Origin: a virus
UHGV virus genome: UHGV-0795592
Length of the DNA stretch: 23,456 nucleotides
Reading direction: 5' to 3' (one strand)
Part shown: in pieces, positions 1 through 23,456 of the stretch
Position numbering within the stretch: the first letter of the stretch is position 1
How the letters are laid out: the number at the start of each line of letters is the position of its first letter
The notes under the pieces: generated by a model
Told to the model about the DNA's origin: nothing
Seen by the model: the letters and a program-made list of their open reading frames with translations, nothing else
Databases searched by the model: none
Made by a program: the position numbers and the translations under genes

Positions 1-141
1 CAATACTTTCGGTACGGGGTTTAATTCCGTGTCTGTGTACACAAAGTCTTCGACGGTCTCAACACCGTTCTCACGCCTGATATCGTAATCGGTGGTTTTT
101 ACAGCGCGCATGTCGATGCGTTTTAAACTGTTGATGACTTC

Positions 142-170
142 CCACTTAATATTGATACATACTTCCAAGC
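142..170 (+). promoter_or_regulatory. candidate sigma70-like promoter upstream of the tail module
   Basis: -35 TTGATA at 142-147, 17-bp spacer, -10 TATGGT at 165-170, about 100 nt upstream of the ATG at 273. Motif match only. Confidence 0.25.
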
Positions 171-272
171 AAACTATGGTGAATTTATTGATTACTTAGC
201 ATTTGCGCTGGAGGCAAATTTCGGAAGTTTTTTCGAAGCAAGCATTTTCAAAAGCCTAACTTCTCAGTAAAC

Positions 273-512
273 ATGGGTAACACTCTACAGACACCACTGA
301 CTGATGCTGCTGTAGAGGCAACCTATGAAGAAGCAGACGAGATGAAATTTGTGCTTGCTATTTATGGTATGGAAGGGTGTAAAGAAACACTTGACCAACT
401 CTTTGCTATGACATTCTCTGATTTATTATCATTGAGACAATTTCTTGAAATTCAGAGGTCGTATAAAGAGGAAATTGCTTACAACGAACTTAGAAGAGCA
501 GGAAAAATGTAA
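273..512 (+). CDS. small protein in the tail assembly chaperone position (putative)
   Basis: ATG start, 79 aa, immediately upstream of the tape-measure-like gene. Stop overlaps the next ATG (TAATG). Call rests on position only. Confidence 0.4.
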   Translation: MGNTLQTPLTDAAVEATYEEADEMKFVLAIYGMEGCKETLDQLFAMTFSDLLSLRQFLEIQRSYKEEIAYNELRRAGKM

Positions 513-730
513 TGGCACAATATACAGTTGATAGCTTCATTGTGGAACTTGGTTTCAGTGAAAAGGTTGTTAAGGGCTTGCAAAGAGTTGAGAAAATGTC
601 TATGCAAGCTGCTCAGCGTATTGAGCGAAATATCAATAAAGCCTTTGATGTGAAGCCGAATAAAAGTTCTCAGGAAGCACTGAATAGAATTGTAAAAAAT
701 AGCTCAGTCTGCTTCGGGCAGAATCAATAA
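512..730 (+). CDS. second small ORF of the putative chaperone pair
   Basis: ATG at 512 overlaps the upstream stop. It lies in the -1 frame relative to 273-512, the arrangement seen in tail chaperone pairs. 72 aa. Confidence 0.35.
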   Translation: MAQYTVDSFIVELGFSEKVVKGLQRVEKMSMQAAQRIERNINKAFDVKPNKSSQEALNRIVKNSSVCFGQNQ

Positions 731-746
731 AGCACTCAACAGTTCC

Positions 747-8529
<7,783 letters not shown>

Positions 8530-8531
8530 TA

Positions 8532-9719
8532 ATGGCAGTAGGTGAAATTCAAATTAGTGCCTTGCCTCAAGCAGCCTTACCAATTGACCTTAGTGATATC
8601 TTCCATCTTAAGCAGGGTATTGAGGATAAGAGATGTACTCTTGAGCAATTACTTGCTCCACACTCAAGCCTAAAAAATAACCCTCATGGTGTTACTAAGA
8701 CACAAATTGGTTTAGATAATGTTATTAATGCTCTTCAGTTAGTTGCTGCAAATAACTTATCAGATATTGTTAATGTAGCTGAGGCAAGAGCAAATCTACA
8801 GATTATGTCTTCAGAAGAGGTTAATAACCTTGTTCAGCAACATATTAAGGACAAGAGTAACCCACACAATACAACTAAGGCACAGGTTGGTTTAAGTAAT
8901 GTCCAGAACTGGACAACATCTAATCTGTATAACGAAGATGCAGATAAGTATGCTACAGCAAGAGCAGTAAATAACTTGTACAAGGCTGTTCAGGCTTCTT
9001 ATCCAGTAGGTACTATCCATCTTTCTATGAACTCTGCAAATCCTTCTACATACTTAATTTGTGGAGGTACTTGGGAGTTAGTTTCAAAAGGTAGGGCATT
9101 GGTTGGTTATGACTCTGATACAAGGCCAGCAGGTTCTGTATTTGGTGCTTCAACTGTCACTTTGTCAGTTAATAATATGCCTCAACACTCACACTCTGTG
9201 TCTCTCAGTGGTGGTGGTCACACTCATAATGCAACTGTTTCAATCTCAGCTTTTGACTATGGAACTAAGACTACCAACTCTTTTGACTATGGAACAAAGA
9301 CCACTAACACAACTGGTAACCACAATCACGTTGGTAGTGGGTCAACAAGTGCTGCTGGTGCTCACAACCACAGATTGACTTATGAAGCAGGTGGTGGTCT
9401 GTCGGAAAGACCTGCAATGGTTTGGTCTACAAGGAATGACCAATCGTGGTACTCAGCAGATGCTGTCTGCGAAGTCGCTGGTTCGCACACCCACTCTTTT
9501 AGCGTTACCACTAACACAACCGGTAACCACAATCACACAGTGGGTATTGGTGCTCATAGCCATACAGTTGGTATTGGTTCACATACACACAACGGTACTG
9601 TGACAGTTTCTTCTTCTGAGCATACACATAGCGGAAACACTAACAGTGTTGGTGGTGGACAAGCTTTCAACATTGAGCAGCCATCATTCGTACTGTATGT
9701 ATGGCAGAGAACAGCTTAA
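8532..9719 (+). CDS. tail fibre protein (receptor-binding), short paralogue
   Basis: 395 aa, Shine-Dalgarno AGGAG. Two copies of a fibre-repeat-like motif (NPH..TK.Q.GL.NV.N). Collar-like segment (YPVGTIHLSMNSANPSTYLICGGTWEL). C-terminal His-x-His array (QHSHS, GGHTHN, GNHNH, GAHNH, GSHTHS, GAHSHTVGIGSHTHN, EHTHS). Confidence 0.8.
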   Translation: MAVGEIQISALPQAALPIDLSDIFHLKQGIEDKRCTLEQLLAPHSSLKNNPHGVTKTQIGLDNVINALQLVAANNLSDIVNVAEARANLQIMSSEEVNNLVQQHIKDKSNPHNTTKAQVGLSNVQNWTTSNLYNEDADKYATARAVNNLYKAVQASYPVGTIHLSMNSANPSTYLICGGTWELVSKGRALVGYDSDTRPAGSVFGASTVTLSVNNMPQHSHSVSLSGGGHTHNATVSISAFDYGTKTTNSFDYGTKTTNTTGNHNHVGSGSTSAAGAHNHRLTYEAGGGLSERPAMVWSTRNDQSWYSADAVCEVAGSHTHSFSVTTNTTGNHNHTVGIGAHSHTVGIGSHTHNGTVTVSSSEHTHSGNTNSVGGGQAFNIEQPSFVLYVWQRTA

Positions 9720-9728
9720 TTTCTTTAC

Positions 9729-9751
9729 AGGGGCTTTATAGCCCCTTTTAA
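9729..9751 (+). terminator. weak intrinsic terminator or attenuator between the two tail-fibre genes
   Basis: Hairpin AGGGGCT-TTAT-AGCCCCT (9729-9746) followed by TTTTA. The T-run is short, so readthrough is likely. Confidence 0.4.
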
Positions 9752-9765
9752 GAGGAAAATTTATA

Positions 9766-12150
9766 ATGGCAGATTACAAGTTGAGTGAATTAAACTCAAT
9801 CGACACAATCCGTTCAGATGACCTTCTTCATGTCAGAGTTAAAAAGAGACCTGAAATGCTGGGTGATGAAGACCGTCGAATGACCTATCAAGACTTCTTA
9901 GCATCTTTTAAACTTGAGAGATTTGTTCAGATTGCTGGTAGCACTATGGCAGGTGACTTAGGAATTGTTAAGTTACTTTATGGTGGTAAGACAGTATTTG
10001 ACCCAACAGGCTCTTCTGAGATTAATATCGGAGATGTTTTAAAGTCTTTTAAAATCAACTCAAATGGTCTTAAGCTAACTATTGCAGATGCTTCAAGGTC
10101 AGCAACTGTTTACCATACTCTGAATAAACCAAGTCCTAATGAACTTGGGATGAGAACTAATGAAGAGAATGATGCAAGATATGCAAGATTAGCTGTAAAT
10201 AACACATTTAGAGGTACTCAAGCTATCCTCTCTGATAATGAAGCTCTTATTGTTAAGAACATTACACAAGGAATGCCGCTATATATTCGTGGTCAAGATG
10301 CAGACGGTACTAACAGGTGGTATCTAGGTAATGATAATAAAGGCACAGACAACCTTGTGTTAAAGAATGTCAAGACTGACGTTTCAATTGCTATTTTGGG
10401 AAATTTAGTAACAGTCAACAGGACTCTTCAAATTGCTGGTCAAGTTCAGCCATCAAGTTTTGCTAACTTGGATGCTAGATATTTTACTCAAACAGAAGCT
10501 AACCAGAGATTTGCACAGTTAGCTGGTAATAACACATTTAGTGGCTCTAATATTTTCACTAATTTTGTTGTTAAGAAGAATGCTAATGCTATTACTCTGC
10601 AAAATGTAGATACAACTGCTGCTTTGTATATCCGAGCAAGAAAATCAGATGGAACTAATAAGTGGTACATTGGTAATGACGGTGATGAGAACATTGTAAA
10701 CATCTATAACTATTTAGCAAGAACACAAATCTCACTAGGTAACACCATTACCATGAGCAGAACAGTCCAAATTGGTGGTCAAGTTCAACCTTCAGATTGG
10801 GCTAACATTGACTCTAGATACATCCCAGCCGCAACTTTGAGTAACCTACCTAAACTTAATGTTGCTAACACATTTGTGAATGTGCAAACTATTGTATCAA
10901 ATAATGAAGGCGTAGTATTAAGGAACTTAACACAGGGGCAGCCACAATATATCCGTGGTGTTGATACTGCGAATGTATCTAGATGGTGGGTAGGTGTGGG
11001 TGGCACAAATTCTACTGATGTAGCCTTAAACAATAGTTTCTCTGGCACTCAAATTACTCTTGGGACTTCAGTGATTAAGGCTAATAAGAATCTAACCATT
11101 ACTGGTCAAGTTCAGCCATCTGATTGGTCTAACTTAGATGCTAGATACTTTGTTAAGACTCAGTTATTAAATCAATCCTTGATGACTGTATCTGTAGATA
11201 ATCTTGAAAACCCTTCAGCATTTAATCTTGGGTATTCAGGTTTTGTCAGAAACAACAGTGTGACTAGTGGTCTGAAAGAGTTGGCAATTCATGTTGCTCA
11301 CTCTAATAAGTCTGCTGCACATGCAAGGGGTATCTCTTTTGTATACGGTTCAAATGGTTTGGCAACATTCACCTATGCCTATGACAAAAATGGTGACTAT
11401 GCCGGAGAGGCACAGCTTTACACAACTGATTTTAAACCAACCCCTTCAGATATCGGTGCATACACTAAAGCTGAGACTGACCAGAAGATTGCACAGGCAG
11501 TAAGTGACTCTACAGACCTTAATAAAATCTACCCAGTTGGTATTGTAACGTGGTTTAACAGTAATGTTAACCCTAATACAGCACTTCCTGGTCTAACTTG
11601 GACATACCTGAACAATGGTGTTGGTAGAACTATCAGAATCGCAGCAGCAAATGGTTCAGATGTTGCTACAACTGGTGGTTCAGATTCTGTAACGTTAGCT
11701 GTTGGTAACTTACCATCACACACTCACAGTTTCTCTGCTACCACTTCATCTTTTGATTATGGTACGAAGGGTACTAATAGCACTGGTGGTCATACTCACT
11801 CTGTAAGTGGTACAACAAGTGCTGCTGGTAACCACGCTCACCACTTAGGTCTGCTATTGGTTAATGGTGGTGATGCTCAGTACGGATATACCACTATTGG
11901 TAACAATAAGACAAGAACTCTTGACTGGCTTGACAGAACTGATAACAAGTTCCCTAACACTAACACAACTGGTAACCATACACACACATGGTCTGGTACT
12001 ACAAGTGGTGCTGGTAACCATTCCCACTCTGTAGGCATTGGTGCTCACAGCCACACAGTTAGTGGTAATACTGGTAGTACAGGTTCTGGTTCGGCATTTA
12101 GTGTTACTAACCAGTTCTACAAGTTAATGGCTTGGGTAAGAACTGCTTAA
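9766..12150 (+). CDS. tail fibre protein (receptor-binding), long paralogue
   Basis: 794 aa, Shine-Dalgarno AGAGGAA. Three tandem repeats of about 105 aa. Collar-like segment ([27 protein letters not shown]). C-terminal His-x-His array (PSHTHS, GGHTHS, GNHAHH, GNHTHT, GNHSHS, GAHSHT) and the same FDYGTK motif as the 395-aa fibre. Confidence 0.8.
10186..11152 (+). repeat. three in-frame tandem repeats (about 105 codons each) inside the long tail-fibre gene
   Basis: Each protein repeat has the form NNTF.G…N.TQG.P.YIRG.D..GTN.WY.GND…RTLQI.GQVQPS.(F/W).N.D.RY. Approximate repeat starts are 10186, 10510 and 10849. Confidence 0.6.
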
Positions 12151-12156
12151 TCCCTT

Positions 12157-12211
12157 GTTGACTGATTGTTAAGATGGTGTTAATATTTTTTATGGGTATT
12201 CTCACCATCTT
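12157..12211 (+). promoter_or_regulatory. sigma70-like promoter with a 9-bp inverted repeat bracketing the -10
   Basis: -35 TTGACT (12157-12162), 17-bp spacer, -10 TAATAT (12181-12186). Perfect inverted repeat AAGATGGTG (12171-12179) / CACCATCTT (12203-12211). Shine-Dalgarno GAGGTGA before the ATG at 12230. Confidence 0.45.
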
Positions 12212-12229
12212 GGCTGATGAGGTGATTAA

Positions 12230-12427
12230 ATGCCTACAATCCTAGCAATTCTTCTAAAAAATCTAGGTAGCTTCTTCTGGAAACTCATTTTATCCCTTCT
12301 AAGTGAATACATGATTGAGAAAGTGTTCTTTAGGCTTGCAAGATACCTTGCGAGTAAAACAGACACACCTATTGATGATGAGTTCGTAGATAACTTAGAA
12401 AAAGCTTTTAAGGGGGAGAATAAATGA
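12230..12427 (+). CDS. small hydrophobic protein (lysis- or exclusion-associated candidate)
   Basis: 65 aa with an N-terminal hydrophobic/amphipathic segment (ILAILLKNLGSFFWKLILSLL) and a charged C-terminus. Stop overlaps the next ATG (ATGA). Confidence 0.4.
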   Translation: MPTILAILLKNLGSFFWKLILSLLSEYMIEKVFFRLARYLASKTDTPIDDEFVDNLEKAFKGENK

Positions 12428-12795
12428 AGTGGCTAGAGGAAGCTTTTAAAAATAATATTGGTGCAATTGTAGTTGGTATTTTTAGTGTTATTGGTATGTA
12501 TACCACCATGCAAGTCTCGGATGGTAAGCAAGAAGTGTCTATCACAACAAAGTTACAGCAGTTAGATAATTATTCCAAAAGTAATTATTCAGCTATTCGT
12601 GATTTACAGTCTGATATGAGGCTGCTTCAGCTAGGGATGGAGAACCAGAAAGTCCAGTTAGAGAATGTTAAGGGTGAGAACGCAAAACTTACTAAGACTC
12701 TTGATAAATTCTCTGATAGTGTGAACAATCTGGCTCAATCAGTATCAGCCCTCCAAGCTATTACTGAAAAGAACACAAAGAATACTGAAAAGTAA
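12424..12795 (+). CDS. single-pass membrane protein with a coiled-coil C-terminal domain (holin/spanin-like candidate)
   Basis: 123 aa, Shine-Dalgarno GGGGGAG. N-terminal transmembrane segment (IGAIVVGIFSVIGMYTTM) followed by a heptad-like, Q/L/K-rich domain. Located just downstream of the tail fibres. Confidence 0.45.
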   Translation: MKWLEEAFKNNIGAIVVGIFSVIGMYTTMQVSDGKQEVSITTKLQQLDNYSKSNYSAIRDLQSDMRLLQLGMENQKVQLENVKGENAKLTKTLDKFSDSVNNLAQSVSALQAITEKNTKNTEK

Positions 12796-12800
12796 AGTTT

Positions 12801-12835
12801 AAGGCTCCTTTTTACGGGAGCCTTTTTTGTTTTAT
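12801..12835 (+). terminator. intrinsic terminator at the convergence point of the two modules
   Basis: Stem AAGGCTCC (12801-12808), loop of 8 nt, stem GGAGCCTT (12817-12824), then TTTTTGTTTT. It lies between the stop at 12795 (plus) and the thyA stop at 12832-12834 (minus). Confidence 0.6.
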
Positions 12836-13731
12836 TTACCTACTGACAAAGGTGCTTCAATCTTTCCTGCATGTTGGTAATTGTTAATACCACCGATAAA
12901 GTCACTTGCAGTGAGGTGTTTTAAGTCACTTAAAGTGTTAAGTGGGATACCAATCTCAAAAGTTGGTGCATGGAACTCTTCATTGTTCATCAGTTCATAA
13001 ACCTGCTTCATATGATTCTGATAAATCTGAGTATCCCCAAAGACACCTATCAAGTACCGTGGAGTGTATCCAGTCATCTTACAAAGAACTTCCAGAATAA
13101 AACCATAAGATGCAATATTAAACGGAAGTCCTAAAAAGGTGTCTACTGAACGCTGATACCATTGTAAGTCAACTTCACCCTCGTTAGTAATATAAATCTG
13201 AAACAGAACATGACAAGGTGCTAGAGCCATTGAGTTTGCTGCAATATCTGCTGCATTCCAAGCATTAACAAGCATGTAACGGTCTGTGATATCACCCTTC
13301 ATCTTCGTTACTAAGGTTTCTAACTGGTCTACAACACAACCATTATGACCTTCAAAGTTTCTCCACTGAACTCCGTAGATTCTCCCACCTGCATCCTCTA
13401 ACCAGTCTTGTTCAGAAGAATAATTAGAACTCAACCAGCGTTTAAAATCATCTGACCAGATAGTCCAGCGTTCCCCATCATTTTCACCCCAAGTACGGTA
13501 ACGAAGTTCACCAAGTTTATTCTCACCATTCAGGAACCATAAAGCTTCCCCAATAACTTGCCGTGTAAACACCTGTTTAGATGTTAAGAGTGGGAAACCA
13601 GTACGCATATCAAAACGAAATTGTGGTGGAGCAAATGCAGAGATAACATCTCCAGTTCGTGTAGTACGCAGTTCACCAACGGATAAAACATGGTTCAGGA
13701 TATTTTTGTAACTCAAATCAGCTTGTGACAT
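12832..13731 (-). CDS. thyA: thymidylate synthase
   Basis: 299 aa with canonical ThyA motifs: RTGTG-like N-terminus (RTTRTGD), catalytic ALAPCH, and DTFLGLPFNIASY. ATG start. Confidence 0.95.
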   Translation of the reverse strand: MSQADLSYKNILNHVLSVGELRTTRTGDVISAFAPPQFRFDMRTGFPLLTSKQVFTRQVIGEALWFLNGENKLGELRYRTWGENDGERWTIWSDDFKRWLSSNYSSEQDWLEDAGGRIYGVQWRNFEGHNGCVVDQLETLVTKMKGDITDRYMLVNAWNAADIAANSMALAPCHVLFQIYITNEGEVDLQWYQRSVDTFLGLPFNIASYGFILEVLCKMTGYTPRYLIGVFGDTQIYQNHMKQVYELMNNEEFHAPTFEIGIPLNTLSDLKHLTASDFIGGINNYQHAGKIEAPLSVGK

Positions 13732-13732
13732 A

Positions 13733-14278
13733 TCAAAAGTGGCCTTTTACTTGTGGAACATAGATTTCAAAGGTTGCTTTACCATCATCTGAGGGTCTTG
13801 ACTGCACCTTTGCAAATACACGGTTATCATACAGTTTATCGAAGAAGTTTTCAAAAGGTAAATACACAGTGACCTCTTCAGTAACTTTATGGAAAACTGT
13901 ATGGAACACTACATCAGCATACGGTAAAGCATTAACAAGAACACCTGCACCACCAATTACAAAGACATCTTCATCAATAGAGCTATCAAGATACTTCAAA
14001 AATGCTCCAAATGACTCTTTAGTGGCCTTAGCATACATTATATCATCTTTGCCAAAGTCTATGCCTAAATATGGTACAGAATTTGTTAAGATTAGGTTTG
14101 CACGTTCTGGTAAAGGTTTACTCCCCAGAGTCTTAAAAGTCTCATTACCCATCACTACTAAGTTGTTTTTAGTGAGCCTCTTAAACTCTTGCATATCCTG
14201 TTTATGTCGAGGCCACGGCATACCAGTTGGAGTACCAAATTCACCATTTTCACCACTTGCGAAGATTAATTTAATCAT
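13733..14278 (-). CDS. folA: dihydrofolate reductase
   Basis: 181 aa with DHFR hallmarks: GMPW near the N-terminus, VVMGNETFKTLGSKPLPERANLILT, and VIGGAGV. Its stop lies 1 nt before the thyA ATG (TGA-T-ATG). Confidence 0.9.
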   Translation of the reverse strand: MIKLIFASGENGEFGTPTGMPWPRHKQDMQEFKRLTKNNLVVMGNETFKTLGSKPLPERANLILTNSVPYLGIDFGKDDIMYAKATKESFGAFLKYLDSSIDEDVFVIGGAGVLVNALPYADVVFHTVFHKVTEEVTVYLPFENFFDKLYDNRVFAKVQSRPSDDGKATFEIYVPQVKGHF

Positions 14279-14535
14279 TTTATAAACCCTTTATTAATGA
14301 ACCAGTTGATAACACTCTTCACAGCTTTATTGCTGTGGTAGATTAAGTGTGGTGTAGGTTGGTATGAACCATAAGCCCAGAATGATAGATGCTCACCGCA
14401 ACCAACACATGTAGTACTCTCTTCAGCTATGTTACCATTAACAATCACATGAACTTCACCTTGCAAGTCTGTACATCCACAATGTGGGCATCGGATAGGT
14501 GTCCCATCAGACTCATAACAGTGTTCAATTTTCAT
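14275..14535 (-). CDS. zinc-ribbon protein, unknown function
   Basis: 86 aa with CPHCGC … CVGCGEH (two CxxC pairs). ATG with Shine-Dalgarno GAGGT. Stop overlaps the DHFR start (ATGA). Confidence 0.5.
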   Translation of the reverse strand: MKIEHCYESDGTPIRCPHCGCTDLQGEVHVIVNGNIAEESTTCVGCGEHLSFWAYGSYQPTPHLIYHSNKAVKSVINWFINKGFIK

Positions 14536-15051
14536 TTATTTAACCTCAAAAACTGGTTCAAGAACCAATATAAAGTCTACACAATCATCTTCTTCATCCA
14601 GAATACCATCAAAGTTCTTAGGAACGAAGTCGAAGAGGCTCATAACAAAGCAGTCAGAAGTAACTCTAATAGCGCCACCCATATTCTCTACAGTCAACAC
14701 TGTGCGGCTTTCTTTTACCTCTCTCAGAAGATTACTCACAAAGTCATCTAAGAAGTACTTCATCAGTGACTTAAAGCCTTTAGGGTAATCTGTACCAGAG
14801 TATGTTTCAATCTGAGGTACAAGCTTAACATTTATACTAGTCTTTGTTAAGAACACAGGAGAGAACATGCTATCAGGTAACTTACAAACAGTCTTTCCAG
14901 TACCTTCATGTTCAATCTCAACAAAACCAGCTTCGTCACCACATGTAACTATTTTAAAAGATGCTTCATTCTCATACTGTGAAGCCATAAACTTTTTAAG
15001 CATCACTTTAAGGAAGTCTGCATGAGTATCTTGTAAGTAGATATCAATCAT
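14536..15051 (-). CDS. hypothetical protein with an acidic C-terminus
   Basis: 171 aa, ATG with Shine-Dalgarno AGGTGA. C-terminus rich in D/E (DGILDEEDDCVDF). Tightly packed in the operon. Confidence 0.5.
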   Translation of the reverse strand: MIDIYLQDTHADFLKVMLKKFMASQYENEASFKIVTCGDEAGFVEIEHEGTGKTVCKLPDSMFSPVFLTKTSINVKLVPQIETYSGTDYPKGFKSLMKYFLDDFVSNLLREVKESRTVLTVENMGGAIRVTSDCFVMSLFDFVPKNFDGILDEEDDCVDFILVLEPVFEVK

Positions 15052-15064
15052 AGTTAATCACCTA

Positions 15065-15424
15065 TTATGGGAACAGACACTTAATGTCGTCGTTTTTGAA
15101 AACAAAACTTGTGTAGTTGTGACCATCAACATCCAACCAAACAGCCTGAACATCTACACCATCAAGGTTCTGGTAAAGCTCTTTGATGAAGTGGTCTTTC
15201 ACACTCTGGCTACTAGTTGTTTCCAGCTTAATGTTCGAGATTGCTGAGCCTACAGCCATATAGCCCATGACACGTTTCTTCTCAGTATGCTTAATCTTAC
15301 CATCTTTGTAAGCCATAATGAGATTGGAGAGAATCTTCACACCATAATACTTTTCAAGGTGAGTGGGTACACCATAAAAACCTAATGCGAAGTTTTCAGA
15401 GTGGATAATGTTTTCACGTTTCAT
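15065..15424 (-). CDS. hypothetical protein
   Basis: 119 aa, ATG start, 1-nt gap to the upstream gene stop. No recognisable motif. Confidence 0.45.
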   Translation of the reverse strand: MKRENIIHSENFALGFYGVPTHLEKYYGVKILSNLIMAYKDGKIKHTEKKRVMGYMAVGSAISNIKLETTSSQSVKDHFIKELYQNLDGVDVQAVWLDVDGHNYTSFVFKNDDIKCLFP

Positions 15425-15425
15425 A

Positions 15426-15725
15426 TTAATCTGCCAACCTTAAATTAAAATTAACACCAAATTTTTCACATACTTCCAACATATACTCAAGGGAAACATT
15501 CCCAGTGAGGTGGATTATGTTGGATACACGAGCCTGAGAGATACCACAAATTTTAGCAACTTGCTCTTGGGAAAGACCTCTGGATTTAATCTCTCTCTTA
15601 AAACGATGTGCAACGAAATCTCTCATTTCGTCTACATCCATTGGACAAATATAACTCTCCATTTCAGCCTCTCTATCAGCCTCCCAATCATCTTGTGGGG
15701 CATAAGGGTCAAAAGCTCCATTCAT
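15426..15725 (-). CDS. helix-turn-helix DNA-binding protein (XRE-like), putative regulator
   Basis: C-terminal HTH signature LSQEQVAKICGISQARVSNI; acidic N-terminal half. Start re-called to ATG at 15725 (MNGAFDPY…) with a purine-rich Shine-Dalgarno; the track start at 15755 is TTG. Confidence 0.6.
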   Translation of the reverse strand: MNGAFDPYAPQDDWEADREAEMESYICPMDVDEMRDFVAHRFKREIKSRGLSQEQVAKICGISQARVSNIIHLTGNVSLEYMLEVCEKFGVNFNLRLAD

Positions 15726-15930
15726 CTTTCTTCTTCCGTTTGCGTGAAGTGTCAATCAATGAATCTATGTTTGTAGCCCTAACCTTTTCACGTTCATCGT
15801 TAAGATAATCATCAAGAGCCTTTTCAATCTGTGAATCATCTTGACAGATAACTGTAAAGACTGTAAAGCCATCTGTATCATCAATTATCTTACCATAACC
15901 GCTTCTGGGATGTAACTTTTTAAGAGCCAT
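15709..15930 (-). CDS. hypothetical small protein
   Basis: 73 aa, ATG start, basic C-terminal tail (SRKRKKKDEW). Overlaps the HTH gene start by about 17 nt. Confidence 0.4.
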   Translation of the reverse strand: MALKKLHPRSGYGKIIDDTDGFTVFTVICQDDSQIEKALDDYLNDEREKVRATNIDSLIDTSRKRKKKDEWSF

Positions 15931-15931
15931 A

Positions 15932-16315
15932 TCAAATACCTGTGCAGCTTCTGTTTTCTAAGAAATACTCAACACCATACATAGCTTTTTGCATCAAATC
16001 TTCTTTAAACTGGATGCGATGGTTGAGCATAGATTGTACGTCAATGTCCTCATGGTGCTTCTCTTTAATATTTGCAGATTGCAGGAAATACTCTGCAAGA
16101 ACGCGATATTGATAGTCAGTTACCTTATCAGTCATCTCTGTTAAAGACTCTTCAGAGATTGGTTTAAGTAGCTCGCCATTAGCTAGAGCAACACCTTTAA
16201 CAATCTGACAAGTGTCTTCTGGAACACCTGATAAGTCCACATTTGGAAGTTCTGTTGCATTGACTGGTAAATTCATTGCCATAACCATTGCAGCAGCTAA
16301 TAAAATCTTTTTCAT
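15932..16315 (-). CDS. Sec-secreted (periplasmic) protein of unknown function
   Basis: 127 aa with a classic signal peptide, MKKILLAAAMVMAMNLPVNA then TELP. ATG with Shine-Dalgarno GAGGT. First gene downstream of repeat region A and its promoter. Confidence 0.55.
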   Translation of the reverse strand: MKKILLAAAMVMAMNLPVNATELPNVDLSGVPEDTCQIVKGVALANGELLKPISEESLTEMTDKVTDYQYRVLAEYFLQSANIKEKHHEDIDVQSMLNHRIQFKEDLMQKAMYGVEYFLENRSCTGI

Positions 16316-16359
16316 AATGACCTCAAAGTTATATTAAATTTTGTATTACATTGAGTGTA

Positions 16360-16407
16360 AAAATAAGCTATAACACCTGACTTGTCAACAGATTTTATAG
16401 CTTATTT
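16360..16407 (-). promoter_or_regulatory. sigma70-like promoter embedded in a 13-bp perfect inverted repeat
   Basis: On the minus strand: -35 TTGACA (plus 16383-16388), 17-bp spacer, -10 TATTTT (plus 16360-16365). Inverted repeat arms AAATAAGCTATAA (16361-16373) and TTATAGCTTATTT (16395-16407) flank the -35. Confidence 0.4.
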
Positions 16408-16850
16408 GGCAGATTTTTTATAAGGCTACTGCCATCCTTCCATACCTTACCGAACATCACCCTACTGAACCCGACCCTACCTCACCCGACCCAACCGAAC
16501 CGTACCGAGCACAGACTTATTAAAAGACCCTGTTTAAAGACCTTTTAAAAAGGTAAGTCTCATTTTAATGTAGTTGAGACTAACTACCCGCACCGAACCT
16601 CACATGACCTGACCGCACCCGACCTCACCGCGCCATGCCATAACATACCTTACTTAAAAACCCTTTTCAAAGACTCTTAAGTGATGTAATCGAATTTTAA
16701 TGTAGCTCCGATTAACTACCCATACTTTACCTAACCCGACCGCACCTAACCCGACCTGACCCTACCAGACCCCACCTAGCTAAACCTTATTAAAAGACCC
16801 TGTTTAAAGACCTTTTAAAAAGGAGCCTCCGAAGAGGCTACCTAGTCAAC
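16401..16850. repeat. modular non-coding repeat region A: three (ACCNN)n pentamer arrays, AT-rich motifs and hairpins
   Basis: Arrays at 16444-16508, 16592-16656 and 16724-16788, with AC at every fifth base on the plus strand. Motif M1 (ttattaaaagaccctgtttaaagaccttttaaaaagg) at 16517-16553 and identically at 16787-16823. Motif M2 at 16653-16686. Hairpins at 16556-16581 and 16687-16714. No ORF in the track. Confidence 0.75.
16824..16845 (-). terminator. candidate intrinsic terminator after the 146-aa gene
   Basis: Hairpin AGCCTC-CGAA-GAGGCT (16824-16839). Read on the minus strand it is followed by CCTTTTTAAAAGG. It lies directly 3' of the gene ending at 16851. Confidence 0.4.
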
Positions 16851-17291
16851 TTAGAATGGTTTTCTACGTTGCTTGTTAATATTAGCCTTCATAGCAGCTA
16901 AGTGGTTTTGCTGTTCAATCAGCCGTGAACGTTCTTGATGACTAAGTGCCATAGTGTTCACATTCTCAATCGCTTGAGTGGCTTGCTTTAAAGCTCGACC
17001 AATCTTGCCAGACATTTTACGTTTTGCAATAGTTGCTTGATGCTTAGGTTCAACCACACGATAACCAACACCCATTGAAGCAACCAGATAAATCTTCTCT
17101 TCTTTAAGAAGCTTCTCAATAAACTTCTCAAGTCGGTTTAGACGTGTAAGCGCATAAGCCTTCATTTCATCTTCGTACTTAACAATGTCACCTTGATAAG
17201 TTGGCTTCACAATACCTAAGAAGGTATCCATCTCAGAGTGTGATACAGTGTCACCGTAACTAAACTTTGCTGCTAATGCTTTTGTGTTCAT
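16851..17291 (-). CDS. hypothetical protein with a basic C-terminus
   Basis: 146 aa, ATG with Shine-Dalgarno GAAGGT. C-terminal K/R-rich tail (NINKQRRKPF). No recognisable motif. Confidence 0.5.
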   Translation of the reverse strand: MNTKALAAKFSYGDTVSHSEMDTFLGIVKPTYQGDIVKYEDEMKAYALTRLNRLEKFIEKLLKEEKIYLVASMGVGYRVVEPKHQATIAKRKMSGKIGRALKQATQAIENVNTMALSHQERSRLIEQQNHLAAMKANINKQRRKPF

Positions 17292-17293
17292 AA

Positions 17294-17899
<606 letters not shown>

Positions 17900-17950
17900 T
17901 TAGTTGCTTGTTAAGTTGTTTGTAAAGAACCCTCAACAGAAGACTCTTTA

Positions 17951-18280
17951 GAAACTTGGTAGATTTTTAACGTGGCTGCTACCATCCACCCATACTTTAC
18001 CTAACCAAACCGAACCTCACACAACCAGACCGAGCCGCACCCCGCCTTATTAAAAGACCCTCTTAAAGACCTTTTAAAAAGGTAAGTCTCATTTTAATGT
18101 AGCTGAGACTAACTACCCATACCCTACTTTACCTTACCGTACAGTACTTTACCCGACCACACCGGACAATACTTAACCCTACCTCACCCGACCGGACATC
18201 ACTTAAAAACCCTTTTCAAAAACTCTTAAGTGATGCTGGTGAGTACCCGTTGGTTTATGCTGCTCAGTATACTCACCAAA
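17951..18280. repeat. modular non-coding repeat region B, homologous to region A: two (ACCNN)n arrays, M1, M2 and hairpins
   Basis: Arrays at 17994-18043 and 18121-18205. M1 variant at 18047-18082 (2-3 differences). Hairpin at 18085-18110 identical to region A but for one loop base. M2 at 18202-18235 (1 mismatch). Extra 8-bp-stem hairpin at 18238-18277. Confidence 0.75.
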
Positions 18281-18300
18281 TTTTCTATGTCAACAACTTT

Positions 18301-19404
18301 TTATTCGTAGTCTCGAATAACGAGACCGACAGGGAACTGTAAAGAACCCTTACGAGTCATCTTCTGGAACTGAACCGTCAAAGGTTTCCCGATAAACTCT
18401 TCAGGATGTTCAGCAAGATACTGTTTCTTCTCATGAGTAGTCTTCCATGAGACATCTACAAAGACGTTAGGAAGAGTCTCTACAACGAACTTGCCATGAC
18501 CACGCTTATCAGTCTTTACACCAGTCACTTTAAACTCTTCAGTGTGCATCTTCTTGTGCTTAATCAAGAAGTATGAACGGTGACAACACTCATAGAAGGA
18601 GTCTTCAGAGATTGAACGGTACATTGCACCTTCAAACTTAGCTTCAACCCACTTATCATGAGCTTCATCGAACTCTTCCCAAGAATTTACACGACGTGAC
18701 TTAACAGGGACAACTTTACAGCCATCTCTAAAGCCATTCAATGGTGAAGTCTCAATAATATCTCTACGCTCAGGCCACGTCTTAGTACTGTCACAGATAT
18801 CATACCAGTAAAACTTGAGCAAGTGTCTGTCAGGATTGTCTTCATTTTTAATCATGGAGACGATATCTTCTAAGTCCCACCCATGAGCATAAATCTCTCC
18901 ATCAAATTCATCAACATCTTTGTGGAGCCTTAACATTGCCATAATGTCAGGTATTAGTTCAGTAGGGATTTTGTAAACAGTATTCTCACGAGAATATGCT
19001 GTAAATACACTGCCAATACTCAAGTGCCTTGAAATTCTACAACGTACACCATCCAGTTTTGGTTGAGCATCAGCAGGGAATTTCAGATACTTTGCATGAC
19101 TAACCTTTGCAGCATCATGAGCAAGCTGTACACCTACCTTTTCAGTATTCTGTGCAGACTCTTTTGTGTAAGCATAACCTTTGCGGTCAACTTGCTTTTT
19201 ATACTTAGCAGCAACTTCGAAGAGAGCTTGCTGTTCAGCGTTACGCTCATTCTTTTTACCGATGTTTTTAGGTTCTGCTGTATACTCTTCAAACATCATC
19301 TTGCCATTCTCTTTACCGTAGGTTGTAATAACTTTGTCACCTACAGCAACACACGACCAGACGTTAAAAGAGCCGTCTTTATTTTGTTTGTACAGTATTG
19401 TCAT
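18301..19404 (-). CDS. ATP-dependent DNA ligase
   Basis: Adenylation motif I KLDGVR (…PADAQPKLDGVRCRI…) and downstream FLIKHKK-type lysine motif. Start re-called to ATG at 19404 (MTILYKQNKDG…) with Shine-Dalgarno AGAGGA; about 367 aa. Confidence 0.85.
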   Translation of the reverse strand: MTILYKQNKDGSFNVWSCVAVGDKVITTYGKENGKMMFEEYTAEPKNIGKKNERNAEQQALFEVAAKYKKQVDRKGYAYTKESAQNTEKVGVQLAHDAAKVSHAKYLKFPADAQPKLDGVRCRISRHLSIGSVFTAYSRENTVYKIPTELIPDIMAMLRLHKDVDEFDGEIYAHGWDLEDIVSMIKNEDNPDRHLLKFYWYDICDSTKTWPERRDIIETSPLNGFRDGCKVVPVKSRRVNSWEEFDEAHDKWVEAKFEGAMYRSISEDSFYECCHRSYFLIKHKKMHTEEFKVTGVKTDKRGHGKFVVETLPNVFVDVSWKTTHEKKQYLAEHPEEFIGKPLTVQFQKMTRKGSLQFPVGLVIRDYE

Positions 19405-19405
19405 T

Positions 19406-19597
19406 TTATTCCTCTGAGTGATACCAAGTATTGCAAGCATTACATGCGTAAAGCTCTAAGTCATTTTTATCCGGTTTATGAAAGCAGTTTGCTCCGCAGT
19501 GGCAACGAAAAGGTTTTCCACCAACTGTCAGGATGAAGGATTGAACCTTCCCATCAGGAGTAAGTACAGCATTCTTATTCTTACCTTCTTTATTCAT
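19406..19597 (-). CDS. zinc-ribbon small protein
   Basis: 63 aa with CHCGANC … CNAC cysteine clusters. ATG start. Stop lies 1 nt before the ligase Shine-Dalgarno and ATG. Confidence 0.45.
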   Translation of the reverse strand: MNKEGKNKNAVLTPDGKVQSFILTVGGKPFRCHCGANCFHKPDKNDLELYACNACNTWYHSEE

Positions 19598-19751
19598 TCT
19601 GCTCTTTCCTTTTCAGATTTCATATAAGACCTGTTACTACACCTTTTAATGAAATGCACAACGCATTTTGGCGTATTCTTTGCATCTTTGATGTGCAATC
19701 TCTCGAAACTGTGTACTGTGAAGGTTGCATCTGTCATTGTTTGCTTAGGTT

Positions 19752-19958
19752 TCACTTTCTCTTACCACCAATCTCTACGTCAATAACTTGAACATCGCCA
19801 GCAACATCAAACTTATGAATGATGCTCTCCACAGTGTAAGTCCAACCCTCGATTCGAACCAACTCACCTTCTCGTGGGACGATTGGGTTACGTTGAGCTA
19901 CGGTTGTAGTGGAGTGAACAGTATCATAACAGTAGATATAGTTTACTAAGACTTGCAT
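19752..19958 (-). CDS. hypothetical small protein
   Basis: Start re-called to ATG at 19958 (MQVLVNYIY…) with Shine-Dalgarno TGAGGT; the track start at 19973 is GTG. About 68 aa. Confidence 0.4.
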   Translation of the reverse strand: MQVLVNYIYCYDTVHSTTTVAQRNPIVPREGELVRIEGWTYTVESIIHKFDVAGDVQVIDVEIGGKRK

Positions 19959-19969
19959 CGTAAAAAACC

Positions 19970-20206
19970 TCACTCAATAACCGTAGTGTGTGATTGACTA
20001 TTTTTACCATAACGATAAGATGTTGTCGTTTGAGAGTTTGGACATCTGACAACAACAATATCTGTGCTTATTGCATCCCCATTTAGCTTATAGACTTTAC
20101 AATCTTGCATCTCTGGTGGGAGACTATAAGAAGCATTTTTATCTTCATAAGAAGGGTTGCAGCCAGCTAGAAAGATAACACCAAGCACAATTACTGCTTT
20201 CCACAT
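19970..20206 (-). CDS. small lipoprotein (candidate superinfection-exclusion factor)
   Basis: Start re-called to ATG at 20206 with Shine-Dalgarno GGGGTG. Signal peptide MWKAVIVLGVIFLAG followed by C (lipobox L-A-G-C) and Asn at +2. Mature part about 63 aa with three further Cys. Confidence 0.55.
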   Translation of the reverse strand: MWKAVIVLGVIFLAGCNPSYEDKNASYSLPPEMQDCKVYKLNGDAISTDIVVVRCPNSQTTTSYRYGKNSQSHTTVIE

Positions 20207-20219
20207 AATACACCCCTGT

Positions 20220-20375
20220 TTACTGTTCACGATGCTCTACTTCTCTGTATGTGCGTCGATAATGAATGATAAGTGGTGCTAATTCATTGCTTTTAACATT
20301 TGAGCGTAACAGTTGCCAGTCAAAGCCTTTACCAACTCTTCCATACAAATTAAAAAACTTAACTTTGCGTTTCAT
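20220..20375 (-). CDS. small basic ORF, 51 aa, not in the supplied track
   Basis: Hand-translated: MKRKVKFFNLYGRVGKGFDWQLLRSNVKSNELAPLIIHYRRTYREVEHREQ. ATG at 20373-20375 with GGGGA upstream. Fills the otherwise empty gap between neighbouring genes exactly. Confidence 0.3.
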   Translation of the reverse strand: MKRKVKFFNLYGRVGKGFDWQLLRSNVKSNELAPLIIHYRRTYREVEHREQ

Positions 20376-20393
20376 TTTCGGTATCCCCAATAT

Positions 20394-20606
20394 TTAGAAG
20401 TCAATACTAATACGTTCGCCCTTAAGGACTCCAGTACGGTCCCTTGCAATCTTACCATCAACAATAAGGATATGCGCAGACATTAAAGTATCCCGATTAA
20501 AACTTTTTACGAACTTACTAGGCATCACCACAATGGACATCTCCTGAATTAACTCTGGAGTATAGCAGTTGTCGTGAAGTTGCTGAATAACGTCTGAAAG
20601 TGTCAT
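20394..20606 (-). CDS. hypothetical small protein
   Basis: 70 aa, ATG with strong Shine-Dalgarno AGGAGGT 5 nt upstream. Directly downstream of the DNA polymerase gene. Confidence 0.45.
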   Translation of the reverse strand: MTLSDVIQQLHDNCYTPELIQEMSIVVMPSKFVKSFNRDTLMSAHILIVDGKIARDRTGVLKGERISIDF

Positions 20607-20667
20607 ATAACCTCCTATACAAGATACAGTATAAGGTACTCTTCCATGAGCACCTTGTCAATACTAA

Positions 20668-23367
20668 TTAGTGAACCTCAAGCCAGCTTTTGCCAACCTT
20701 ACCAGTGCCTGTAACAAGTGTTTCTTTCTTAAGACCTAAGTTCTTAGAAGCTTGTCCATAATACCAGTCAGTAACTGCTTTCACCTCTGCCGTCATACTT
20801 TCTGGACATTCCCAACTTGTTTCGTCGTGATATGCGCAGAGCAAACGAGCACCAATAGCTGGTTTACGTCCATTTAACTTCATCAAGCCTTCGTCAATCA
20901 TACGACGACAAGCAAGGTTAATTGCCTCATTTTGAATCTGAGCCTCCGAACCCATAAGCAAATAATTCAACAACTTATGTGGAGATTTACACCACAACCA
21001 AGCTCCAGCAACCTTTACAAAACCCCCTTTAGAGATTGCAGCAGTCTTACCAAACACCTCTTCAAGTGCCTTTTTAGTTGCTTTGTAGTCAGCTTCCAAG
21101 TTATCTAATAATTTCTTAATCTTTGGCAAACGCACAAAGTAAGTCTGTTTAGTTAATGCACCTTCCTGAGTAGTGGCTGCCTTAATAGTTTTAGCAAACT
21201 TCTCATCACCTGCACCAAACAGCAGTGCATAGATACCATTCTTAGCTTTCTTACGACCTTTACTAATCTCATGAAGAAGATTCTCATCCTGCGTTGCACG
21301 ACAAGTCAAGATATCCTGCTCATCATTCAAGCTAAAGTAAATACTGTTCAGTGTATGTGCATCAGTCCCTGAATAGACAACGTACAGGTCATTCTCAGAG
21401 TCATAGCGCAGGTACTTATCAATCTCTGGGTTGAGGTACTCATCAAAGTGTTTGCAGTAATAGCGTCCATCTTCTTGACGAATAAACTCAATCTCTTCTT
21501 TACCTTGCGTTACCGCTTTGGTGAAGTCTTTGTCACCCATAAAGTTGCAAAGAAGAACTAGCTGGGCTGAGTTCATGTCTACAGAGACAACGTTAGTACC
21601 TTCTTCACAAATCCACACTGCCCTCATTGGTTCCCCATAGACAGCAGCACCAGACGGTACGTTTACAATACCATATTGTGTCATACGTCCAGTTGAAGTA
21701 CCAAACACCATTGCGCCAGCACTAAGGCGACCATCTGGACGAATCTGGTTCAACCAACCTTTTTCATCATCCTTTGAGTTCTCAATAGTTCTGCGTCGGT
21801 GCATCAAAGTATAGTACTTAGCAATCTTCTGTCCAAGCTCACCTTCAATCGTATCATAAGATGATTCAGTAAGTTTTGGTGAAGTACGGATTAAGCAAGG
21901 TTCAAGCAAATCTGTGTACTTCTTTACAGACCAGTTATGCTCAATGTACTGGACACCTTCATGCTCAACGTAACTCAAGCCACACCGTTCTACCATCTCC
22001 TGCCACTTAGGATGTTTTGTAATCATCTTTTTATTGTCTTTGAAACGACAAACTTTGACAGGGCGACCGTCTGAATCTTTCTTATAGTTCCAGTCATCTG
22101 GAATCCAACCAACTGATTTCAAGTAGTCTTTAACAACTGCTACCTGAGTCATACGAGAAACTTCAAACTCAATTGGTGTATATGGTGCATCAATCAATCC
22201 TGTGTAGCGACTTGACTCAAGTTCAAAATGGTTAACAACGTGGCTGTTATAATACTTCACAGTCTTGACAGTTTTTACTGGCTTCCAGTCTTTGCATTTC
22301 TTACCAATCTTCGCATTCAACTCATTGCAAATTGCACGAGCATCCTTCATTGCTACAAAACCTTCCTTATACTCTTCACCAGTTACGGAGTTGGTTGGGG
22401 TGTAGCAATTTCTCTTTTCAATGTTAAAAATCTTTGTAGTTGGCTTACCAAATGGCTTGATTTCGTATGTCTGCATTTCACCATTACGTACCTGTTGACG
22501 ATACTTCGTCTTAGGATACTTGGTAATTCTCTTCAGTCCATCTGCATGACCGAATGCTTCAACATACTCATTCCAAGCTTTTGCAAACTCTTCTCCAGTG
22601 ACTTTACCTTTGGTCTTAATAGTTGGAGGTAGATGTGGTTCAACCTCTGAAGCAAGCTCATTAGTCAACTTGTCAAGTTCCTTTACATGGAACTCCATAA
22701 GCTCTTTATCAGCTTTCCAGCCATTGATAGCTTGTTGACTCATCCAGAAAGATGTTTCTTTAGCTCGCATGTAGGTTTCATAAGTGTCTATGCCACACTT
22801 CTTAAGCTTGAGATATTCATTATCCAGTGCACGTTTAGTTTTGGCGTTAATACGGATATCCTCTACAACACGAGTGAAGATTTCTGCATTCCACACACCC
22901 CAATGTTCAATCTCTGGTTTACGGACACCAACACGAGCACCCCATGCAGCCAAGCCATGAGCACCTTTATAGCCCTTTGGAGTTGGTCTATCCATCCACT
23001 GAACACGGGACTGGATAAGAGAATCCTGAAAGAAATTACTCCACGGCTTACACTTTGGATTATCAAAGTTCCACAAATCGGGTGCGATGTGATTGAAAAC
23101 CCACCAGTCATAACCGAGACCATTATGGATGCAAAGACGTTTTGCCTTTAACGCAAACTCAATACCTTCGCGTAGCCCACCCTTAATGTACTTGGTGTAT
23201 TTGTGACCGAGGATAGGCTCATCTGTAAAGACCCATACAGGTGGCTCTTCATCGTCAGATTTATAGTCTGCGAAAGCCATTACGTGCACTTTAGTGAACT
23301 CAAGGAGTAAACCATCAGTTTCTGTATCACCAACTAAATGTAAGTTTTTAAAATCTACGTTTTCCAT
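20668..23367 (-). CDS. family A DNA polymerase (T7 gp5-like) with 3'-5' exonuclease domain
   Basis: Exo I DTETDG. Motif A-like VSVDMNSAQLVLL. Motif B RKKAKNGIYALLFGAG. Motif C YHDE. Also HGLAAWGARVG, resembling T7 gp5. Start re-called to ATG at 23367 (MENVDFK…) with Shine-Dalgarno AGGGAG; the track start at 23397 has none. Confidence 0.9.
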   Translation of the reverse strand: MENVDFKNLHLVGDTETDGLLLEFTKVHVMAFADYKSDDEEPPVWVFTDEPILGHKYTKYIKGGLREGIEFALKAKRLCIHNGLGYDWWVFNHIAPDLWNFDNPKCKPWSNFFQDSLIQSRVQWMDRPTPKGYKGAHGLAAWGARVGVRKPEIEHWGVWNAEIFTRVVEDIRINAKTKRALDNEYLKLKKCGIDTYETYMRAKETSFWMSQQAINGWKADKELMEFHVKELDKLTNELASEVEPHLPPTIKTKGKVTGEEFAKAWNEYVEAFGHADGLKRITKYPKTKYRQQVRNGEMQTYEIKPFGKPTTKIFNIEKRNCYTPTNSVTGEEYKEGFVAMKDARAICNELNAKIGKKCKDWKPVKTVKTVKYYNSHVVNHFELESSRYTGLIDAPYTPIEFEVSRMTQVAVVKDYLKSVGWIPDDWNYKKDSDGRPVKVCRFKDNKKMITKHPKWQEMVERCGLSYVEHEGVQYIEHNWSVKKYTDLLEPCLIRTSPKLTESSYDTIEGELGQKIAKYYTLMHRRRTIENSKDDEKGWLNQIRPDGRLSAGAMVFGTSTGRMTQYGIVNVPSGAAVYGEPMRAVWICEEGTNVVSVDMNSAQLVLLCNFMGDKDFTKAVTQGKEEIEFIRQEDGRYYCKHFDEYLNPEIDKYLRYDSENDLYVVYSGTDAHTLNSIYFSLNDEQDILTCRATQDENLLHEISKGRKKAKNGIYALLFGAGDEKFAKTIKAATTQEGALTKQTYFVRLPKIKKLLDNLEADYKATKKALEEVFGKTAAISKGGFVKVAGAWLWCKSPHKLLNYLLMGSEAQIQNEAINLACRRMIDEGLMKLNGRKPAIGARLLCAYHDETSWECPESMTAEVKAVTDWYYGQASKNLGLKKETLVTGTGKVGKSWLEVH

Positions 23368-23399
23368 TTTTACTCCCTCTAAAATCATTAACCTCATAC

Positions 23400-23456
23400 A
23401 TTACTGCAAAAAATTATAAAAAGCAAGTTGACAATGTACTTGACAAGGTGTTAATC
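23400..23456 (-). promoter_or_regulatory. possible promoter for the polymerase operon
   Basis: Perfect TATAAT on the minus strand (plus 23413-23418) in an AT-rich context, about 45 nt upstream of the ATG. No good -35 (AAGTAC at 17 bp). The window ends here. Confidence 0.2.

What the first reader, a model, noticed from the sequence alone, without database searches (positions are those of the whole stretch)
8532..12150. Paralogous tail fibres sharing a collar domain, FDYGTK motif and His-x-His arrays, with recombinogenic nucleotide repeats
Both fibres end in long arrays of H-x-H triads separated by G/S/T-rich linkers, and both carry a collar-like segment and the FDYGTK(T/G)TN motif. H-x-H repeats coordinate metal ions in the receptor-binding tips of T4 long and short tail fibres. 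Near-identical nucleotide stretches recur within and between the genes (aacacaac[t/c]ggtaaccacaatcac at about 9307 and 9522, related copy near 11960; tandem 27-nt duplication at 9251-9305). The long fibre also has three 105-aa tandem repeats. This is a likely hotspot for host-range change by repeat-mediated recombination.
Basis: partly seen in the sequence, partly recalled or inferred. Interest (0 to 1): 0.55.

Follow-up and report, generated by a model that had tools for sequence, protein, structure and literature searches.

The report
Felix O1-type phage tail fibre tips
These are the short and long tail fibre genes of a Felix O1-like phage, both ending in a T4 gp37-type metal-stapled needle whose receptor-binding head is swapped as a cassette; this architecture is already published, so the finding is correct but mostly ordinary.

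Summary
The window is a Felixounavirus, 93-96% identical to GenBank phages. ORFs 8532-9719 (395 aa, STF) and 9766-12150 (794 aa, LTF) are its two baseplate fibres.

Both C-termini match the T4 gp37 receptor-binding tip, PDB 2XGF (E 2.6e-26 and 5e-22). All seven iron-binding HxH motifs of T4 align to HxH in the STF, which has 9. The LTF has 6. Two details need correcting: the tandem duplication has a 30-nt period, not 27, and the LTF repeats are 109-113 aa, not 105.

Comparison with 26 related loci and GenBank supports cassette exchange.
- Copy numbers vary: FDYG units 2-4 in the STF, HxH 7-9 in the STF and 4-6 in the LTF.
- In UAB_Phi87 the STF and LTF share a 113-nt exact head tract.
- The VpaE1 LTF head is 96% nt-identical to T4 gene 37.
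- The window's LTF tip tract (11744-12047) is 85% identical to a T-even gp37.
- Head types track host genus.

The architecture was published for VpaE1 (2015) and Bas63 (2025). Recombination at conserved motifs was described for T-even phages in 1996/98. The kind of system is therefore known, and only details are new. Metal binding and host-range effects are inferred, not shown.

The parts
8532..9719 (+). Short tail fibre gene (STF, 395 aa). By position and size it corresponds to Bas63 gp26 and VpaE1 gp74.
   Evidence: ORF. PHROG 2097 tail fiber, E 2e-137. Annotated 'tail fiber' in GenBank relatives.
8532..8951 (+). Conserved STF N-terminal part (aa 1-140), presumed to bind the baseplate and form the shaft
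   Evidence: 93-100% aa identity in 22 of 25 relatives (82-84% in L014, L015 and L017). Mean pairwise nt identity 80-98%. The function is inferred from Bas63 (PMC12609058).
8991..9185 (+). STF collar (T4 D10-like) domain
   Evidence: Pfam Gp10_C over aa 154-261. PDB matches to the T4 gp10 C-terminal domain and 2XGF.
9186..9371 (+). STF ascending half of the needle: 4 HxH (aa 219, 230, 264, 278) and 2 FDYGTK units
   Evidence: alignment to T4 H883, H915, H929.
9250..9308 (+). Tandem 30-nt duplication encoding (A/S)FDYGTKTTN x2
   Evidence: TRF reports period 30, 2.0 copies, 89% matches. Repeat family D7.
9306..9329 (+). Left copy of the 24-nt repeat (TNTTGNHNH). This is the left boundary of the STF head cassette.
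   Evidence: Identity to type-B relatives drops here.
9372..9485 (+). STF head (receptor-binding) segment, aa 281-318, hypervariable
   Evidence: Mean pairwise identity 33-56%. Seven allele types among 24 genomes. This type occurs in 32 of 234 records.
9486..9629 (+). STF descending half of the needle: 5 HxH (aa 319, 333, 342, 351, 364)
   Evidence: aligned to T4 H966, H980, H989, H998, plus one extra.
9513..9536 (+). Right copy of the 24-nt repeat. This is the right boundary of the STF head cassette.
   Evidence: Identity recovers to 86-93% from about 9527.
9522..9599 (+). 27-nt-period array GxHxHTVGI x3
   Evidence: Repeat family D3, spacing 27 nt.
9766..12150 (+). Long tail fibre gene (LTF, 794 aa). 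By position and size it corresponds to Bas63 gp27 and VpaE1 gp75.
   Evidence: ORF. PHROG 4277, E 0. GenBank annotations.
10156..11175 (+). Three ~110-aa shaft repeats (Pfam gp37_trimer x3)
   Evidence: E 1.3e-59. Alignment of the three units.
10417..10485 (+). Conserved repeat junction 1 ([16 protein letters not shown])
   Evidence: Repeat family D2. It is a conserved island of 76-84% identity between variable cassettes.
10756..10824 (+). Conserved repeat junction 2
   Evidence: Family D2. Island of 69-89% identity.
11083..11151 (+). Conserved repeat junction 3
   Evidence: Family D2. Island of 72-80% identity.
11521..11718 (+). LTF collar (D10-like) domain
   Evidence: Pfam Gp10_C over aa 586-695 at 24.1 bits, below the cut-off of 27. 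It aligns with the STF collar. Conserved at 81-91%.
11744..12047 (+). LTF tip tract shared with a T-even gp37, running from SSFDYGTK to [10 protein letters not shown]
   Evidence: 304 nt, 85.2% identity, ungapped, to Shigella phage SHBML-50-1 gene 37. Flanks are 30-50% identical.
11842..11976 (+). LTF head segment (aa 693-737), hypervariable
   Evidence: Mean pairwise identity 20-36%. Twelve allele types.
11962..11985 (+). Related copy of the 24-nt repeat, at the first descending HxH of the LTF
   Evidence: 3 mismatches. The longest exact tract shared by STF and LTF is 21 nt, at 9302-9322 and 11958-11978.

Best explanation
The region encodes the two baseplate fibres of a Felixounavirus. Each fibre ends in a T4 gp37-type tip. 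The chain forms a collar and runs up a trimeric beta-needle. It then forms a small head that contacts the receptor and runs back down the needle to the collar.

The HxH motifs on the ascending and descending strands are predicted to point to the three-fold axis. Each layer would hold one metal ion through six histidines. That predicts 9 layers in the short fibre and 6 in the long one, against 7 in T4.

Because the chain doubles back, the head is encoded in the middle of the tip. It is flanked on both sides by conserved needle-coding DNA: the FDYGTK units and the GxHxH(T/S)VGIG boxes. These conserved stretches serve as homology anchors for replacing the head. Replacement occurs between related phages, between the two paralogous fibre genes, and with T-even gene 37. 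The likely result is a change of receptor specificity without disturbing the fold.

The long fibre's shaft is also modular. Three ~110-aa repeats are separated by conserved GQVQPS..RY junctions, and the segments between them assort independently.

Shown here: the homology, the motif alignment, the mosaic pattern, the boundary positions and the association with host genus. Inferred: metal binding, receptor binding by the head, and homologous recombination as the mechanism.
For: Identity of the locus:
- Megablast finds 234 Felixounavirus records, the best at 93-96%.
- Synteny matches a Felixounavirus tail module: tape measure, Dit-like, baseplate J (489 aa), 287-aa and 100-aa proteins, then STF and LTF.

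Tip homology:
- phmmer against PDB 2XGF gives E 2.6e-26 and 5e-22.
- All seven T4 HxH (H883, 915, 929, 966, 980, 989, 998) align to HxH in the STF, and six of them in the LTF.
- The seven irons and the requirement for H929/H931 in T4 are reported in PMC6957217.
- Bas63 cryo-EM shows collar, needle and head on both fibres (PMC12609058).

Cassette exchange:
- STF identity to type-B relatives is at least 90% up to about 9312-9328, 33-60% up to about 9497-9527, then 86-93%.
- The allele table shows independent assortment of 12 segments. For example, LTF R1/R2 occur as all four combinations A/A, A/B, C/A and C/B.
- Within one genome, STF and LTF heads share a 113-nt exact tract in L023 (UAB_Phi87) and are 96% identical in L011, while their collars are 26-56% identical.
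- The VpaE1 LTF matches T4 gene 37 at 96% over 225 nt and 93% over 287 nt, with flanks at 26-43%.
- The window LTF matches SHBML-50-1 gp37 at 85.2% over 304 nt.

Copy number and host link:
- FDYG units number 2-4 in the STF. HxH number 7-9 (STF) and 4-6 (LTF).
- The window's head types occur in E. coli/Shigella phages (31 of 32 and 35 of 36 records).
- The VGG[RH]YGGDSIGGKQRVQ head occurs in 72 Salmonella phages out of 78 records, including Felix O1.
Against: - No structure could be obtained here. The AF2 single-chain model had pLDDT 32.8, and the tool cannot model trimers, so clustering of the histidines was not tested directly.
- Boundaries at conserved motifs are partly expected in any case, because only conserved DNA can be aligned or recombined. 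Coincidence with the motifs therefore does not prove that they are preferred crossover sites.
- The seven type-B relatives probably descend from one exchange event, so there are few independent events (about four were examined).
- Within this window the two fibre genes share at most 21 exact nt and have unrelated heads, so there is no sign of recent exchange in this genome.
- Copy-number differences are seen only between deeply diverged alleles, not between close relatives.
- Host labels in GenBank are isolation hosts, not measured host ranges.
Confidence: 0.85

Rival explanations
1. Strict repeat-mediated rearrangement within the genome is the main driver. Slippage or unequal crossing-over between the tandem and dispersed repeats of this phage would change the number of units and the needle length, and so change host range. 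This is what was seen for T4 host-range mutants carrying duplications in gene 37.
For: - Unit numbers differ among alleles: FDYG 2-4, HxH 7-9 in the STF and 4-6 in the LTF.
- The T-even SHBML-50-1 gp37 has an extra FDYGTK unit and 8 HxH, against 7 in T4.
- In type-A alleles a 24-30 nt direct repeat flanks the head. In L004 both copies carry the same A>G change.
- The Tetart 1996 duplications are cited in PMC3157838.
Against: - No copy-number polymorphism was found among closely related alleles in 26 loci.
- The repeat copies within the window are diverged (65-90%) and the exact tracts are short, at most 21 nt between the genes.
- Recombination between the 9306 and 9513 copies would delete the head (69 codons).
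- The large identity jumps are replacements by foreign sequence, not changes in copy number.
Confidence: 0.25
2. There is no recombination. The heads diverged in place under diversifying selection, and the FDYGTK and HxH segments look like boundaries only because structural constraint keeps them conserved.
For: The conserved motifs are structurally essential in T4, where alanine substitution of the iron-binding histidines abolishes plaque formation (PMC6957217). They would therefore be conserved under any model.
Against: - Nearly identical heads sit in unrelated backgrounds. T4 and VpaE1 are 96% identical in the head and 26-43% in the flanks.
- A 113-nt exact tract is shared by two paralogues whose collars are 26-56% identical.
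- Segments assort independently, with all four combinations present.
- The head proteins cannot be aligned between types although the flanks differ by only about 5%.
Confidence: 0.03
3. The HxH arrays are not metal sites in these fibres. They would be only a sequence signature of the beta-needle repeat.
For: No metal data exist for any Felixounavirus fibre. Local resolution of the fibres in the Bas63 map was too low to interpret individual residues (PMC12609058).
Against: - The motifs align one-to-one with the seven iron-binding HxH of T4 gp37 (PMC6957217).
- Every allele examined keeps both histidines of each motif even though the middle residue and the flanks vary.
- 18 of 24 histidines in the STF and 12 of 18 in the LTF lie in HxH motifs.
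Confidence: 0.05

Closest known systems
T4 gp37 receptor-binding tip (domains D10 collar and D11 needle/head; PDB 2XGF, Bartual et al. 2010; functional map in PMC6957217)
   Same: - Same domain order, the FDYGTK motif and the HxH ladder.
- All seven T4 HxH align.
- The head lies between the ascending and descending needle halves.
- The C-terminal ...(R)(T/L)A end is shared.
- The window's LTF tip tract is 85% nt-identical to a T-even gp37 allele.
   Different: - The tips sit on single-protein fibres of 395 and 794 aa attached directly to a simple baseplate. They are not at the end of a four-protein jointed fibre.
- There are 9 and 6 HxH layers instead of 7.
- No gp38-type chaperone gene was found in the window, or in the whole genome of the relative VpaE1.
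Bas63 (JohannRWettstein) STF gp26 and LTF gp27, cryo-EM, Sci Adv 2025 (PMC12609058); Sf14 fibres (PMC11821841); VpaE1 gp74/gp75 (PMC4690856)
   Same: - Same genus, gene order and two-fibre layout.
- Both fibres have T4-like collar, needle and head tips with HxH motifs.
- High variability of the tips and of the LTF shaft repeats has already been reported.
   Different: - The window's STF has 9 HxH and 2 FDYG units. Bas63 is reported with 7 HxH, as in the type-C alleles L006, L010, L015 and L017, which have 3 FDYG-like units.
- The head types differ.
- Those papers attribute the variability to sequence divergence. They do not describe cassette boundaries, STF-LTF conversion or near-identity to T-even gene 37.
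Conserved-motif recombination in T-even adhesins (Tetart et al. 1996, 1998; summarised in PMC3157838)
   Same: Hypervariable specificity segments are flanked by short conserved motifs at which exchanges occur. Changes in unit number are linked to host range.
   Different: - It was described for T-even gp37/gp38, not for Felixounavirus.
- Here the same motifs also connect two paralogous fibres in one genome, and connect two different phage families.
T4 gp12 short tail fibre and gp10 C-terminal domains (Pfam Gp10_C; 'collar' fold)
   Same: The collar segment matches Gp10_C and PDB gp10 chains. From memory, not checked here: gp12 also uses one HxH per chain to bind a metal, zinc (Thomassen et al. 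2003).
   Different: Only the collar is shared. The long multi-layer needle and the FDYGTK units are of gp37 type, not gp12 type.

Membership tests
T4 gp37-type receptor-binding tip (2XGF fold) | Significant sequence homology to the solved tip | tested here: met
   phmmer against the PDB: STF aa 146-367 with 2xgf_A, E 2.6e-26. LTF aa 650-774, E 5.1e-22.
T4 gp37-type receptor-binding tip (2XGF fold) | Collar (D10) domain preceding the needle, of the fold shared with gp10/gp11/gp12 | tested here: met
   STF: Pfam Gp10_C at 68.6 bits (cut-off 27), plus PDB gp10 matches. LTF: 24.1 bits, just under the cut-off, but it aligns with the STF collar.
T4 gp37-type receptor-binding tip (2XGF fold) | HxH motifs at the positions of the seven iron-binding motifs | tested here: met
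   7 of 7 align in the STF (plus 2 extra at aa 230 and 364). 6 of 7 align in the LTF, which lacks the H998 equivalent.
T4 gp37-type receptor-binding tip (2XGF fold) | Chain reversal, with the variable head encoded between the ascending and descending needle halves | tested here: met
   The diversity minimum (20-56% identity) lies between the third or fourth and the next HxH in both genes, with conserved needle coding on both sides. This is indirect evidence, from alignment only.
T4 gp37-type receptor-binding tip (2XGF fold) | Trimer with metal ions, each held by six histidines on the axis | not testable with these tools
   Only single-chain AF2 is available, and the model had pLDDT 32.8. No metal analysis is possible.
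T4 long tail fibre system | Dedicated gp38-type (Tfa-like) assembly chaperone encoded next to the fibre gene | tested here: not met
   tblastn with T4 and SHBML-50-1 gp38 gave no hit in the window or in 26 loci (best E 0.29), nor in the whole VpaE1 genome. None of 25 evenly spaced rows of the 348 gp38-positive records is a genome of Felixounavirus size.
Felixounavirus STF/LTF pair (Bas63 gp26/gp27) | Nucleotide identity and gene order of a Felixounavirus tail module | tested here: met
   93-96% identity to many Felixounavirus genomes. Same order of baseplate genes, 100-aa ORF, STF, LTF, two small ORFs, and thymidylate synthase on the opposite strand.
Conserved-motif cassette recombination (T-even adhesin model) | Abrupt identity switches located in short conserved motifs that flank hypervariable segments | tested here: met
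   Four independent comparisons start at the FDYGTK codons and end in a descending GxHxH box.
Conserved-motif cassette recombination (T-even adhesin model) | The same cassette found in otherwise dissimilar genes or genomes | tested here: met
   T4 and VpaE1 at 96%. STF and LTF of UAB_Phi87 share 113 exact nt. Window LTF and SHBML-50-1 at 85%.
Conserved-motif cassette recombination (T-even adhesin model) | Exchange demonstrated to change host range | not testable with these tools
   Only a correlation of head type with the host genus written in GenBank records is available.

The most novel reading that the evidence does not exclude
The FDYGTK/His-box-delimited head is a cassette drawn from one common pool. 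That pool is shared by the short and long fibres of Felixounavirus and by T-even gp37.
- The shared tracts are near-identical: 96% nt between T4 and VpaE1, and 113 exact nt between the two fibres of UAB_Phi87.
- The same tip is functional in phages with no gp38-type chaperone. Either T4-type needles can fold without gp38 in this fibre context, or an unrecognised chaperone exists. The conserved small ORFs at 12230-12795 are candidates.
- In the papers read or searched here, neither the cross-family or paralogue sharing nor the chaperone question is described for this genus.
Probability: 0.4. Interest if true: 0.45.

Novelty: already known. Interest (0 to 1): 0.25.

Why it matters
Felix O1-like phages are used for Salmonella typing and biocontrol, and are candidates for phage therapy. 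Their receptor recognition is still poorly defined.

Three points could be useful in practice:
- The receptor-binding head is a short cassette (9372-9485 and 11842-11976 here) bounded by conserved FDYGTK and His-box codons. This gives precise junctions for engineering host range.
- The same junctions work across phage families.
- Salmonella and E. coli lineages carry different heads.

The apparent absence of a gp38-type chaperone would make such tips easier to express. None of this changes the current view of tail-fibre evolution. It extends a T-even paradigm to another genus.

Tried and rejected
- AF2 of STF aa 141-395 as a single chain without an alignment gave pLDDT 32.8 and pTM 0.18. The model is unusable, so no fold search was run. 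A trimer cannot be modelled with the tool.
- The second prediction job and the large homologue searches were not spent. A monomer model cannot show axial histidine clusters, and homology to 2XGF was already decisive.
- Tandem Repeats Finder reported only the 30-nt array, not the 27-nt-period His-box array or the ~330-nt shaft repeats. Those came from the repeat finder and a manual alignment.
- The Bartual 2010 and Hyman & van Raaij 2018 papers are not held. A text search for 'His boxes' found nothing. The T-even recombination model is therefore cited through PMC3157838 and from memory.
- Recent STF-LTF exchange within the window itself was considered and rejected. The heads are unrelated and the longest exact shared tract is 21 nt.
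- The alternative-frame ORFs inside the fibre genes (9103-9378 and 9382-9603) were considered. There is no evidence for them and they were not pursued.
- The 'cos site' and terminator annotated inside or near the fibre genes of KhF2 were taken as pattern-based annotations. The only terminator-like site on the + strand here is at 12801-12824.


Full report
**What the window is.** Megablast of 8532-12150 finds 234 phage records. Almost all are Felixounavirus (Felix O1-like myoviruses of E. coli, Salmonella and Shigella), and the best are 93-96% identical. The surrounding genes fit that genus. On the + strand lie a tape measure, a Dit-like protein, a baseplate J-like protein (489 aa), a 287-aa baseplate protein and a 100-aa ORF, followed by the two fibre genes. 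Thymidylate synthase, DHFR, DNA ligase and a family A DNA polymerase lie on the - strand. The same order is annotated in KhF2 and VpaE1.

**Checking the observation.** The ORFs 8532-9719 (395 aa, here STF) and 9766-12150 (794 aa, LTF) are real.
- Their C-terminal ~250 residues align at 35% identity, E 6e-28.
- The STF has nine HxH motifs and the LTF six. Shuffled sequences give 1.4+-1.1 and 0.4+-0.6.
- FDYGTK occurs twice in the STF and once in the LTF.
A copy with three mismatches is at 11962-11985. None is expected by chance.

Two details need correction. The tandem duplication is 9250-9308 with a 30-nt period, not 27 nt. A distinct 27-nt-period array, GxHxHTVGI x3, lies at 9522-9599. The three shaft repeats of the LTF have periods of 113 and 109 aa, not 105. 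Pfam scores them as gp37_trimer x3, E 1.3e-59.

**What the tips are.** Both C-termini match the crystal structure of the T4 gp37 receptor-binding tip, 2XGF (E 2.6e-26 and 5.1e-22). The matches include the FDYGTK motif. The collar matches Pfam Gp10_C and PDB gp10 chains.

In a three-way alignment, all seven HxH motifs of T4 gp37 (H883, H915, H929, H966, H980, H989, H998) fall on HxH motifs of the STF (aa 219, 264, 278, 319, 333, 342, 351). The STF has two more, at aa 230 and 364. One lies on the ascending and one on the descending strand, next to the collar. The LTF lacks the equivalent of H998.

In T4 these motifs coordinate seven iron atoms along the needle. The iron-binding histidines tested by alanine substitution (H929 and H931) are essential. 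The loop between the two needle halves binds LPS and OmpC (PMC6957217). By homology the STF should have nine metal layers and the LTF six.

I could not test this structurally. The only available predictor models single chains, and the model was unusable (pLDDT 32.8).

**Comparison with relatives.** I fetched 26 related loci from IMG/VR and extracted both genes.
- The first 140 residues of the STF are 93-100% identical in 22 of the 25 relatives (82-84% in L014, L015 and L017). The tip falls into several unalignable types.
- The number of FDYG-like units is 2, 3 or 4, and the number of HxH is 7 or 9.
- The LTF has 4 or 6 HxH and many head types.
- At the nucleotide level, the seven type-B relatives are at least 90% identical to the window up to about 9312-9328. 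They are 33-60% identical up to about 9497-9527, and 86-93% identical after that.

A second class of relatives diverges earlier, from about 9100.

The LTF is a mosaic. Five variable segments (three repeat bodies, a middle domain and the head) are separated by conserved islands. These islands coincide with the repeat junctions at 10417-10485, 10756-10824 and 11083-11151 and with the collar. Clustering each segment at 85% identity gives 3 to 15 alleles per segment, in combinations that require recombination. For LTF repeats 1 and 2, all four combinations A/A, A/B, C/A and C/B occur.

**Exchange between paralogues and between families.** In L023, an 87,603-bp contig that matches UAB_Phi87 (same length) at 99%, the STF and LTF heads share a 113-nt exact tract. 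In L011 they are 96% identical. The collars of the same two genes are only 26-56% identical. That head type occurs in 78 records. Seventy-two of them are Salmonella phages, including Felix O1, and most records carry it in two or three places.

The head region of the VpaE1 LTF is 96% identical over 225 nt (93% over 287 nt) to T4 gene 37. Its flanks are 26-43% identical. The window's own LTF tip tract, 11744-12047, is 85.2% identical without gaps to gene 37 of the T-even Shigella phage SHBML-50-1.

In these four independent comparisons the similar tract starts at the FDYGTK codons and ends in a descending GxHxH box. The window's STF and LTF head types occur in 32 and 36 records, almost all from E. 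coli or Shigella phages. In the window itself the two heads are unrelated, and the genes share at most 21 exact nt. This genome therefore shows no recent internal exchange.

**Mechanism.** The best-supported reading has four parts.
- The conserved needle-coding motifs are kept by structural constraint (metal binding, beta-needle packing).
- Because they are conserved, they provide the homology for replacing the head that lies between them.
- The hairpin topology of the tip puts conserved DNA on both sides of the specificity determinant.
- The same logic applies to the shaft repeats and their GQVQPS..RY junctions.

The sequence patterns are shown. Inferred are that exchange proceeds by homologous recombination at these motifs, that the head sets the receptor, and that the motifs bind metal.

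The narrower idea that slippage among this genome's own repeats drives host-range change has weaker support. Copy numbers differ only between deeply diverged alleles, and the repeat copies are short and diverged.

**What is already known.**
- The homology of both Felix O1-type fibres to T4 gp37 was reported for VpaE1 in 2015 (PMC4690856).
- The Bas63 cryo-EM study (PMC12609058) describes an STF (gp26) and an LTF (gp27). Both have T4-like collar, needle and head tips, with seven and six di-histidine motifs. It also reports high variability of the tips and of the LTF repeat domains across the genus.
- Sf14, of the genus Mooglevirus, shows two fibres as well. Its longer fibre has a T4 gp37-like distal tip, and no Mu-type chaperone homologues were found (PMC11821841).
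- Exchange at conserved motifs in T-even adhesins, and host-range change through duplications in gene 37, were described by Tetart and colleagues in 1996 and 1998 (cited in PMC3157838).

The finding is therefore a correct reading of a known system.

Some details were not found in the papers read or searched here:
- nine HxH layers in this STF allele class;
- the exact cassette boundaries;
- conversion between STF and LTF;
- near-identity of some heads to T-even gene 37;
- absence of any detectable gp38-type chaperone in the whole VpaE1 genome, which carries a T4-like head.

**Verdict.** Novelty is low, because the system is already known. Interest is 0.25. The open points worth following are the shared cassette pool and how these needles fold without gp38.

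Noticed in passing
L030+L031 (VpaE1 whole genome); window 1-23456; L001-L026: No gp38-type (Tfa-like) tail fibre chaperone is detectable by tblastn (best E 0.29). Yet the VpaE1 LTF carries a head cassette about 93% aa (5 differences in 75 aligned residues, counted by hand) and 96% nt identical to T4 gp37, and T4 needs gp38 and gp57A to fold that tip.
   Followed up: partly
window 12230-12427 and 12424-12795 (+), terminator-like hairpin 12801-12824: Two small conserved ORFs of unknown function (PHROG 402 and 4038; the second has a weak coiled-coil DivIC hit) lie directly after the long fibre gene. They end at a terminator-like hairpin that faces the convergent thymidylate synthase gene. They are untested candidates for fibre assembly factors.
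   Followed up: partly
L023 4430-4542 and 6889-7001; phage records: Salmonella-infecting Felix O1-group phages carry the same head cassette on both the short and the long fibre. In UAB_Phi87 the shared tract is 113 exact nt. The window's lineage has two unrelated heads. The functional reason is unknown.
   Followed up: partly
window 9300-9329 and 9507-9536; L001, L004, L005, L012: Only the window's STF allele class has the head flanked by a 24-30 nt in-frame direct repeat, 207 nt apart. L001 has 30 exact nt. L004 carries the same A>G change in both copies, a single-site hint of concerted evolution. Recombination between the copies would delete 69 codons, including the head.
   Followed up: partly
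window 8679-8729 and 8859-8909: The STF N-terminal part contains two copies, 60 aa apart, of the motif NPHxxTKxQ(I/V)GLxNV. Many PHROG tail-protein families match this segment, aa 101-133.
   Followed up: no
L018 4813-6174 and L021 4755-6380: In two relatives the long fibre ORF is truncated, at 453 and 541 aa, before the collar and tip. This could be a frameshift, an assembly error or a genuinely split gene.
   Followed up: no
L027 1-1560 (Shigella phage SHBML-50-1 gene 37): This T-even gp37 has an extra FDYGTK unit and 8 HxH motifs, against 7 in T4. Needle length therefore also varies within T-even phages.
   Followed up: no
window 11833-11844 (LTF aa 690-693): The HxH nearest the head in the LTF carries a fourth histidine (HAHH). 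Bas63 is reported to have HHxH at the equivalent layer (PMC12609058).
   Followed up: no

What the first reader, a model, noticed from the sequence alone, without database searches (positions are those of the whole stretch)
12157..12795. Separately promoted membrane-protein pair after the tail fibres, with an inverted repeat around the -10
A near-consensus promoter (TTGACT-17-TAATAT) with a 9-bp perfect inverted repeat bracketing the -10 drives two small membrane proteins. The second has the N-terminal TM plus periplasmic coiled-coil topology typical of i-spanins or T4-type holins. Position after the fibre genes matches where T-even phages place the holin gene. No endolysin is in the window, and a host-type promoter on late-module genes is unexpected, so an immunity role is also possible.
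Basis: partly seen in the sequence, partly recalled or inferred. Interest (0 to 1): 0.4.

Follow-up and report, generated by a model that had tools for sequence, protein, structure and literature searches.

The report
Felix O1-type phage lysis gene pair
The two small genes after the tail fibres of this Felix O1-like phage are most likely cell-bursting (lysis) genes. The first belongs to a lysis-factor family already described from phage PM2, the second is an untested "holin" candidate, and only the conserved promoter-plus-hairpin in front of them appears undescribed.

Summary
The window is a Felixounavirus, 98% identical to E. coli phage vB_EcoM_DE7. All the described sequence features are present.

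- **Cis elements.** There is an extended -10 sigma70-like promoter (TTGACT-17-TGtTAATAT). A 9-bp perfect inverted repeat forms the core of a 47-nt hairpin. Two translationally coupled ORFs (65 and 123 aa) follow, then a bidirectional terminator.
- **Selection.** Both ORFs are under strong purifying selection (dN/dS 0.02-0.07). The repeat arms are invariant in 32 sequences, although synonymous sites are saturated.
- **ORF1.** It belongs to Pfam PF26925 (Phage_PM2_Gpl, PM2 protein P18). In PM2, P18 is required for outer-membrane disruption, and a Felix O1 homologue was reported in 2007. Family members sit directly after endolysins of at least three enzyme classes. In RB49-like phages they sit between tail-fibre gp37 and holin T.
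- **ORF2.** It has one transmembrane helix and a single roughly 83-residue periplasmic helix. The family is confined to Ounavirinae. About a third of the GenBank records sampled call it "holin", without experiments.
- **Not an i-spanin.** Relatives carry a canonical overlapped i/o-spanin pair elsewhere. The lipobox-like alternative-frame ORF is not conserved.

Verdict: ordinary, largely known lysis genes. ORF2's exact role and the promoter-hairpin remain untested.

The parts
12158..12163 (+). -35-like hexamer TTGACT
   Evidence: Consensus scan. Conserved in 30 of 32 aligned sequences; two loci have TTAACT.
12178..12186 (+). Extended -10: TG, one base, then TAATAT (hexamer 12181-12186)
   Evidence: flags TG before the second hexamer. 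The hexamer is invariant except TAACAT in one locus. The expected start near 12192-12194 is an inference.
12168..12214 (+). Conserved hairpin / inverted repeat. The perfect 9-bp core is 12171-12179 with 12203-12211, and the -10 lies inside it. No U-tract follows.
   Evidence: -21.5 kcal/mol, z -7.2; 15-nt arms, 87%; 0/18 arm positions variable vs 21/42, p = 8e-5; 97.8% of cells paired, but 13/19 pairs never vary and covariation is not significant.
12219..12225 (+). Shine-Dalgarno GAGGTGA of ORF1
   Evidence: Read from the sequence. It is paired with UCACC of the right repeat arm in the fold of a transcript starting at 12193 (-15.1 kcal/mol, z -2.4).
12230..12427 (+). ORF1, 65 aa (Felix O1 gp78): PM2 P18/gp l-family lysis factor (Pfam PF26925, PHROG 402). 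Predicted three helices, basic N-terminal half, acidic T-x-T-P-x-D-D-E tail.
   Evidence: dN/dS 0.03-0.04 against the divergent relatives L031 and L033.
12424..12795 (+). ORF2, 123 aa (Felix O1 gp79): bitopic inner-membrane protein. TMD at about 11-31, short linker, one continuous helix 40-122 with a single heptad register. Holin candidate; Ounavirinae-restricted family (PHROG 4038).
   Evidence: ATGA overlap with ORF1. dN/dS 0.02-0.07.
12801..12834 (.). Bidirectional rho-independent terminator shared with the convergent thymidylate synthase gene (12832-13731, - strand)
   Evidence: -14.3 kcal/mol, z -4.1. It matches terminators t79/t80 listed for Felix O1.

Best explanation
The region is the distal lysis module of a Felix O1-type phage, appended to the end of the late tail-fibre operon.

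- **ORF1** is a homologue of PM2 lysis protein P18 (gp l). It is a small three-helix protein with a basic, hydrophobic-amphipathic N-terminal half and an acidic T-x-T-x-x-D-D tail. By analogy with PM2, it helps breach the envelope (the outer membrane in PM2) once lysis has been triggered.
- **ORF2** is translationally coupled to ORF1. It is a type-II (N-in, C-out) inner-membrane protein with a roughly 12-nm periplasmic coiled coil. It most likely acts as the holin, or as the membrane-lesion partner of ORF1. It occupies the slot that holin T occupies in RB49-like phages and that holin P17 occupies next to P18 in PM2.
- **Other lysis genes.** The endolysin and a canonical two-component spanin are encoded elsewhere in the genome.
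- **Expression.** The pair is probably expressed by read-through from the late tail-fibre transcript. In the Felixounavirus/Mooglevirus/Suspvirus group it may also be expressed from its own extended -10 sigma70-type promoter. That promoter lies inside a strictly conserved hairpin-forming inverted repeat, which presumably tunes timing or level.

Shown: gene reality, family membership of ORF1, architecture of ORF2, synteny, and conservation of the cis elements.
Inferred: the lysis roles in this phage, ORF2 as holin, promoter activity, and what the hairpin does.
For: **ORF1 family**
- Every relative found carries precomputed Pfam PF26925, named Phage_PM2_Gpl.
- hhalign of an 8-sequence profile against PM2 gp l gives probability 92%, E 6.7e-7 and 38% identity over 42 columns.
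- Published statements: P18 homologues occur in Felix 01 and RB49 (PMC1950889). P17 is a distinct holin and P18 is required for outer-membrane disruption (PMC9502842; PMC6356626).

**Lysis neighbourhoods of the family**
- Directly after a GH108 endolysin in Vibrio phage 1.061.O.
- Directly after Phage_lysozyme genes in a Shewanella prophage and in P22-like metagenomic phages.
- Directly after a 1112-aa lysozyme-domain protein.
- Directly after an Amidase_3 gene.
- Between gp37 and Phage_holin_T in Krischvirus.
- Next to holin gp k in PM2.

**Linkage of ORF1 and ORF2**
- The pair stays linked between the tail module and thyA in four Ounavirinae lineages, although ORF2 identity falls to 25-28%.

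**ORF2 architecture**
- One TMD, an unbroken heptad register and a single helix 40-122.
- Felix O1 gp79 was listed as a holin candidate. About a third of the sampled GenBank records, including a Center for Phage Technology genome (Mordin), call it holin.

**Late co-transcription in relatives**
- There is no intergenic gap in L057.

**Cis elements under selection**
-.
Against: - No experiment exists for either gene in any Ounavirinae phage.
- Specialists disagree on the holin. Mushroom's annotators chose a different gene, the 185-aa DUF7338 protein in the tRNA cluster, and left this one hypothetical. Meda's annotators found no holin.
- ORF2 shows no detectable homology to T, to PM2 P17 or to any holin family. 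Its weak profile hits are to Rz-like i-spanin PHROGs.
- In Grimontviridae, P18-like genes sit inside the head-tail module with no lysis gene adjacent.
- Felix O1-like and RB49-like phages already have spanins, so an outer-membrane role for ORF1 would be redundant.
- RT-PCR in Felix O1 reported ORF79 maximal at 5 min and ORF78 at 25 min. That table also puts capsid genes at 5 min, so it is noisy.
Confidence: 0.55

Rival explanations
1. ORF2 is not the holin. It is the inner-membrane, coiled-coil subunit of a second, lipoprotein-free envelope-spanning or outer-membrane-disrupting device that works together with the P18-like ORF1. The true holin would then lie elsewhere, for example the DUF7338 protein in the tRNA cluster.
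For: - The ORF2 homologue from Zyzzx hits PHROG 739 'Rz-like spanin' at E 2e-7 and PHROG 7686 at 1.8e-4. The window protein hits PHROG 739 at 0.0097.
- The best BLAST hit reported for Felix O1 gp79 was the T4-type i-spanin PseT.3 of JS98, at 24.6% identity.
- P18 acts on the outer membrane in PM2.
- ORF1 and ORF2 overlap (ATGA) and co-occur in four lineages.
- Mushroom's annotators assigned holin to another gene.
Against: - hhalign of the ORF2 profile against the phage's own i-spanin gives probability 0.1%.
- Coiled-coil composition readily produces weak profile hits, as the Pfam, NCBIfam and PDB noise shows.
- There is no o-spanin-like lipoprotein gene in or next to ORF2.
- In Krischvirus and PM2 the P18-like gene is paired with a holin, not with a spanin.
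Confidence: 0.25
2. The pair is an early-expressed superinfection-exclusion or immunity module (functionally like T4 Imm/Sp). It would be made from the host-type promoter to modify the envelope against secondary phages.
For: - A conserved sigma70-like extended -10 promoter lies directly upstream.
- RT-PCR in Felix O1 scored ORF79 as maximal at 5 min.
- ORF2 is an inner-membrane protein facing the periplasm.
Against: - ORF1's family is repeatedly tied to endolysin and holin genes, and to a genetically defined lysis factor.
- Relatives lack a separate promoter.
- There are no hits in PADLOC or NCBIfam.
- The RT-PCR table is unreliable, since capsid genes also score 'early'.
- Direct comparison with T4 Imm/Sp sequences was not done.
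Confidence: 0.07
3. ORF2 mimics the bitopic coiled-coil divisome proteins FtsB/FtsL/DivIC and blocks host cell division during infection, like SPO1 gp56 (comparison recalled from memory).
For: - There is a Pfam DivIC (septum formation initiator) match at E 7.9e-4, 19.6 bits, over residues 72-111.
- The overall architecture and size are the same as FtsB/FtsL.
Against: - The score is below the Pfam cut-off of 28.9 bits and sits among many equal coiled-coil noise hits.
- No PDB or NCBIfam support was found.
- This reading does not explain the obligate linkage to a P18-like lysis factor.
Confidence: 0.05
4. The inverted repeat is only a decayed terminator or mRNA-end hairpin of the tail-fibre operon, and the promoter match inside it is fortuitous. 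The pair would then be expressed purely by read-through.
For: - Zyzzx and Erwinia phage Pistou have true terminator hairpins with U-tracts at the same place.
- Promoter-like matches are no more frequent than chance in the window.
- L057 has no intergenic region at all.
Against: - Both hexamers, the TG and the 17-nt spacing are conserved while neighbouring intergenic bases vary at saturated divergence.
- The hairpin lacks a U-tract.
- A second strong promoter in the window (18293..18266, - strand) has the same TGGTG ... CACCA arrangement around its -10.
Confidence: 0.2

Closest known systems
PM2 lysis proteins P17 (gp k, holin) and P18 (gp l, outer-membrane disruption factor); Pfam PF26925 Phage_PM2_Gpl
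   Same: - ORF1 is a sequence homologue of P18. A Felix 01 homologue was already reported.
- In both phages the gene lies at the very end of the late structural operon, next to a small one-TMD protein with a C-terminal coiled-coil-like helix.
   Different: - Gene order is reversed: the P18-like gene comes first here.
- ORF2 (123 aa) shows no detectable homology to P17 (53 aa).
- ORF1 has an extra, more hydrophobic N-terminal helix of about 18 residues.
- PM2 was listed as spanin-less, whereas this phage type also has spanins.
Krischvirus (RB49/GEC-3S) locus: gp37, then a P18-like gene, then holin T
   Same: - The layout is identical: distal tail fibre, P18-family gene, bitopic N-in/C-out membrane protein, bidirectional terminator, then convergent early genes.
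   Different: - The second gene there is a genuine T holin (PF11031, 218 aa, globular periplasmic domain). ORF2 is unrelated in sequence and is a single long helix.
- No separate promoter or hairpin is evident upstream of the Krischvirus gene.
Two-component spanins (lambda Rz/Rz1, T4 PseT.3/PseT.2; Felix O1-type 'JH2' family)
   Same: - ORF2 has i-spanin-like topology, with an N-terminal TMD and a periplasmic coiled coil.
- It gives weak hits to Rz-like PHROGs.
   Different: - There is no partner lipoprotein.
- It has no profile similarity to the phage's own i-spanin.
- The curated spanin pair lies elsewhere, next to the polynucleotide kinase gene.
DUF7338 protein (Mushroom gp87), the alternative annotated 'class III holin' of Felix O1-like phages
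   Same: - It is also a one-TMD protein proposed as holin on topology alone.
   Different: - It is a different family (PF24027 / PHROG 2143).
- It is encoded inside the tRNA cluster rather than next to a lysis-family gene.
- It lies outside this window.

Membership tests
Pfam PF26925 Phage_PM2_Gpl (PM2 P18) | Match to the family model | tested here: met
   Precomputed PF26925 is recorded on all 23 close and 75 profile-found relatives of ORF1, and the family name appears in the context tables. The local Pfam copy lacks this model and gave no hit.
Pfam PF26925 Phage_PM2_Gpl (PM2 P18) | Detectable homology to PM2 gp l itself | tested here: met
   hhalign gives probability 92%, E 6.7e-7, 38% identity over 42 columns. 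A published statement reports a Felix 01 homologue.
Pfam PF26925 Phage_PM2_Gpl (PM2 P18) | Conserved FF ... T-x-T-x-x-D-D core and small size (50-80 aa) | tested here: met
   Invariant F33, F34, T46, D49 and D50, and nearly invariant E26, A37 and T44, in 26 diverse members. ORF1 is 65 aa.
Pfam PF26925 Phage_PM2_Gpl (PM2 P18) | Requirement for outer-membrane disruption during lysis | not testable with these tools
   Known only for PM2, from literature cited. It needs genetics in a Felix O1-type phage.
T4-type holin (Pfam PF11031 Phage_holin_T) | Sequence match to the T family | tested here: not met
   ORF2 gives no PF11031 hit, while the GEC-3S protein scores 4.5e-61. BLASTP of ORF2 against GEC-3S T shows no similarity.
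T4-type holin (Pfam PF11031 Phage_holin_T) | One TMD, N-in/C-out, with a large periplasmic domain | tested here: inconclusive
   One TMD and a roughly 90-residue C-terminal helix are predicted. Flanking charges are nearly neutral, so orientation is inferred rather than shown.
T4-type holin (Pfam PF11031 Phage_holin_T) | Gene placed after the distal tail-fibre genes at the end of the late unit | tested here: met
Holin (functional class) | Small membrane protein that permeabilises the inner membrane at a programmed time and releases endolysin | not testable with these tools
   Only topology is available. Literature checked gives no experimental test.
Holin (functional class) | Linkage to an endolysin gene | tested here: not met
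   In Mushroom the endolysin (gp94, Phage_lysozyme) is at 70.1 kb and the pair at 36.5-37.0 kb. T4 shows that this linkage is not obligatory.
Two-component spanin, i-spanin subunit | N-terminal TMD plus periplasmic coiled-coil domain | tested here: met
Two-component spanin, i-spanin subunit | Partner o-spanin lipoprotein gene that is embedded, overlapping or adjacent | tested here: not met
   The only candidate (12473-12565, TTG start, LLVC) loses its start and acquires stops in L027-L033. Its Cys becomes His in L025, and it is absent in Zyzzx.
Two-component spanin, i-spanin subunit | Homology to a curated i-spanin family | tested here: inconclusive
   PHROG 739 hits at E 0.0097 (window) and 2e-7 (Zyzzx homologue). 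hhalign against the Mushroom i-spanin gives probability 0.1%.
PM2 P17 (gp k) holin | Sequence homology | tested here: not met
   hhalign probability 0.3%. Only the architecture is similar.
Sigma70-type promoter | -35 and -10 hexamers at 16-18 nt spacing | tested here: met
   TTGACT, 17 nt, TAATAT, with an upstream TG; 9 of 12 positions match. The elements are conserved.
Sigma70-type promoter | Primary transcript start downstream | not testable with these tools
   My searches found no transcript-end data for Felix O1-type phages. The only expression data found are end-point RT-PCR.
Intrinsic terminator (for hairpin 12168-12214) | G+C-rich stem followed by a U-tract | tested here: not met
   The stem is followed by GGCUGAUGAGG, and the terminator scan does not report it. 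Zyzzx and Pistou do have U-tract terminators at this position.

The most novel reading that the evidence does not exclude
The P18-like ORF1 and the bitopic coiled-coil ORF2 may together form a self-contained, lipoprotein-free envelope-breaching module. This would be a third route to outer-membrane disruption beside spanins and disruptin, and PM2's P17/P18 would be the minimal version.

In the Felixounavirus group its output may be gated by a promoter-embedded RNA switch:
- Transcripts starting at the internal sigma70 promoter lack the left arm. They fold so that UCACC of the right arm sequesters the Shine-Dalgarno GGUGA.
- Late read-through transcripts form the long hairpin instead and free the ribosome-binding site.
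Probability: 0.12. Interest if true: 0.6.

Novelty: already known. Interest (0 to 1): 0.3.

Why it matters
- **Annotation.** Most GenBank Felix O1-type records label ORF1 'hypothetical', and some omit it or ORF2. Yet ORF1 belongs to a genetically defined lysis-factor family. Annotation of these widely used biocontrol phages can be improved.
- **The holin question.** The holin of Felix O1-type phages has not been identified experimentally in anything I found. Two unrelated one-TMD proteins carry the label in different records. The Krischvirus synteny found here gives a concrete reason to test ORF2 first.
- **The P18 family.** Its members sit directly after endolysins of several enzyme classes. 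They also occur in phages listed as spanin-less (PM2, PaP3, P-SSM2, P-SSM4, S-PM2). That makes the family a testable candidate for the open question of how such phages breach the outer membrane.
- **The cis element.** The strictly conserved promoter-in-a-hairpin is a small, apparently undescribed regulatory element.

Tried and rejected
- **Embedded o-spanin in ORF2.** The lipobox-like alternative-frame ORF is not conserved.
- **Homology of ORF2 to known proteins.** None was found to holin T, PM2 P17 or the phage's own i-spanin.
- **Family libraries and structures for ORF2.** Pfam, NCBIfam, PADLOC and PDB sequence searches gave only sub-threshold coiled-coil noise.
- **Exhaustive phmmer of ORF2.** A search of 1.84 billion representatives found only 6 hits at E <= 0.001. 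One was a long coiled-coil protein and two were fragments, so no wider family exists to lean on.
- **Fold search with the ORF1 model.** Foldseek against the PDB gave no match with E below 2.5.
- **Repeat arms as a reused operator.** The 9-mers do not recur at other intergenic sites in the Mushroom genome.
- **Covariation support for the RNA hairpin.** Thirteen of 19 pairs never vary and the score is not above shuffles, so an RNA role cannot be separated from a DNA-level role.
- **Rfam.** Nothing reached a gathering threshold.
- **Literature.** My searches found no RNA-seq or experimental holin work on Felix O1-type phages.
- **TGGTG-N15-35-CACCA as a general promoter motif.** It is enriched (4 against 0.51 expected in the window; 12 in Mushroom). 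Most copies lie in coding DNA, so this is unresolved.
Full report
**What the window is.** The region 11800-13200 is 98.1% identical to Escherichia phage vB_EcoM_DE7, and it matches 278 phage records that are almost all Felixounavirus and relatives. The + strand from 273 to 12150 carries tail and tail-fibre genes. The pair under study follows. A terminator then separates it from the convergent thymidylate synthase and dihydrofolate reductase genes.

**Checking the observation.** The promoter-like site is TTGACT (12158-12163), a 17-nt spacer and TAATAT (12181-12186), with TG two bases upstream of the -10. The 9-mers AAGATGGTG (12171-12179) and CACCATCTT (12203-12211) are perfectly complementary. 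They are the core of a larger element. The repeat finder extends the arms to 15 nt at 87%. As RNA, 12168-12214 folds into a 19-pair hairpin of -21.5 kcal/mol, z = -7.2.

Neither feature is beyond chance by itself. The scan finds fewer promoter-like sites than shuffles do (26 against 36.6). Five separated repeats of this size occur in the window, close to my hand estimate.

Conservation settles the matter. In 32 aligned sequences (window, 30 IMG/VR loci and Mushroom), none of the 18 arm positions varies, while 21 of the 42 remaining intergenic positions do (Fisher p = 8e-5). The hexamers vary at 3 of 12 positions, each in one or two loci. Synonymous divergence between the window and the Moogle/Susp-type loci is 1.2 to over 3.

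Both ORFs are real genes. Variable sites are concentrated at third codon positions (10/6/41 and 21/15/94), and dN/dS is 0.02-0.07. ORF1 stops inside the ATGA that starts ORF2, so the two are translationally coupled. A bidirectional terminator follows. It matches t79/t80 of Felix O1.

**ORF1.**
- The local Pfam copy gives nothing, and PHROGs gives family 402 of unknown function.
- Every relative in the large protein collection carries the newer Pfam family PF26925, named Phage_PM2_Gpl.
- I fetched PM2 and compared an eight-sequence ORF1 profile with gp l. The result is probability 92%, E 6.7e-7 and 38% identity over 42 columns.
- The literature already says this. [quoted passage not shown]
- In PM2, P17 is a distinct holin and P18 is required for outer-membrane disruption (PMC9502842; PMC6356626).
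- Felix O1 gp78 was tabulated only as a conserved hypothetical protein similar to an RB49 protein.
- The AlphaFold model, built on 26 diverse sequences with pLDDT 80, has three helices at 2-23, 26-43 and 47-64.
- The N-terminal 43 residues carry +4 net charge and the last 22 carry -4. The N-terminal helix is only borderline hydrophobic.

**Contexts of the P18 family.** Outside Ounavirinae the gene lies:
- directly after a GH108 endolysin in Vibrio phage 1.061.O;
- directly after Phage_lysozyme genes in a Shewanella baltica prophage and in P22-like metagenomic phages;
- directly after a 1112-residue lysozyme-domain protein;
- directly after an Amidase_3 gene;
- directly after a DUF5675 protein in ocean contigs;
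- between gp37 and Phage_holin_T in Krischvirus;
- next to holin gp k in PM2;
- inside the head-tail module, with no lysis gene nearby, in Grimontviridae.

Adjacency to peptidoglycan hydrolases of at least three unrelated enzyme classes argues strongly that the family works in lysis. Several phages named as having P18 homologues are in the published list of spanin-less phages: PM2, PaP3, P-SSM2, P-SSM4 and S-PM2. Felix O1-like, RB49-like and 7-11-like phages have spanins as well. The family is therefore not simply a spanin substitute.

**ORF2.**
- It has one predicted TMD (about 11-31) followed by a heptad pattern in a single register from about 36 to 119, with no proline.
- The AlphaFold model (pLDDT 69; 80-88 over residues 60-110) shows helix 2-31, a short linker and one uninterrupted helix 40-122.
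- The family is confined to Ounavirinae. tblastn finds only those phages. An exhaustive phmmer over 1.84 billion representatives finds six hits. No Pfam family is recorded for it.
- About a third of the GenBank records sampled call it holin or putative holin (21 of 60 rows). UniRef propagates that name.
- Whichard et al. listed gp79 among five holin candidates. They gave the i-spanin PseT.3 of JS98 as its best hit, at 24.6% identity.
- The Center for Phage Technology annotated it as holin in Mordin but as hypothetical in Mushroom, where a DUF7338 protein in the tRNA cluster was chosen instead. For Meda they stated that no holin was identified.
- I found no homology to T, to PM2 P17 or to the phage's own i-spanin. 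Weak hits to Rz-like spanin PHROGs exist (0.0097 for the window protein, 2e-7 for the Zyzzx homologue). These cannot be told apart from TMD-plus-coiled-coil resemblance.

**Why not an i-spanin.**
- Mushroom carries a curated overlapped pair next to its polynucleotide kinase gene. The i-spanin hits PHROG 1152 (Rz-like spanin), and the o-spanin has a clear lipobox.
- Kongari et al. place Felix01, Moogle and Mushroom in that spanin family.
- The single lipobox-like alternative-frame ORF in ORF2 (12473-12565) is not conserved.

**Synteny.** ORF1 and ORF2 stay together between the tail module and thyA in four lineages:
- Felixounavirus, Mooglevirus and Suspvirus;
- Erwinia Kolesnikvirus;
- Hafnia phage Zyzzx;
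- a metagenomic contig where ORF2 is 28% identical.

The layout equals that of Krischvirus, with ORF2 in the place of holin T. I read this as replacement of one holin-type gene by another at the same site. That is an inference.

**Expression.**
- In L057 the P18-like gene starts one base after a tail-fibre assembly gene.
- In Zyzzx it follows a U-tract terminator.
- In Pistou a TTGACA-containing stretch and then a terminator precede it.

The ancestral state is therefore late co-transcription, and the separate promoter is specific to the Felixounavirus group.

A transcript starting near 12193 folds so that the right arm pairs with the Shine-Dalgarno sequence (-15.1 kcal/mol, z -2.4). A read-through transcript forms the long hairpin instead. 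This suggests a switch, but it is untested. Covariation cannot help because the stem hardly varies. Such strict sequence invariance would equally fit a protein-binding site centred on the transcription start.

Felix O1 RT-PCR scored ORF79 as maximal at 5 min and ORF78 at 25 min. Capsid genes also scored 5 min in that table, so I give it little weight.

**Verdict.** This is the distal lysis module of a Felix O1-type phage. ORF1 is a known-family lysis factor whose homology was published in 2007. ORF2 is a plausible but untested holin, or a membrane partner of ORF1. The genes are not new. The conserved promoter-in-hairpin and the endolysin-linked distribution of the P18 family are the parts worth an experiment.

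Noticed in passing
window 16316-16850 and about 18180-18260 (read on the - strand): Three blocks of degenerate GGT-containing hexamer arrays (for example ggtgaggtcgggtgcggtcaggtc...) lie in a large intergenic region between early-gene clusters. Each block is preceded by a repeated unit of about 30 nt (cttaagagtctttgaaaagggtttttaagt or similar). The arrangement looks iteron-like or origin-like.
   Followed up: no
window 18237-18278, with promoter 18293..18266 on the - strand: The strongest promoter match in the window (TTGACA-16-TATACT, 11 of 12) has its own 9-bp inverted repeat, TGGTGAGTA / TACTCACCA. TGGTG lies just upstream of the -10 and CACCA lies about 20 nt downstream. This is the same arrangement as in the finding.
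   Followed up: partly
window 5398-5427, 7313-7353, 12175-12207 and 18237-18278; Mushroom genome (L003/L004): The pattern TGGTG-N15-35-CACCA occurs 4 times in the window against 0.51 expected from dinucleotide shuffles. It occurs 12 times in Mushroom. Only two copies are at TTGAC promoters. The two coding copies in the window lie just before gene junctions at 5479 and 7364. This is unexplained and may be a codon-usage effect.
   Followed up: partly
L003 36859-36960 (Mushroom gp57); KT184315 (KhF3); PV683228: Annotation of the pair is inconsistent. Mushroom calls only a 33-aa fragment of the ORF1 homologue. KhF3 annotates neither gene, and some records show no feature under ORF2.
   Followed up: partly
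search hits MG065664 'Campylobacter phage A132' and protein P0126 'Staphylococcus hyicus': Records labelled with hosts far from Enterobacteriaceae carry 98-99% identical Felix O1-type genes. These are probably mislabelled or contaminated submissions.
   Followed up: no
L055 3669-4004 (TARA ocean contig): A 111-aa DUF5675 protein sits in the endolysin slot directly upstream of a P18-like gene. It contains an H-x-G ... G-C stretch that I recall from memory as resembling L,D-transpeptidase-type active sites, so it may be an unrecognised cell-wall hydrolase.
   Followed up: no
L046 4208-4303: A 31-aa single-TMD peptide lies two genes upstream of the lysozyme and P18-like genes in P22-like metagenomic phages. 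It is a possible minimal holin reminiscent of PM2 P17.
   Followed up: no
L040 2890-2975 (Erwinia phage Pistou): Between the tail gene and the ORF1 homologue there is a TTGACA-17-TACCTT promoter-like site, immediately followed by a U-tract terminator. Promoter and terminator are therefore in the opposite order from what co-transcription would need.
   Followed up: no

What the first reader, a model, noticed from the sequence alone, without database searches (positions are those of the whole stretch)
14275..15930. Block of five small unknown genes, including an HTH regulator, upstream of DHFR and thymidylate synthase
Between the secreted-protein gene and folA lie translationally coupled ORFs with no recognisable enzymatic motifs: a 73-aa basic-tailed protein, an HTH protein with an acidic N-terminal half, a 119-aa protein, a 171-aa protein with a strongly acidic C-terminus, and a CxxC…CxxC zinc ribbon. 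Acidic small proteins and zinc ribbons are recurrent in phage anti-restriction and host-takeover factors. The HTH protein is a candidate binder of the palindromic operators at 16361-16407 and 12171-12211.
Basis: inference. Interest (0 to 1): 0.45.

Follow-up and report, generated by a model that had tools for sequence, protein, structure and literature searches.

The report
Felix O1-type accessory gene block
The five small genes are real, conserved genes of Felix O1-like phages, already annotated in over 200 genomes as four hypothetical proteins plus one helix-turn-helix regulator; only the zinc-ribbon gene has any published functional hint, so the finding is largely ordinary.

Summary
The window comes from a Felixounavirus (Felix O1-like myovirus). 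The five minus-strand ORFs at 14275-15930 exist as described. They are the orthologues of Felix O1 ORF82-86 and Bas63 genes 32-36, 95-96% identical at the DNA level to more than 200 deposited phages. All are under strong purifying selection (dN/dS 0.02-0.06 within the genus). With a signal-peptide protein upstream and DHFR and thymidylate synthase downstream, they form a gap-free eight-gene array. The array has a sigma70-like promoter inside a 47-bp palindrome at one end and a bidirectional terminator at the other.

The HTH protein is an Xre/Cro-type protein, most likely 99 aa from an ATG, with an invariant acidic N-terminal extension. The 73-, 119- and 171-aa proteins are confined to Ounavirinae and match no known family or fold.

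The zinc ribbon belongs to a widespread uncharacterised phage family and resembles Lar/RalR only below family thresholds. A published Bas63 knockout screen found its orthologue less needed in DH10B.

The two palindromes are real and conserved but share no half-site. Several other promoters in these genomes sit in unrelated dyads. Some phages that carry the HTH gene lack the 16361-16407 palindrome, so the operator idea is only partly consistent and cannot be tested here.

Novelty: already known. Interest is low.

The parts
16360..16407 (-). Sigma70-like promoter embedded in a 47-bp palindrome (16361-16407), immediately upstream of the operon. The -35 TTGACA lies at 16388-16383, the spacer is 17 nt, and the -10 TATTTT lies at 16365-16360. 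The arms read AAATAAGCTATAAAATCTG / CAGGTGTTATAGCTTATTT.
   Evidence: This is the best promoter-like site in 12000-17400 (10 of 12 matches) and the best inverted repeat in the window. About 89 nt around it are identical in the window, Felix O1, HMD-P10, Moogle and SUSP2. It occurs at one place in nearly all of 231 phage records (240 places in all). As RNA the hairpin folds at -17.8 kcal/mol (z -4.2) and is followed by UUUUU.
15932..16315 (-). First gene of the array: a 127-aa protein with an N-terminal signal-peptide-like segment (Felix O1 ORF87, Bas63 g37). It lies outside the finding's coordinates.
   Evidence: ORF. phrog_4332, function unknown. Orthologues. The signal peptide is read from the sequence (MKKILLAAAMVMAMNLPVNA) and was not tested with a predictor.
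15709..15930 (-). 73-aa protein with a conserved basic C-terminal tail (Felix O1 ORF86, Bas63 g36).
   Evidence: phrog_4473, function unknown. No Pfam family reaches its cut-off and there is no significant PDB match. 54-64% identical in Mooglevirus and Suspvirus, with ...VRAT.xDSLIDTSRKRxKKDE almost invariant. dN/dS 0.047.
15426..15725 (-). Xre/Cro-type HTH protein, 99 aa from the ATG (109 aa if the TTG at 15755 is used). It has an invariant acidic N-terminal extension of about 40 aa (Felix O1 ORF85, Bas63 g35).
   Evidence: Pfam HTH_3 at 6e-10, 39.4 bits against a cut-off of 23. phrog_1373, transcriptional regulator. The N-terminal motif FDPYAPQDxWEADxExEM..YI..MD..EM is invariant across three genera. 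Found only in Felixounavirus, Mooglevirus and Suspvirus. dN/dS 0.057.
15065..15424 (-). 119-aa protein confined to Ounavirinae (Felix O1 ORF84, Bas63 g34).
   Evidence: phrog_4116, function unknown. No Pfam, NCBIfam, PADLOC or PDB match. Homologues come only from Ounavirinae-type contigs. The AF2 model is poor (pLDDT 45.6). dN/dS 0.022. In Felix O1 the transcript is maximal at 25 min (PMC3185647).
14536..15051 (-). 171-aa acidic protein confined to Ounavirinae (Felix O1 ORF83, Bas63 g33).
14275..14535 (-). 86-aa CxxC...CxxC zinc-ribbon protein. Its stop overlaps the DHFR start (ATGA). Orthologue of Felix O1 ORF82 and Bas63 g32.
   Evidence: phrog_2993. An exhaustive phmmer search gave 205 cluster representatives at E<=1e-3, sharing the motif Y..DG.P..C..C-x~20-E....C..C.....YWAYG..DP. 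NCBIfam ECs_2282 scores 24.6 bits against a cut-off of 37. Lar scores 17.9 against 39.6 (NCBIfam) and 13.9 against 28.6 (Pfam). hhalign against RalR/Lar gives probability 77%. Bas63 g32 is conditionally essential (PMC11482910).
13733..14278 (-). Dihydrofolate reductase (frd), the seventh gene of the array.
   Evidence: Pfam DHFR_1 at 1.9e-22. Annotated as frd in Felix O1.
12832..13731 (-). Thymidylate synthase (td), the last gene of the array.
   Evidence: Pfam Thymidylat_synt at 6.7e-73. Annotated as td in Felix O1.
12801..12824 (.). GC-rich hairpin between the convergent late (+) and td (-) transcription units, probably a bidirectional intrinsic terminator.
   Evidence: Terminator-like site on the + strand. 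Listed as t79/t80 on both strands in the Felix O1 paper (PMC3185647). 100% identical in SUSP2 and ESh22.
12158..12211 (+). Second palindrome named in the finding. A sigma70-like promoter (TTGACT-N17-TAATAT, with TG upstream of the -10) has its -10 in the left arm of the dyad AAGATGGTGTTAATA / TATTCTCACCATCTT. It lies upstream of the 65-aa and 123-aa genes and is not part of the operon.
   Evidence: The arms are invariant and the loop is variable in six genomes from three genera. Present in 258 phage records. The RNA fold is -21.5 kcal/mol, z -4.7, with no U-run after it.

Best explanation
The five ORFs are genuine, conserved accessory genes of Felix O1-type phages (Felix O1 ORF82-86). They sit in the middle of one gap-free eight-gene array: exported 127-aa protein, 73-aa protein, HTH, 119-aa, 171-aa, zinc ribbon, DHFR, thymidylate synthase. 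The array most likely has its own host-RNA-polymerase promoter at 16388-16360 and ends at the bidirectional terminator at 12801-12824.

Shown: the genes are real, under purifying selection, syntenic across three genera, and free of any recognisable enzyme domain. In Felix O1, ORF83, 84, 87 and 80 give transcripts that peak in the middle of infection.

Inferred mechanism: the operon-encoded Xre-type HTH protein binds as a dimer to the palindrome whose axis lies on the -35 hexamer. This feeds back negatively on the operon, following the logic of anti-CRISPR-associated (Aca) repressors and restriction-modification controller proteins. Its invariant acidic N-terminal extension contacts a protein partner.

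The zinc ribbon is a Lar-like small protein that helps the phage in hosts with intact restriction or type IV systems. The 73-, 119- and 171-aa proteins are lineage-specific host-interaction or accessory factors whose targets cannot be named from sequence.
For: Orthology and synteny: 95-96% DNA identity to more than 200 Felixounavirus records, and the same gene order in Felix O1, HMD-P10, BPS15Q2, Bas63, Moogle, Michonne, ESh22 and SUSP2.

Coding status: dN/dS is 0.02-0.06 within the genus and 0.10-0.44 between genera.

Operon anatomy: the junctions overlap or abut. The best promoter-like site in the region is at 16388-16360. An intrinsic terminator at 16839-16824 lies upstream of that promoter, and a bidirectional terminator follows td.

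Expression: Felix O1 genes 96-80 are described as one transcription region, and RT-PCR shows ORF80, 83, 84 and 87 maximal at 25 min and ORF81 at 10 min (PMC3185647).

HTH: Pfam HTH_3 above its cut-off, weak matches to R-M controller-protein models (PADLOC, 7e-5), and a recognition helix ISQ(A/S)RVSNI conserved across genera. It is the only gene annotated as a transcription regulator in the BPS15Q2 record.

Palindrome: about 89 nt including both arms are identical between genera whose coding DNA is 72-76% identical, while the surrounding module is 89-91% identical. The 12-nt core of the arm occurs at a single site in the BPS15Q2 genome, as expected of an autoregulatory site.

Zinc ribbon: similarity to Lar/RalR over the CxxC...CxxC core, and conditional essentiality of Bas63 gene 32 (PMC11482910; gene numbering checked).
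Against: No binding data exist. Michonne and ESh22 have HTH orthologues with the same recognition helix, but their operon promoter is a different one with a different dyad. The HTH protein therefore does not depend on this palindrome.

At least five promoters in a complete relative are embedded in dyads with unrelated arm sequences, which points to a general architectural feature rather than a specific operator.

The 19-nt arms are long for one HTH dimer. The palindrome also folds as a stable RNA hairpin followed by UUUUU, so it may act as a terminator or insulator for upstream transcripts. The arms never vary, so neither covariation nor co-variation with the protein can be assessed. Part of the palindrome's conservation may reflect recent exchange of the 16307-18303 module, which is 89-91% identical between genera.

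Similarity to Lar is below every curated threshold. Bas63 is sensitive to several RM systems. The PhageMaP observation on gene 32 is a pooled-screen result that was not clonally validated in the text I read. The -10 hexamer, TATTTT, is weak.
Confidence: 0.5

Rival explanations
1. The palindromes are not operators. They are structural punctuation of transcription units. As RNA hairpins they terminate, pause or stabilise the 3' ends of upstream transcripts, and the next promoter is packed into or beside the same sequence. On this view the HTH protein acts somewhere else.
For: All three promoter dyads in the window fold well as RNA (-15.3 to -21.5 kcal/mol; z -2.9 to -4.7). The 16361-16407 hairpin is followed by UUUUU. 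The BPS15Q2 dyad at 10841-10872 (AAAGGGTATTGACAATGTGTTTAATACCCTTT) carries a TTGACA in its stem-loop, and the same sequence is listed as a terminator pair in the Felix O1 paper. The arms differ at every promoter, which suits hairpins better than one repressor. Several other promoters are immediately followed by GC-rich terminators.
Against: The 12171-12211 and 18237-18278 hairpins have no U-run. The 16361-16407 stem is AT-rich. A canonical terminator already lies upstream at 16839-16824 in phages that carry the cassette. No compensatory changes are available to show selection on pairing.
Confidence: 0.3
2. The HTH protein is the phage's general temporal regulator. It represses or activates other promoters rather than autoregulating, for example the promoter of the lysis-region genes carrying the 12171-12211 dyad. 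Its acidic N-terminus contacts host RNA polymerase.
For: The Felix O1 paper states that no phage RNA polymerase or polymerase modifier is evident and that temporal control is unexplained. This is the only gene annotated as a regulator in BPS15Q2. The 12171-12211 dyad spans the -10 and the predicted start site. Its arms are invariant in all six HTH-bearing genomes examined, including Michonne and ESh22, while its loop varies. It occurs in 258 records from the same clade as the HTH gene, which occurs in 261. The N-terminal acidic motif is more conserved than the DNA-binding domain.
Against: The co-occurrence is trivial because both features are clade-wide. No recurring half-site was found among promoters. 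No experimental data exist.
Confidence: 0.2
3. The block is an anti-defence island. Several of the small acidic or zinc-binding proteins directly inhibit restriction or other host immunity.
For: The zinc ribbon resembles Lar and shows a host-dependent fitness effect. An HTH gene within an operon of small ORFan genes behind a palindromic promoter resembles acr-aca operons (this comparison rests on established knowledge and was not tested here). The 171-aa protein is acidic (pI 4.5), diverges fastest (33-42% identity between genera) and is split in SUSP2, as accessory genes often are.
Against: The PhageMaP text names genes 40, 77, 79, 80, 84, 85, 123 and 130 as counters or triggers against a defence panel, and none of genes 33-36. 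Bas63 is sensitive to several RM systems. dN/dS of 0.02-0.06 shows no arms-race signature within the genus. No structural or sequence match to any known inhibitor was found.
Confidence: 0.15
4. The small proteins serve nucleotide metabolism. They would be assembly or regulatory partners of DHFR, thymidylate synthase or the ribonucleotide reductases, by analogy with the T4 dNTP-synthesising complex.
For: The zinc ribbon's stop overlaps the DHFR start in all genera examined. In Hafnia phage SarahDanielle and phage LPML1 a zinc-ribbon homologue sits between nrdD and nrdG.
Against: In Yersinia phage TG1 and Klebsiella phage phi_270 the homologues lie among tRNAs or small early ORFs with no metabolic neighbours. 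No enzyme or cofactor motif is present in any of the five proteins.
Confidence: 0.08

Closest known systems
Felix O1 ORF82-86 (NP_944930, 944932, 944933, 944934, 944937) and Bas63/JohannRWettstein genes bas63_0032-0036
   Same: Direct orthologues. They have the same order, strand and junctions, about 95% DNA identity and 93-99% protein identity.
   Different: In this window the 73-aa ORF runs 3 codons longer. Unlike Felix O1, the window also carries a two-gene cassette (146 aa and 200 aa) with GT-rich repeats between the ligase gene and the operon promoter.
Lar/RalR of the E. coli Rac prophage (restriction alleviation protein; also described as the DNase toxin of a type I toxin-antitoxin pair, PMC4041452)
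   Same: A small prophage/phage protein with a CPxCGC...CxxC zinc ribbon. hhalign gives probability 77% over 33 columns. A host-dependent fitness effect was reported for the Bas63 orthologue.
   Different: Below the Pfam and NCBIfam thresholds. The window protein has the extra conserved motifs YxxDGxP and YWAYGxxDP and a 25-aa C-terminal tail absent from RalR. No RalA-like antisense RNA was found, though I did not search for one specifically. Activity is untested.
ECs_2282 family putative zinc-binding proteins (NCBIfam NF047912)
   Same: Best-scoring named family for the zinc ribbon (1.8e-5, 24.6 bits). Also small and also of unknown function.
   Different: The score is below the 37-bit cut-off, and only 8 of 60 family members match it at all.
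Aca-type repressors of anti-CRISPR operons and controller (C) proteins of restriction-modification systems
   Same: A small Xre-type HTH protein encoded inside the operon it could control, and a promoter embedded in an inverted repeat centred on the -35. There are weak hits to PADLOC controller-protein models.
   Different: The HTH gene is third of eight genes, not last. Its 40-aa acidic N-terminal extension is not a feature of those proteins. The repeat arms are 19 nt, much longer than C-boxes or Aca operators. Orthologues exist without this repeat. No binding is shown.
Xre/Cro/cI-type HTH_3 domain proteins (PF01381)
   Same: The domain match is above the gathering score, at residues 53-103 of the 109-aa form.
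   Different: There is no C-terminal oligomerisation or peptidase domain as in cI-type repressors. The phage is virulent, so the 'repressor' annotation in some records does not imply lysogeny control.

Membership tests
Felixounavirus ORF82-86 orthologous block | High sequence identity and conserved gene order between ORF87 and frd/td | tested here: met
   95-96% DNA identity over 2.1-2.4 kb in more than 200 records. Identical order in Felix O1, HMD-P10, BPS15Q2 and Bas63.
Pfam HTH_3 (PF01381), Xre/Cro-type DNA-binding domain | Score at or above the gathering threshold (23 bits) | tested here: met
   39.4 bits, E 6.1e-10, profile positions 2-52 of 55.
Lar family restriction alleviation protein (Pfam PF14354, NCBIfam TIGR03655) | Score at or above the curated cut-offs (28.6 and 39.6 bits) | tested here: not met
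   13.9 bits and 17.9 bits. Only 1 of 60 (Pfam) and 5 of 60 (NCBIfam) members of the wider zinc-ribbon family match, all weakly.
Lar family restriction alleviation protein | Shared zinc-ribbon core with RalR/Lar in a profile comparison | tested here: inconclusive
   hhalign of family profile A11 against E. coli RalR: probability 77%, 33 aligned columns covering both CxxC pairs.
Lar family restriction alleviation protein | Alleviates restriction in vivo | not testable with these tools
   The only evidence is indirect: Bas63 gene 32 is less essential in DH10B (PMC11482910). Bas63 is nevertheless RM-sensitive (PMC8594841).
ECs_2282 family zinc-binding protein (NF047912) | Score at or above the 37-bit cut-off | tested here: not met
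   24.6 bits.
Aca / C-protein type autoregulator | HTH gene inside an operon whose promoter overlaps an inverted repeat | tested here: met
   The dyad axis of 16361-16407 lies on the -35 at 16388-16383, and the HTH gene is the third gene downstream.
Aca / C-protein type autoregulator | Regulator and operator travel together in relatives | tested here: not met
   Michonne and ESh22 keep the HTH gene (64-70% identity, same recognition helix) but lack the palindrome. The HTH gene is in 261 records and the palindrome in 231.
Aca / C-protein type autoregulator | Sequence-specific binding and repression of its own promoter | not testable with these tools
   Needs EMSA or footprinting and reporter assays.
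Type II toxin-antitoxin module (HigA/HipB/PezA-type antitoxin with an adjacent toxin) | Antitoxin family score above the cut-off and a recognisable toxin next to it | tested here: not met
   HipB, HigA and PezA models score 20-23 bits against cut-offs of 48-290. The adjacent 73-aa and 119-aa proteins match no toxin family.
Nucleoside triphosphate hydrolase (annotation of the 119-aa orthologue in HMD-P10, JLBYU28 and ESCO50) | P-loop/Walker motifs or a match to an NTPase family | tested here: not met
   No Pfam, NCBIfam, PHROG-function or PDB match. No GxxxxGK[ST] in the sequence. The AF2 model is too poor to judge the fold.
Sliding-clamp or Roadblock/LC7-like fold (171-aa protein) | Significant structural superposition | tested here: not met

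The most novel reading that the evidence does not exclude
The HTH protein, with its invariant acidic N-terminal motif, is the only annotated regulator in a phage group whose temporal control is unexplained. It could be the missing middle/late switch of Felix O1-type phages, acting on the unusual promoter-embedded dyads through a partner bound by its acidic extension. In addition, the 171-aa protein has a confident predicted structure but no fold match, and could be a new kind of host-directed factor.
Probability: 0.12. Interest if true: 0.55.

Novelty: already known. Interest (0 to 1): 0.2.

Why it matters
Felix O1-type phages are used for Salmonella typing and are candidates for biocontrol and therapy, yet how they time their gene expression is unknown and most of their small genes have no assigned function. 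This block holds their only annotated transcription regulator and a zinc-ribbon gene with a host-dependent fitness effect. It is therefore a reasonable place to look for regulation and host-range determinants. The genes themselves have long been deposited and annotated, and nothing found here suggests a new class of system.

Tried and rejected
- **Family and structure searches.** I searched the 73-, 119- and 171-aa proteins against Pfam, NCBIfam, PHROGs, PADLOC and PDB sequences. Only PHROG families of unknown function matched.
- **Homologue searches.** Word-indexed searches for the 171- and 119-aa proteins returned only relatives at 33% identity or more from phage-sized contigs or named Ounavirinae phages, so no distant relatives could inform function.
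- **119-aa structure.** The AF2 model had pLDDT 45.6 and was unusable, so I ran no fold search on it.
- **Zinc-ribbon profile against the PDB.** Only spurious C2H2 zinc-finger repeat matches appeared.
- **HTH against the PDB.** The top hit was a designed repeat protein, which I judged spurious.
- **Shared operator half-site.** The arms of each palindrome occur nowhere else in the window, and the 16361-16407 arm core nowhere else in the BPS15Q2 genome. A TGGTGAG motif shared by the 12171-12211 and 18237-18278 dyads sits at different spacings, so I did not pursue it.
- **RNA families and tRNAs.** Rfam gave only two weak matches, both far below their gathering scores, in 12000-18400, and ARAGORN found no tRNA in the window.
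- **Toxin-antitoxin reading of the 73-aa/HTH pair.** Rejected; see the membership test.
- **Literature.** I found no transcriptome, promoter map or binding study for Felixounavirus. HIDEN-SEQ does not cover this genus. The PhageMaP supplementary fitness tables are not held, so scores for genes 33-37 could not be read.


Full report
**Identity of the window.** The region 14000-16400 is 95-96% identical over its full length to more than 200 deposited phage genomes. Nearly all are Felixounavirus, including Salmonella phage Felix O1, BPS15Q2 and E. coli phage JohannRWettstein/Bas63. In Felix O1 the same stretch is annotated as ORF82-86: four hypothetical proteins and one 'transcriptional regulator'. 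It lies between ORF87 and frd/td. The finding therefore concerns a long-deposited, repeatedly annotated gene block.

**Check of the observation.** All five ORFs are present on the minus strand at the stated coordinates, and the physico-chemical descriptions are correct. The gene junctions are overlapping or abutting: TGAtATG, a 17-nt overlap, TAAtATG, a 13-nt spacer with AGGTGA, TAAATG, ATGA and TGAtATG.

Two details need correction:
- The HTH gene is listed mechanically from a TTG (109 aa). Its orthologues in seven other genomes are annotated from the ATG at window 15725 and align from the first residue, so 99 aa is the more likely product.
- The 73-aa ORF is three codons longer than its orthologues, because their TGA stop is TGG here.

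The ORFs are clearly real genes. Among five Felixounaviruses dN/dS is 0.02-0.06 for each. Against Mooglevirus and Suspvirus, where synonymous sites are saturated, it is 0.10-0.44. The Felix O1 genome paper reports RT-PCR transcripts for ORF83, 84, 87 and 80 peaking at 25 min and ORF81 at 10 min, and treats genes 96-80 as one transcription region (PMC3185647).

**Anatomy of the surroundings.** The five genes are the middle of an eight-gene, gap-free array:

| Order | Gene | Window coordinates |
|---|---|---|
| 1 | 127-aa protein, signal-peptide-like N-terminus | 15932-16315 |
| 2-6 | the five ORFs of the finding | 14275-15930 |
| 7 | DHFR | 13733-14278 |
| 8 | thymidylate synthase | 12832-13731 |

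DHFR and thymidylate synthase are identified. Upstream lies the best sigma70-like promoter of the region (TTGACA-N17-TATTTT, 16388-16360). It sits inside the best inverted repeat of the window (16361-16407, 19-nt arms), and the dyad axis falls on the -35 hexamer. Further upstream an intrinsic terminator (16839-16824) closes the preceding gene. Downstream of td is a GC-rich hairpin (12801-12824) that the Felix O1 paper lists as a terminator on both strands.

The same gene order is found in Mooglevirus (Moogle, Michonne, ESh22) and Suspvirus (SUSP2). These genera have one extra gene of about 167 aa inserted after the 119-aa gene. The true homologue of the 171-aa gene there is only 33-42% identical, and in SUSP2 it is split into two ORFs.

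**The five proteins.**
- **HTH protein.** It matches Pfam HTH_3 above threshold and PHROG 1373, 'transcriptional regulator'. It gives the usual weak hits to antitoxin and R-M controller-protein models, all below their cut-offs. Its first 40 or so residues are acidic and are invariant across three genera at FDPYAPQDxWEADxExEM..YI..MD..EM. They are better conserved than the DNA-binding domain, which argues for a conserved partner. The protein occurs only in the Felixounavirus, Mooglevirus and Suspvirus clade.
- **73-aa protein.** It matches only a PHROG of unknown function, and its C-terminal ...DSLIDTSRKRxKKDE is invariant.
- **119-aa protein.** It matches only an unknown PHROG, and its homologues are all Ounavirinae-like. 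Its AlphaFold model was unusable (pLDDT 45.6). My searches give no support for the 'nucleoside triphosphate hydrolase' label it carries in a few GenBank records.
- **Zinc ribbon.** An exhaustive HMMER search shows that its first 60 or so residues belong to a broad family of small proteins, with 205 cluster representatives. The family signature is Y..DG.P..C..C-x~20-E....C..C.....YWAYG..DP. Members occur in many unrelated virulent phages and are always annotated as hypothetical. No Pfam family covers it. ECs_2282 and Lar models match only below their cut-offs. A profile comparison with E. coli RalR/Lar gives 77% probability over the 33-residue CxxC...CxxC core.

**Published functional evidence.** The PhageMaP preprint made a genome-wide knockout library of Bas63, and its gene numbers equal the GenBank locus tags. 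I checked this with g65 (glutaredoxin), g79/g80 (NAD+ enzymes) and g84/g85 (rIIA/B). The preprint states that gene 32, the orthologue of the zinc ribbon at 96% protein identity, resembles Lar and is less essential in DH10B than in BW25113, MG1655 and S17-1. It suggests that the gene helps evade type IV restriction (PMC11482910).

Genes 33-36 are not mentioned among the counters or triggers found against a defence-system panel. The supplementary scores were not available. The BASEL paper describes Bas63 as remarkably sensitive to several RM systems (PMC8594841). Lar/RalR itself has also been characterised as a DNase toxin (PMC4041452). The anti-restriction reading therefore has modest support for one gene and none for the other four.

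**The palindromes and the HTH-operator idea.** Both palindromes are real and conserved.
- *16361-16407.* About 89 nt around it are identical in the window, Felix O1, HMD-P10, Moogle and SUSP2. Coding DNA between these genera is only 72-76% identical. The palindrome belongs, however, to a mosaic module (16307-18303) that is 89-91% identical between genera and is missing from Michonne and ESh22.
- *Michonne and ESh22.* In these two phages the operon is preceded by a different promoter, AAAGTTGTTGACAT..., with a different dyad. In the window that same promoter lies just downstream of the ligase gene, around 18291-18237. The HTH gene thus persists without the 16361-16407 palindrome (261 against 231 records).
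- *12171-12211.* This dyad has invariant arms and a variable loop in all six genomes compared, and it occurs in 258 records. Its arms (AAGATGGTG...) are unrelated to those of 16361-16407 (AAATAAGCTATAA...).
- *Copy number.* Each arm sequence occurs only at its own site in the window. The 12-nt core of the 16361-16407 arm likewise occurs only at its own site in the complete BPS15Q2 genome.
- *Other promoters.* In BPS15Q2 at least five near-consensus promoters are embedded in dyads with mutually unrelated arms. One of them is listed as a terminator pair in the Felix O1 paper.
- *RNA folding.* All three window dyads fold well as RNA, and the 16361-16407 hairpin is followed by UUUUU.

Taken together, promoter-embedded dyads look like a general feature of these genomes. 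Autoregulation at 16361-16407 remains possible by analogy with Aca and C-protein circuits, but the evidence is mixed. Computation cannot decide whether the dyads act as operators, terminators or both.

**Verdict.** The block is already known as annotated ORFs of unknown function in more than 250 phage genomes. I found no evidence of a new kind of system. The best-supported account is a middle-phase accessory operon of Felix O1-type phages, possibly autoregulated by its own Xre-type protein, that delivers lineage-specific small proteins ahead of the dTMP-synthesis enzymes.

Four things remain unexplained: the target of the HTH protein, the partner of its acidic N-terminus, the role of the promoter dyads, and the functions of the 73-, 119- and 171-aa proteins.

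Noticed in passing
window 16443-16823 and 17973-18182: GT-rich repeat units of about 110-130 nt lie on both sides of a two-gene cassette (146 aa at 16851-17291 and 200 aa at 17294-17896, both PHROGs of unknown function). Each unit has a run of GGTnnGGT-like motifs, a short hairpin, and TTTTAAAAGGTCTTTAA.... There are three units on one side and about two on the other. Rfam gives no match.
   Followed up: partly
window 16307-18303; L001 5817-6098; L005, L006: The cassette with its repeats and the palindromic promoter forms a mosaic module. It is 89-91% identical to Moogle and SUSP2, whereas flanking genes are 72-76% identical. The cassette ORFs are absent from Felix O1, which keeps both promoters and one GT-rich unit. 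The whole module is absent from Michonne and ESh22. This pattern suggests gain or loss by recombination between the flanking repeats.
   Followed up: partly
window 18237-18291 (minus strand); L007+L008 (BPS15Q2) 9348-9382, 10841-10872, 39964-40004, 44154-40200, 45927-45968: Near-consensus sigma70-type promoters in these phages are repeatedly embedded in, or overlapped by, dyads whose arms differ at every site. Some other promoters are followed directly by GC-rich terminator hairpins (BPS15Q2 6011 on the minus strand and 74080 on the plus strand). The purpose is unknown.
   Followed up: partly
L003 3287-3790, L004 3286-3786, L005 3293-3796, L006 3287-3790: Mooglevirus and Suspvirus carry an extra gene of about 167 aa between the 119-aa gene and the homologue of the 171-aa gene. 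It is only 17-21% identical to the window's 171-aa protein, so it is probably unrelated. In SUSP2 the true 171-aa homologue is split into 100-aa and 68-aa ORFs.
   Followed up: partly
L002 2291-2650 (HMD-P10); records JLBYU28, ESCO50: Orthologues of the 119-aa protein are annotated as 'nucleoside triphosphate hydrolase' in a few GenBank records. No family, motif or structure search here supports that name.
   Followed up: yes
L012 2438-2692 (Hafnia phage SarahDanielle), L013 2438-2692 (phage LPML1): In these other Ounavirinae, a homologue of the zinc-ribbon protein sits between the anaerobic ribonucleotide reductase genes nrdD and nrdG instead of next to DHFR. LPML1 is labelled a Listeria phage but is classified in Ounavirinae and is nearly collinear with the Hafnia phage here.
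   Followed up: no
records GU169904.1 (Staphylococcus phage SA1), MG065668.1 (Campylobacter phage A126): These records, named for unrelated hosts, contain Felixounavirus sequence 94-96% identical to this block. They are probably chimeric or mislabelled deposits.
   Followed up: no
window 15606-15725 (residues 1-40 of the 99-aa HTH protein): The acidic N-terminal extension of the HTH protein (FDPYAPQDxWEADxExEM..YI..MD..EM) is invariant across three genera. It is more conserved than the DNA-binding domain.
   Followed up: partly
window 12230-12427 and 12424-12795 (plus strand): The two small genes behind the 12158 promoter and its dyad are annotated in relatives as a hypothetical protein and a holin or putative holin. 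Here they match only PHROGs of unknown function, and the 123-aa protein also gives a weak DivIC-like coiled-coil hit.
   Followed up: no

What the first reader, a model, noticed from the sequence alone, without database searches (positions are those of the whole stretch)
15932..16407. Sec-secreted protein expressed from a promoter sitting inside a 13-bp perfect palindrome
The 127-aa ORF has a cleavable signal peptide and is the first gene after repeat region A. Its sigma70-like promoter (-35 TTGACA) lies in the loop of a 13-bp perfect inverted repeat (AAATAAGCTATAA / TTATAGCTTATTT). That is a classic operator geometry for a dimeric repressor, so the gene may be under switch-like control. A periplasmic phage protein could act in exclusion, envelope remodelling or inhibition of a periplasmic host factor.
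Basis: partly seen in the sequence, partly recalled or inferred. Interest (0 to 1): 0.5.

Follow-up and report, generated by a model that had tools for sequence, protein, structure and literature searches.

The report
Promoter nested in hairpin, secreted protein
In a Felix O1-like phage, a host-type promoter sits inside a strongly conserved inverted repeat in front of a small exported protein of unknown function. The repeat looks more like the promoter-plus-stem-loop cassettes known from T4-like phages than like a repressor switch.

Summary
The window is a Felixounavirus (Felix O1-like) genome segment. ORF 16315..15932 (-) encodes a 127-aa protein with a Sec/SPase-I-type signal peptide (VNA|TE). 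About 45 nt upstream lies TTGACA-17-TATTTT, and the -35 sits between two perfect 13-nt inverted arms (16407..16395 and 16373..16361). This is the only perfect inverted repeat of 11 bp or more with a loop of 40 nt or less in the window. It occurs once in a 90-kb relative genome, and both arms are invariant in 32 distinct relatives.

The operator reading is poorly supported:
- The arm centres are 34 bp apart.
- The neighbouring HTH protein is 98/99 identical in two Suspvirus phages, one with the palindrome and one without.
- Other consensus promoters of the same phage also sit in hairpins, each with different arm sequences.
- A distant relative keeps a hairpin at this position only through G·U pairs on the sense strand.

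On the sense strand the repeat folds into an 18-bp hairpin (-17.8 kcal/mol) followed by AUUUUU. The element also marks a mosaic junction: 98-99% identity upstream, 32% in the gene.

The best reading is a composite stem-loop/promoter cassette analogous to T4-type PeSLs. This is an inference and is not proven.

The protein belongs to a small Ounavirinae-only family. It is predicted to be a three-helix bundle with two invariant cysteines. Its homologue in phage SUSP1 is dispensable in the laboratory. Its function is unknown.

The parts
15932..16315 (-). ORF127 (equivalent to Felix O1 ORF87 / Felix01p159; phrog_4332). Exported small protein, mature part about 107 aa, predicted three-helix bundle.
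16256..16315 (-). Signal-peptide coding part (residues 1-20, MKKILLAAAMVMAMNLPVNA, predicted cleavage VNA|TE).
   Evidence: Rule-based analysis and conservation across diverged alleles. Weak N-terminal match to a fimbrial precursor model.
16321..16324 (-). Shine-Dalgarno GAGG, 5 nt before the ATG.
16329..16348 (-). AT-rich near-palindromic 5'-leader element TAATACAAAATTTAATATAA. It is the only upstream element shared with relatives that lack the 13-bp palindrome.
16354..16359 (-). TACACT box (TATACT in nearly all relatives), 23 nt after the -35. It looks like the remnant of the TTGACA-N16-TATACT promoter type found after the ligase gene. The mosaic junction lies directly downstream of it.
16360..16365 (-). 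-10 hexamer TATTTT, 17-nt spacer. It also forms the U-rich tail that follows the hairpin.
   Evidence: (conserved in L033)
16361..16373 (-). Promoter-proximal arm TTATAGCTTATTT.
16383..16388 (-). -35 hexamer TTGACA, in the 9-nt apical loop of the extended hairpin.
16395..16407 (-). Promoter-distal arm AAATAAGCTATAA.
16408..16440 (-). Invariant block GAAGGATGGCAGTAGCCTTATAAAAAATCTGCC joining the pentamer repeats to the palindrome (1 variable site in 33).
15426..15725 (-). HTH_3 (Cro/C1-type) regulator, third gene of the same operon. Alternative TTG start at 15755.
15709..15930 (-). 73-aa ORF (phrog_4473). Its ATG lies 1 nt after the ORF127 stop, which suggests translational coupling.

Best explanation
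The inverted repeat and the promoter form one composite intergenic cassette, not a repressor switch.

Proposed mechanism:
- On the sense (-) strand the repeat folds as an 18-bp A/U-rich RNA hairpin. Its 9-nt loop carries UUGACA, and AUUUUUA follows it.
- In transcripts arriving from upstream (the consensus promoter after the ligase gene and the G-rich pentamer-repeat leader), this hairpin terminates, attenuates or marks the RNA for processing.
- The sigma70 promoter nested in the same DNA (TTGACA-17-TATTTT) re-initiates transcription of the operon ORF127 - ORF73 - HTH - ORF119 - ORF171 - ORF86 - DHFR - thymidylate synthase.
- The same element is the joint at which gene modules have been exchanged between Ounavirinae genera.

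The first product, ORF127, is exported by Sec, cleaved after VNA, and is predicted to fold in the periplasm as a three-helix bundle, possibly disulfide-bonded. It is an accessory, fast-diverging host-interface protein. Superinfection exclusion or inhibition of an envelope factor is a guess.

Shown: the anatomy, conservation, uniqueness, predicted fold energies, mosaic boundary, recurrence of the architecture, and dispensability of the SUSP1 homologue.

Inferred: terminator or attenuator activity, promoter use, export, and the protein's role.
For: Hairpin and its position:
- Sense-strand RNA fold is -17.8 kcal/mol, z -4.2, and 0 of 200 shuffles fold as well.
- The core stem (-13.0) followed by AUUUUUA is comparable with the canonical terminators in this window (-9.1 and -13.8).
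- The distant relative L033 (protein 33% identical) keeps TTGACA-17-TATTTT and a hairpin at the same place, starting 14 nt after the stop codon of the upstream gene. It differs by one A-U to G-C swap and several G·U pairs. It folds at -16.9 (z -3.0) on the sense strand but only -7.0 (z 0.2) on the antisense strand.

Recurrence in the same phage:
- In SME50, 8 of 19 TTGACA promoter-like sites have a perfect stem of 7 bp or more nearby, against 8.3% of random windows (p = 8e-5).
- Four of them share the geometry '-35 in the loop, second arm abutting the -10', each with different arm sequences.
- One of these is listed as terminators t42/t43 in the Felix O1 genome paper (PMC3185647).
- The promoter after the ligase gene carries an inverted repeat around its -10 whose arms differ among four phage types. 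RNAalifold scored compensatory changes at 5 of 11 predicted pairs on an imperfect alignment, and direct reading shows an 8-9 bp repeat in each type.
- The promoter after DNA polymerase has an 8-bp hairpin filling its spacer.

[quoted passage not shown] They have measured terminator activity and act as recombination joints (PMC2839356; PMC4122927).

Mosaic joint:
- Between this window and SUSP2, ORF200 and ORF146 are 98-99% identical and the promoter/palindrome is identical. ORF127 is then 32% identical and the downstream genes 60-75%.
- The same block also precedes a third allele type (L072). The Susp-type and ESh22-type alleles also occur without it, behind the ligase-type promoter (EP1, L071, ESh22).

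Protein:
- Signal peptide and two invariant cysteines in all alleles.
- AlphaFold2 mean pLDDT 86, with helices at 31-45, 55-87 and 93-121.
- Only 6 representative clusters among 1.84 billion proteins.
- The SUSP1 homologue agp037 is scored 'Not Fit' (PMC11879866).
Against: - There are no transcript-end or start-site data for any Felix O1-like phage, so termination and promoter use are untested.
- The stem is A/U-rich, has a 9-nt loop and an internal mismatch, and was not called by the terminator scan. It is also absent from the part of the Felix O1 paper's terminator table that was read.
- In this window a canonical terminator (16839..16824) already lies upstream, so little transcription may reach the hairpin.
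- Covariation is thin. Only one distant sequence is informative, and 169 of 500 column shuffles scored as high. Its changes are transitions that an operator half-site consensus (ARGCYRTAAAA) would also tolerate.
- Both arms are invariant in 32 distinct sequences and in about 231 phage records, with no G·U variants. This fits sequence-specific recognition at least as well as pairing alone.
- Unlike PeSLs, the copies in this genome share only the hexamers, not a block of about 100 bp.
Confidence: 0.45

Rival explanations
1. Operator. A dimeric or tetrameric regulator binds the two arms and occludes the -35/-10. The regulator could be the HTH_3 protein encoded two genes downstream, another phage protein or a host protein. 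This would give autoregulated or switch-like expression of the operon.
For: - The dyad overlaps both promoter hexamers.
- Both arms are invariant (0 of 26 sites) while the loop (5/21), the leader (11/45) and third codon positions (59/128) vary. The block is near-invariant in 231 records.
- An HTH gene lies in the operon that this promoter would drive. It has weak similarity to R-M control proteins, which autoregulate at their own promoters.
- The L033 half-sites keep 8-9 of 11 positions.
Against: - Centre-to-centre spacing is 34 bp. The arms have no internal dyad beyond AGCT. This is not the one-turn geometry of Cro/CI-type or C-box operators.
- The site is unique in the 90-kb SME50 genome; no second site was found even at 3 mismatches.
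- The HTH protein is 98/99 identical in SUSP2 (palindrome present) and EP1 (palindrome absent), and its recognition-helix region ISQ(A/S)RVSNI is kept in all genera.
- Other promoters of the same phage sit in dyads with unrelated sequences.
- HTH knock-down in SUSP1 had no fitness effect.
- The 33 nt upstream of the dyad are equally invariant, so the constraint is not specific to the dyad.
Confidence: 0.2
2. DNA-level element belonging to the adjacent repeat region. The dyad, together with the invariant 33-nt block and the G-skewed (NNGGT)n arrays, would form a replication-origin-like or recombination element. One version is an R-loop origin primed by the ligase-downstream promoter. Another is a cruciform or recombination hotspot. 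Under this reading the promoter overlap is secondary.
For: - In every case examined, the Felix-type palindrome occurs together with pentamer blocks (Felix-type phages, SUSP1, SUSP2, L072). Mordin, ESh22, EP1 and L071 have neither.
- The block lies in the replication-gene module between ligase and the DHFR/thymidylate synthase genes.
- Strong strand asymmetry: GC skew is -0.45 to -0.59 in the blocks.
- The mosaic junction falls at the element.
Against: - L033 keeps the hairpin-promoter without any pentamer repeats.
- A 21-nt (or 9-nt) loop and A/T-rich arms are poor for stable cruciform extrusion.
- Nothing identifies an origin in these phages.
- TTGACA-17-TATTTT is itself conserved, so the promoter is not incidental.
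Confidence: 0.15
3. No dedicated function. The dyad would be a by-product of how the element arose, a 7-bp expansion of a TTGACA-N16-TATACT promoter. Its uniformity would reflect recent spread by recombination.
For: - Alignment with the ligase-type promoter suggests an insertion between the -35 and TATACT.
- The whole block of about 90 nt is uniform, and it sits in front of three unrelated alleles, as a recently exchanged module would.
Against: - A perfect 13-bp dyad is expected in only 2% of shuffled windows.
- The adjacent loop and leader do vary within the same set of sequences.
- A diverged relative retains a hairpin at the same place.
Confidence: 0.1

Closest known systems
PeSLs (promoter-early stem-loops) of T4-type phages (Arbiol et al. 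2010, PMC2839356; Comeau et al. 2014, PMC4122927)
   Same: - Intergenic cassette with a consensus sigma70 promoter, an AT-rich upstream stretch, and a stem-loop placed between the -35 and -10 or overlapping the -10, followed by a Shine-Dalgarno sequence and ATG.
- Sits at insertion/replacement boundaries between closely related phages and in front of small genes of unknown function.
   Different: - The host phage is an Ounavirinae, not a T4-like phage.
- The stem is A/U-rich (PeSL stems often contain polyG/polyC), and here the -35 itself lies in the loop.
- Copies within the genome share only the hexamers, not a repeat of about 100 bp.
- Terminator activity, mini-circle formation and promoter strength have not been tested here.
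Felix O1 terminators t42/t43 (Whichard et al. 2010, PMC3185647, Table 2): gggtatTGACAatgtgtttaataccc
   Same: - Same phage lineage and the same geometry: TTGACA at the stem/loop junction, the second arm in the 17-nt spacer, and TAATAT directly after the stem.
- Already annotated as a rho-independent terminator pair.
   Different: - Unrelated arm sequence and a shorter 9-bp stem.
- Lies upstream of the tRNA cluster.
- The palindrome studied here does not appear in the part of that paper's Table 2 that was read.
Autoregulatory operators of Cro/CI-type repressors and R-M controller (C) proteins
   Same: - A dyad overlapping the -35/-10 of the promoter that drives the regulator's own gene.
- The regulator is a small HTH_3 protein.
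   Different: - Those operators are dyads of 14-20 bp (half-site centres about one helical turn apart), usually in tandem. Here two 13-nt arms lie 34 bp apart and the site is single.
- The regulator does not co-vary with the site.
Exported small phage proteins acting in the periplasm (for example T4 Spackle, the T4 RI antiholin, T5 Llp); named from my own knowledge, not tested by direct comparison
   Same: Small, early or middle-expressed, with an N-terminal export signal, non-essential in the laboratory, and variable between relatives.
   Different: - No sequence match to any PDB chain and no informative fold match.
- No lipobox.
- No functional data.

Membership tests
PeSL-type composite promoter/stem-loop cassette | Consensus sigma70 early-type promoter in an intergenic region, followed by a Shine-Dalgarno sequence and start codon | tested here: met
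   TTGACA-17-TATTTT scores 10/12. GAGG lies 5 nt before the ATG. Conserved in all relatives, including L033.
PeSL-type composite promoter/stem-loop cassette | Stable stem-loop overlapping the promoter (between the -35 and -10, or over the -10) | tested here: met
   13+5 bp hairpin, -17.8 kcal/mol, z -4.2. The right arm fills the spacer and covers 5 of 6 bases of the -10.
PeSL-type composite promoter/stem-loop cassette | Many copies per genome with sequence conservation over about 100 bp (substrate for homologous recombination) | tested here: not met
   Several promoter-in-hairpin sites exist (8 of 19, p = 8e-5), but their arms are unrelated. The 13-mer is unique in SME50. Only GTTGACA and TATACT recur.
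PeSL-type composite promoter/stem-loop cassette | Located at indel/replacement joints between related phages | tested here: met
   98-99% identity upstream against 32% downstream between the window and SUSP2. The same block precedes three allele types. The Susp-type and ESh22-type alleles also occur without it.
PeSL-type composite promoter/stem-loop cassette | Stem-loop terminates or attenuates upstream transcription; promoter is active | not testable with these tools
   Needs reporter or terminator-probe assays, or TSS/TTS mapping.
Repressor operator for a dimeric HTH protein | Dyad symmetry overlapping promoter hexamers | tested here: met
Repressor operator for a dimeric HTH protein | Half-site spacing that one dimer can span (about one helical turn), or an internal dyad in each arm | tested here: not met
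   Arm centres are 34 bp apart. Each arm reads ATA-AGCT-ATA, with no dyad beyond AGCT (read directly from the sequence).
Repressor operator for a dimeric HTH protein | Site and cognate regulator occur and vary together | tested here: not met
   The HTH protein is 98/99 identical in SUSP2 (site present) and EP1 (site absent).
Repressor operator for a dimeric HTH protein | Specific protein binding and regulatory effect | not testable with these tools
   Needs EMSA or footprinting and reporter assays.
Intrinsic (rho-independent) terminator | Stable hairpin directly followed by a U-rich tract, downstream of a transcription unit | tested here: inconclusive
   The hairpin core is -13.0 kcal/mol and is followed by AUUUUUA. 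In L033 it starts 14 nt after a stop codon. However, the stem is A/U-rich with a 9-nt loop and a mismatch, and the terminator scan did not call it.
Sec/SPase I secretory protein | Positive n-region, 10-12-residue hydrophobic h-region, small residues at -3/-1, no lipobox, no further transmembrane segment | tested here: met
   MKK / ILLAAAMVMAM / VNA|TE. Mean Kyte-Doolittle hydropathy is 2.7 for the h-region and at most 0.71 for any 19-residue stretch of the mature part. The layout is conserved in all alleles. This is rule-based only; no SignalP was run and export has not been shown.
Any characterised protein family (Pfam, NCBIfam, PADLOC, PDB, BFVD) | Significant sequence or fold match | tested here: not met

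The most novel reading that the evidence does not exclude
The hairpin-promoter is the 3' end of a distinct non-coding unit. The consensus promoter after the ligase gene would drive a hypervariable, G-rich (NNGGU)n transcript that ends at this hairpin. This is clearest in Felix O1 itself, where the whole unit would be about 190 nt with no ORF. That RNA, or the R-loop it forms on the C-rich template, would act as a replication primer/origin or as a protein sponge. The nested promoter would couple its termination to re-initiation of the operon that begins with a fast-evolving exported protein. A variant of this reading is that the invariant dyad is a single-site operator for a regulator that has not been identified.
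Probability: 0.12. Interest if true: 0.6.

Novelty: new member of a known kind. Interest (0 to 1): 0.3.

Why it matters
How Felix O1-like phages time their transcription is unknown. They are widely used for Salmonella typing and for biocontrol, and the 2010 genome paper states this gap explicitly.

If promoter-in-hairpin cassettes work here as PeSLs do in T4-like phages, three things follow:
- The many consensus promoters placed directly after genes would be explained as insulate-and-restart units.
- Module exchange between Felixounavirus, Suspvirus and Mooglevirus would have a concrete mechanism.
- PeSL-type design would extend beyond the T4 group.

The exported protein is a compact orphan family whose alleles diverge far faster than their neighbours. 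That pattern is typical of host-interface or exclusion factors, but nothing yet points to a new mechanism.

Tried and rejected
- Rfam scan of the whole window: no family matched.
- Search for further copies of the 13-mer: none in the window at 2 mismatches or fewer. None in the whole SME50 genome; the hits at 2-3 mismatches are scattered, unpaired and mostly in coding sequence.
- Widening the covariation set with the 14-mer AAAATCTGTTGACA in IMG/VR returned unrelated sigma70 promoters. An earlier scan used a wrong gap range and missed the family (corrected).
- The metagenome scan added one new configuration (L072) but no new hairpin variant.
- Literature searches for Felix O1 transcriptomics, start-site mapping or origin mapping found nothing relevant. 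The UAB_Phi87 genome paper lists promoters only in a supplement and does not discuss this site.
- TATACT as the real -10 was rejected. It lies 23 nt from the -35 and varies (TACACT here, TATACC in L063 and L033), whereas TATTTT at 17 nt is invariant.
- A lipoprotein reading was rejected because there is no lipobox.
- The lowest-identity GenBank variants of the block differ only in homopolymer length, and two of the four examined are unverified records. They give no informative arm substitutions.

Full report
**What the window is.** The region matches Felixounavirus genomes (Ounavirinae, Felix O1-like myoviruses of E. coli and Salmonella). The 1.6 kb around the finding is 96.8% identical to Escherichia phage SME50, and 259 phage records match it. 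The genes around the finding run on the - strand in this order: DNA polymerase, small ORFs, ATP-dependent ligase, ORF200, ORF146, the ORF of the finding, a 73-aa ORF, an HTH_3 regulator, three more ORFs, DHFR, thymidylate synthase. In Felix O1 itself the gene is ORF87 / Felix01p159.

**Checking the observation.**
- The ORF runs 16315..15932 (-), 127 aa, with GAGG 5 nt before the ATG.
- The N-terminus MKKILLAAAMVMAMNLPVNA|TE has a basic n-region, an 11-residue hydrophobic core (mean hydropathy 2.7) and a single -3/-1 site. It has no lipobox, and the mature part has no further hydrophobic stretch.
- Four alleles that are only 30-34% identical keep this layout (ASA|MK, AAA|MK, AYA|VM) and two invariant cysteines, C36 and C124. 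That pattern is expected of an exported, disulfide-bonded protein. Export itself has not been shown.
- The palindrome arms are AAATAAGCTATAA (16407..16395) and TTATAGCTTATTT (16373..16361), perfect over 13 nt. With two mismatches the arms extend to 19 nt, leaving 9 nt between them.
- TTGACA (16388..16383) lies between the arms. TATTTT (16365..16360), 17 nt downstream, lies almost wholly within the proximal arm.
- This is the only perfect inverted repeat of 11 bp or more with a loop of 40 nt or less in the window. A 13-bp one arose in 2% of dinucleotide shuffles.
- The promoter match alone is not above chance (18 sites against 21.4 expected). Position, orientation and conservation make it credible.

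**Conservation.**
- Thirty-two distinct Felix-type sequences were compared. Neither arm has a single variable site (0 of 26). The loop has 5 of 21, the leader 11 of 45, and third codon positions of the gene 59 of 128.
- The 91-nt block is present at 95% identity or more in 230 of 231 phage records that carry it. The few outliers differ only in homopolymer length.
- The 33 nt upstream of the dyad are equally invariant (1 of 33). The pentamer repeats just beyond them are hypervariable.
- The 13-mer occurs nowhere else in the window or in the complete 90-kb SME50 genome.

**Is it an operator for the neighbouring HTH protein?** Four observations argue against this.
- Geometry. The arm centres are 34 bp apart and each arm (ATA-AGCT-ATA) has no internal dyad beyond AGCT. 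This is not the one-turn half-site arrangement of Cro/CI-type or controller-protein operators.
- Co-occurrence. Two Suspvirus phages have HTH proteins that differ at 1 of 99 residues. SUSP2 carries the palindrome and EP1 lacks it entirely. The recognition-helix region is conserved in all genera.
- Regulon. There is no second site anywhere in the genome.
- Generality. Of 19 TTGACA promoter-like sites in SME50, 8 have a perfect stem of 7 bp or more close by, against 8.3% of random windows (p = 8e-5). Four share the geometry seen here, with the -35 in the loop and the second arm abutting the -10, and all have different arm sequences. The Felix O1 genome paper lists one of them (gggtatTGACAatgtgtttaataccc) as rho-independent terminators t42/t43 (PMC3185647).

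The window itself holds two more promoter-hairpin composites.
- After the ligase gene: TTGACA-16-TATACT at 18293..18266, with arms TGGTGAGTA (18278..18270) and TACTCACCA (18245..18237).
- After DNA polymerase: TTGACA at 20661..20656, with the hairpin AGGTGCTC/GAGTACCT filling the spacer.

The ligase-promoter repeat has different arm sequences in four phage types: GGTGAGTA/TACTCACC, CCTGACGGG/CCCGTCAGG, TTAGTGGG/CCCACTAG and TCCGGTAG/CTACCGGA. This indicates that pairing is what is conserved.

What still favours an operator is the absolute invariance of the arms. A pairing-only constraint should allow some G·U transitions, and none are seen.

**What it most likely is.**
- As sense-strand RNA the repeat folds into 13+5 base pairs with a 9-nt loop, UUGACAAGU. 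The energy is -17.8 kcal/mol, z -4.2.
- The core (-13.0) is followed by AUUUUUA and is comparable with the canonical terminators in this window.
- A distant metagenomic relative, L033, has a protein 33% identical in the same gene order. It keeps TTGACA-17-TATTTT and a hairpin at the same position, starting 14 nt after the stop codon of the upstream gene.
- Relative to the Felix type, L033 has one A-U to G-C swap and several G·U pairs. It therefore folds well only on the sense strand: -16.9 (z -3.0) against -7.0 (z 0.2). That points to an RNA-level role.
- This rests on a single informative sequence, and the formal covariation count is not significant (169 of 500 shuffles as high).

The closest described system is the PeSL of T4-type phages. 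[quoted passage not shown] **Mosaic joint.** The joint behaviour is visible here.
- Between this window and SUSP2 (a different genus), ORF200 and ORF146 are 98-99% identical and the promoter/palindrome is identical. ORF127 then drops to 32%, and the downstream genes are 60-75% identical.
- The same block also precedes a third allele type (L072). The Susp-type and ESh22-type alleles also occur directly behind the ligase-type promoter, with no palindrome (EP1, L071, ESh22).
- The junction lies immediately after the TATACT box.
- Felix O1 itself has ligase, promoter, one pentamer block, palindrome and ORF87, with no intervening ORFs.

Alignment suggests the Felix-type promoter derives from the TTGACA-N16-TATACT type by a 7-bp expansion. 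TATTTT at 17 nt is then the working -10. TATACT varies (TACACT here, TATACC elsewhere) whereas TATTTT does not.

My best explanation is therefore a composite stem-loop/promoter cassette that insulates the operon from upstream transcription and restarts it (confidence 0.45). An operator (0.2), a DNA-level role tied to the repeat region (0.15) and no dedicated function (0.1) are the rivals.

**A better operator candidate.** The only upstream element shared by palindrome-bearing and palindrome-less relatives is an AT-rich near-palindrome between the -10 and the Shine-Dalgarno sequence: TAATACAAAATTTAATATAA (16348..16329), consensus about TATACAAAATnTTATATAGG. A related TATAC-N8-GTATA element follows the promoter after DNA polymerase. 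If the conserved HTH protein regulates this operon, this element fits better than the 13-bp palindrome. This was not tested.

**The protein.**
- No Pfam family matches, and the PHROG match (4332) has unknown function.
- Only six representative clusters exist among 1.84 billion proteins, all in Ounavirinae-like contexts.
- AlphaFold2 with a shallow alignment gives a confident model (mean pLDDT 86, above 90 for most of the mature part). It is a three-helix bundle with helices at 31-45, 55-87 and 93-121.
- In the genome-wide CRISPRi-ART screen of phage SUSP1, the homologue agp037 and the HTH agp035 are both 'Not Fit', meaning dispensable on a laboratory host. The upstream ORF146 homologue agp038 is 'Semi-Fit' (PMC11879866, supplementary file 16).
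- RT-PCR in Felix O1 placed ORF87 among genes maximally expressed at 25 min (PMC3185647, Table 3).
- The gene is the most diverged in its neighbourhood (32% against 60-75%). This suggests a host-interface or exclusion role, which is inference only.

**Verdict.** The gene and signal peptide are credible. The 'repressor switch' reading is weakly supported. The element fits a known design, a promoter nested in a stem-loop at a module joint, that has not been described for Felix O1-like phages. I rate it a new member of a known kind, with modest interest (0.3).

Noticed in passing
window 16443-16785 and 17973-18202 (- strand reads (NNGGT)n): Arrays of 5-nt-period GGT repeats, about 12-14 units per block, with three blocks in the first region and two in the second. 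GC skew on the + strand is -0.45 to -0.59. The blocks are hypervariable between phages that are otherwise about 95% identical, yet they keep the 5-nt period. Conserved spacers separate them, and the spacers carry their own inverted repeats with differing arms (AGTCTC/GAGACT against AATCG/CGATT). Felix O1 has one block; Mordin, ESh22 and EP1 have none. There is no Rfam match, and the Felix O1 genome paper does not mention them. Possible roles (R-loop origin, RNA sponge, antisense rut site) were not tested.
   Followed up: partly
window 18293..18237 (- strand): Consensus promoter TTGACA-16-TATACT directly after the ligase stop codon. An inverted repeat brackets its -10 and start site (TGGTGAGTA 18278..18270 / TACTCACCA 18245..18237). 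The arm sequences differ among four phage types (RNAalifold: compensatory changes at 5 of 11 predicted pairs). It drives transcription into repeat block B and ORF200.
   Followed up: partly
window 20661..20616 (- strand): The promoter after the DNA polymerase stop codon is TTGACA-N17-TACCTT, with TATACT 22 nt after the -35. An 8-bp hairpin, AGGTGCTC-ATGGAA-GAGTACCT, fills the spacer. A TATAC-N8-GTATA dyad follows, just before the Shine-Dalgarno sequence. The spacer hairpin is conserved in sequence across genera, including L033.
   Followed up: partly
window 16851..17896 (- strand; ORF146 and ORF200): A two-ORF cassette (phrog_5926 and phrog_4652, both of unknown function) lies between the pentamer blocks. 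It is present in this phage, SME50, SUSP1 and SUSP2 but absent from Felix O1, Mordin, ESh22 and EP1. It is 98-99% identical between genera, which suggests recent horizontal transfer. The SUSP1 homologue of ORF146 is 'Semi-Fit' in CRISPRi-ART.
   Followed up: partly
window 16354..16359: This window reads TACACT where almost all relatives read TATACT. Only one metagenomic contig (L069, CYGL01000008.1) shares this variant, and its ORF127 carries a frameshift near the 3' end.
   Followed up: no
window 14275..14535 (- strand, 86-aa ORF): Sub-threshold matches to CxxC zinc-binding and Lar restriction-alleviation models (NCBIfam ECs_2282_CxxC, E = 1.8e-5, below the cutoff; anti_R_Lar, E = 0.003). This could be an anti-restriction protein in the same operon.
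   Followed up: no
GenBank records GU169904.1 (labelled Staphylococcus phage SA1) and MG065664.1 (labelled Campylobacter phage A132): Both contain Felixounavirus sequence at 91-97% identity across this region. They are probably mislabelled or chimeric/contaminated records.
   Followed up: no

What the first reader, a model, noticed from the sequence alone, without database searches (positions are those of the whole stretch)
19970..20206. Small lipoprotein encoded inside the replication operon
The ORF has a textbook lipoprotein signal (lipobox LAGC, Asn at +2 suggesting outer-membrane targeting) and a roughly 63-residue mature part with three cysteines. A virulent phage has little use for an envelope lipoprotein in its replication block. 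One precedent is phage T5 Llp, a small lipoprotein that blocks the phage receptor to prevent superinfection. The analogy is functional only; I see no sequence similarity.
Basis: inference. Interest (0 to 1): 0.55.

Follow-up and report, generated by a model that had tools for sequence, protein, structure and literature searches.

The report
Conserved phage periplasmic lipoprotein, function unknown
The ORF is a real, strongly conserved small lipoprotein gene (uncharacterised family DUF4884 / PHROG 902) carried by Felix O1-like and many other virulent phages of Gram-negative bacteria; it probably acts in the periplasm on a conserved envelope target and does not look like a T5 Llp-type receptor blocker.

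Summary
A 78-codon gene lies on the minus strand at 19970-20206, with a good ribosome-binding site, a signal peptide, the lipobox LAGC and a 63-residue mature part with three cysteines. It sits between the DNA polymerase and DNA ligase genes of a Felixounavirus.

It is not an oddity. It belongs to a large family (PHROG 902; DUF4884 in precomputed Pfam tables). That family has 528 clusters at 50% identity and occurs in 587 phage records, including Felix O1-, rV5-, T4- and T5-like and jumbo phages. It is almost absent from bacterial genomes.

The acylated Cys and two further Cys are invariant. The motif LPxEL-DCK...VVRCPNSxTTT...GK is conserved. dN/dS is 0.11.

In published Bas63 knockout data, disrupting the orthologue lowers phage fitness on all three hosts I read.

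The Llp analogy fails every test I could run:
- no sequence or fold similarity;
- the gene is not next to the tail-fibre genes;
- conservation does not track the fibre tips;
- the receptor is LPS;
- some homologues carry Asp at +2, which predicts inner-membrane retention.

Best guess (confidence about 0.4): a periplasmic effector that binds a conserved envelope component and protects the infected cell. The function is untested.

The parts
19970..20206 (-). CDS of the lipoprotein precursor (78 aa plus TGA stop at 19970-19972); orthologue of Felix O1 ORF213 and Bas63 bas63_0042
   Evidence: PHROG 902 E=1.5e-16; dN/dS 0.11
20213..20217 (-). Shine-Dalgarno-like AGGGG, 6 nt upstream of ATG 20206. 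The upstream ORF's TAA is at 20220-20222.
   Evidence: read from the sequence
20162..20206 (-). Signal peptide, residues 1-15 (MWKAVIVLGVIFLAG)
   Evidence: 14 of 69 family members hit Pfam LPAM_1, the lipoprotein lipid attachment site
20159..20170 (-). Lipobox L-A-G-C (residues 13-16). The Cys16 codon TGC at 20159-20161 is the predicted acylation site and the first residue of the mature protein.
   Evidence: C16 invariant; lipobox in 150 of 162 homologues
19973..20161 (-). Mature part, residues 16-78 (63 aa): a polar tether (NPSYEDKNASYS) followed by a small predicted beta-sheet domain
   Evidence: AF2 models with pLDDT 71.7 and 64.5, five strands
20096..20122 (-). Conserved motif L-P-x-E-[LM]-x-D-C-K (residues 29-37). 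The Cys36 codon is at 20099-20101.
   Evidence: P30 and C36 invariant; D35 81%, K37 64%
20033..20053 (-). Conserved motif V-V-R-C-P-N-S (residues 52-58), followed by xTTT. The Cys55 codon is at 20042-20044. C55 is the presumed disulfide partner of Cys36.
   Evidence: C55 invariant; P56 95%, R54/N57/S58 about 80%, T60 92%
20003..20008 (-). Conserved G-K (residues 67-68)
   Evidence: G67 89%, K68 92%
20668..23397 (-). DNA polymerase gene at the head of the same-strand gene block (context)
18301..19440 (-). ATP-dependent DNA ligase gene at the end of the same-strand block (context)
   Evidence: no minus-strand terminator-like site between polymerase and ligase, and the only minus-strand promoter-like matches lie inside the polymerase gene

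Best explanation
**Shown.** The ORF is a real, expressed-looking gene for a small secreted lipoprotein of the uncharacterised family DUF4884 / PHROG 902. It is packed with the replication genes of a Felix O1-like virulent phage and is under strong purifying selection.

[quoted passage not shown] There a roughly 12-residue polar tether holds a small beta-sheet domain in the periplasm, stabilised by a Cys36-Cys55 disulfide.

**Inferred function.** Through its near-invariant surface motifs (LPxEL-DCK, VVRCPNSxTTT, GK), the domain binds a component of the cell envelope that is conserved across Gram-negative hosts, or a conserved part of incoming phage tails. This protects the infected cell's envelope during the latent period. 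It would block genome delivery or cell-wall damage by further phages (superinfection, lysis from without), in the manner of T4 Sp/Imm. It would not mask the receptor as T5 Llp does.
For: **Real gene.**
- Ribosome-binding site and tight spacing to neighbours.
- Conserved in 587 phage records.
- dN/dS 0.11 overall and 0.06 for the mature part.

**Export and lipidation.**
- Lipobox in 150 of 162 homologues.
- LPAM_1 hits in family members.
- UniProt labels several members 'Lipoprotein'.
- Two further invariant Cys fit a disulfide formed in the oxidising periplasm.

**Family and distribution.**
- PHROG 902, E=1.5e-16.
- PF16225/DUF4884 in precomputed tables.
- 528 clusters at 50% identity.
- Found in Ounavirinae, rV5-like, T4-like (Aeromonas), T5-like (Vibrio), jumbo and Acinetobacter phages.
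- The motif scan confirmed 38 relatives in viral contigs but only 1 in 185,579 species genomes.

**A conserved target rather than a receptor.**
- The same core motif occurs in phages with unrelated hosts and receptors.
- There is no linkage to fibre genes, and conservation is decoupled from the fibre tips.
- The predicted anchoring membrane differs. Felixounavirus homologues have Asn at +2 and the rV5-like phage 4MG has Gly. The Yersinia and Serratia/Erwinia jumbo-phage homologues and the Aeromonas phage homologue have Asp at +2.
- This fits a target reachable from either membrane.

**Contribution to infection.** Barcode insertions in Bas63 gene 42 give fitness of -0.59 to -1.55 on S17, MG1655 and BW25113. 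Genes 44 and 45 are positive throughout and gene 46 mostly neutral, while the spanins (g89, g90) are mostly neutral to positive with some scatter (PhageMaP supplement).
Against: - There is no direct functional evidence for any family member.
- The AF2 models are only moderately confident (pLDDT 64-72) and have no informative structural neighbour. The fold gives no functional hint.
- The fitness defect could come from disturbed translational coupling to the essential genes 41-39 downstream. Gene 43 is also mildly negative.
- The defect appears in ordinary liquid culture, which fits a role in the phage's own cycle (lysis timing, envelope integrity) at least as well as exclusion.
- The hosts of most homologues are unknown, so the +2 argument rests on a few phages and on the E. 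coli sorting rule.
Confidence: 0.4

Rival explanations
1. Llp/Cor-type receptor blocker. The lipoprotein binds the periplasmic face of the phage's outer-membrane receptor and allosterically closes the binding site. This would prevent superinfection and loss of progeny on cell debris.
For: It has the same size class, a lipobox, predicted outer-membrane sorting, a disulfide and early/middle expression, as described for Llp. hhalign gives 84.6% probability when the signal peptides are included, with a short P-x-[DE]-h-x-C-x-x-Y resemblance.
Against: - Without the signal peptide, hhalign probability is 0.5%.
- No PDB sequence or fold match to 7QJF/8A60.
- No Llp/Cor PHROG hit at E<=1.
- The gene is not adjacent to the fibre genes, unlike llp.
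- Conservation is decoupled from the fibre tips.
- Bas63 is LPS-dependent.
- The family core is conserved across phages with unrelated receptors.
- Some homologues in phages of enterobacteria have Asp at +2.
Confidence: 0.08
2. Lysis-timing or envelope-integrity factor for the phage's own cycle. A periplasmic inhibitor or regulator of a muralytic enzyme, a host autolysin or lytic transglycosylase, or the holin/endolysin/spanin pathway. It would keep the envelope intact until assembly is complete.
For: - Knock-out fitness is negative on all three laboratory hosts I read, similar in size to the putative holin g29. This is easiest to explain by an effect on burst size or latent period.
- The family is concentrated in large virulent phages with long cycles.
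- The periplasmic location fits.
Against: - It is never found in or next to lysis cassettes in the loci inspected.
- It is expressed with replication genes.
- The lysis proteins of these phage groups are unrelated to one another, while the lipoprotein core is conserved.
Confidence: 0.22
3. Host-takeover or counter-defence effector in the envelope. It would inhibit a conserved outer-membrane or periplasmic machine (for example Lpt, Bam, Lol, Tol-Pal, envelope stress sensors or vesiculation) or an envelope-associated anti-phage system.
For: A conserved core across Gram-negative host clades suggests a conserved host target. The family is restricted to phages. It sits in accessory regions among small early/middle ORFs.
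Against: - No PADLOC similarity.
- Gene 42 is not named in the PhageMaP text, including its section on defence-system screens.
- The fitness effect is seen in hosts carrying no added defence systems.
- No candidate target is identified.
Confidence: 0.15
4. An o-spanin (Rz1-like outer-membrane lipoprotein of the lysis machinery).
For: It is a small outer-membrane lipoprotein. There is a weak PHROG hit to an Rz-like spanin family, confined to the signal peptide (E=0.21, residues 3-21).
Against: - No i-spanin gene is adjacent or overlapping, and the neighbours have no transmembrane segment.
- It is not in a lysis cassette.
- Bas63 has separately annotated i- and o-spanins (g89, g90).
- The mature domain is a Cys-bridged beta domain, not a short proline-rich peptide.
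Confidence: 0.02
5. Chance ORF, or a cytoplasmic protein whose N-terminus merely resembles a lipoprotein signal.
For: None beyond the absence of experimental proof. Some genome records leave it unannotated, for example phage ekra.
Against: dN/dS is 0.11. The lipobox is conserved in 150 of 162 homologues despite signal-peptide sequence turnover. Three Cys are invariant. It has a ribosome-binding site.
Confidence: 0.02

Closest known systems
Pfam PF16225 (DUF4884) / PHROG 902: uncharacterised small lipoprotein family
   Same: The window protein matches PHROG 902 (E=1.5e-16). All retrieved homologues carry PF16225 in the precomputed tables. It shares the lipobox, three invariant Cys and the LPxEL-DCK / VVRCPNSxTTT / GK motifs. 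UniProt names some members 'Lipoprotein'.
   Different: Nothing distinguishes it from the family; this is an ordinary member. It lacks the C-terminal 'VVIDGxxY' extension found in about a quarter of members and the extra CGKxC pair found in about a tenth. The local Pfam hmmscan did not reproduce the PF16225 hit.
T5 Llp (lytic conversion lipoprotein; PDB 7QJF, 8A60) and the Cor lipoproteins of T1/phi80
   Same: A small (about 60 aa mature) phage-encoded lipoprotein with one intramolecular disulfide, made before late genes and predicted to face the periplasm from the outer membrane. It may serve to protect the infected cell.
   Different: - No detectable sequence or fold relationship.
- The Llp disulfide ties the N- and C-termini (Cys11-Cys58), whereas here the pair is internal (C36-C55, 19 residues apart).
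- llp/cor lie beside the receptor-binding-protein gene and target TonB-dependent transporters. This gene is in the replication block of an LPS-dependent phage and is conserved across phages with unrelated receptors.
T4 Sp (spackle) and Imm: post-adsorption superinfection exclusion and resistance to lysis from without
   Same: This is the proposed functional analogy: an early/middle-expressed envelope protein of a virulent myovirus acting in the periplasm, independent of receptor identity (my own knowledge of T4 biology).
   Different: Sp is a soluble periplasmic helical protein and Imm an inner-membrane protein; neither is a lipoprotein. The family profile found no sequence match in the PDB, which as far as I recall holds Spackle structures. 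The analogy is inference only.
Rz1-type o-spanins
   Same: Small phage outer-membrane lipoproteins.
   Different: No partner i-spanin gene, not in a lysis cassette, different mature domain. Separate spanins exist in the orthologous Bas63 genome.

Membership tests
Bacterial-type lipoprotein precursor (Lgt/LspA substrate) | Lipobox [LVI][ASTVI][GAS]C with the Cys at position 15-35 | tested here: met
   L13-A14-G15-C16; lipobox in 150 of 162 homologues
Bacterial-type lipoprotein precursor (Lgt/LspA substrate) | Positively charged n-region and an uncharged hydrophobic h-region before the lipobox | tested here: met
   K3, then AVIVLGVIF with no charged residue. The Felix O1-type alleles have MNNKVKSCVKAMVALGVIFLAGC.
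Bacterial-type lipoprotein precursor (Lgt/LspA substrate) | Actual lipidation and signal peptidase II cleavage | not testable with these tools
   Needs globomycin or palmitate labelling. SignalP and LipoP were not available.
DUF4884 (PF16225) / PHROG 902 | Significant match to the family profile | tested here: met
   PHROG 902 E=1.5e-16 over residues 1-76. PF16225 is listed for all 37 full-length homologues in the precomputed tables and is unmarked (E<=1e-5) for P0152. The local Pfam hmmscan returned no PF16225 hit, an unexplained discrepancy.
DUF4884 (PF16225) / PHROG 902 | Conserved core: acylated Cys, two further Cys about 20 and about 18 residues apart, LPxEL-DCK, VVRCPNSxTTT, GK | tested here: met
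   Alignments A1 and A3; Cys spacings
T5 Llp / Cor superinfection-exclusion lipoproteins | Sequence similarity to Llp or Cor | tested here: not met
   hhalign of the mature family profile versus mature Llp gives probability 0.5%. phmmer and hmmsearch against the PDB (which holds 7QJF and 8A60_B) give no hit. No Llp/Cor PHROG at E<=1.
T5 Llp / Cor superinfection-exclusion lipoproteins | Fold similarity to Llp | tested here: inconclusive
T5 Llp / Cor superinfection-exclusion lipoproteins | Gene adjacent to the receptor-binding-protein gene | tested here: not met
   The fibre genes are at 8532-12150 on the plus strand and the lipoprotein gene at 19970-20206 on the minus strand, about 7.8 kb away. 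The arrangement is the same in 8 relatives. llp is adjacent to pb5.
T5 Llp / Cor superinfection-exclusion lipoproteins | Co-variation with receptor specificity; the receptor is an outer-membrane protein (TonB-dependent transporter) | tested here: not met
   Lipoprotein identity is 88-91% where fibre tips are 54-75%. Bas63 is described as LPS-dependent. The family core is shared by phages of Vibrio, Aeromonas, Acinetobacter and enterobacteria.
T5 Llp / Cor superinfection-exclusion lipoproteins | Blocks adsorption when expressed | not testable with these tools
   Needs adsorption and plating assays.
o-spanin (Rz1-like) | Partner i-spanin gene embedded, overlapping or adjacent, within a lysis cassette | tested here: not met
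   The neighbours are 56-aa and 68-aa proteins of unknown PHROGs without hydrophobic segments. Spanins are annotated elsewhere in Bas63 (g89, g90).
T4 Sp (spackle) | Sequence or fold similarity to Sp | tested here: not met

The most novel reading that the evidence does not exclude
DUF4884 lipoproteins are a previously unrecognised, pan-Gram-negative class of phage envelope effectors. A tethered, disulfide-locked mini-domain uses the invariant DCK / RCPNSxTTT surface to bind one conserved periplasmic machine or cell-wall element. It would give receptor-independent superinfection exclusion or envelope stabilisation in many unrelated virulent phage lineages.
Probability: 0.3. Interest if true: 0.7.

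Novelty: new variant of a known kind. Interest (0 to 1): 0.45.

Why it matters
Phage-encoded envelope lipoproteins with a known role are few: Llp/Cor receptor blockers and o-spanins. This family is different from both and much more widespread.
- It is found in Felix O1-, rV5-, T4-, T5-like and jumbo phages.
- It is under strong constraint and virtually restricted to phages.
- In the one genome-wide knockout dataset available, it is needed for full fitness.

Identifying its target would explain a recurrent 'hypothetical protein' in hundreds of therapeutic-candidate phage genomes. It could reveal a conserved weak point of the Gram-negative envelope, or a receptor-independent exclusion mechanism relevant to designing phage cocktails.

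As it stands, the finding is a well-supported annotation of a known uncharacterised family, not a demonstrated new mechanism.

Tried and rejected
1. **Pfam, NCBIfam, PADLOC and PDB sequence searches with the protein and with family profiles.**
   - These gave nothing beyond lipoprotein-signal hits and a sub-threshold chance hit to Zn_ribbon_InsA.
   - The local Pfam scan did not reproduce the precomputed PF16225 assignment. I could not resolve why.
3. **Profile comparison with T5 Llp.** The apparent 84.6% probability comes almost entirely from the signal peptide. It falls to 0.5% for the mature parts.
4. **Bacterial genomes.**
   - The scan with the broad alignment failed for lack of a conserved stretch.
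   - With a narrower alignment, only the exact motif VVRCPNSxT[STA] was scanned. Divergent bacterial DUF4884 members such as B. thetaiotaomicron BT_3183 would be missed.
5. **Literature.**
   - I found no functional study of DUF4884, PHROG 902 or a Felix O1 lipoprotein.
   - I found no Felixounavirus transcriptome.
   - PhageMaP does not discuss gene 42.
6. **T1-like DUF4884 gene.** I looked for it with a second query in order to test co-occurrence with cor. The query retrieved myoviruses instead, so that test was not done.
7. **o-spanin and chance-ORF readings.** Both were rejected, as set out under the rival explanations.

Full report
**1. What is in the sequence**

The window is a Felixounavirus (Felix O1-like virulent myovirus). 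The stretch 19000-21500 matches 262 phage records at 80-95% nucleotide identity, nearly all Escherichia, Salmonella, Shigella or Citrobacter Ounavirinae.

The product begins MWKAVIVLGVIFLAG-C. It has one basic residue, a ten-residue uncharged hydrophobic core, and L-A-G-C at positions -3 to +1. The mature part is 63 residues with Asn at +2 and cysteines at 16, 36 and 55.

The gene sits in a same-strand block running from the DNA polymerase (20668-23397) to the DNA ligase (18301-19440). Five other tiny ORFs of unknown PHROGs share the block. There is no minus-strand terminator-like site in between, and the only minus-strand promoter-like matches lie inside the polymerase gene itself. Co-transcription with the replication genes is likely but inferred.

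**2. It is a real, constrained gene**

I extracted orthologues from 29 Ounavirinae loci. Together with the window gene they gave 27 distinct nucleotide sequences, 21 of them 78 codons long. Pairwise Nei-Gojobori dN/dS is 0.11 (mean dS 0.67), and 0.06 for the mature part alone.

The signal peptide changes sequence between clades. Mooglevirus has MLKLLIPALVVLLVGC and Felix O1 proper has MNNKVKSCVKAMVALGVIFLAGC. Even so, it always keeps a lipobox.

**3. It belongs to a large phage family**

- tblastn finds relatives in 587 phage records.
- An exhaustive HMMER search of 1.84 billion cluster representatives finds 528 clusters at E<=0.001.
- Of 162 sequences retrieved, 150 have a lipobox and 112 have exactly three Cys in the mature part.
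- In alignments of 69 and 96 members the acylated Cys and the two further Cys are invariant.
- Other near-invariant positions are P30 (invariant or nearly so), P56 95%, T60 92%, K68 92%, G67 89%, and D35, V52, R54, N57 and S58 about 80%.

The family signature is C-(tether)-LPxEL-DCK(I/V)(Y/F)xL...(V)VRCPNSxTTT...GK.

*Named families.* The protein matches PHROG 902 ('unknown function', E=1.5e-16). The precomputed tables attached to the protein databases assign PF16225 = DUF4884 to all full-length homologues. The local Pfam scan did not reproduce this for any member. I report that as an unexplained discrepancy.

*Literature.* In the searchable literature DUF4884 appears only in annotation tables: a T1-like phage (Henu8 gp6) and Bacteroides thetaiotaomicron BT_3183.

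*Phage groups.* Carriers include:
- Felixounavirus and Mooglevirus, including Felix O1 ORF213 and BASEL phage Bas63 (bas63_0042);
- rV5-like phages (4MG, CR8);
- T4-like Aeromonas phages (Ahp1, Aeh1);
- T5-like Vibrio phages (JSF10 and about 290 Vibrio crassostreae phages);
- jumbo phages of 350-386 kb infecting Escherichia, Yersinia, Erwinia and Serratia;
- Acinetobacter myophages.

*Genomic setting.* In all loci inspected it lies among small early/middle-type ORFs. Examples are beside thioredoxin and NAD-salvage genes, inside a tRNA cluster, and near an NAD ligase. It is never in a lysis cassette or next to fibre genes.

*Phage versus bacterial genomes.* A scan for the core peptide motif confirmed 38 relatives in IMG/VR contigs. 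It confirmed only one in one genome each of 185,579 bacterial and archaeal species, in a Hylemonella contig. That scan sees only the exact motif, so divergent bacterial members are not excluded.

**4. Structure**

AlphaFold2 with family alignments predicts a signal helix followed by a five-stranded antiparallel beta-sheet. Confidence is moderate (pLDDT 71.7 for the full length, 64.5 for the mature part).

**5. Testing the Llp analogy**

I recovered the T5 Llp sequence from PDB entries 8A60_B and 7QJF_A.

- *Sequence.* Profile-to-sequence comparison gives 84.6% probability if signal peptides are included. The aligned region is then the signal peptide plus a short P-x-acidic-h-x-C-x-x-Y stretch. 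With mature parts only the probability is 0.5%.
- *Disulfide.* Llp's disulfide joins its termini (Cys11-Cys58). Here the two Cys are 19 residues apart in the middle of the domain.
- *Gene position.* llp lies directly downstream of the receptor-binding-protein gene. Here the two tail-fibre genes (8532-9719 and 9766-12150, plus strand) are about 7.8 kb away on the other strand. The same holds in eight relatives.
- *Co-variation with fibre tips.* Across those relatives the lipoprotein stays 88-91% identical within the genus. The long-fibre tip falls to 70-75% and the short-fibre tip to 54-60%.
- *Receptor.* Bas63 is described as LPS-dependent. LPS sits in the outer leaflet, out of reach of a periplasmic lipoprotein.
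- *Breadth.* One conserved core is shared by phages of Vibrio, Aeromonas, Acinetobacter and enterobacteria, which cannot share a receptor.
- *Sorting signal.* The residue at +2 is Asn in Felixounavirus and Gly in the rV5-like 4MG. It is Asp, the E. coli inner-membrane retention signal, in the Yersinia and Serratia/Erwinia jumbo-phage homologues (GCDG) and in the Aeromonas phage homologue. This suggests the function does not depend on being at the outer membrane.

Membership in the Llp/Cor family is therefore rejected. The receptor-masking mechanism is unlikely.

**6. Experimental hint**

The PhageMaP preprint (10.1101/2024.10.10.617714) made barcoded insertions in every Bas63 gene. Its supplementary table gives these fitness values:

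| Bas63 gene | S17 | MG1655 | BW25113 |
|---|---|---|---|
| 42 (this orthologue) | -0.59 / -0.79 / -0.78 | -1.02 / -1.13 / -1.35 | -1.55 / -0.92 / -0.83 |

For comparison, across the three hosts:
- genes 44 and 45: about +0.04 to +0.76;
- gene 46 (homing endonuclease): mostly neutral, -0.75 to +0.64, with high variance;
- gene 43: -0.28 to -0.65;
- gene 41: -0.19 to -1.29;
- gene 40: -1.96 to -3.45;
- ligase (gene 39): -0.07 to -1.80;
- spanins (g89, g90): mostly neutral to positive, about -0.42 to +1.14.

The authors treat fitness below 0 as 'essential' and argue that barcode insertion avoids polar effects. Gene 42 is not named in the paper's text. I read this as evidence that the lipoprotein contributes to fitness under ordinary laboratory conditions. 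The caveat is that insertions could disturb translational coupling to the essential downstream genes.

**7. Most likely mechanism**

*Shown:*
- it is a conserved lipoprotein-type precursor;
- the family is restricted to phages;
- it is under strong purifying selection;
- it sits in the replication gene block.

*Inferred from established lipoprotein biology:*
- Sec export;
- Lgt/LspA/Lnt processing at Cys16;
- Lol transfer to the outer membrane for this Asn+2 allele;
- a periplasmic Cys36-Cys55 disulfide.

*Inferred function:* the tethered mini-domain binds a conserved envelope component, or a conserved part of incoming tails. It protects the infected cell after adsorption, for example against superinfection or lysis from without, as T4 Sp and Imm do. 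I give this about 0.4.

*Rivals:*
- a role in the phage's own lysis timing or envelope integrity, which would explain the knockout defect at least as simply (about 0.2);
- an envelope-directed host-takeover or counter-defence function (about 0.15);
- an Llp-like receptor blocker (below 0.1);
- an o-spanin or a chance ORF (about 0.02 each).

**8. Novelty and verdict**

The gene itself is not new. Near-identical copies are deposited as 'hypothetical protein', and the family is catalogued as DUF4884 / PHROG 902. No member has a known function, and the family is unrelated to the characterised phage lipoproteins.

I therefore rate it a new variant of a known kind (phage envelope lipoproteins), of moderate interest. 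The premise that it is unusual is wrong. The specific functional analogy is not supported.

Noticed in passing
window 19406-19597 (-): A 63-aa ORF with CxC...C / CxxC spacing (…FRCHCGANCFH…YACNACNTW…), probably a zinc ribbon, overlaps the ligase start. Its Bas63 counterpart (gene 40, labelled 'DNA ligase*') has the strongest fitness defect in the block (-2 to -3.4). PhageMaP reports that it becomes less essential in several defence systems and tested expressing it in cells carrying the hhe system.
   Followed up: partly
window 18266-18293 (-): A near-consensus sigma-70-like promoter (TTGACA-16-TATACT, 11 of 12 matches) lies immediately downstream of the ligase gene. It is the best promoter-like site in 17800-23456 and may start the next minus-strand transcription unit.
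   Followed up: no
L050 12501-12734 (phage ekra); L054 12438-12695 (Felix O1 ORF213); L055 12655-12912 (Bas63 gene 41): Annotation of this small-ORF block is inconsistent between records. The lipoprotein gene is not annotated at all in phage ekra. It is annotated from an upstream start in Felix O1 and BPS15S6. The Bas63 gene 41 annotation overlaps gene 42 by 41 nt.
   Followed up: partly
L049 7828-11332; L051 8567-11534: In Salmonella phages VSe11 and BPS15S6 the DNA polymerase is annotated in two pieces. In VSe11 an endonuclease gene lies between them, and in BPS15S6 an unannotated gap of about 230 bp. Homing (HNH or other) endonuclease genes also come and go just downstream of the polymerase. 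The window's polymerase gene is intact (909 aa) with no endonuclease after it.
   Followed up: no
family members P0041, P0102, P0113, P0134 and others: About a quarter of family members (41 of 155) carry a C-terminal extension with one or two copies of a short 'h-h-(I/V)-(D/N)-G-x-x-Y' motif, separated by Pro/Ala/Ser-rich linkers. About a tenth (17 of 155) have an extra CGKxC pair. The window protein ends just where the first motif would begin (…TTVIE).
   Followed up: partly
The precomputed tables assign PF16225 (DUF4884) to every homologue, but the local Pfam-A hmmscan returns no PF16225 hit for any of more than 70 members, even at E<=10. Either the model is missing from the local copy or a filter removes the hits.
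   Followed up: partly
L008 6001-6231 (Hylemonella gracilis ATCC 19624 contig NZ_AEGR01000062.1): This is the only bacterial-genome relative found with the core motif. Of six large neighbouring ORFs, only one matches a PHROG (unknown function), so it is unclear whether this is a prophage, a contaminating phage contig or a chromosomal copy.
   Followed up: partly
GU169904.1 'Staphylococcus phage SA1' 94355-94597: A 147-kb record labelled as a Staphylococcus phage carries a homologue of this Gram-negative-type lipoprotein. It has the same size as the rV5-like coliphages, so its host label looks doubtful.
   Followed up: no
L003 (Vibrio phage JSF10) 3998-4258: In this T5-like Vibrio phage the homologue sits alone between tRNA genes, inside the tRNA cluster. 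That is an unusual place for a protein-coding accessory gene.
   Followed up: no
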